Source of the DNA: an uncultured virus (IMG/VR IMGVR_UViG_3300042540_001015)
Lineage: Duplodnaviria; Heunggongvirae; Uroviricota; Caudoviricetes
DNA length: 27,381 nt
Reading direction: 5' to 3' (one strand)
IMG/VR virus record: IMGVR_UViG_3300042540_001015
The notes under the pieces were generated by a model that was given only the letters and a program-made list of their open reading frames with translations, was not told where the DNA came from and searched no databases. This document shows positions 1 to 27,381 of this stretch, piece after piece; within the stretch, counting starts at the first letter, position 1; every line of letters begins with the position of its first letter. A program made the translations under genes and the position numbers.

Positions 1-1
1 C

Positions 2-235
2 CAAGAAGTCGGCGGCGAAGGCCGGTCGTGGTCTGGAAAAATCCGCGAGACGGACGAAACGATCAAGGGGCAGTGGCCGAGAGCGGTCAAATGCCTCGCG
101 AAACACTTTGACGTCGCGACGAACGCGTTGGGTTACTGCGTCCGCTGGGACGCCGGAAAAATCGTGATGACTCTGAGGTCTGGCGAAGTGTGCGAGATTC
201 CTGTGACGGCAACTTATCGAAGGAGGTATCAGTGA
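2..235 (+). CDS. Hypothetical protein, 5'-truncated
   Basis: Open frame from the window edge (QEVGGEGRSWSGKIRE...TYRRRYQ*); its TGA overlaps the next GTG (GTGA). Confidence 0.6.
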   Translation, partial: QEVGGEGRSWSGKIRETDETIKGQWPRAVKCLAKHFDVATNALGYCVRWDAGKIVMTLRSGEVCEIPVTATYRRRYQ

Positions 236-402
236 GAATTGAAATCGAAATCACGGCGACGGAGAAGGAGGCTCTGCGACGCGCCATCGCGGGGCTCGCG
301 GCCGACGAGGCCAAGCGGTGGCTCGGCCGAAAGAGGCCCAGCAAGATTCAACTGGCGTGCGAGAGTCTGTACGAAAAAATCTTCGATAGAAAGGTGGTCT
401 GA
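232..402 (+). CDS. Hypothetical protein (56 aa)
   Basis: AGGAGG at 221-226, GTG start coupled to the upstream stop; MRIEIEITATEKEALRRAI... Confidence 0.65.
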   Translation: MRIEIEITATEKEALRRAIAGLAADEAKRWLGRKRPSKIQLACESLYEKIFDRKVV

Positions 403-403
403 C

Positions 404-844
404 GTGAACTACGCAATCGTCGATCTCGGCACCTTGTGGGACCACGAGGCAGCCAACTGGAGAGACAAGGTCTTCGTGGTCAGCCTCGAAGACAGCGACA
501 GCCTCGTCGGCATCGGGAACGTATTCGCGGACGTCGGCCAGCCCGACAAGCGGTTCATTTACAGGTACGCGACGGGCAAGTGGGGTGAGGTGATCGGCGG
601 CAACGATCACCGGCCGTACCACGGCCCCGTGCCATCGCTCGAAGTCTGCGACGTGTGCGAGCGAATCTTCTACTCGAAGACTCGCTGCACGAATCGTCGA
701 TGCGGCAATTGTCACCGAGAGCACTGTACCAAAAATGGTGCAACCGAGCCGGGGCACGGGCGGACGTGGCCCGAGCCAGTGAACGTCGGAGAGCATGAAG
801 ATCGGCTGAACGTCATTCGCGAACAGATTGGAGGGCGACGATGA
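404..844 (+). CDS. Hypothetical protein with Cys/His-rich putative Zn-binding C-terminus
   Basis: GTG start just after the previous stop; CDVC...CTNRRCGNCHREHC cluster. Confidence 0.65.
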   Translation: MNYAIVDLGTLWDHEAANWRDKVFVVSLEDSDSLVGIGNVFADVGQPDKRFIYRYATGKWGEVIGGNDHRPYHGPVPSLEVCDVCERIFYSKTRCTNRRCGNCHREHCTKNGATEPGHGRTWPEPVNVGEHEDRLNVIREQIGGRR

Positions 845-1212
845 TCCAAGACCCACAAGGCAAGAACCGACCCGTCTACACCGTCAACGAAAAGAGCGTG
901 AGCCTCTGGCTGCCACGGGCGGACGGAGGTTACGAGTACGAGGAGACCTACGCCAACTTCGAGGACCTGAAGGAGGCCTATCCGGACGCGGTCAAGAACG
1001 TCTTCCGTCGATACCAGCCAAACCGGCGACGGCACCCGGACGTTCACTTTCGCCCGTCTGGGCTCGCGGTCTACTGCCGGAAGTATCTCGCCCCGGAGGC
1101 GACTCTCCAGGCAGATCAACTCGGGAACGCCCAGACGACGACGGACGTCGCCCGCGTGACTTGTAAGACGTGTCTCAAGGCAATCATTTTTCTCGCACGG
1201 AGGATCGCATGA
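841..1212 (+). CDS. Hypothetical protein
   Basis: ATGA overlap, GGAGG upstream; VTCKTC motif near the C-terminus. Confidence 0.65.
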   Translation: MIQDPQGKNRPVYTVNEKSVSLWLPRADGGYEYEETYANFEDLKEAYPDAVKNVFRRYQPNRRRHPDVHFRPSGLAVYCRKYLAPEATLQADQLGNAQTTTDVARVTCKTCLKAIIFLARRIA

Positions 1213-1424
1213 GTTATCGAACCACACGAGTCGCCCTGAGTTCTCCCGACATCATCACCCCTGGCAGCATCGTCCGGCTGGGCGATCGGCTGCACAAGGT
1301 CGTGACGCCGCGAATCCTGGAGGACTGCCTTACGAGGGAATGGGTATACGATGCGTCTTTGTACGGATACGCTGACGCCAAGCCAGTGAAGGTCGAGTTC
1401 GTTTCACCACCGGAGAGAAAGTAA
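1209..1424 (+). CDS. Hypothetical protein
   Basis: ATGA overlap, GGAGG upstream; MSYRTTRVALSS... Confidence 0.55.
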   Translation: MSYRTTRVALSSPDIITPGSIVRLGDRLHKVVTPRILEDCLTREWVYDASLYGYADAKPVKVEFVSPPERK

Positions 1425-1762
1425 TGAACATTCTTTTTTTGGACGAAGAGCAATCGCAAGTGATCCCCGCTCTCGCGAAGGCGATGGCTGATGCCTCCTC
1501 CAAGTGCGCCGCCGCCGCCGAGGCGGAGGGGAACAATGAACAGCGAGACCACTTCCTTGACAGGCAGAAGCAGTACGAGTCTCTGTCCGACTCGCTTCAG
1601 CACTTCAACGACGTCGACGACACCGCCGCGTACTACTTCTCGACGCCGCTCGGGAGAGCGTACCTCACGGCGGCGTTCGTCGCACTCCGACTTCGCGTCG
1701 GGCTGGGGCACGCGTGGAATAAATACGTCAAGCCGGAGTTTGAAGCAAGGGAGGCGACATGA
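1424..1762 (+). CDS. Hypothetical protein
   Basis: TAATG coupling, GGAG SD; helical composition. Confidence 0.65.
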   Translation: MNILFLDEEQSQVIPALAKAMADASSKCAAAAEAEGNNEQRDHFLDRQKQYESLSDSLQHFNDVDDTAAYYFSTPLGRAYLTAAFVALRLRVGLGHAWNKYVKPEFEAREAT

Positions 1763-1938
1763 ACTGGCTCTTCGGTAGCAAGAATAAGACGGACGACCTC
1801 CAGGCCCTCGCGACGAGGCTGGAGGCGGACAACGACCGGCTCCGCCGCGAGAACGCCGTGCTCACGAATCTCGTCCGTGCGTTGCGTGACGTGAACGAAC
1901 ACCTCGACAAGATGAGGCAATATGAAACGACGAATTGA
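1759..1938 (+). CDS. Small coiled-coil protein (59 aa; absent from the ORF track)
   Basis: ATGA overlap, GGAGG SD; MNWLFGSKNKTDDLQALATRLEADNDRLRRENAVLTNLVRALRDVNEHLDKMRQYETTN shows heptad Leu spacing. Confidence 0.65.
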   Translation: MNWLFGSKNKTDDLQALATRLEADNDRLRRENAVLTNLVRALRDVNEHLDKMRQYETTN

Positions 1939-2179
1939 CCTTCAGAAGGCGGTCGCGAAGGCCGGTGGCCGAGTCGACGGGTGCCCCCCGTGCTGGTGTG
2001 GCGGAGAGAGACTTGTCGACTCGCCGCCGGACTTCGACCCCTCGAAGCCAGAGTACGTCGACTGGCACGAGGCATTCGACTGCTATGAGACCGAGCACCT
2101 GGAGGTCTATCTCACGCGGTGCTCGGCCTGCTCACGGCTCTATAATCACGTTTCCAAAAGAACGCCATCGGTGGTATGA
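1922..2179 (+). CDS. Hypothetical protein, putative Zn-ribbon
   Basis: GAGG SD; CPPCWC ... CSAC cysteine pairs. Confidence 0.6.
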   Translation: MKRRIDLQKAVAKAGGRVDGCPPCWCGGERLVDSPPDFDPSKPEYVDWHEAFDCYETEHLEVYLTRCSACSRLYNHVSKRTPSVV

Positions 2180-2206
2180 TTGACCGCACCCCCTGGAGAA
2201 ACTTAG

Positions 2207-2455
2207 ATGAAAGTCACGAAACTTCCCCCTGACCCCGTCTCGACAAGAGACGCCGCCCAGGTGCTCGGAATGTCCATGTCCCACATCCGCACTTTGGCAC
2301 GCAAGAAGATTTTGAAGGCCACGGCCTGGGGGCCGACGCTGGCGTTCAGCCTTGCGGACGTGAGGGCATACGGCAAAGAAAAAGCCGACGGCCGCAAGAA
2401 GGGCAAGGTTCGAGGTGCCCACCCCGGCGGCTTCAAGCCCGATCTTGTGTCATAG
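2207..2455 (+). CDS. Helix-turn-helix DNA-binding protein (excisionase/HTH_17-like)
   Basis: VSTRDAAQVLGMSMSHIRTLARKKILKA...FSLADV pattern; basic C-terminal tail. Confidence 0.75.
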   Translation: MKVTKLPPDPVSTRDAAQVLGMSMSHIRTLARKKILKATAWGPTLAFSLADVRAYGKEKADGRKKGKVRGAHPGGFKPDLVS

Positions 2456-2492
2456 TTGAAAAAGTCCTGTTTTCCAGCGGTTTTCAGGCCAC

Positions 2493-2521
2493 TTGCAATG
2501 CACCTAGATCGGTGCTATACT
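2493..2521 (+). promoter_or_regulatory. Sigma70-type promoter
   Basis: TTGCAA-N17-TATACT with extended -10 TG; intergenic, upstream of the AGGAG SD. Confidence 0.75.
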
Positions 2522-2559
2522 TGGGGCAGTTCGAGACAACAACCAGGAGAGCCAAACCC

Positions 2560-2949
2560 ATGTCCGCATTCGTCGTCAGCAAAAAACACGTCGCCGCCCT
2601 CGCCAACTTCGCCGTCTCCCACAAGGTTTGGCTCGGCACCCGGTCGGCCGGGAGCGGCGACTTCGAGTCGATCTACCAAACTCTCGCAGCCGAGAATGTC
2701 CGCTCCGTCTGTCACCGCTACGCCGACGAGAAGGCGGAGAACTACGCCGACTTTCTCAAGCCTTACGGCCGCAACACGATCCTCTACACGCCGGTCGCTG
2801 TGATCAAGTTGGCTCAGTGCCTCGACTACCAGTCGTGCGAGACGGACGACTGGGAGGACGCCCAGGCGTGCCGCATCCTGAAGAGCATCATCACCGCCGC
2901 GATCAACGCCCTCCCCGGATACGAAGAGGCCCCGTGGGCGATCGCTTGA
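2560..2949 (+). CDS. Conserved phage hypothetical protein
   Basis: AGGAG SD; ENVRSVCHRY and CLDYQSCETDDW motifs recalled from phage/ICE early proteins. Confidence 0.75.
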   Translation: MSAFVVSKKHVAALANFAVSHKVWLGTRSAGSGDFESIYQTLAAENVRSVCHRYADEKAENYADFLKPYGRNTILYTPVAVIKLAQCLDYQSCETDDWEDAQACRILKSIITAAINALPGYEEAPWAIA

Positions 2950-2975
2950 CAGAAAAGTACGGACTCGGGTACACA
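2946..2975 (+). promoter_or_regulatory. Putative promoter with the repeated motif in its spacer
   Basis: TTGACA-N18-TACACA (weak -10); spacer contains GTACGGACTCGGG (2957-2969). Confidence 0.45.
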
Positions 2976-3000
2976 CCTCACCCCCAGAAAGGACACGACA

Positions 3001-3294
3001 GTGGAGCAAGTCACGTTTCAGGAGTTTGCGAAACGCTACTGCGAGCGGCAGGAGCAGACGCCGGAGGGCCTCGCCGAGGTGCTCCGGGAGAAGAACACCC
3101 TTTTCAAGCCGGTCGGCTGGATGCTCCTCCAGTGCATCATCCTCGACTCCAGCCGGATCGGGCAATACACGATTTTGCCCTACGGAGGCGGTGCGACTCT
3201 CCAAGAAGTTCCGAGTCGTCCGTTCAGCCCTCGCGGGCTGGCGAGCGACATCAGCGAGGTTGTGTGCTTTATTCCGGCAGAGGAGGTGCCATGA
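3001..3294 (+). CDS. Hypothetical protein
   Basis: AAGGA SD, GTG start, coupled to the next gene. Confidence 0.65.
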   Translation: MEQVTFQEFAKRYCERQEQTPEGLAEVLREKNTLFKPVGWMLLQCIILDSSRIGQYTILPYGGGATLQEVPSRPFSPRGLASDISEVVCFIPAEEVP

Positions 3295-3602
3295 AGACTA
3301 TCCGCCAGCACGAGTATAGAGTCAGCGAGCGTGTCGTCATTCGCCCTGGAGATTCTTTCCGGGCGAAGGGCGGTCCGTACTGGAAATCGAGCGACGGAGC
3401 GAAGATTCGCCTGACGTCGACGGGCCCATTCAAGTTCATTGCCTACGTCAAGCGTGGTGCAGTTGGCTGGATTGAGTGTGTCGACCGAGAGGGCTGCTTC
3501 GCGGTGCTCCACGTCGAGGGTCGCCGGAGGCGGATCGACTGTTCTCTGGTTCCGAGGCCCTACACGATCACCGGAAAAAAGAGGCCTATCGCGAAGGCTT
3601 GA
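3291..3602 (+). CDS. Hypothetical basic protein
   Basis: GGAGG SD, ATGA overlap; MKTIRQHEYRVSERVVIRPG... Confidence 0.7.
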   Translation: MKTIRQHEYRVSERVVIRPGDSFRAKGGPYWKSSDGAKIRLTSTGPFKFIAYVKRGAVGWIECVDREGCFAVLHVEGRRRRIDCSLVPRPYTITGKKRPIAKA

Positions 3603-3627
3603 CAATAGTGCGATTGCTGGATAAATT
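3599..3627 (+). promoter_or_regulatory. Sigma70-type promoter
   Basis: TTGACA-N17-TAAATT upstream of the DUF932 gene. Confidence 0.75.
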
Positions 3628-3668
3628 GTCTGGACAAGTGAACCCAAACCCCCGAGGAGTAGATTGAA

Positions 3669-4427
3669 ATGAGCGAGATCAAAAACAAGTTGTGCCTCCA
3701 CGCTGGTGCCGCCCTCGTCGATCGCGACGCGGTCAATGCAGTGGCGACGCCAGAGCCGACGGTGTCCGAGAAGAACCGGCTGTGGCAGCCGGTGGCTCAC
3801 GGTGCCGTCATCGATGCGGTCGAGAACTCGATCGTCGGCAGCGGACTCTCGATCGCGGATCGGGCGTTCGCTCTGACGAAGGACGGTGCAAGGTTGTTCG
3901 GCCTGATCACTCTCGCGAGCGACAAGCCGGACTACGCGGTCACGATCGGCGTCCGGAACAGTCACGACAAGTCCTTCCCAGTCGGCCTCGCGCTCGGGAG
4001 CCGGGTCTTCGTCTGCGACAATCTGGCGTTCTCCAGTGACGTGAACATCGCCTCGAAGCACACGCGGTTCATCTACGACCGCCTGCCACGGCTCGTGGCG
4101 GACGGCGTGGCTCAACTCGTGGCTCACCGGGCGAACCAGGACCGTCGGATCGAGTGCTACAAGGACCTGGAGATTCGCGGGCAGGCCCACCTCCACGACC
4201 TCGTGCTCCGTGCCTACCGGGCGCAGGCGATCCCGGCGCAGGCGATCCCGCGAGTGATCGAGGAGTTCGAGGAGCCGCGTCACCCGGAGTTTGTTGCTCC
4301 GACTGGCTGGTCTCTCTTCAACGCGTTCACCGAAGTGCTGAAGCCCTTCGGCGAACTCCAGAAGCGTACCCAGCGGCTCCACGGCATCATCGACGCGGAG
4401 GTTGGCCCTCAGTTGCTGGCGGTGTAG
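3669..4427 (+). CDS. DUF932-family phage/plasmid protein
   Basis: RNSHDKS...RVFVCDNL...KHT...TGWSLFNAFTE motifs; GAGGAG SD. Confidence 0.8.
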   Translation: MSEIKNKLCLHAGAALVDRDAVNAVATPEPTVSEKNRLWQPVAHGAVIDAVENSIVGSGLSIADRAFALTKDGARLFGLITLASDKPDYAVTIGVRNSHDKSFPVGLALGSRVFVCDNLAFSSDVNIASKHTRFIYDRLPRLVADGVAQLVAHRANQDRRIECYKDLEIRGQAHLHDLVLRAYRAQAIPAQAIPRVIEEFEEPRHPEFVAPTGWSLFNAFTEVLKPFGELQKRTQRLHGIIDAEVGPQLLAV

Positions 4428-4436
4428 TTTCGGAAT

Positions 4437-4483
4437 GTACGGACACGGGCACCGGCGGGGCAGGCACGAGGCCTCCCCGCCGG
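4437..4483 (+). promoter_or_regulatory. Repeated motif followed by a GC-rich hairpin
   Basis: GTACGGACACGGG, then CCGGCGGGG(c)AGGC-acgag-GCCTCCCCGCCGG; no U tract. Confidence 0.6.
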
Positions 4484-4512
4484 GCCGCCCCTAACACACG
4501 AAGGAGAGACCA

Positions 4513-4830
4513 GTGAGCAAAAACAAAGGACCATTTCGCTGGCCGTTCGCCAAGTGGCGGCAGCAGTGGATCGCCGAGGGCGATCGGCTTGTCGCCCAGG
4601 CGGAGGAGGTCAAGAACGAGGGTCTCGTTCGTCGCAGCCGCTACGAGGCGGCAGCGAAACTGTACATCAAGAGTGCTGGATTCTACCGTCGTGCGGGCCT
4701 CGGCTTGTGCGCGGCGACGAGTTACCAGGACGCTGCCGACTGTTACTCGGTGCTCGGCGACGATACCGGCTGCAAGAGTTGCGAGGAGAAGGCAGAAGCG
4801 ATCCCAGTCTATTACGAGGAGGCGGTTTGA
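4513..4830 (+). CDS. Small helical-repeat (TPR/SNAP-like) protein
   Basis: YEAAAKLYIKSAGFY...AATSYQDAADCY helical repeats; AAGGAG SD. Confidence 0.6.
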   Translation: MSKNKGPFRWPFAKWRQQWIAEGDRLVAQAEEVKNEGLVRRSRYEAAAKLYIKSAGFYRRAGLGLCAATSYQDAADCYSVLGDDTGCKSCEEKAEAIPVYYEEAV

Positions 4831-4832
4831 TC

Positions 4833-5135
4833 ATGTTTTACGCACAGTTTTCGGAGTTCGCCAACAGCGACGGGACGCCCTCGGCGGACATCGTCGAGGT
4901 CGAAATCGTCGCCAGGAACCCGACGAGGCCCGACCGGACGATTGTTCAGTACCCGGGTCCGATGGGCTTTTGCACCGATGTTTTCACTCGCGAACTCTTC
5001 GGCACCCGCGAGGCTGCGGCCGAGCGTTTGATCGAGAGGCTTGAGAGTTTCAAGTCCGAGAAAAAAAGGCGTCTGGATGCCGTGATCGAAAAAATTCGAT
5101 CGGCATACTTGCCAGACCCGGCAGTCGTCGGTTAG
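4833..5135 (+). CDS. Hypothetical protein
   Basis: GGAGG SD; MFYAQFSEF... Confidence 0.65.
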   Translation: MFYAQFSEFANSDGTPSADIVEVEIVARNPTRPDRTIVQYPGPMGFCTDVFTRELFGTREAAAERLIERLESFKSEKKRRLDAVIEKIRSAYLPDPAVVG

Positions 5136-5156
5136 TCTCCGCTCCCTCTAAACAAA

Positions 5157-5169
5157 GTACGGATACAGG
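5157..5169 (+). promoter_or_regulatory. Repeated motif copy upstream of the helicase
   Basis: GTACGGATACAGG, ending 12 nt before the ATG. Confidence 0.55.
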
Positions 5170-5181
5170 TAGGCAACAGGC

Positions 5182-6549
5182 ATGGACGTCTCCCAGGCAT
5201 GGGGGCACCAGCAGTCCGCCAAGGACTGGCTGATGCCTCGTCGTTTTGGTCACTTGAACCACGAGGTTGGCTGCGGCAAAAGCCGCACCGTCCTCATGGC
5301 AGTGACCGGCAAGAAAACGGTGCTCATCGTCTGCCCGATCGCTGTCGGGCCTGCGTGGGAGAAGCAAGGAAGGCTCTTCGACCAGGGCCGACGCTTCGTC
5401 GTCGCCGTGAAGGGGACGGCGGCCCAGCGAGTGAAGGCGATTCGCGAGGGGCTCGCGTCAAGCGGCCCCGTCGCGATCGTCGTGAACTACGACTCGGTCT
5501 ACCGTGGCGAGATTGGCAAACTCATCCAGGCCACGGCCTGGGACGCGATCGTTTGCGATGAGAGTCACCGGATCAAGTCTGGCGGGGCTCGGGCCTCGAA
5601 GTTCCTCTGGAAACTCGGCAAGTCCCGCCCCGATGCCCTGCGGCTGTGCCTCACCGGGACGCCGACGCCCAACAATCCGCTCGACTGGTTCGGCCAGTTC
5701 AGGTTTCTTGACGACTCGATCCTCGGCACGAGCGAGCGGGCACTTCGAGAGCGGCTCTGCGTTCTCCACCCGCAGTACAAGGGATGGATTCTCAACTGGA
5801 AACGTGACGGGCTGGAGGCCCTCGCCAAGAGGATCGACGACCACGTTCACCGCGTGCAGGCAGCCGACGTCCTGACTCTGCCGGAGGCGGTCCACACTCA
5901 GGTCGAGATTGAACTGAACAGCGTCGTCAGGGCGTTCTACGACGTGCTCGAAGAAGAGATGATCGCCCGGATCGAATCCGGCGAGGTCGTGACGGCAGCG
6001 AACAGGATGGTCGTCACGGCTCGCCTCCACCTCGCGGCGAGCGGCCATGCAAAGCCGGACGGCGGCGACGTATTCCATCGAATCTGCGGCGAGCCGGACA
6101 AGCGGCTGTGGCTGAAAGACTGGCTCGAAGACTTCCCGCTGCGGGAGCCGCTCGTCGTGTTCGTGCGATTCCTCGAAGACCTTAGAGAGGTGGCCGAGGC
6201 CTGCGAGGCGTCAGGTCGGACCGTATCGCTTCTCTGCGGACACAAGAAGCAACTCGAAGAGTGGCAGGAAGGCAAGGCGGACGTGATCGTCGTCCAACAG
6301 CAGGCAGGCGGCGCGGGCGTGGACCTCACAAGGGCCGCGTACTGCGTCTTCTACTCGCTCTCGCACAGCCTCGGCGACTTCGAGCAATGTGTCGGTCGGT
6401 TGCACCGCCCAGGGCAGACGAAATGCTGCCGCTACTACCACGTCGTAGCAAAAGACACGATCGACGAGGCGATTTACGAGGCACTTCAAGACAAGGCGGA
6501 CGTCGCCGAGTCTGTGTTTTCGAGGCTCACACGGAGGGTTGGCAAGTGA
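5182..6549 (+). CDS. SNF2-family (SF2) DNA helicase/translocase
   Basis: Motif I EVGCGKS, Ia LIVCP, II CDESH, III LTGTP, V AGGAGVDL, VI QCVGRLHRPGQ. Confidence 0.92.
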   Translation: MDVSQAWGHQQSAKDWLMPRRFGHLNHEVGCGKSRTVLMAVTGKKTVLIVCPIAVGPAWEKQGRLFDQGRRFVVAVKGTAAQRVKAIREGLASSGPVAIVVNYDSVYRGEIGKLIQATAWDAIVCDESHRIKSGGARASKFLWKLGKSRPDALRLCLTGTPTPNNPLDWFGQFRFLDDSILGTSERALRERLCVLHPQYKGWILNWKRDGLEALAKRIDDHVHRVQAADVLTLPEAVHTQVEIELNSVVRAFYDVLEEEMIARIESGEVVTAANRMVVTARLHLAASGHAKPDGGDVFHRICGEPDKRLWLKDWLEDFPLREPLVVFVRFLEDLREVAEACEASGRTVSLLCGHKKQLEEWQEGKADVIVVQQQAGGAGVDLTRAAYCVFYSLSHSLGDFEQCVGRLHRPGQTKCCRYYHVVAKDTIDEAIYEALQDKADVAESVFSRLTRRVGK

Positions 6550-7382
6550 TTATTCATAGTCTGGATACGGGCCTGCGGGTCGATTACGACATGGGCAACG
6601 ACGCCTATCACGCAGAGAAAGAACACGTCAGTCGCTCGAAGGCTCACCGCTACCGGGGCCTCGCGGGCGGCCGTGCGCAGCGGTACGAGTCGGAAGGCAA
6701 GTCTCTGTTCTCCGGCAACGCCGCGACGAGTTTCGGCTCGATCGTCGACGCCGCCTTCGAGGCGGTTGTTAGGGGCGTCGACTGGAGGGCTCGGTGCGTC
6801 GTGCCGCCGCCGGGCGTGCTCGCCTCCGACGGCAGCCGTCGCGGCAACGCGTTCAAAGAGTGGAGATCGAGTTTGCCGGTCGGTGCTGTCGAGTGCTCCG
6901 AGAACGACTTCTCGAAAGTCGCCGACATGGTCGCCAGTCTCTGGGAGCACAAGCGGGCCCGCGAACTGATGGAGCAAGTCGCCCACTCCCAGATGAGCGT
7001 GTTTTGGACGGACTCGAACGGCCACAAGCGGAAGGCCCGCGCCGACGGCGTCACCCGTAGCGGCGCGTGGTTCGATCTGAAGACGACGTCCTCGGAGTGG
7101 CGTGAACTCCGCTGGAGTTTCGTTCGCTTTGGCTACGACTGGCAGGCCCGCTGGTATGCGGACGCGGCGGCCGCAGCCGGTGCGGAGCCATTTGTCTTTC
7201 GGTTCATCGTCGTGCAGACGTTCGCTCCGTTCGACGTCAAGGTCGTGACCCTCACTGACGAGGCCCTCGATCGGGCCGGTCGCGAGATCGACGAGACGCT
7301 CTTTGAGATGAGGCGTCGCGAGGAGACCGGCGTGTGGGTGCCGGATTCGTACCACGAGGAAGAAGTTTTGGAGTTGGGTTGA
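6546..7382 (+). CDS. Exonuclease VIII/RecE-like PD-(D/E)XK nuclease (DUF3799-like)
   Basis: N-terminal MGNDAYHA...VSRS; KARAD...DLKTT; FGYDWQARWY; GTGA overlap. Confidence 0.82.
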   Translation: MIIHSLDTGLRVDYDMGNDAYHAEKEHVSRSKAHRYRGLAGGRAQRYESEGKSLFSGNAATSFGSIVDAAFEAVVRGVDWRARCVVPPPGVLASDGSRRGNAFKEWRSSLPVGAVECSENDFSKVADMVASLWEHKRARELMEQVAHSQMSVFWTDSNGHKRKARADGVTRSGAWFDLKTTSSEWRELRWSFVRFGYDWQARWYADAAAAAGAEPFVFRFIVVQTFAPFDVKVVTLTDEALDRAGREIDETLFEMRRREETGVWVPDSYHEEEVLELG

Positions 7383-7396
7383 TTTACGGAGAGAGC

Positions 7397-7415
7397 CCGC
7401 CGCAGAAAGCGGCGG
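7397..7415 (+). other. Intergenic GC hairpin
   Basis: CCGCCGC-agaaa-GCGGCGG preceded by TACGGA; no U tract. Confidence 0.5.
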
Positions 7416-7456
7416 AACGTCTCTTCGCGTGTTGGTAGGCAACTAGGAGGACAATT

Positions 7457-8206
7457 ATGTCCACAGTTATCACGGTGTCCGGCGGCCCAAGGGCCCTCGG
7501 ACTTTCGGCCGACGGCCAGTTCCGGCTGAAGGATTTGCAGCAGGTGAAGATTCCGGGCCAGGGCGGAACCACCTGGACATGGACGACGATCATCGGCGAC
7601 CGCTCGGCGAAGGAACTCGTCGGCACTCCGGTGGCGTTGAGCCCGGTACAGTACGACCTGTGGCCGACGACGGGTCAGGCTTCGGAGGGCACGGTTCCTT
7701 ACCTCCGCAGTCACGACAACGTCACGGCCCACGTCGTGGGTGACGATCCTGGCGACCTCGATCTGAAGTTGATCGAGGCGGCGAAGAACCCCGACGGCAC
7801 GATCGACTGCCGCAAACTCGTCTACTTCCAGTGGACCGAGAACGCGGCGGGTGAGAAGCGGATTCCTCCGCGAGCCAACGGCACGAGCGTCATTGTCCTC
7901 CAGCGTGAGGAAGACGGCGCGACGGTCTACGTTCGCCTGAGCAAGACGTCGAGCCCAGTGGTTCAGCGGTTCTTCTCGGAGGTGGCGAAGCAGGGCCTTC
8001 TGCCATTCCAGACGGTCGTTTCCCTTGGGCTCGAAAAAGTCCAGGGCAAGAAGGCTCCCTACAGCCGTGTCGTGCCGAAGTTCGTCCGGGCTCTCGATCC
8101 AGAGTTCCGCGACTTCTTCCGCGAGGACTTCGAGCGCATTAGCCCGCTCCTGCGGGGGTCGCTGGAGAAGTACCCGAAGGTCGATTCGGATTCGGTGCCG
8201 TTCTAG
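7457..8206 (+). CDS. Putative ssDNA-binding/annealing protein
   Basis: Lies between nuclease and primase; acidic C-terminal tail DSDSVPF typical of SSBs; AGGAGG SD. Confidence 0.6.
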   Translation: MSTVITVSGGPRALGLSADGQFRLKDLQQVKIPGQGGTTWTWTTIIGDRSAKELVGTPVALSPVQYDLWPTTGQASEGTVPYLRSHDNVTAHVVGDDPGDLDLKLIEAAKNPDGTIDCRKLVYFQWTENAAGEKRIPPRANGTSVIVLQREEDGATVYVRLSKTSSPVVQRFFSEVAKQGLLPFQTVVSLGLEKVQGKKAPYSRVVPKFVRALDPEFRDFFREDFERISPLLRGSLEKYPKVDSDSVPF

Positions 8207-8211
8207 TTGTT

Positions 8212-8253
8212 GTACGGATACGGGCCCCGGGCAGCACTGTGCTGCCTGGGGCC
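8212..8253 (+). promoter_or_regulatory. Repeated motif overlapping a 14-bp hairpin
   Basis: GTACGGATACGGG; GGCCCCGGGCAGCA-ctg-TGCTGCCTGGGGCC. Confidence 0.6.
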
Positions 8254-8288
8254 GTTCCGTCTCATCATTTTTTCAAGGAGGAATTCAA

Positions 8289-9911
8289 GTGATTCAGTAC
8301 AACGCCGATGAAGTGTTCGCAGCCGCCGCAAGTCTCGCGGCCCGTGGCTGGAAGGTCGTGAAAATCTACGGCCTCCGCGACGACCTCTCCTGCACCTGCG
8401 CCCGTGGCCGATCGTGCCCGTCGGCCGGAAAACATCCCGTCGATCACGAGTGGCAGACAACCGCCACCGACGACGAGAACACGATCGCCGGGTGGTTCGA
8501 GAACACCAACGCCAACGTCCGCTGGAACATCGGCGTTCGGCTCGGGGCGTCGTCCGGGATCATCGACGTCGAGGCCGACGACGACAACGCACTCCGCGTC
8601 ATGCAGGAGTACGGGCTCGACAAGATTTACACGACGGCGTACCAGGGCTCACGCGGGCCGCACTATCTCTTCGAGTATGAGGAGGCCCTGCCCGCGTCCG
8701 GTGTCGTGAAGGTCGACGGGCTCGAAGTTCGGATCGGGGGCGGCGAGAAGGGCACGCAGAGCGTGTTCCCCATGTCGTGGCACAAGACCGGCGTCCAGTA
8801 CAAGTGGCTCCCGGGTCGATCGCCGGATGAGGTGCTCCCGGCCAAACTGCCTGCCAAGTTCCTGGAGCGAGTCTTCCAGAAGTCTCGACAAGGCACGGGC
8901 GGTGCCGTCGCTCAGGCTCGCGAGGTCTGTGCCGGTGGCGGCGAGGGCGAGGTGATGAAGGTCTCGACCGGCGGCAGGCACGCGTTCCTCGTCGGGCTCG
9001 CCAGCCGCTATTGCTGGCTGATTCGTCCGGAGTACACGGAGGAGCACAAGAGAGAGGTCTGCGACTGGATGCTTTCCCAGAACGATCGCCACTGCGATCC
9101 GCCAAAAAGCCGCGACGAGGTGGTCGCGATTGTGAATAGCCAGTTCGCGTTCTACATGGCGAGGGCGGAGGAGCGTCGAGTCAGGCGGCCCCTGGAGCGG
9201 ATCGGCCTCGTGTGGAACGGCGAGACCGGAGAGTACGAGCCCGGCCAGTGGCGGCTCACCGTGATTCACAGCGACCCGAGGAGTTACAGGCTCTCGATCA
9301 TGCACCCCAAGATTCGAGGGGAGCGAGTTGCCGTTCATATCGACGCCCACACGCTCCGCTCGGCGTCCCTGATGGCTGACGCGATCCTTGCTTCGACGGG
9401 CACGTTCAACCCGGCGACCCCGTCCAGGACAGCCTGGGCGAAGGTCTGGGACGGTGAATCGACTCGCGAGGAGGGCGGCCCCTGGCAGCATACCGAGGGG
9501 CTCCTCGCCCGCCTCCTGGAGGACTGCGAGGAAGAGTTCCCGCCAGCCGAGTGCAAGACCTACGCGAGGACGGCGAACTGCCTCCTGGCCTATCTCAGGA
9601 GGTTCGGGGCCTCAAACTCCGACGACGGAGAACTGGCGGAGACAGGCACTCCACAGTGGATCAAGAACCGCCGGACGGGCCAGGACGAGTTGCTCATCAA
9701 GTGGGAGACCATGTGGGAGGCCGTCTGCAAGAGATACCCGTTCGTGACGAACCGAGACGTGATCGACCTGCGTCGCCGCCTGTTGCAGGTCGTGACGCCG
9801 GGCCTCGATCGGTTCACGGATCGCCTAGAGACGGTCGGGGGCAACCGCAGCCGGTGGATCGTCTGGTCAGACGAGCACCTCCGCGCCCTGGAGAAGTTGT
9901 CGATCGAATGA
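8289..9911 (+). CDS. Bifunctional primase-polymerase (Prim-Pol) with PriCT-like and unknown C-terminal domains
   Basis: ARGWKV, CTC...C...GKHP, NIGVRLG..SGIIDVE.D, GSRGPHYLF; GGRHAFL...NDRHCDPPKS..EV (PriCT-like); AAGGAGG SD. Confidence 0.85.
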   Translation: MIQYNADEVFAAAASLAARGWKVVKIYGLRDDLSCTCARGRSCPSAGKHPVDHEWQTTATDDENTIAGWFENTNANVRWNIGVRLGASSGIIDVEADDDNALRVMQEYGLDKIYTTAYQGSRGPHYLFEYEEALPASGVVKVDGLEVRIGGGEKGTQSVFPMSWHKTGVQYKWLPGRSPDEVLPAKLPAKFLERVFQKSRQGTGGAVAQAREVCAGGGEGEVMKVSTGGRHAFLVGLASRYCWLIRPEYTEEHKREVCDWMLSQNDRHCDPPKSRDEVVAIVNSQFAFYMARAEERRVRRPLERIGLVWNGETGEYEPGQWRLTVIHSDPRSYRLSIMHPKIRGERVAVHIDAHTLRSASLMADAILASTGTFNPATPSRTAWAKVWDGESTREEGGPWQHTEGLLARLLEDCEEEFPPAECKTYARTANCLLAYLRRFGASNSDDGELAETGTPQWIKNRRTGQDELLIKWETMWEAVCKRYPFVTNRDVIDLRRRLLQVVTPGLDRFTDRLETVGGNRSRWIVWSDEHLRALEKLSIE

Positions 9912-9920
9912 AACAAGCCG

Positions 9921-10050
9921 CTTCCTATATAGGAGACCAACAGACCCAAAACGCACTAAATCTAAAGTCCAAAGTTCAAACACACCATTTTCGGGTCAGA
10001 AGTCCCTTTCATGTAAGGGTTTAGGTCTCCTATATAGGAAGAACTTTGGA
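9921..10050. repeat. AT-rich inverted-repeat region, putative replication origin
   Basis: Perfect 18-bp IR CTTCCTATATAGGAGACC (9921-9938 / 10024-10041); 10-bp IR TCCAAAGTTC (9968-9977 / 10041-10050); A tracts in between. Confidence 0.65.
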
Positions 10051-10097
10051 TTGTTCTCTCAGGTTCAACAAGTTCACTTTCTGAGGAGGTAGGCAAG

Positions 10098-11762
10098 ATG
10101 GCGAGCATAGAGAGGTGGATCGGCGGACCTGGGACGGGGAAGACCCGGCTGATCCAGGGCGAACTGACCGCGAGCCGCGAGGCCCTCGGCCTCTCGACGG
10201 CGGAGGTCGGGTGCTGCACGTTCACCCGCGCCGGGCGGGCGGAGTTGAGCGAGCGGGTGGCGGCCTCGTGGGGCTGCGAGCCCGAGGCTCTGACCAAGCA
10301 CGGTTGGTTCCGGACCGCGCACTCGATCGCGTTCAAGCAGGCCCAGATCGAGGAGGGTCGTCTCCTCGAAGGCGGAGACGGGGCCGAGTGGGTCAGCGAC
10401 GCCGTCGGCCAGAAGATCGTCGCCAAGCGGTCCCAGGACGGCGGGACCGAGTTCGAGAGCGGCGAGGGCAACAACTCGGCGACTCTCTCTCTCAGGGCCT
10501 GGGAGTTGGCCCGCCAAACCATGACCACGCTCTCCAGCGTGATCGAGTTGTGGTCGAGCATCGGCGACGACGCCCCGGGGATTTCAGAGGCCGAGTCGAT
10601 CGTCAGGAAGTACGAGATCGCGAAGACCCGCGAAGGGCGTATCGATTTCACCGACTTGGTGAGCCTCTACGCAGGCGTCAAGCACTGCCCGCAGGAGGGC
10701 CCGAGCGAGGTGCAGCCTGTCGGAGACGTTCCCGAGTCTCTCCGCGTCCTCGCGATCGACGAGGCCCAGGACTCGTCGGCGATCGTCGATCGAATCTGCC
10801 GTCGCCTCGCGTCGTCGCCCAACATGGAGAGAGTCTTGATCGTGGGGGACCCGTATCAATCCATCTTCGGTTTCGGCGGCTCAGACTTTCGCCACTTCCT
10901 CGCGTGGGACGCGGAGGAAAAAACGATGGAGCAAAGTTTCCGCTGCCCCGACATCGTGATGAAGTTGGGCGAGTCGTGCATTCGACAAATGAGAACGGGC
11001 TACCGCGACCGGGGCATCAAGCCAGCGACTCACGACGGGCGGATCGAGCACGCGTTTGACGTGACCGACGCGATCTCTCGAATCAAGCCGGACAAGTCGA
11101 CGCTGATCCTCGGCCGGTGTGCGTTCGCTCTCGCCGAGTACGAGGCGGAACTTACGACGGCGGGAATCCCGTACTCGTGGATCGACGCGTCGCCCGGCGG
11201 CAGTGCATTGTCTGGATACAGGGCGTTGTGGGACCTGGAGCACGGCGAGGTCGTGAGCGGACCGGAGTGGGCTGCCGCCGTCGCGATCCTGGCTGTGAAG
11301 CACAAGGAGTTGGGAAAACTCCTGCATCACGGTGAGAAGACCGCCTGGGCGAAGGGGAACAGATCGGACGTCGATCTCGTTCTGCCCATCCCAGAGTACC
11401 TGGAGAGGGCGGGCTGCGAGCAGCCGCTCATCGAACTGATCAAGGCGGGCAGGTGGGCCGAGGCGATGGACACAAAGCACGCCGCGAAGGCTGACGCGTG
11501 GCGGCGATGCGCGGTGTCGCACGGCCCCGAGTTGGCGACGAGCCCGAAGACTCGCCTCTCGACGATCCACTCGGCGAAAGGGTGCGAGGGCGACACGGTG
11601 ATCCTGTCCACGATTTCCTCGAAGGCAGTCGAGACGGCGAGGCTTTCACTCTCTTCGCGATGGGACGAGGAATGCCGCGTGAACTATGTGGCAGTGACCA
11701 GGGCGAGGGAGAATCTGATCGTGGTAGACGACGGAGGAAAGTACCGCCTGGAGTTGCCGTAA
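10098..11762 (+). CDS. UvrD/Rep-like SF1 helicase
   Basis: GGPGTGKT, TFTRA, IDEAQD, VGDPYQSIFGF, STIHSAKGCEGD, EECRVNYVAVTRAR. Confidence 0.92.
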   Translation: MASIERWIGGPGTGKTRLIQGELTASREALGLSTAEVGCCTFTRAGRAELSERVAASWGCEPEALTKHGWFRTAHSIAFKQAQIEEGRLLEGGDGAEWVSDAVGQKIVAKRSQDGGTEFESGEGNNSATLSLRAWELARQTMTTLSSVIELWSSIGDDAPGISEAESIVRKYEIAKTREGRIDFTDLVSLYAGVKHCPQEGPSEVQPVGDVPESLRVLAIDEAQDSSAIVDRICRRLASSPNMERVLIVGDPYQSIFGFGGSDFRHFLAWDAEEKTMEQSFRCPDIVMKLGESCIRQMRTGYRDRGIKPATHDGRIEHAFDVTDAISRIKPDKSTLILGRCAFALAEYEAELTTAGIPYSWIDASPGGSALSGYRALWDLEHGEVVSGPEWAAAVAILAVKHKELGKLLHHGEKTAWAKGNRSDVDLVLPIPEYLERAGCEQPLIELIKAGRWAEAMDTKHAAKADAWRRCAVSHGPELATSPKTRLSTIHSAKGCEGDTVILSTISSKAVETARLSLSSRWDEECRVNYVAVTRARENLIVVDDGGKYRLELP

Positions 11763-12559
11763 TGAAGACCCTGCTCGCGTTTCTCTTGCTCGCCGGTTCT
11801 GTGTTTGCTGGAACGATCGATCCAAAGGCCTCAGATCAGAAGCATCTCGATTACGGGAGCCAGTTCGAGTGCGTTGCCAAAATCTCATGCCGCTACACAA
11901 AGTCCGGCGTCACGGGATGGGCATCGTGCGTCATCATCTCAGAGCACTGGATCGTGACGGCCGCCCACGTCGTCGCGGAAGCCGAAGACTGGGTCGTGTA
12001 CGTCTCCGGCGAGAAGTATCCGCTCGACCGGGTCTACGTTCACGAAGACTTCGAGACAGGCAATGGCAACGACATCGCGGTCGGCCATTCGGAAAGAAAG
12101 ATTGCCCTGTCTTTCTTTCCGGCGTTGTACGGACAGGAGGACGAGCAGGGGCAGGTCGTCTCGATCTGCGGTCACGGCATCGCTGGCACGTTTGCGACCG
12201 GGCACGTCCTGGCCGACGGGAAGAAACGCGCGGGCTCGAACATGGTGGACTACGTCGACCCGAAGGGGCTCCTCGTGTGCTCAGTCGGCAGCGGCACGGC
12301 CACGCAACTGGAGTATCTGATCAGTCCTGGCGACTCGGGCGGCGGCCTATTCGTCGGCAAGGAATTGGCGGGCATCAACTCGGTCGTCATGTCGGTGGGC
12401 AGGGCCCCGCTCTCGAAGTGGGGCGACGAGTCTGGGCACACAAGAATCTCGAAACACAAGGAGTGGATTTGTGAAAGAGTTGCTGTTCGAGAAGGCCCCG
12501 GAGGAGAGGGACGGGCAGGCAAAAAAGAAGGTCTCGAAGCGGAAACGCCAGGAGACTGA
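11762..12559 (+). CDS. Secreted trypsin-like serine protease (S1)
   Basis: Signal peptide MKTLLAFLLLAGSVFA; triad motifs TAAH, NDIA, PGDSGG; TAATG coupling. Confidence 0.88.
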   Translation: MKTLLAFLLLAGSVFAGTIDPKASDQKHLDYGSQFECVAKISCRYTKSGVTGWASCVIISEHWIVTAAHVVAEAEDWVVYVSGEKYPLDRVYVHEDFETGNGNDIAVGHSERKIALSFFPALYGQEDEQGQVVSICGHGIAGTFATGHVLADGKKRAGSNMVDYVDPKGLLVCSVGSGTATQLEYLISPGDSGGGLFVGKELAGINSVVMSVGRAPLSKWGDESGHTRISKHKEWICERVAVREGPGGEGRAGKKEGLEAETPGD

Positions 12560-12968
12560 GGTCGTCTCGACGGCTTCGGACTGGGTCCCGGCCGAGCCCA
12601 AGCCCTACCTCGCCTCGATCGACGGCCACTACTCGTGCGACAAGTGCGGGATCACGCTCCTCGACCTCGTCGAGGTCCGGAAAGTCGACGGCCACGAGAA
12701 ATGGCTCGTGACTTGCGGCTGGTGGTGTATGCACTCTTGGCTCGTCGACCCGATCCCAGGCCTGATCGACGAACAGGACCGCAAGGACACGCAGACGGAA
12801 GCGTTTCGCGTCCGCGACGGCCTGTTTGCGGGCAAGACTTTCGACGAGATTGCGGCGACTGAAGTCGGACTGATGTATATCGAGGGGCTCGTGAAAAAGA
12901 GCAATCGCACCGTCTTGGCAGAAGCGGCCGCAAAATGGTTGACAGAAAACAAAGGACGGATACGATAA
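12471..12968 (+). CDS. Zn-ribbon protein with a small C-terminal GxFxGK domain
   Basis: CDKC...CGWWC; GLFAGKTFDEI...YIEGL resembles DUF3820/ExoX C-terminal-type motifs; AAGGAG SD. Confidence 0.65.
   Translation: MKELLFEKAPEERDGQAKKKVSKRKRQETEVVSTASDWVPAEPKPYLASIDGHYSCDKCGITLLDLVEVRKVDGHEKWLVTCGWWCMHSWLVDPIPGLIDEQDRKDTQTEAFRVRDGLFAGKTFDEIAATEVGLMYIEGLVKKSNRTVLAEAAAKWLTENKGRIR
12939..12966 (+). promoter_or_regulatory. Sigma70-type promoter overlapping a motif variant
   Basis: TTGACA-N16-TACGAT; GGACGGATACG spans the spacer and -10. Confidence 0.6.
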
Positions 12969-12971
12969 CCC

Positions 12972-13044
12972 ACACGTCACGGATTGGCGTGTATGGCCGA
13001 GAGGCCAGCACAACGGAATGGCTGGCCTCTCGGCCTCTTTTTTT
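12972..13044 (+). ncRNA. Candidate two-hairpin sRNA or attenuator leader
   Basis: Lies between a promoter and an intrinsic terminator; both loops contain ACGGA. Confidence 0.45.
12995..13044 (+). terminator. Intrinsic terminator
   Basis: Perfect 15-bp stem GGCCGAGAGGCCAGC/GCTGGCCTCTCGGCC followed by TCTTTTTTT. Confidence 0.8.
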
Positions 13045-13533
13045 ATGCCCGAAATTCTCGACGACTGGACCGTCGCCCAGGCCTGGGAGCACACATACGG
13101 CTCCCGTCCTCGCCCACAGTGGCAGGACATGGACGAGGCCAAACTCTGCGAACTCGACGCCGTAGTCGCCTCGTATTTCGACGACGAGAGTCTCGAAGGA
13201 CGCAAGCGAGGCGCGGCGGCCATGATGTACTTGGAGCCGAGGCTCGTCCGCTCGCAACTGCCGCCTGGACCACGCAAGCGAGAGCGGCAGCACGTCTCAG
13301 AGATCGTGATCCGCTCCCTGACTCGCCACTGCAAGCGGCTCGGACTTCCTGGGCCGTGCTACAGCCACGCGATCCGCTGCCTTCGCAGTTGGTGGCTGGA
13401 ACGGCTCGATGAAGATGACTGGCATCTCATCTGGGACTCGCTCGGCATCAGCGGCGACAACGTGACCGATCAGTCGATTTGGGATTTTTACAAGTTCGCC
13501 GGAGCCCAAGTCCGGTACTCAAGTTGGAGTTAA
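13045..13533 (+). CDS. Unknown protein, paralog A of 14079..14570
   Basis: Shared motifs LDDWTVAQAW, PRLV...LP, WHLIWDSLG, DFYKFAG. Confidence 0.75.
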   Translation: MPEILDDWTVAQAWEHTYGSRPRPQWQDMDEAKLCELDAVVASYFDDESLEGRKRGAAAMMYLEPRLVRSQLPPGPRKRERQHVSEIVIRSLTRHCKRLGLPGPCYSHAIRCLRSWWLERLDEDDWHLIWDSLGISGDNVTDQSIWDFYKFAGAQVRYSSWS

Positions 13534-13536
13534 ACC

Positions 13537-14004
13537 ATGCCCGCAGGCAACCCGCAGGTAATCGAGTCCCTTCAGTCCTCGCTTCGTCTCCACTGGTCGG
13601 CGATCGAGGCCTACCTCGCCCAGAGCGTTCACTTCGCGACCTGGGGCTACCCGAAACTCGCAGCCGTCTACGCAGAAGAGTCCGAGGACGAGAAGGCTCA
13701 CGCCAAGCGTCTCATCGAACGCCTGGAGTTTTTCAACGTCGCCCCGGACATCGACCACGACCCCGTCGAGTGGCCTCGCCACGACTTCCCGGGCGTGCTC
13801 GACGCCAACTACGAGATGGAGTTGCAGGCCACGACCGTCGAGCGTAGCGGCTACACGATCGCCCTGGCGTCCGACGACCCGATCTCGGCGGAGTTGTTCC
13901 GCGTGAACCTCGTGTCGAGCGAGGCCTCGCTCATCGAGATCGAGGCGATCCAAGAGGTGATCGGGCAGATCGGGCTCGACAACTACCTCGCGAACCAGAC
14001 GTGA
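13537..14004 (+). CDS. bfr: Bacterioferritin-like protein with altered metal/heme ligands
   Basis: Gap-free manual alignment to E. coli Bfr (from memory): GNPQVI, WGYPKL, ESEDEKAHAKRLIERL, IGLDNYL; GGAG SD. Confidence 0.85.
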   Translation: MPAGNPQVIESLQSSLRLHWSAIEAYLAQSVHFATWGYPKLAAVYAEESEDEKAHAKRLIERLEFFNVAPDIDHDPVEWPRHDFPGVLDANYEMELQATTVERSGYTIALASDDPISAELFRVNLVSSEASLIEIEAIQEVIGQIGLDNYLANQT

Positions 14005-14078
14005 GTCGCGGCATCGACTAATTAAAAACGGGCACGTTGCCCAAGGGTTGGTTTAGTCACTTACTGGAGGGTTTAGTG

Positions 14079-14570
14079 ATGAAGATTTCTTGTCTTGAAA
14101 ACTGGTCGGTCGCTGACGCGTGGAGAAGTTGCTACCGCGCAGAGCCAAAATTTCCTCTGAAGCCAAGGACGCAGAAGATCGGCGATTACACGGACTGCGA
14201 TCACGCAGTCGCCCGCTGCTTCGGAAGGATTACGAAAGACAGTCTTGCGAAAGCGGACGCGGCCATCCGGACAATTTACCCAAAGTTGGTTCTTTACCCT
14301 CTCCCGAGCGCGGCGGCGACTCCGGCTGAGAAGATCACCTACCTGAAAACCGTAGTCCCGAAGATCGTCGAGGAATACGCGAGAGAAGACGCGATACCGA
14401 AAAGCGAATGGCGGAGGACGGTCGCTGCCTTGAAGCGTTGGGATATGAACGGAGTCGACTACTGGTTCCTCGTCTGGGACGCCTTGGGCGTGGGGCACAG
14501 GGACACAATGGAACTTGAGGACTTCTACAAGTTCGCGGGGCTGATGCTGCAATACACGGATTACGCATAA
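14079..14570 (+). CDS. Unknown protein, paralog B of 13045..13533
   Basis: LENWSVADAW, PKLV...LP, WFLVWDALG, DFYKFAG; GGAGG SD. Confidence 0.75.
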   Translation: MKISCLENWSVADAWRSCYRAEPKFPLKPRTQKIGDYTDCDHAVARCFGRITKDSLAKADAAIRTIYPKLVLYPLPSAAATPAEKITYLKTVVPKIVEEYAREDAIPKSEWRRTVAALKRWDMNGVDYWFLVWDALGVGHRDTMELEDFYKFAGLMLQYTDYA

Positions 14571-14589
14571 GGCTGAAGCGACAGTCTTA

Positions 14590-14619
14590 GTACGGATACA
14601 CGCACCGGCAAGGAGGCCG
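14590..14619 (+). promoter_or_regulatory. Repeated motif followed by an SD-containing mini-hairpin
   Basis: GTACGGATACACG; CGGC-AAGGAG-GCCG. Confidence 0.5.
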
Positions 14620-14621
14620 CG

Positions 14622-15398
14622 ATGCCATTGGTGATTGCAGTTTGGCCCAACGACTCGATTAGCGTTATTCAGTGCCCTGCTGGCTTCAGCATGGCTGAAC
14701 TCTTCTGGGCTATCGACGAAGAGGGCGACCCTACGATTACGAAGTTGTACTTGATCAAGCGAGAGGACAGGTGGTCTCACGCGACTTTTGATTTTGAACG
14801 CTGCGATGATCAGCCGGAATTTTCGTCTGGCGTCATTCGCGTCGCTATGGGAGGCGGAAAGGTGGACGTCAATTCAGGAAAAAGAAAGAGACTTCACTGG
14901 CCCAAGAACATCGTCCGCGATGCGTACAGGTACATGGGATATAGGACCGATGCGCATGAGGCAAAAACCATGACGGGGTCGCAGATTTCTGAAATGCCAG
15001 CAGAACCAACAACCGTGTATGAAGTGAAAGAAATCAGGTCAATGGAGTCATTTTGTGGCGTTTACTTTGCATTTAATGAGGACGGCTCTTGCCATTACGT
15101 CGGAGAGGCCGAGGACGTCACGGGCAGAGTCCGACAAAGCAGAGAAGAAATTGGCTCAAGAAAGATTGGATTCATTCGCTGCGAGTTGCACGAGAGAAAG
15201 CGAATTGAGGCATATTTCGTAGCCATGCTCGACCCTCCTGGAAATGGTATTTCTACGCACAGGATGCTCAAGTCGGCTGAAGAGAAAAAAGCAAAGAAAA
15301 AAGCCAGGATGCTTCAGCGGATTGAAGAGAAAAAAGCAAAAAGCACGGACGTCAATGTCGGTCAAAACCCTCTCCAAGAAACACAAGCCGTACTCTGA
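14622..15398 (+). CDS. Protein with a C-terminal GIY-YIG-like nuclease domain
   Basis: CGVYFAF...CHYVGEAEDVTGRV...IEAYFVAMLDPPGN; visibly more AT-rich than flanking genes. Confidence 0.65.
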   Translation: MPLVIAVWPNDSISVIQCPAGFSMAELFWAIDEEGDPTITKLYLIKREDRWSHATFDFERCDDQPEFSSGVIRVAMGGGKVDVNSGKRKRLHWPKNIVRDAYRYMGYRTDAHEAKTMTGSQISEMPAEPTTVYEVKEIRSMESFCGVYFAFNEDGSCHYVGEAEDVTGRVRQSREEIGSRKIGFIRCELHERKRIEAYFVAMLDPPGNGISTHRMLKSAEEKKAKKKARMLQRIEEKKAKSTDVNVGQNPLQETQAVL

Positions 15399-16269
15399 CC
15401 TCCTCTCCGAGGACGAAGACCCGTTCTCGACGAACAAGGTCACGGGCTACTCACTGAACGTCCCGATCATCGGCACCTGCCAGCCTACGATCGTCTGCGC
15501 AGACACCTGCTACTTCGCCGCAGGCCCCTCGACCTGGACTGCAAGTCTCAGGAAGCAGCACCGTCTGATGAACTCGATCAAAGCCGATCCCCGGGGCGTC
15601 GCGGAGCGAATCGTGAAGTCGGCGCGTCGGAAGAAGATGACGTTCATCCGCTGGAACGGTGGCGGAGACTTGTTCGAGGAGTCGGTCGCGTGTCTCGACG
15701 CTGTGGCCGTCGCGATGCCGGACATTCCCCAGTGGGTCGTGAGCCGCATTCCGAAGATCGCTGCCCAAGTCACGCCCAGGCCTAACGTCTACTTGCACTT
15801 CAGTGTCGACCGCTCGTCGTGGGCTCGGCTCGAAGAGTTTCGCGGCCTCGCCCCGGCTGGCCTCCAGTGGTTCTGGTCGTATCAGTGCGACAAGGACGAG
15901 CAGCCCGCGAGCGGCGACATCGCCCCGGTGATCTTCCGCGACGGCTATGACCCGAAGGGGTCGCCATTGTTTGGAAACGATTGCCCACTCAATTCAAACG
16001 AGGACATCACCAACGTCTGCGAGGGATGCAGACGCTGCTTCAACGGAGGGGCCGTTGAAAGGGCAAAGGAATGCCGTGGATTGTCTACGAGACGAGGAAC
16101 ATCGTCACAGGAGACTTGTACGTCGGAGTCTGCAAAACAACTCGACCTAACTTTCACCTCTACCTCGGCAGCGGATCGGTCCTGCGAAACGCGGTCCGAA
16201 AGTACGGACGAGATTACTTCGAGCGGACGACGCTCATCGAAGTCGAGACGGCAGAGGAGGCCTACTTAA
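15355..16269 (+). CDS. Gp88-like putative Fe-S (radical-SAM-like) protein
   Basis: TCQPTIVCADTCY (Cx5Cx3C), IRWNGGGDLF, NVYLHFSVD, CP...CEGCRRC; about 65 C-terminal codons overlap the next gene. Confidence 0.7.
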   Translation: MSVKTLSKKHKPYSDLLSEDEDPFSTNKVTGYSLNVPIIGTCQPTIVCADTCYFAAGPSTWTASLRKQHRLMNSIKADPRGVAERIVKSARRKKMTFIRWNGGGDLFEESVACLDAVAVAMPDIPQWVVSRIPKIAAQVTPRPNVYLHFSVDRSSWARLEEFRGLAPAGLQWFWSYQCDKDEQPASGDIAPVIFRDGYDPKGSPLFGNDCPLNSNEDITNVCEGCRRCFNGGAVERAKECRGLSTRRGTSSQETCTSESAKQLDLTFTSTSAADRSCETRSESTDEITSSGRRSSKSRRQRRPT

Positions 16270-16619
16270 TCGAGGCGTCCGTCGTCGACGAGGAGTGGGT
16301 TGCGAGACCAGACACCTACAACCTCAAGACCGGCGGCATGGGAGGCATGGGATTTAGTTTCCCCATGCCAGAGGCGGCGAAGGAAAAGATCAGGCAGTAC
16401 AGGCTCGGAAGAAAGCACACGGAGGAGACGAAGTCAAAAATCAGAGACTCCGTGAAAGGACGAGTGTGGACTGATGAAGATCGCAGAAGGTGCTCGGAGG
16501 CCGCAACCAGATCAAACACAGGCCGAGTTTTGAGCGAGGAGACGCGACGCCTCCTGTCCGAGCGACAGAAAGCGGCGTGGGCGAGGGGTAGGAAGTCACG
16601 CAAGGGAGATGCCACTTGA
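16071..16619 (+). CDS. Free-standing GIY-YIG homing endonuclease (Seg-like) with NUMOD3-like repeats
   Basis: IVYETRN..TGDLYVG, YLGSG, KYG, YNLKTGG; GRKHTEETKSKI-type repeats; AAGGA SD-like sequence immediately upstream. Confidence 0.85.
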   Translation: MPWIVYETRNIVTGDLYVGVCKTTRPNFHLYLGSGSVLRNAVRKYGRDYFERTTLIEVETAEEAYLIEASVVDEEWVARPDTYNLKTGGMGGMGFSFPMPEAAKEKIRQYRLGRKHTEETKSKIRDSVKGRVWTDEDRRRCSEAATRSNTGRVLSEETRRLLSERQKAAWARGRKSRKGDAT

Positions 16620-16908
16620 ATCGACCATAACAAAATCGATCGTCGCGTCGGCCAAGTCTCGCGGGTGGTGGACTTTCAAGATCGCGGGTGGCCCGATGCA
16701 GACCTCGGGCATCCCCGACCTGCTCTGCGTGAAGAACGGGCAGGCAGTGTTCCTCGAAGTGAAGCAGCCCGGGAAGAAGCCGAGCGAATTGCAGAAACAT
16801 CGGATGCACGAGATACGGACGATCGGCGGAGCCACGGCGGAGACCGTGACCAGCAAGCAAGAAGCGGAAAGGATTCTCGATGAGAGAGATACCACTCACA
16901 CTCCCTGA
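16609..16908 (+). CDS. VRR-NUC domain nuclease
   Basis: LESTI...GIPDLL...FLEVKQPG...LQ. Confidence 0.85.
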   Translation: MPLESTITKSIVASAKSRGWWTFKIAGGPMQTSGIPDLLCVKNGQAVFLEVKQPGKKPSELQKHRMHEIRTIGGATAETVTSKQEAERILDERDTTHTP

Positions 16909-17353
16909 GTTGTCCACGGCTCTGAACGCCGCCTGGATGCGGATCGTCGCGAGCGCGGCGGCGGGGCTCAATCACAGGTCGACGTACAGTCGGCCGATGG
17001 TGCGTCGCATCCACGAGGAGTTCATCGGGGCCTGCGGAGAACTCGCCGTCGCCAAGGCGGCTGGCGTCTTCTTCCTGCCCAGCGTAAACACGTTCCATCG
17101 TGTCCCCGACTGCCTGGGCGATTGCGAAGTCCGGTCTACAGACCTCTCCGACGGCAGCCTGATCGTCCGCGACAACGACTCCGACGACCGGAAGTTCGTC
17201 CTGGCGATCGTCGCCGACGACACGGTCCGCCTCGTCGGCTGGCTCACAGGGGCCGAGGCCAAGAAGCAGGAGTGGCTCCGAGACCCGGACGGCCGCCGAC
17301 CGGCGTGGTTCGTCCCTCAGTCTTCTCTCCGTCCGATCGAGGAGGTGCTTTGA
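16880..17353 (+). CDS. Phage protein, possible PD-(D/E)XK-like fold
   Basis: GELAVAK...PD...EVRST...LVGW. Confidence 0.6.
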   Translation: MREIPLTLPELSTALNAAWMRIVASAAAGLNHRSTYSRPMVRRIHEEFIGACGELAVAKAAGVFFLPSVNTFHRVPDCLGDCEVRSTDLSDGSLIVRDNDSDDRKFVLAIVADDTVRLVGWLTGAEAKKQEWLRDPDGRRPAWFVPQSSLRPIEEVL

Positions 17354-17583
17354 TGGGCTGCATCACGTCTCGAAAAGAATGGCCGCCCCAGCCCAGGAAA
17401 CGCCCCGTCGTCAGGACGGAGAAGCGTCTCGTCATGGAGGGCGGGAAGTGGGTCAGCAAACTCGTGCAGATCACCGACTACACGATCGACTGGCCGTCGC
17501 TTAGGTGCTCGGGGTCGAGCCGGTCGGCAATGGAAGACACCTCCGGATACCAGGAAAATGCAATCCGAAACATGGAAGACTGA
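17353..17583 (+). CDS. Hypothetical protein
   Basis: GGAGG SD, TGATG coupling; MGCITSRKEW... Confidence 0.55.
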   Translation: MGCITSRKEWPPQPRKRPVVRTEKRLVMEGGKWVSKLVQITDYTIDWPSLRCSGSSRSAMEDTSGYQENAIRNMED

Positions 17584-17824
17584 GATCGCCGAAATCAACC
17601 CCGAGGCCCTCCTGGCCGATGGGTTCGAGGACGCCGCGATCGGATACGTCGTCAATCAGCACCACGCCCAGGTCGTCGTCTACGACTACGAGAAGTGTGT
17701 CGGCGTGCTCGTGACTCGCGACGGCATGACTGACGAAGAGGCGAGAGAGTATCTCGGGTTCAACACACTTTCCGCGTATGTTGGAGAGAACGGACCTATT
17801 TTTGTTGCGAGGTTTAATCAATGA
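17558..17824 (+). CDS. Conserved phage hypothetical protein
   Basis: ADGFEDAAIG...VYDYEK...EAREY..FN...AYVGE..PIF pattern recalled from aquatic phages. Confidence 0.75.
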   Translation: MQSETWKTEIAEINPEALLADGFEDAAIGYVVNQHHAQVVVYDYEKCVGVLVTRDGMTDEEAREYLGFNTLSAYVGENGPIFVARFNQ

Positions 17825-18234
17825 GTTGGCTGTTCGGCGGCGTGATCGCTGCCATCGACAGGCTCACCGCAGAAACACGGCGACAGACGCAATGGATGCG
17901 TCGGCCAAGTGTGAGAGTTTGGCAGACACATAGGAGGGCAAATATGCTCATCTATTCGGTAACCGCTTCGGCTCCGTCCGCAGCGGATGTGGTTGAGAGG
18001 CGGTTGACGGTTGAAGTTTCCGGCCAGGACGCGGTGAGCACCACCCACCCGGGCGAGGAGACGAACCTTGGCGAGATCGCGGTCCCCCAGGACTCGACTG
18101 CTCGTCTTTCCCTGGTCGACGTTGACGACGCCGGGAACGTGAGTGAACCGGCCGTGTTCGAGTTCACGGCGGTCGACACGATCCCCCCGGCCGCCCCGGG
18201 GCAGTTCGGCGTCACGCTGGTTCGAGAAGAGTAA
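17821..18234 (+). CDS. Ig/FnIII-like beta-sandwich protein (alternative start 17944)
   Basis: DDAGNVSEP and DTIPPAAP motifs; internal AGGAGG before ATG 17944. Confidence 0.65.
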   Translation: MSWLFGGVIAAIDRLTAETRRQTQWMRRPSVRVWQTHRRANMLIYSVTASAPSAADVVERRLTVEVSGQDAVSTTHPGEETNLGEIAVPQDSTARLSLVDVDDAGNVSEPAVFEFTAVDTIPPAAPGQFGVTLVREE

Positions 18235-18241
18235 TTCAGAC

Positions 18242-18283
18242 GCAGGCGGCGAGGACATCAACTCGCCGCCTGCTTCCCTGTTT
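18242..18283 (+). terminator. Possible terminator hairpin
   Basis: Perfect 12-bp stem GCAGGCGGCGAG/CTCGCCGCCTGC followed by a weak tail TTCCCTGTTT. Confidence 0.55.
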
Positions 18284-18295
18284 GGAGATTTCAAG

Positions 18296-18388
18296 ATGGT
18301 GAAGATTGAGAGAAAGGTTTCAGCCCCAAAGAAACCCGAGCCCGTGAAAGTGAAGATCGAGGAGAAAAAAACGGTGAAAATCCGTTGA
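18296..18388 (+). CDS. 30-aa Lys-rich micropeptide
   Basis: GGAG SD; MVKIERKVSAPKKPEPVKVKIEEKKTVKIR. Confidence 0.5.
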   Translation: MVKIERKVSAPKKPEPVKVKIEEKKTVKIR

Positions 18389-18413
18389 CCGTTTGTATGG
18401 ATACGGGTACTGT
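18385..18413 (+). promoter_or_regulatory. Sigma70-type promoter with the repeated motif in its spacer
   Basis: TTGACC-N17-TACTGT; spacer contains GTATGGATACGGG (18395-18407); ATG 9 nt downstream, so probably near-leaderless. Confidence 0.6.
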
Positions 18414-18422
18414 ACGGTCCGC

Positions 18423-18830
18423 ATGGATGCTGTAGTTATCACCGTCGGACGCCTCTCGGACTCAGACGCCTCCGTCATCGCGTCGTCGATGACTCGGCCG
18501 GGCTCCGAGTTTCAAGAAGAGGTCAAGTCTCGCGAAGGCAGCACCACGCCGATCGCGATCATTCGCGACGCCGGAGACCCGGTCGTCGCCTGGGCTGCGA
18601 CTCACGACTGGCGAGGGATGCAGACGCTGGAGGGCTACACGAAGGAGCCGTTCCGCCGTCGTGGCCTCGCCCGTGCTGCCGCCTCGCTGCTCGCGGCCGC
18701 CGGGCACATTGACTCACAAAGGACAACTGCGGTCTTTGCGCCTTACTGCGTGGAGATCGCCCGGAGCGTTGGCTGCCGTGACGTTCGCCTGTTCGAGCGT
18801 CGCGGCGGGGAGTGGTTGGAAAACTCGTAG
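18423..18830 (+). CDS. GNAT-family N-acetyltransferase
   Basis: Acetyl-CoA motif A: YTKEPFRRRGLA. Confidence 0.72.
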   Translation: MDAVVITVGRLSDSDASVIASSMTRPGSEFQEEVKSREGSTTPIAIIRDAGDPVVAWAATHDWRGMQTLEGYTKEPFRRRGLARAAASLLAAAGHIDSQRTTAVFAPYCVEIARSVGCRDVRLFERRGGEWLENS

Positions 18831-18847
18831 AAGAAGGGATTCTTCAC

Positions 18848-19240
18848 ATGATTGCGTACCTTTTGATGCTCGTGGCCCAGGTGGCCGTTTCGCCGGAGCC
18901 GTGCTCGGTCCTGACTCCAGGCGAGAACCAACTCGTCGAGAAGACGAACGAGGCTCGCATCACGAACGGACTCGCTCCGCTTGTGATCGACTGCCGACTG
19001 ATGGGATCGGCTCGTCGCCACGCTCGTCGCTTGGCAAGGGAGATGGCTTTCTACCACTCGACCGGAGTGGCGGAGAACATCGCCACGGGCCAGCCGTTTG
19101 CGAGCGACGCTGTCGTCGTTTGGCTTCACTCGCCAGGGCACCGAGCCAACATCCTGGGCAGGAACTACAGCCGAATCGGCGTGGCCGGGTTCGTAGCCCC
19201 CAACGGCAAGACCTACTGGGTGCAACAGTTCGCACCGTGA
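18848..19240 (+). CDS. Secreted CAP/SCP-domain protein (YkwD-like)
   Basis: Hydrophobic N-terminus; NEAR...GLAPL, AENIA.GQ, WLHSPGHRANIL, YWVQQF. Confidence 0.88.
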   Translation: MIAYLLMLVAQVAVSPEPCSVLTPGENQLVEKTNEARITNGLAPLVIDCRLMGSARRHARRLAREMAFYHSTGVAENIATGQPFASDAVVVWLHSPGHRANILGRNYSRIGVAGFVAPNGKTYWVQQFAP

Positions 19241-19253
19241 CCGTCCCCTCCGG

Positions 19254-19302
19254 TGGTTCGCCCTCGCCAGCGGCTGGGTAGGCCGTTGGCGGGGGCGGGC
19301 CA
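19254..19302 (+). other. 21-bp intergenic RNA hairpin
   Basis: Fully paired stem with four G-U wobbles and a 7-nt loop. Confidence 0.65.
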
Positions 19303-19358
19303 TTCGGGATTTCTCAGAGAGGAAGAAATGATCGGTTGGCTTTTTAGGAGGATTTTCG

Positions 19359-19685
19359 GTGGACACGACAATTCGGCGGGACGAATTCGAGAAACTCTGG
19401 CTGAAGACAACGCCGTCGGAAATGGCGGCGAAGTACGGCATCTCACGGATGGCGATTTACTACCGAGCAAAATCGTTCGGGCTGCCGACGCGAGCGGAGA
19501 TCGAGGAGAGCCTGGAGAGTCCAACCGCCGAAGAAATCCTGGAGCGAGCCGCCGAGGTGCGAAAAAGGTGGTCCCACGAGGAGGAGCAAAAACGCCTCGT
19601 CGGAAACCGGGGGACGGGAAGAAAGTGGACCGCTCCAGAGATCAGGGTCGGTGAAATAGAATCACCTTCGTTTTCGAGGATTTAA
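19359..19685 (+). CDS. HTH protein (GcrA-N-like), paralog of 22349..22738
   Basis: AGGAGG SD; FEKLW...MAAKYGIS...FGLPTR; PTAEEI...WSHEE. Confidence 0.7.
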   Translation: MDTTIRRDEFEKLWLKTTPSEMAAKYGISRMAIYYRAKSFGLPTRAEIEESLESPTAEEILERAAEVRKRWSHEEEQKRLVGNRGTGRKWTAPEIRVGEIESPSFSRI

Positions 19686-20245
19686 TGAACAGACTTACTC
19701 GCGCCCTCAGTATTCCTGGGTGGATGAGCCCAGGCGAACTGGCTTGGCTGGAGAGCCAAGCAAAGACGGCCGCCCTTGCAATTGAGTTGGGCTCCTGGAG
19801 GGGGCGTTCGAGCGTGGCCCTAACGGCCGCCGACTCCCTTGTCTGTGTCGACAAGTTCTTCGATCAAGCCCAGGAGACAGGCACCGGGCAGGACCTTCTT
19901 CCGTTTTTTCTGGAGTCGACGCTCCCCTTTCGGGATAAGGTCACGGCAATTCGGGGAGACATCAGTAGCGAAGAGTTCTCAGAGTCTCTCGTGAGCCAGT
20001 ACGGAGGAAAGGCGGACCTCGTCTTTGTCGACGCCTCGCACGACGAGGCGAGCGTCCGAAGGGACATCGCGCTGGCTCGTCGGCTGGGCAGCCCGTCTGC
20101 GGTCATCTGCGGGCACGACTTCTCGCCAGCGTGGCCGGGCGTTATGGCTGCCGTAACGTCCCTCGTTCCTGGATTTTCTGTCGCTGCGGACAGCATATGG
20201 TGGAGAGTAAATGAAACTTTCGATACTGACAGTCACTCGATTTGA
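19685..20245 (+). CDS. Class I SAM-dependent methyltransferase (Methyltransf_24-like)
   Basis: IELGSWRGRSS, CVDKF, DLVFVDASHD, ICGHDF...WPGV. Confidence 0.88.
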   Translation: MNRLTRALSIPGWMSPGELAWLESQAKTAALAIELGSWRGRSSVALTAADSLVCVDKFFDQAQETGTGQDLLPFFLESTLPFRDKVTAIRGDISSEEFSESLVSQYGGKADLVFVDASHDEASVRRDIALARRLGSPSAVICGHDFSPAWPGVMAAVTSLVPGFSVAADSIWWRVNETFDTDSHSI

Positions 20246-20858
20246 AAGACACACGCCTCGATTCCTTCGGCACTTCCGCGCTGTCGCGGACATCCTCGGG
20301 GCAGAGTTCGTCGTTGGGTGCGACAGGTGTGAGCCAGCAGAGTGCGGCGCAGACATTTACGTTCCTGTCGAAACACGAGGAATGATCGAGCACGCCCTCA
20401 TAGAGGCGCACGACGCGTGCTCGGGCGAGTACGTTCTACGACTCGACGATGACGAGACACTAAGCGCGGCTGCGATCTTCGCCGTGGCGGACTGGTCGCG
20501 ACTTGATTCTGACGAAAAGGTTTACGCATTCCCGCGAGCGAATCTTTGGGGAGACGAAAAGCACGCAATCGTCTCGGGCTCGTTGTTTCCGGACCTGCAA
20601 ACAAGGCTGATGCCGCGAGGTAGAGAAAACAGGACTCGCCTTCATCAGGCAATAGACACAAGTTCGACGATCCCTGGGATGATCCTCCATCACAAGTTTC
20701 TCGTGAAGACGAGGGAGGAGAGGGAGGAGATTGCCATCAGATACGAAGAGATCGACCCCGGCGGCGGGAGCGGGCACTACCTCCAGTTTTCCGTCCCGGA
20801 ATCGTGCTTCGATATTGAGGTTCAGCCGGTTCTCTCCGGGTGGGTTTCACGAAAATGA
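20211..20858 (+). CDS. GT2-like glycosyltransferase
   Basis: MKLSILTVT, GEYVLRLDDDE (DxD), FPRANLW, PDLQTRL, ILHH. Confidence 0.75.
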   Translation: MKLSILTVTRFERHTPRFLRHFRAVADILGAEFVVGCDRCEPAECGADIYVPVETRGMIEHALIEAHDACSGEYVLRLDDDETLSAAAIFAVADWSRLDSDEKVYAFPRANLWGDEKHAIVSGSLFPDLQTRLMPRGRENRTRLHQAIDTSSTIPGMILHHKFLVKTREEREEIAIRYEEIDPGGGSGHYLQFSVPESCFDIEVQPVLSGWVSRK

Positions 20859-21499
20859 TCCTCCTCATCCAGTCCTACTCAACCGGCGACGAAACTCGCG
20901 ACGCTGAGATCGCGAGGTGCAGGAAGGAGAACGCGGGGTCCGGAGTCTTCGACCGGATCGCGACAATCGACGGAGACAAGGAGAGATGGACGCTCGGCGG
21001 ATTGATGGACGTGTGCCACAAGGAGTTCCCGGGCGAAGTCTGCGTCGTCGCCAACAGCGACATCGTCTTCGACCCCTCGTGCGGACAGGCCGCATCCCTG
21101 CTTGAGAAGTGCTCGCTCCTGGCACTGACTCGGTGGGAGTCTCCTAAGTCGCCGCGAATGCTCGGCCACTACGAGAGCGAGAAGTTCTTCAGCGGCACTC
21201 AGGATAGTTGGTTCTTTGTTGGCGATTCGATCCCGTCGATCGACATCGAGATTCCGATGGGCCACATCGGCTGCGACAACGTGCTCGTGGGCTGGGCTGT
21301 GGCGAACGGAGTTCGCATCGCGGACCCCGCCCTGTCTCTCAAGACGTTCCACGTCCACGCCGACGAGGGCAGGCCAGAGCGGCCGAGTGTCTACGGGTAC
21401 TACGGGTACCCCGAGTTAACCACGTCCGATCTTTCTCCGTATGTGCTCTGCCACCAATGCGAAGAGAAGGGGTACACGCACCTGTGCAAATTCAACTGA
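20855..21499 (+). CDS. Putative GT-A fold glycosyltransferase
   Basis: VVANSDIVFD, ALTRW, TQDSWFF, GCDN, FHVH; ATGA overlap. Confidence 0.6.
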   Translation: MILLIQSYSTGDETRDAEIARCRKENAGSGVFDRIATIDGDKERWTLGGLMDVCHKEFPGEVCVVANSDIVFDPSCGQAASLLEKCSLLALTRWESPKSPRMLGHYESEKFFSGTQDSWFFVGDSIPSIDIEIPMGHIGCDNVLVGWAVANGVRIADPALSLKTFHVHADEGRPERPSVYGYYGYPELTTSDLSPYVLCHQCEEKGYTHLCKFN

Positions 21500-22458
21500 G
21501 CCTCGCAGAGATTCAGAGACATGACGTCGACCTGATCCTCAAGCCGGACCCAGAGTTCGCGGCCGAGTACGACCGTCGAGTGATGCTCGGCAAGCAGGCG
21601 GCCAAGTTTCGTTCAGTAGCGTTCGTCGCCATCTGCCGCAACGCGATGCCGTTCCTGCCATTCACCCTCAAGCGTGTCGAGCAGGCCGGGTCGATGTTCC
21701 GCCACGCGTGGACGTTCGTCTATGAGAATGACTCCACGGACGAGACCAAGGATTTTCTCACACACTGGAAGTCGAGCGGCCCCGAGCGTTTCGTCGAGAT
21801 GCGAAACAACGGGCGACCGCATCTCAACTACACGAAGACCGCCGAGAGGACGCACGCGCTCGCCGAGTACCGCAATCAGTGCCGACTCTGGGTCGCCGAG
21901 AAGACGAACGCCGATTACGTCGTGGTCTTCGACGCAGACCCCTGGGGCGGATTCAGTGTCGACGGAATCGCGAACACGATCGGTCACCTCGAAGACTTCC
22001 GCGATTATCAAAACGCCTCGTGCTTCGCGAGTTACTCGTGGTGCCAGTGGGGCCCACCGGCCTGGACGCAGCCAACCGTGTGCCACTACGACGCCTGGGC
22101 CGCGAGGTGGACGTGGTGGAAAGAACGCCAGGACATGATCTGGTTCCATCTCTGGCACCCGCCCGTCGGCTCGCCTCCGGTCAAGTTCCACAGTGCATTC
22201 GGGCAACTAGCCGTCTACAGGGCGAGAAATTACATCGGCGGTCTCTACGAAGGGGGAGATTGCGAGCACGTTTCGTTTCACAAGTCTCTGGGAGGGGACC
22301 TCTATATCAACCCGTCATCGCGGGTTGTCTCCTTCTGGATTCCTGAACATGAGCGGCAAGAAGCCGAAGGTCGTCGTATGCACGGCGACGTTCACGAAAA
22401 TGTGGCTGGCGGGGACGCCGACCAGGATCATCGCCGAAACGCTGAAGATCACGGCTGA
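21484..22458 (+). CDS. CAP59/GT69-like glycosyltransferase
   Basis: VYENDSTDET, LAEYRN, VFDAD, YDAWAAR, SAFGQLAVY, CEHV; start codon inferred (GTG 21484). Confidence 0.72.
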   Translation: MQIQLSLAEIQRHDVDLILKPDPEFAAEYDRRVMLGKQAAKFRSVAFVAICRNAMPFLPFTLKRVEQAGSMFRHAWTFVYENDSTDETKDFLTHWKSSGPERFVEMRNNGRPHLNYTKTAERTHALAEYRNQCRLWVAEKTNADYVVVFDADPWGGFSVDGIANTIGHLEDFRDYQNASCFASYSWCQWGPPAWTQPTVCHYDAWAARWTWWKERQDMIWFHLWHPPVGSPPVKFHSAFGQLAVYRARNYIGGLYEGGDCEHVSFHKSLGGDLYINPSSRVVSFWIPEHERQEAEGRRMHGDVHENVAGGDADQDHRRNAEDHG

Positions 22459-22738
22459 TCGCTGCGACGTCACCCGAAGAGAGTTAGGCCTGCCTCGCCG
22501 GGAGAGTTGGCATGGCGCAAAGACGGGCCACCGCAAGGCCTACGTCCCGAGCGAGTCCGAGATCAAACAGAAATGCCTGGAGTTCCAGGCAGGATGGAGC
22601 GACGAGGAGCGAGCGCGGCGGCGAGTGGGATGGAAGCCCGAGCCCGACCCAGTCGTGATCCGGTCGTTCCCGGACGCGATCTTCGAGGTCGATCGTGACG
22701 TTTCCACGTTCTTGGAGGACCTCACCGATCGCTGTTAG
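22349..22738 (+). CDS. HTH protein, paralog of 19359..19685
   Basis: FTKMWLAG...IAETLKIT...ELGLPRR; PSESEI...WSDEE. Confidence 0.7.
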   Translation: MSGKKPKVVVCTATFTKMWLAGTPTRIIAETLKITADRCDVTRRELGLPRRESWHGAKTGHRKAYVPSESEIKQKCLEFQAGWSDEERARRRVGWKPEPDPVVIRSFPDAIFEVDRDVSTFLEDLTDRC

Positions 22739-22774
22739 TCTGGATATGAGTAGGCGATCACACGGAGGTCGATC

Positions 22775-23044
22775 ATGCCAGACGCCAAGAATCTCTCGGT
22801 TTGGGAGAAAATCCGCATCATTCAAGAGTGGGCACCTGTCGCAACCTACATCCAGGCGTTCCTGGCCGAGCGTGACACTCACGGCAAGGCCGTGATCGTT
22901 GCCGACGCCTGCGAGTGGCTCGCCGGTAAGTCTCAAACCAAGGTCGACGACGAACTCGTGTCGCACCTGACCGCCGTTCTCAAGTCGCCCCAGGGCGAGT
23001 CCCTGCTTCGCTGGGTCTCGGCCAAGATCGAGGGCGAGAAGTGA
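22775..23044 (+). CDS. Hypothetical protein
   Basis: GGAGG SD; first gene of a tightly coupled cluster. Confidence 0.7.
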   Translation: MPDAKNLSVWEKIRIIQEWAPVATYIQAFLAERDTHGKAVIVADACEWLAGKSQTKVDDELVSHLTAVLKSPQGESLLRWVSAKIEGEK

Positions 23045-23283
23045 TGGACTATGACTTCATTATTCGCGCCGGTGCCGTGGTGGCGGGAGTTGCTCTCCTG
23101 GCGGGTCCGCGTCTGGTGGCAGTTGCCAAGACGTTCCGACTTCCCGTCGCCGCAAAAGAAGACGTGATGGCCGACGCCCACACGATCCTGGAGATCGCGA
23201 GCCGACTCAAGACCGCCGGAAACCTGAAGGGCGTCGAACTGTGCAAGTCTCTCATCGACACCATCCTGGGGGCGAAGGCGTGA
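23044..23283 (+). CDS. Small membrane protein
   Basis: Hydrophobic segment AGAVVAGVALLAGP; TGATG coupling. Confidence 0.65.
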   Translation: MDYDFIIRAGAVVAGVALLAGPRLVAVAKTFRLPVAAKEDVMADAHTILEIASRLKTAGNLKGVELCKSLIDTILGAKA

Positions 23284-23753
23284 ACTTCCGGACCGTCGCG
23301 GCAGTCGCTCTTATCGCGGTTGGCCTCCTTGGCCTGCCGTCGCTGCCAGACGTTCAGCCAGGCGTTTCCGCTTCGGAGCCATCAGAAGACATGAAAACCG
23401 CAGTCAAGTCGGTCGTGAAGGTCGCCGCGAAGATGAGCCCGATCGACCGGCTCTGGCTACAGCACATCTACGAGAACTTCGCGAAGGTCGTGTCGGCCGA
23501 CGGCATCGTCGAAGAGCCGACGATCACCTCGACTGACTCGCTGCGGGCTGTCCACGTTGCCGTGCTTAAGTTCATCTGGAGAGGCATGGCGGACAACTCG
23601 CCCTCGAAGTACGAGGGGCTCGCCGAGGCGATCGACGATGCGATGAACTCTGTCATCTCGGACGACTCTCGGCCCCTGACGCCCGAGATGCGGACGAAGG
23701 CGGCCGAGTTGTGCAAGGCAATTGCCTGGGCAGGGCTCGGAAAGGACCAGTAG
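23280..23753 (+). CDS. Signal-peptide/membrane-anchored helical protein
   Basis: MNFRTVAAVALIAVGLLG; GTGA overlap. Confidence 0.7.
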   Translation: MNFRTVAAVALIAVGLLGLPSLPDVQPGVSASEPSEDMKTAVKSVVKVAAKMSPIDRLWLQHIYENFAKVVSADGIVEEPTITSTDSLRAVHVAVLKFIWRGMADNSPSKYEGLAEAIDDAMNSVISDDSRPLTPEMRTKAAELCKAIAWAGLGKDQ

Positions 23754-23754
23754 C

Positions 23755-24693
23755 ATGGCCGCTGCGTGGAGGCCCGAGGGCTACGTCCCCAATCCGAAGG
23801 CCGCCGAGAAGTACGTCTCCAGTCTCAAGTGGCCGACGCTCGCTGAGGCCGGGCCGGAACTCAAGAGTGACGACAAGCGTGACGTCGTCCTCTGGCCCGC
23901 GATCGTCAAGGTGAAGCCCAACTACTCGCGAGTGGCCCAAGCCATCGGCAGTTGTGTAGGGCATGGGTTCGCCGGATGTATTGATGCTCTGTCCTCGACG
24001 GAAATCGTCGTCCACGGCGAGGCCGAAGACTGGCCCGGCCGATGCCTGGAGGCGTCGATTTACAGCCTGTCGAGGGTCGAAGCCAGGGGGCTCACTCGGA
24101 ACTACGGAGGAGATGGAAGTTACGGAGCCGCCGCCGCAAAAGCGGTCACCGAGTGGGGCTGCCTCCACTACGACGTCGACTACAACGGCACCATCTTCAA
24201 GGAATACTCAGGAACGAGAGAGAAGCAGTGGGGAGCAAGTGGCCTGCCCGATGAACTCGAACCGTTCGCGAAGAAGCGGCGAGTGGCTACGGCAACACTT
24301 GTCACCAACTTCAAGCAACTCTGCGACGCGATCTCCAGTGGATATCCGGTCGCCCAGTGCAGCCAACAGGGCTTCGTGTTCAAGAGAGACGAAGACGGAT
24401 TCTGCAAAGCGAACAACGCTGGCTGGAGCCACTGCACGGCGTTCATCGGCAAGAGAATGGGTAAGAGGCCCGGGGCGTTGTACTGGCAGAGTTGGGGGCC
24501 GAAGAGCAACTCAGGACCTCACTACTCTGGCGTGCCCGGCAAAGAAATGCACCCGGCCTTCGAGGGCTGCACGTTCTGGGTCGACGCTGACGTCGTCGAT
24601 CGGATGCTGAAGGGCCAGGACAGTTACGCCCTATCGGGCTACAAGGGATTTCCTCCCCGCAAACTTCCACGATGGACGGGGGGAATCCTGTGA
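23755..24693 (+). CDS. Papain-like (C1) cysteine protease
   Basis: QAIGSCVGHG (catalytic Cys), DGSYG, WSHC (His), WQSWG (NSWG equivalent), FWV. Confidence 0.8.
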   Translation: MAAAWRPEGYVPNPKAAEKYVSSLKWPTLAEAGPELKSDDKRDVVLWPAIVKVKPNYSRVAQAIGSCVGHGFAGCIDALSSTEIVVHGEAEDWPGRCLEASIYSLSRVEARGLTRNYGGDGSYGAAAAKAVTEWGCLHYDVDYNGTIFKEYSGTREKQWGASGLPDELEPFAKKRRVATATLVTNFKQLCDAISSGYPVAQCSQQGFVFKRDEDGFCKANNAGWSHCTAFIGKRMGKRPGALYWQSWGPKSNSGPHYSGVPGKEMHPAFEGCTFWVDADVVDRMLKGQDSYALSGYKGFPPRKLPRWTGGIL

Positions 24694-24953
24694 AGCGTCT
24701 CCTCGTCGCCGTCGTCCTCGTCGCCGGGTGCGGGTCGCCGCCCGACAGGATGGACCTTCTCTGCGAGTGCTTCGCGACGGCCGCCCGCGACGCGTGCGGG
24801 GCCAAGACCTCGACGCCGAAAGTTGAATGCTGCGGCAAGTGTGGCAACACGGGGAAGGTTCGCAGCGGAGACGGCCAAGCGATCGTTGACTGCCCGTGCC
24901 CAGACAACTGTAAGTGCAAATGCAAGGACGGACGATGCGTGACCAAGAAATGA
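24690..24953 (+). CDS. Cys-rich lipoprotein
   Basis: MKRLLVAVVLVAG-C lipobox; CCGKCGNTGKV..GDG...CPCPDNCKCKC. Confidence 0.72.
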   Translation: MKRLLVAVVLVAGCGSPPDRMDLLCECFATAARDACGAKTSTPKVECCGKCGNTGKVRSGDGQAIVDCPCPDNCKCKCKDGRCVTKK

Positions 24954-25300
24954 AGATTGTGCAGGAAACGATCTGGAAGCAACTTCCGATCGTCCGCAGG
25001 AATCTCGTCGGCCGTGACCGGGTCAACGACCTGATCGCAGTCTCGATCGAACAGTCGCCGGTCGAACTCTTCCGGCACATCACGTCGAGCAACCACTCCC
25101 AGGAGATCGTCCTGGCCGCCTGGGGCCAGAACGTGAAGCGAGGATACTGCCTCGTGAGGGAGTCGACGGACGAGAAGCAGTTTGGGCCGATTTTCTGGAT
25201 TCTGATCGGGCCCCTGCTCCAGGTGATCCTTCAGAAACTGTTGGACTGGTATTTCCGTTCGCCAAAGAACGCGGCATTGATGAGGGGGTGGAAGCGATGA
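24935..25300 (+). CDS. Membrane protein (start 24935 or 24950)
   Basis: C-terminal hydrophobic FGPIFWILIGPLLQVIL. Confidence 0.65.
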   Translation: MRDQEMKIVQETIWKQLPIVRRNLVGRDRVNDLIAVSIEQSPVELFRHITSSNHSQEIVLAAWGQNVKRGYCLVRESTDEKQFGPIFWILIGPLLQVILQKLLDWYFRSPKNAALMRGWKR

Positions 25301-25581
25301 CCGACGGAATGAAAAGGACCCTATTCGACGCCGCCGAGCGGTTCGGGGTCCCGGTCGTGGTCCTGGGGGCGGTGCTCTGGATGTTCCGCGAGGCCGCCAC
25401 TTCGGTCCATCACACACTAATCGTTCCAATAGTCGAGTCGCACACGCAGTTCCTAGAGACGACGTCCGAGACTCTCCATGAGATCGGGAAGACTCAGAAT
25501 CAGCAAGCAGAGACGCTCAAAGAACTGGCCGACAGCCAGAAAGAGATTCATAGAGAACTGACAAGGAGCAAATCACAGTGA
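25297..25581 (+). CDS. Holin-like single-TM coiled-coil protein
   Basis: ERFGVPVVVLGAVLWMF transmembrane segment followed by a coiled coil; ATGA overlap. Confidence 0.55.
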   Translation: MTDGMKRTLFDAAERFGVPVVVLGAVLWMFREAATSVHHTLIVPIVESHTQFLETTSETLHEIGKTQNQQAETLKELADSQKEIHRELTRSKSQ

Positions 25582-25610
25582 TTATCAGCGTCACCGTACT
25601 GTAGAGAACC

Positions 25611-25931
25611 ATGCCATCCTACGACCAGCAACCGGGAAAACTCAGTCTGTCTTTCAAGGCCGGAGACGACTTCTCGGCCTTGGTCGACTTCTCTCCGATC
25701 ACGATGACTGGCTACACGGTCACGGCGTCACTCAATTCGCTCGTCACCGGGGCCGAGGTAACGCCGCTCACGGCCACGCTGTTCTCGGCCGTCGACGGCA
25801 AGGTAAACGTGTCTCTCAGCAAGACTCAGACGTCGCAACTGGCTCGCGGCACCTACGGGTGGTCGCTGGCCTGGACGGCTCCGGGCAACGTCAGGCGATC
25901 AGCACTCACCGGCACCGTTGAGGTTTCCTGA
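25611..25931 (+). CDS. Tail-fibre adaptor-like beta-sandwich virion protein
   Basis: GDDFS...GKVNVSLSKTQT..L..GTY.W.L.W...LTGTVEV; directly upstream of the fibre gene. Confidence 0.6.
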   Translation: MPSYDQQPGKLSLSFKAGDDFSALVDFSPITMTGYTVTASLNSLVTGAEVTPLTATLFSAVDGKVNVSLSKTQTSQLARGTYGWSLAWTAPGNVRRSALTGTVEVS

Positions 25932-27381
25932 TGCCCGAGATCAACGCCAACGTCAGCGAGGAGCAGATCAGCGTCTCCGTGTCTGGCGACAACATCACGG
26001 CGACGGTGTCGGGTGGGGTCGGGCCTGCGGGGACGGCGGCAAAGCACACGCACACGCTGGCGGATATTGACAGCGGCGTCGGCCTAACCCTGGCGGACGG
26101 CGATGCCCCAGCGTTTCTCGGAGAACTCACCGCAAATAGTTACACCGATGCCGTCGATGCCGTGGGCGGGGTCCATGCTGGCAACGCCCTGACGGCGATC
26201 ACAGTATCAAGCATTTTGGATCAAGGCGACAATCCGACCCCGCTTGGGACTGTTGTCACGACTGCGTACAACCAAGCAAACTCTGCGGTCAACGGCGTCG
26301 TCACAGTGGGCACGGTCCTGACAACTGCGCCCGTAACGTGGGCAGCCAATCAAACGCACAACCAAGGCAGGCTGTACGAACGAGACGGCGTCTTGTATCG
26401 CCGCATTGCGACGGGCTCGACCGGCTCGACGTTTGACGCCTCGCAGTACGCGAGGCAGACGCCTAGCGTAGGGGCGACGGCCGGGACGGTGGCGGCAGGG
26501 AACGACGCTCGACTCAGCAACGCGAGAGCACCGCTGCCCCACGTTCACGCCATCTCGGACGTCAGCGGATTGCAGGCTGCGATTGACGGCAAGCAAGCGT
26601 CGGGAACATACGCCACCCTCGTTAGCGGTCTGGTGCCGTCGTCACAACTGCCCTCCTATGTGGACGACGTTCTTGAGTTTGCCAGCCTCGCATCACTCCC
26701 CGCTACCGGCGAGAGCGGGAAAATCTACGTTACAGTAGACACGGCCAAAATTTACCGCTGGTCGGGCAGTGCCTACGTTGAGATCAGCCCCAGCCCCGGC
26801 TCGACGGACAGCGTGACCGAGGGGTCGACAAATCTGTACTACACAAACACGAGGGCTGCGGCGGCCGCTCCGGTGCAGAGCGTAGCCGGTCGTACTGGCG
26901 CAGTCACCCTCGCGAAGGGCGACGTGGGCCTTGGCAACGTCGATAACACGAGCGACGCCAGCAAGCCCATCAGCACGGCGACGCAGACCGCCCTGGATGG
27001 CAAGGTCTCGACCTCCGACTCCCGCCTCTCCGACTCTCGCGAGTGGTCGGCTGCAACTGCGAGCCAAGCCGACGCAGAGGCTGGCACAAGCACAAGCCGG
27101 TTTGCGTTCACGCCCGTCCGCGTATTTCAAGCGATTGCAGCGTGGTGGGCTGCTTCGTCCGCGAAGACGAAACTCGACGGCATCGCTACCGGCGCGACGG
27201 CTAACTCGTCAGACGCGACCCTTCTGGCGAGGGCGAATCACACAGGGACGCAAACGTGGTCAACGATTACTTCCACCCCGACCACCCTGTCGGGCTACGG
27301 GATCACCGATGCTGTTGGTTCATCTGACGCGAGGCTGACTGATGCCCGCACGCCGACAAGCCACGTTCACGGCAACATAAC
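25931..27381 (+). CDS. Tail fibre protein, 3'-truncated (absent from the ORF track)
   Basis: Frame open to the window end; HTH/HVH/HVH motifs, QLPSYVDDVLEF, VQSVAGRTGAVTL, VGLGNVDNTSD, KLDGIA.GAT, TPTTLSGYGITDA. Confidence 0.9.
   Translation, partial: MPEINANVSEEQISVSVSGDNITATVSGGVGPAGTAAKHTHTLADIDSGVGLTLADGDAPAFLGELTANSYTDAVDAVGGVHAGNALTAITVSSILDQGDNPTPLGTVVTTAYNQANSAVNGVVTVGTVLTTAPVTWAANQTHNQGRLYERDGVLYRRIATGSTGSTFDASQYARQTPSVGATAGTVAAGNDARLSNARAPLPHVHAISDVSGLQAAIDGKQASGTYATLVSGLVPSSQLPSYVDDVLEFASLASLPATGESGKIYVTVDTAKIYRWSGSAYVEISPSPGSTDSVTEGSTNLYYTNTRAAAAAPVQSVAGRTGAVTLAKGDVGLGNVDNTSDASKPISTATQTALDGKVSTSDSRLSDSREWSAATASQADAEAGTSTSRFAFTPVRVFQAIAAWWAASSAKTKLDGIATGATANSSDATLLARANHTGTQTWSTITSTPTTLSGYGITDAVGSSDARLTDARTPTSHVHGNI

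Follow-up and report, generated by a model that had tools for sequence, protein, structure and literature searches.

Stretches of phage DNA in which two similar genes enclose a third, dissimilar gene raise the question of whether the three constitute one dedicated system or came together separately. The window analysed here, meaning the whole stretch of 27,381 nt from an uncultured virus (IMG/VR record IMGVR_UViG_3300042540_001015), raises this question for a bacterioferritin-like (Bfr-like) gene lying between two genes from a family that could not be recognised, hereafter referred to as paralog A and paralog B. The initial annotation interpreted this arrangement as a three-gene module, with A and B as heteromeric partners or as cargo of a ferritin-like cage.

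The three genes and the region ahead of A

The window derives from a lake-water phage and carries A, the Bfr-like gene and B in this order. The features considered in this work are the following:

12939..12966, + strand: sigma-70-like candidate promoter site (TTGACA-16 nt-TACGAT), which overlaps the gene ahead of it (12471..12968) at the 3' end of that gene
12972..13044, + strand: candidate structured leader, with two hairpins and then a U-run that extends to the ATG start codon of A
13045..13533, + strand: paralog A (162 aa), from an orphan all-helical family
13537..14004, + strand: Bfr-like ferritin gene (155 aa), starting 3 nt past the stop codon of A
14079..14570, + strand: paralog B (163 aa), from the same family and a different deep clade, with its own GGAGGG Shine-Dalgarno sequence
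14622..15398, + strand: GIY-YIG-like gene, for a putative homing-endonuclease-type nuclease

The start of A was placed at position 13045, where its relatives begin with MPEIL, although a longer ORF opens at the ATG at position 13018. The positions and sizes (about 162 aa) first given for A and B were confirmed, as was their end-to-end paralogy: the two proteins are 25% identical (41/164; 62 bits, BLASTP E value 1e-17), and every motif listed in the initial annotation is present in both. The A/Bfr/B junctions were bridged by contigs from other lake-water metagenome runs (X4, 12400–14230; X7, 13334–14433; X9, 13171–14169), which excludes an assembly artefact as the source of the gene order. This check covered four lake or freshwater metagenome runs, in which all the matching sequences were contigs; no joint skipping B was found in these runs, and parts of the window that they do not cover are not interpretable. 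None of 24 sequencing runs considered is recorded as RNA. The dN/dS values obtained for the three genes were 0.06–0.21 overall, those from the comparison of the window with a related contig, L001, being 0.18 for A, 0.18 for the Bfr-like gene and 0.21 for B. A, the Bfr-like gene and B are real genes under purifying selection.

The description of the middle gene as bfr-like was also correct. Its product matches the Pfam family Ferritin (PF00210; E value 2.2e-14, 54 bits, cut-off 24.5), and its residues 4–154 align with solved bacterioferritins (47 distinct PDB bacterioferritin sequences, best E value 5e-13). The likeness to BfrB of P. aeruginosa (5d8q/3is7) and to the E. coli protein (1bcf) takes the form of a full-length alignment including the C-terminal IGLDNYLANQ helix, and extends to the size (155 aa) and the acidic pI (4.4). 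The score against the NCBIfam equivalog TIGR00754 (55 bits) does not reach the cut-off of 125.55. The six ferroxidase ligands of bacterioferritin, in the P. aeruginosa/E. coli numbering, are Glu18, Glu51, His54, Glu94, Glu127 and His130, with Met52 as the haem ligand. Three of these six are kept (Glu52, His55 and Glu95, corresponding to Glu51, His54 and Glu94), and three are changed, with His19 in place of Glu18, Ser128 in place of Glu127 (Glu129 being adjacent) and Ser131 in place of His130. In 35 relatives, no variation was seen at His19, His55 and Ser128, and hardly any at Glu52 and Glu129. The haem ligand is replaced with Lys53, in a column occupied by K, R, T and other residues in the relatives. 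These alignments place the Bfr-like protein in a phage-borne branch of the bacterioferritins that has half of the di-iron ligands and does without the haem methionine. In contrast to bacterioferritin genes, those of this branch lie in phage genomes, where they are usually flanked by the portal gene and the prohead-protease gene. A literature search on phage-encoded bacterioferritin or ferritin-like proteins together with portal, prohead protease, capsid and encapsulin yielded no paper dealing with either this Bfr branch or the family of A and B; one preprint mentions a bacterioferritin gene, carried by a temperate Nitrosospira phage.

The promoter and structured leader that had been noticed ahead of A were recovered in our analysis, and we regard both as candidate elements, the first being promoter-like in sequence. 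The site at 12939–12966 has 10 of 12 matches to the consensus and is unique within the window. Its TTGACA block and the GGATAC/TAACC blocks are invariant in all six aligned loci, the A proteins of which are only 42–64% identical. The leader consists of a small hairpin (12972–12992) and a long perfect one (12995–13035), with a folding energy of −46.5 kcal/mol (z −7.45; 0 of 200 shuffles equally good), and it resembles an intrinsic terminator, being listed as a terminator-like site. A hairpin of different sequence occupies the same place in L019, L020 and L017, and L024 has no hairpin at this position. The Rfam scan of 12800–14700 identified no family, just a chance snoRNA match (E value 0.92). 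A covariation count obtained with RNAalifold (1 pair) was set aside, because MAFFT had misregistered two versions of the stem. No promoter-like site or leader of this kind lies between A and the Bfr-like gene.

Distribution of the flanking family and of the Bfr-like gene

The initial annotation proposed to test whether homologs of A and B co-occur with bfr-like genes. The family was represented in 15 viral contigs; the Bfr-like gene was found directly downstream in eight of these, with the same spacing of 3–4 nt in these contigs and in the window, and none was found in the fetched flanks of the other seven. A search in the opposite direction, from 74 viral Bfr-like loci, identified a family member nearby in six and none within 3 kb in 68, and 16 of the ORFs neighbouring Bfr-like genes at these 68 loci had no remote similarity to the family (hhalign probability ≤0.3%). 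By this test, the module was largely contradicted. The Bfr-like gene is located strictly between the portal (PF04860) and prohead protease (PF04586) genes in 45 of the 74 loci; in a further three, both genes are present and an ORF call is over-extended (45–48 in total), and another three have the portal gene only, at the end of the locus.

The upstream copy thus adjoins the Bfr-like gene in 8/15 contigs, and the complete trio was confined to the window (together with record G001, which is nearly identical to it) and one contig, L001. The Bfr-like gene is a separate cassette, which is independently mobile. Comparison with related phages shows three genes that move independently, not one dedicated three-gene machine, and a module of heteromeric partners or cage cargo is not supported, given the seven family contigs without a Bfr-like gene in the fetched flanks and the 68 Bfr-like loci without a family member within 3 kb. 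The idea that A or B is enclosed in the ferritin cage as cargo was rejected: nothing speaks for it, and a folded protein of 18 kDa would be unlikely to fit into a cavity of the size of that of Bfr.

A narrower form of the three-gene model makes A, and possibly B, a partner devoted to the Bfr-like protein, whether for its assembly or loading, for its regulation or as an adaptor on the surface of the cage, encoded with it in one operon that would act on the iron or redox state of the host. The two genes remain together in all eight A-clade contigs with context and in the window, where the two genes are 3 nt apart and the GGAG Shine-Dalgarno sequence of the Bfr-like gene sits inside the 3' end of A. 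The conserved promoter-like site and leader precede A, with none between the two genes, and it is precisely in phages with A in front of it that this Bfr branch is found away from the head module, its usual place. However, the great majority of Bfr-like loci (68/74) lack a family member and have neighbours without remote similarity to it, almost half of the family contigs (7/15) lack the Bfr-like gene, and B differs in clade and GC content. Furthermore, adjacency is also expected by common descent, because these phages are syntenic across the whole module. The family also has no conserved Cys or His for an iron-sulfur cluster or a metal site, unlike Bfd. We therefore consider a dedicated partnership unlikely.

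Bfd is the bacterioferritin-associated [2Fe-2S] ferredoxin, a protein of ~64–70 aa with four cluster-binding cysteines that is both the neighbour and the partner of Bfr. A and B are like it in being small proteins encoded beside a bfr-type gene, but they are all-helical, of ~160 aa, without conserved Cys/His and without a Pfam match, and thus have neither the four conserved cysteines nor the small size of Bfd. Encapsulin systems with ferritin-like cargo offer another comparison, in that a ferritin-like gene accompanies those of an HK97-type head module. This likeness is a feature of the relatives of the Bfr-like gene and not of the window, in which the gene lies in the replication module; neither A nor B is a shell protein or can be recognised as cargo.

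A functional tie between A and the Bfr-like protein within the A clade is nevertheless conceivable, given the kept gap of 3–4 nt and the Shine-Dalgarno sequence inside A. In an extended version, the A-clade protein would be a new-fold partner of a remodelled, haem-less ferritin cage and B a paralog with a second specificity, the whole being a two-component phage metal-handling unit without a described counterpart. The Bfr-like cassette would then have left the head operon, come under the promoter and leader of A and become coupled to A, and A would dock on, load or target the cage, for example so that iron or another metal of the host is stripped or buffered while replication proceeds. We consider this version quite improbable. 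The prediction of a complex of the Bfr-like protein with A, each entered as an alignment, gave a score of 0.00 (mark 0.32) in a run without controls, and speaks neither for nor against binding.

Origin of B and its putative nuclease neighbour

In the tree of the family (41 rows), A and B fell into separate deep clades and were not each other's closest relatives. The Bfr-adjacent copies formed one clade (11 rows, support 90/72), and the B clade (7 rows, support 100/99) was sister to L022, P0017, P0020 and P0021. Because A and B belong to different deep clades, they did not arise by tandem duplication, and a tandem pair was accordingly rejected as an explanation of the arrangement. The genes also differ in composition: the GC content is 0.609 for the window, 0.616 for A and 0.637 for the Bfr-like gene (GC3 0.885), and lower in B (0.553) and in the GIY-YIG-like gene (0.492). 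The GIY-YIG-like gene, the match of which to PF01541 (E value 0.0023, 18.7 bits) is under the cut-off of 22.6, is present with B both in the window and in L001, and has no match in L017, L019 and L020. B and the GIY-YIG-like gene are both absent from these three relatives, which have A and the Bfr-like gene only, and in L019 a CoiA-like nuclease gene occupies their slot. B and its GIY-YIG-like neighbour, both low in GC, have the appearance of having been inserted later.

Given the separate deep clades of A and B and the deviant GC content of B, the "sandwich" appears to have been assembled secondarily. From the tree, composition and synteny, we infer that the Bfr-like gene landed directly behind A in one lineage, in which the two genes are probably co-transcribed and translationally coupled. 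B would have arrived later and separately, together with the GIY-YIG-like nuclease gene, in a slot that is filled with a CoiA-like nuclease gene in other relatives. The dS between the window and L001, which is lowest for B, also counts for this later arrival. A symmetric-looking paralog sandwich can thus come from separate insertions into a variable slot, and not from a designed module.

B could alternatively be the cargo or target of the adjacent homing-type nuclease, a co-converted, cleavage-resistant allele left by the spread of a selfish element; the family gene would then be where such nucleases home, and the second copy would not reflect any need for two paralogs. The two genes are adjacent, present or absent together and both low in GC, and a different nuclease fills the slot in other relatives. 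B is also the most similar gene of this stretch between the window and L001 (dS 0.19, vs 0.69 for the Bfr-like gene and 1.58 for A; the corresponding dN values are 0.04, 0.12 and 0.29). However, the GIY-YIG match is below the Pfam cut-off, neither a cleavage site nor a homing event was observed, and the four metagenome runs contained no joint skipping B. Moreover, B is probably used, since it is under purifying selection (dN/dS 0.21) and keeps all the family motifs. We find this origin very doubtful for B, and retain a later, separate arrival of B with its neighbour as the preferred reading.

Sequence, fold and role of the flanking family

A and B belong to an orphan family of all-helical proteins of ~160 aa, of which they are two anciently diverged members. 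The initial annotation recognised no family for them, and this was borne out, with no match in Pfam, PHROG, NCBIfam, PADLOC or PDB. Nothing above noise was obtained in Pfam or PHROGs with 48 relatives, no Pfam family was common to more than two of 29 members at E ≤10, and the best E value of a sequence-profile search of the PDB was 0.19. The family architecture comprises an N-terminal domain with W-T-V-x-x-A-W and a C-terminal four-helix domain with DWF-x-x-x-DALG; the C-terminal domain alone matches many proteins of ~80–110 aa. The family is small, with 11 clusters among 5.8 billion proteins, and 49 representatives at E ≤1e-3 among 1.84 billion proteins (20 full length and 29 with the C-terminal half only). 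Neither tblastn with A and B nor blastn with the locus produced a match in cultured phages (50,697 records), no member was found in two pattern-limited scans of prokaryote genomes, a viral scan with the most distant subgroup, A6, found no relative, and metagenome contigs contributed only two short loci. No fused forms were found at 402–2000 aa, which is weak evidence by the terms of the method itself.

The family has so far been found on uncultured phage contigs only and, where the context is readable, its gene lies amid DNA replication and recombination genes. In the phage group of the window, A follows genes for a UvrD-like helicase, a trypsin-like protease and a 160-aa protein, and in L022 the family gene is located between a DEDDh exonuclease gene and Mre11/Rad50-like genes. 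Both the restriction to phages and the location in the replication module rest on 15 contigs from about five lineages.

The structure model of the whole protein (pLDDT 82.9) has seven helices and that of the C-terminal domain (pLDDT 94.9) has four. The Foldseek comparison proposed in the initial annotation was carried out with the family models and returned no match at E ≤0.001 in PDB or BFVD. The best Z values with VIA (5.7 and 7.0) were below the stated noise level for helical folds. Histone folds, integrase N-domains, bromodomains and helical segments of Na+/H+ exchangers were rejected as relatives, their fold scores being within noise. In the ESM Atlas, the match to YjiT_N (0.83) was at noise level; for the C-terminal half of B, unnamed clusters of 75–95 aa (0.94–0.95) and EF-hand pairs and DUF7207 (0.91–0.92) were obtained, which are leads only, and neither DUF7207 nor EF-hand was among the Pfam matches of the 29 members at E ≤10. 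By these models, A and B have no clear fold relative, and an absent match does not prove a new fold.

Some of these comparisons bear on the possibility that the family consists of small DNA-binding or transcription-regulating early-middle proteins with a helix-turn-helix-like or histone-fold-like C-terminal domain. The conserved stretch (Y/F)-x-x-E-D-G-I-P-K-x-E-Y-x-x-x-x-x-A-L-K fits the spacing Ala...Gly...hydrophobic, which we take to be the helix-turn-helix pattern. Histone folds (Z 4–5), integrase N-terminal domains, Cnu and YmgB appeared as weak neighbours, CI/XRE helix-turn-helix proteins were matched in BFVD at E values of 2–5, and the gene sits in the replication module. However, all the structural matches are below the noise levels stated for the search methods, none of 29 members matched a Pfam helix-turn-helix family even at E ≤10, the pI is in the acidic to neutral range (4.3–6) in 24/29, and the ESM Atlas lead pointed to EF-hand pairs. 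A DNA-binding role is therefore, in our opinion, not a likely one.

The alignments of 11, 15 and 29 members have no conserved Cys or His and no catalytic-type polar set, and the invariant positions, one Asp apart, are occupied almost exclusively by Trp, Phe, Tyr, Ala, Pro or Gly. On balance, and with some reserve, we favour the interpretation of the family as an orphan, non-enzymatic, phage-only accessory of the replication module, lying beside an independently mobile, remodelled ferritin. The adjacency of A and the Bfr-like gene, which is kept in the eight contigs and the window down to an A identity of 42%, was counted against this interpretation. As to how the family might work, the lack of conserved Cys, His or a catalytic-type polar set argues for a mechanism without catalysis, and we suggest, more tentatively, that it might bind a host or phage protein early in infection, as an adaptor in host take-over or counter-defence. 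This role would be indicated by the residue composition, the context and the fast divergence of A, and two divergent paralogs would widen the target range.

By functional analogy only, the proteins most like A and B are the small host-binding ORFans (anti-defence or host take-over) of phage early regions, with which they share size, the lack of a catalytic signature, phage-restriction, an early or replication-module location, fast divergence, divergent paralogs and methyltransferase and homing-nuclease neighbours; they differ in that neither sequence nor fold links them to a member described so far. The flanking proteins are an undescribed phage family with a confident four-helix C-terminal domain, recurring in the replication modules of uncultured freshwater phages, and would be a clean target for structure work and for host take-over or counter-defence screens. 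The Bfr branch, whose metal site is rebuilt and whose haem ligand is missing, is mobile between head operon and replication module, and is relevant to the question of why phages carry ferritins. None of these points yet makes a long-standing question directly testable. Weak matches to small DNA-binding helical domains recurred in the fold comparisons, and would suit a DNA-binding role instead.

Three genes of a replication module and the flanking family

The window is a phage replication module (GC 0.61) with every gene on the + strand. It encodes helicases, an exonuclease, a polymerase/primase, a UvrD-like helicase, a secreted-type trypsin-like protease, GP88, and GIY-YIG/NUMOD3 and VRR-NUC nucleases, with tail genes at the far end. 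The three genes analysed here, two paralogs (A, upstream, and B, downstream) on either side of a bacterioferritin-like (Bfr-like) gene, have the coordinates assigned to them in the initial annotation, and their surroundings are as follows:

12939-12966, +, sigma-70-like site TTGACA-16-TACGAT (promoter-like sequence match)
12972-12992 and 12995-13035, +, two leader hairpins (-46.5 kcal/mol, z -7.45)
13045..13533, +, A, 162 aa
13537..14004, +, Bfr-like gene, 155 aa
14079..14570, +, B, 163 aa
14622..15398, +, GIY-YIG-like gene adjoining B (Pfam GIY-YIG E 0.0023, below the cut-off)

The junctions between these genes were bridged by contigs from other lake-water metagenome runs (X4, 12400-14230; X7, 13334-14433; X9, 13171-14169). 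Purifying selection acts on all three, with dN/dS values of 0.18 (A and the Bfr-like gene alike) and 0.21 (B) between the window and the related viral contig L001, and of 0.08 for A and 0.06 for the Bfr-like gene between contigs L019 and L020. The paralogy of A and B, already proposed in the initial annotation, is real, since the two proteins aligned from end to end (25% identity, 62 bits, E 1e-17) and every motif listed there is common to both.

The family was also rightly considered unrecognised: neither A nor B matched an entry in Pfam, PHROGs, NCBIfam or PADLOC. Eleven family clusters emerged from 5.8 billion clustered proteins in a profile search, and exhaustive HMMER searching of 1.84 billion representatives gave 49 matches at E<=1e-3, of which 16 reached <=1e-10 and 10 reached <=1e-30. 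Twenty of the 49 were full-length (159-229 aa) and the other 29 matched only the C-terminal half (76-136 aa). At least one of these short representatives (P0024) is a fragment of a full-length protein (cf. L024), and many have a Met start and a short N-terminus of their own. None of the 48 new relatives gave a Pfam or PHROG family above noise, no Pfam family at E<=10 was common to more than two of 29 members, and the best profile match to PDB sequences had an E value of only 0.19. The family was found neither in any cultured phage nor, in two pattern-limited scans, in prokaryote genomes. The search for longer fused forms found none, which is weak evidence, and a literature search returned nothing on the family, which appears to be undescribed. 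It is real, conserved and phage-borne, and is sited in replication and recombination modules.

AlphaFold predicted an all-helical protein with two domains, with seven helices in the whole protein (pLDDT 82.9) and four in the C-domain (pLDDT 94.9, pTM 0.85). Structure prediction and Foldseek comparison had been suggested initially; these confident models had no match in PDB or BFVD at E<=0.001, and the top scores of an exhaustive VIA fold search (Z 5.7 and 7.0) are rated by the tool as noise for helical proteins. Conserved positions are Trp8, Ala13, Trp14, Asp38, Ala59, Pro65, Trp126, Gly134, Phe148, Tyr149 and Ala152, and the family alignments contain no conserved Cys or His. These features speak against enzymatic function and against a site for a metal or cluster, and the family lacks any catalytic or metal-binding signature. 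A and B also differ from Bfd in their lack of cysteines and their size, and, with respect to encapsulins, they are neither shell nor recognisable cargo.

A protein of this family may act early in infection, through the binding of another macromolecule. Tentatively, it could be an adaptor or inhibitor binding a host or phage protein, in host take-over or counter-defence. In line with this reading, catalytic residues are lacking and A diverges fast, being less conserved than any other gene of the stretch (64% identity vs 70-92% for the others; dN 0.29 between the window and L001, vs 0.12 and 0.04 for its neighbours). The reading also fits the presence together of divergent paralogs and the methyltransferase and homing-nuclease neighbours. 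A DNA-binding protein is a less probable alternative, suggested by weak, recurrent, sub-threshold matches to small DNA-binding helical domains and by a helix-turn-helix-like spacing, read by eye, in the conserved E-D-G-I-P-K-x-E-Y...A-L-K.

Neighbourhoods of the family and of the Bfr-like genes

The initial annotation proposed that the three genes form a module in which A and B are possibly heteromeric partners or cargo of a ferritin-like cage. The comparative context mostly refutes this proposal, in both directions. Three viral scans identified 15 distinct contigs with a family member. The Bfr-like gene lies directly 3' of this member in eight of them (L001, L017, L019, L020, L021, L024, L025 and L026) and is absent from the fetched flanks of the remaining seven (L002-L007 and L022); a second paralog was found in L001 only, apart from the window and its near-identical record G001. 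In L002, which shows synteny with the window, the Bfr-like gene is lacking and the order is UvrD helicase, trypsin-like protease, 160-aa protein, methyltransferase, family member, phrog_18407 protein, GIY-YIG/NUMOD3 and VRR-NUC. The family member of L022, an unrelated phage with a GC content of about 0.5, is flanked by a DEDDh exonuclease gene on one side and by Mre11/Rad50-like genes on the other.

Conversely, a profile scan recovered 74 viral loci with a phage Bfr-like gene, and only six had a family member within 3 kb. The Bfr-like gene lies strictly between the portal (PF04860) and S78 prohead-protease (PF04586) genes in 45 of the 74 (e.g. L029:1386-5069 and L056:1127-5060, within the range L029-L091); three further loci have both genes with an over-extended ORF call, and another three, at a locus end, show the portal gene alone. 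No remote similarity to the family was detected in 16 ORFs adjoining the remaining Bfr-like genes (hhalign probability <=0.3%). In both directions, these counts largely agree with the refuting outcome named in the initial annotation, in which homologs generally occur without a bfr neighbour. The Bfr-like gene of the window occupies an unusual slot; through its relatives, many uncultured phages have a remodelled ferritin within their head-morphogenesis operon.

A partnership with the Bfr-like protein specific to the clade of A would be consistent with the tight coupling of the two genes in all eight A-clade contigs with context. However, these eight phages are syntenic throughout, and we consider such a partnership rather unlikely. 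The outcome is an orphan phage family, structurally confident, adjoining a member of a phage-specific branch of remodelled ferritins.

The middle gene

Judging from its sequence, the middle gene has a genuine ferritin fold, of the bacterioferritin type over its full length, yet is an unorthodox Bfr. It would work like an orthodox bacterioferritin but scores only 55 bits with the bfr equivalog model, the cut-off being 125.55. Its residues were read from an alignment with solved bacterioferritins, and their conservation was judged over 35 relatives.

Table. Bacterioferritin residues, their counterparts in the middle gene, and conservation in 35 relatives
Glu18; His19; invariant
Glu51; Glu52 (kept); nearly invariant
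Met52 (haem ligand); Lys53; variable
His54; His55 (kept); invariant
Glu94; Glu95 (kept); Glu or Asp
Glu127; Ser128, with Glu129 adjacent; Ser128 invariant, Glu129 nearly invariant
His130; Ser131; variable

His19, Tyr26, His55, Arg62, Glu102, Asp114 and Ser128 are invariant in the 35 sequences of the phage branch, a pattern that points to a metal site that may have been rebuilt, His-rich and one carboxylate short, rather than dead. A literature search found nothing on this branch; one preprint refers briefly to a bacterioferritin gene carried by a temperate phage of Nitrosospira.

Origin of the arrangement, leader and neighbouring genes

In a maximum-likelihood tree of the family (41 rows), the copies 5' of the Bfr-like gene formed one clade (11 rows, support 90/72) and the B copies a separate one (7 rows, 100/99), sister to L022 and the representatives P0017, P0020 and P0021; the single copies of L002-L007 constituted a third group. 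Old paralogs have therefore come together here, and A and B are not the products of a local duplication, as GC content, presence/absence and dS further support. The GC content is 0.553 for B and 0.492 for the GIY-YIG-like gene, vs 0.616 for A, 0.637 for the Bfr-like gene and 0.609 for the window. Both B and the GIY-YIG-like gene are present in L001 and neither in L017, L019 or L020; in L019, a CoiA-like nuclease gene fills their slot. Between the window and L001, dS falls from A (1.58) to the Bfr-like gene (0.69) and B (0.19), a mosaic expected if B spread recently. The slot 3' of the Bfr-like gene may be a variable region gathering nuclease-type mobile genes, and B would have entered it along with one of them.

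Upstream of A, the TTGACA and GGATAC..TAACC blocks are invariant in all six aligned relatives, in which the A proteins are just 42-64% identical. The U-run after the hairpins stops one base short of the ATG of A, and the leader looks like an intrinsic terminator sited 3' of a promoter. It may serve to end the upstream operon, to limit by attenuation the transcription entering A, or in processing or stability. A hairpin of other sequence occupies the equivalent place in L017, L019 and L020; L024 has none at this position, and an Rfam search of the element returned no family. A lacks a Shine-Dalgarno sequence; for the Bfr-like gene, which begins 3 nt past the stop codon of A, a GGAG lies within A at its 3' end; and B has GGAGGG. 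Because of this arrangement, it is plausible that one transcript spans A, the Bfr-like gene and perhaps also B.

Directly 5' of A, all syntenic relatives encode a conserved protein of 160-165 aa (window 12471-12968; 49-81% identity) belonging to no known family, rich in lysine at its N-terminus and with a possibly zinc-binding C-x-x-C ... C-x-x-x-C pattern. The trypsin-like serine protease (11747-12559; PF00089 E 3.4e-15), inside the replication module, has a signal-peptide-like N-terminus (MKTLLAFLLLAGSVFAG) and a position conserved in L001, L002, L017, L019 and L020. The UvrD-like helicase has 554 aa in the window (10098-11762) and 555 aa in L020, vs about 837 aa in L001 (2191-4710), L002 (893-3406) and L019 (1190-3700). 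In L019, the additional 280 aa are matched by PF14890, an intein splicing domain (36.1 bits, cut-off 35.8), so some of these phages, and not others, have an intein. The region 14001-16000, holding B, the GIY-YIG-like gene and the start of GP88, is low in GC (0.54-0.56 vs about 0.61). The GP88 ORF (15244..16269) overlaps the GIY-YIG/NUMOD3 gene (16071..16619) by about 200 nt and exceeds its relative-aligned part by about 95 aa.
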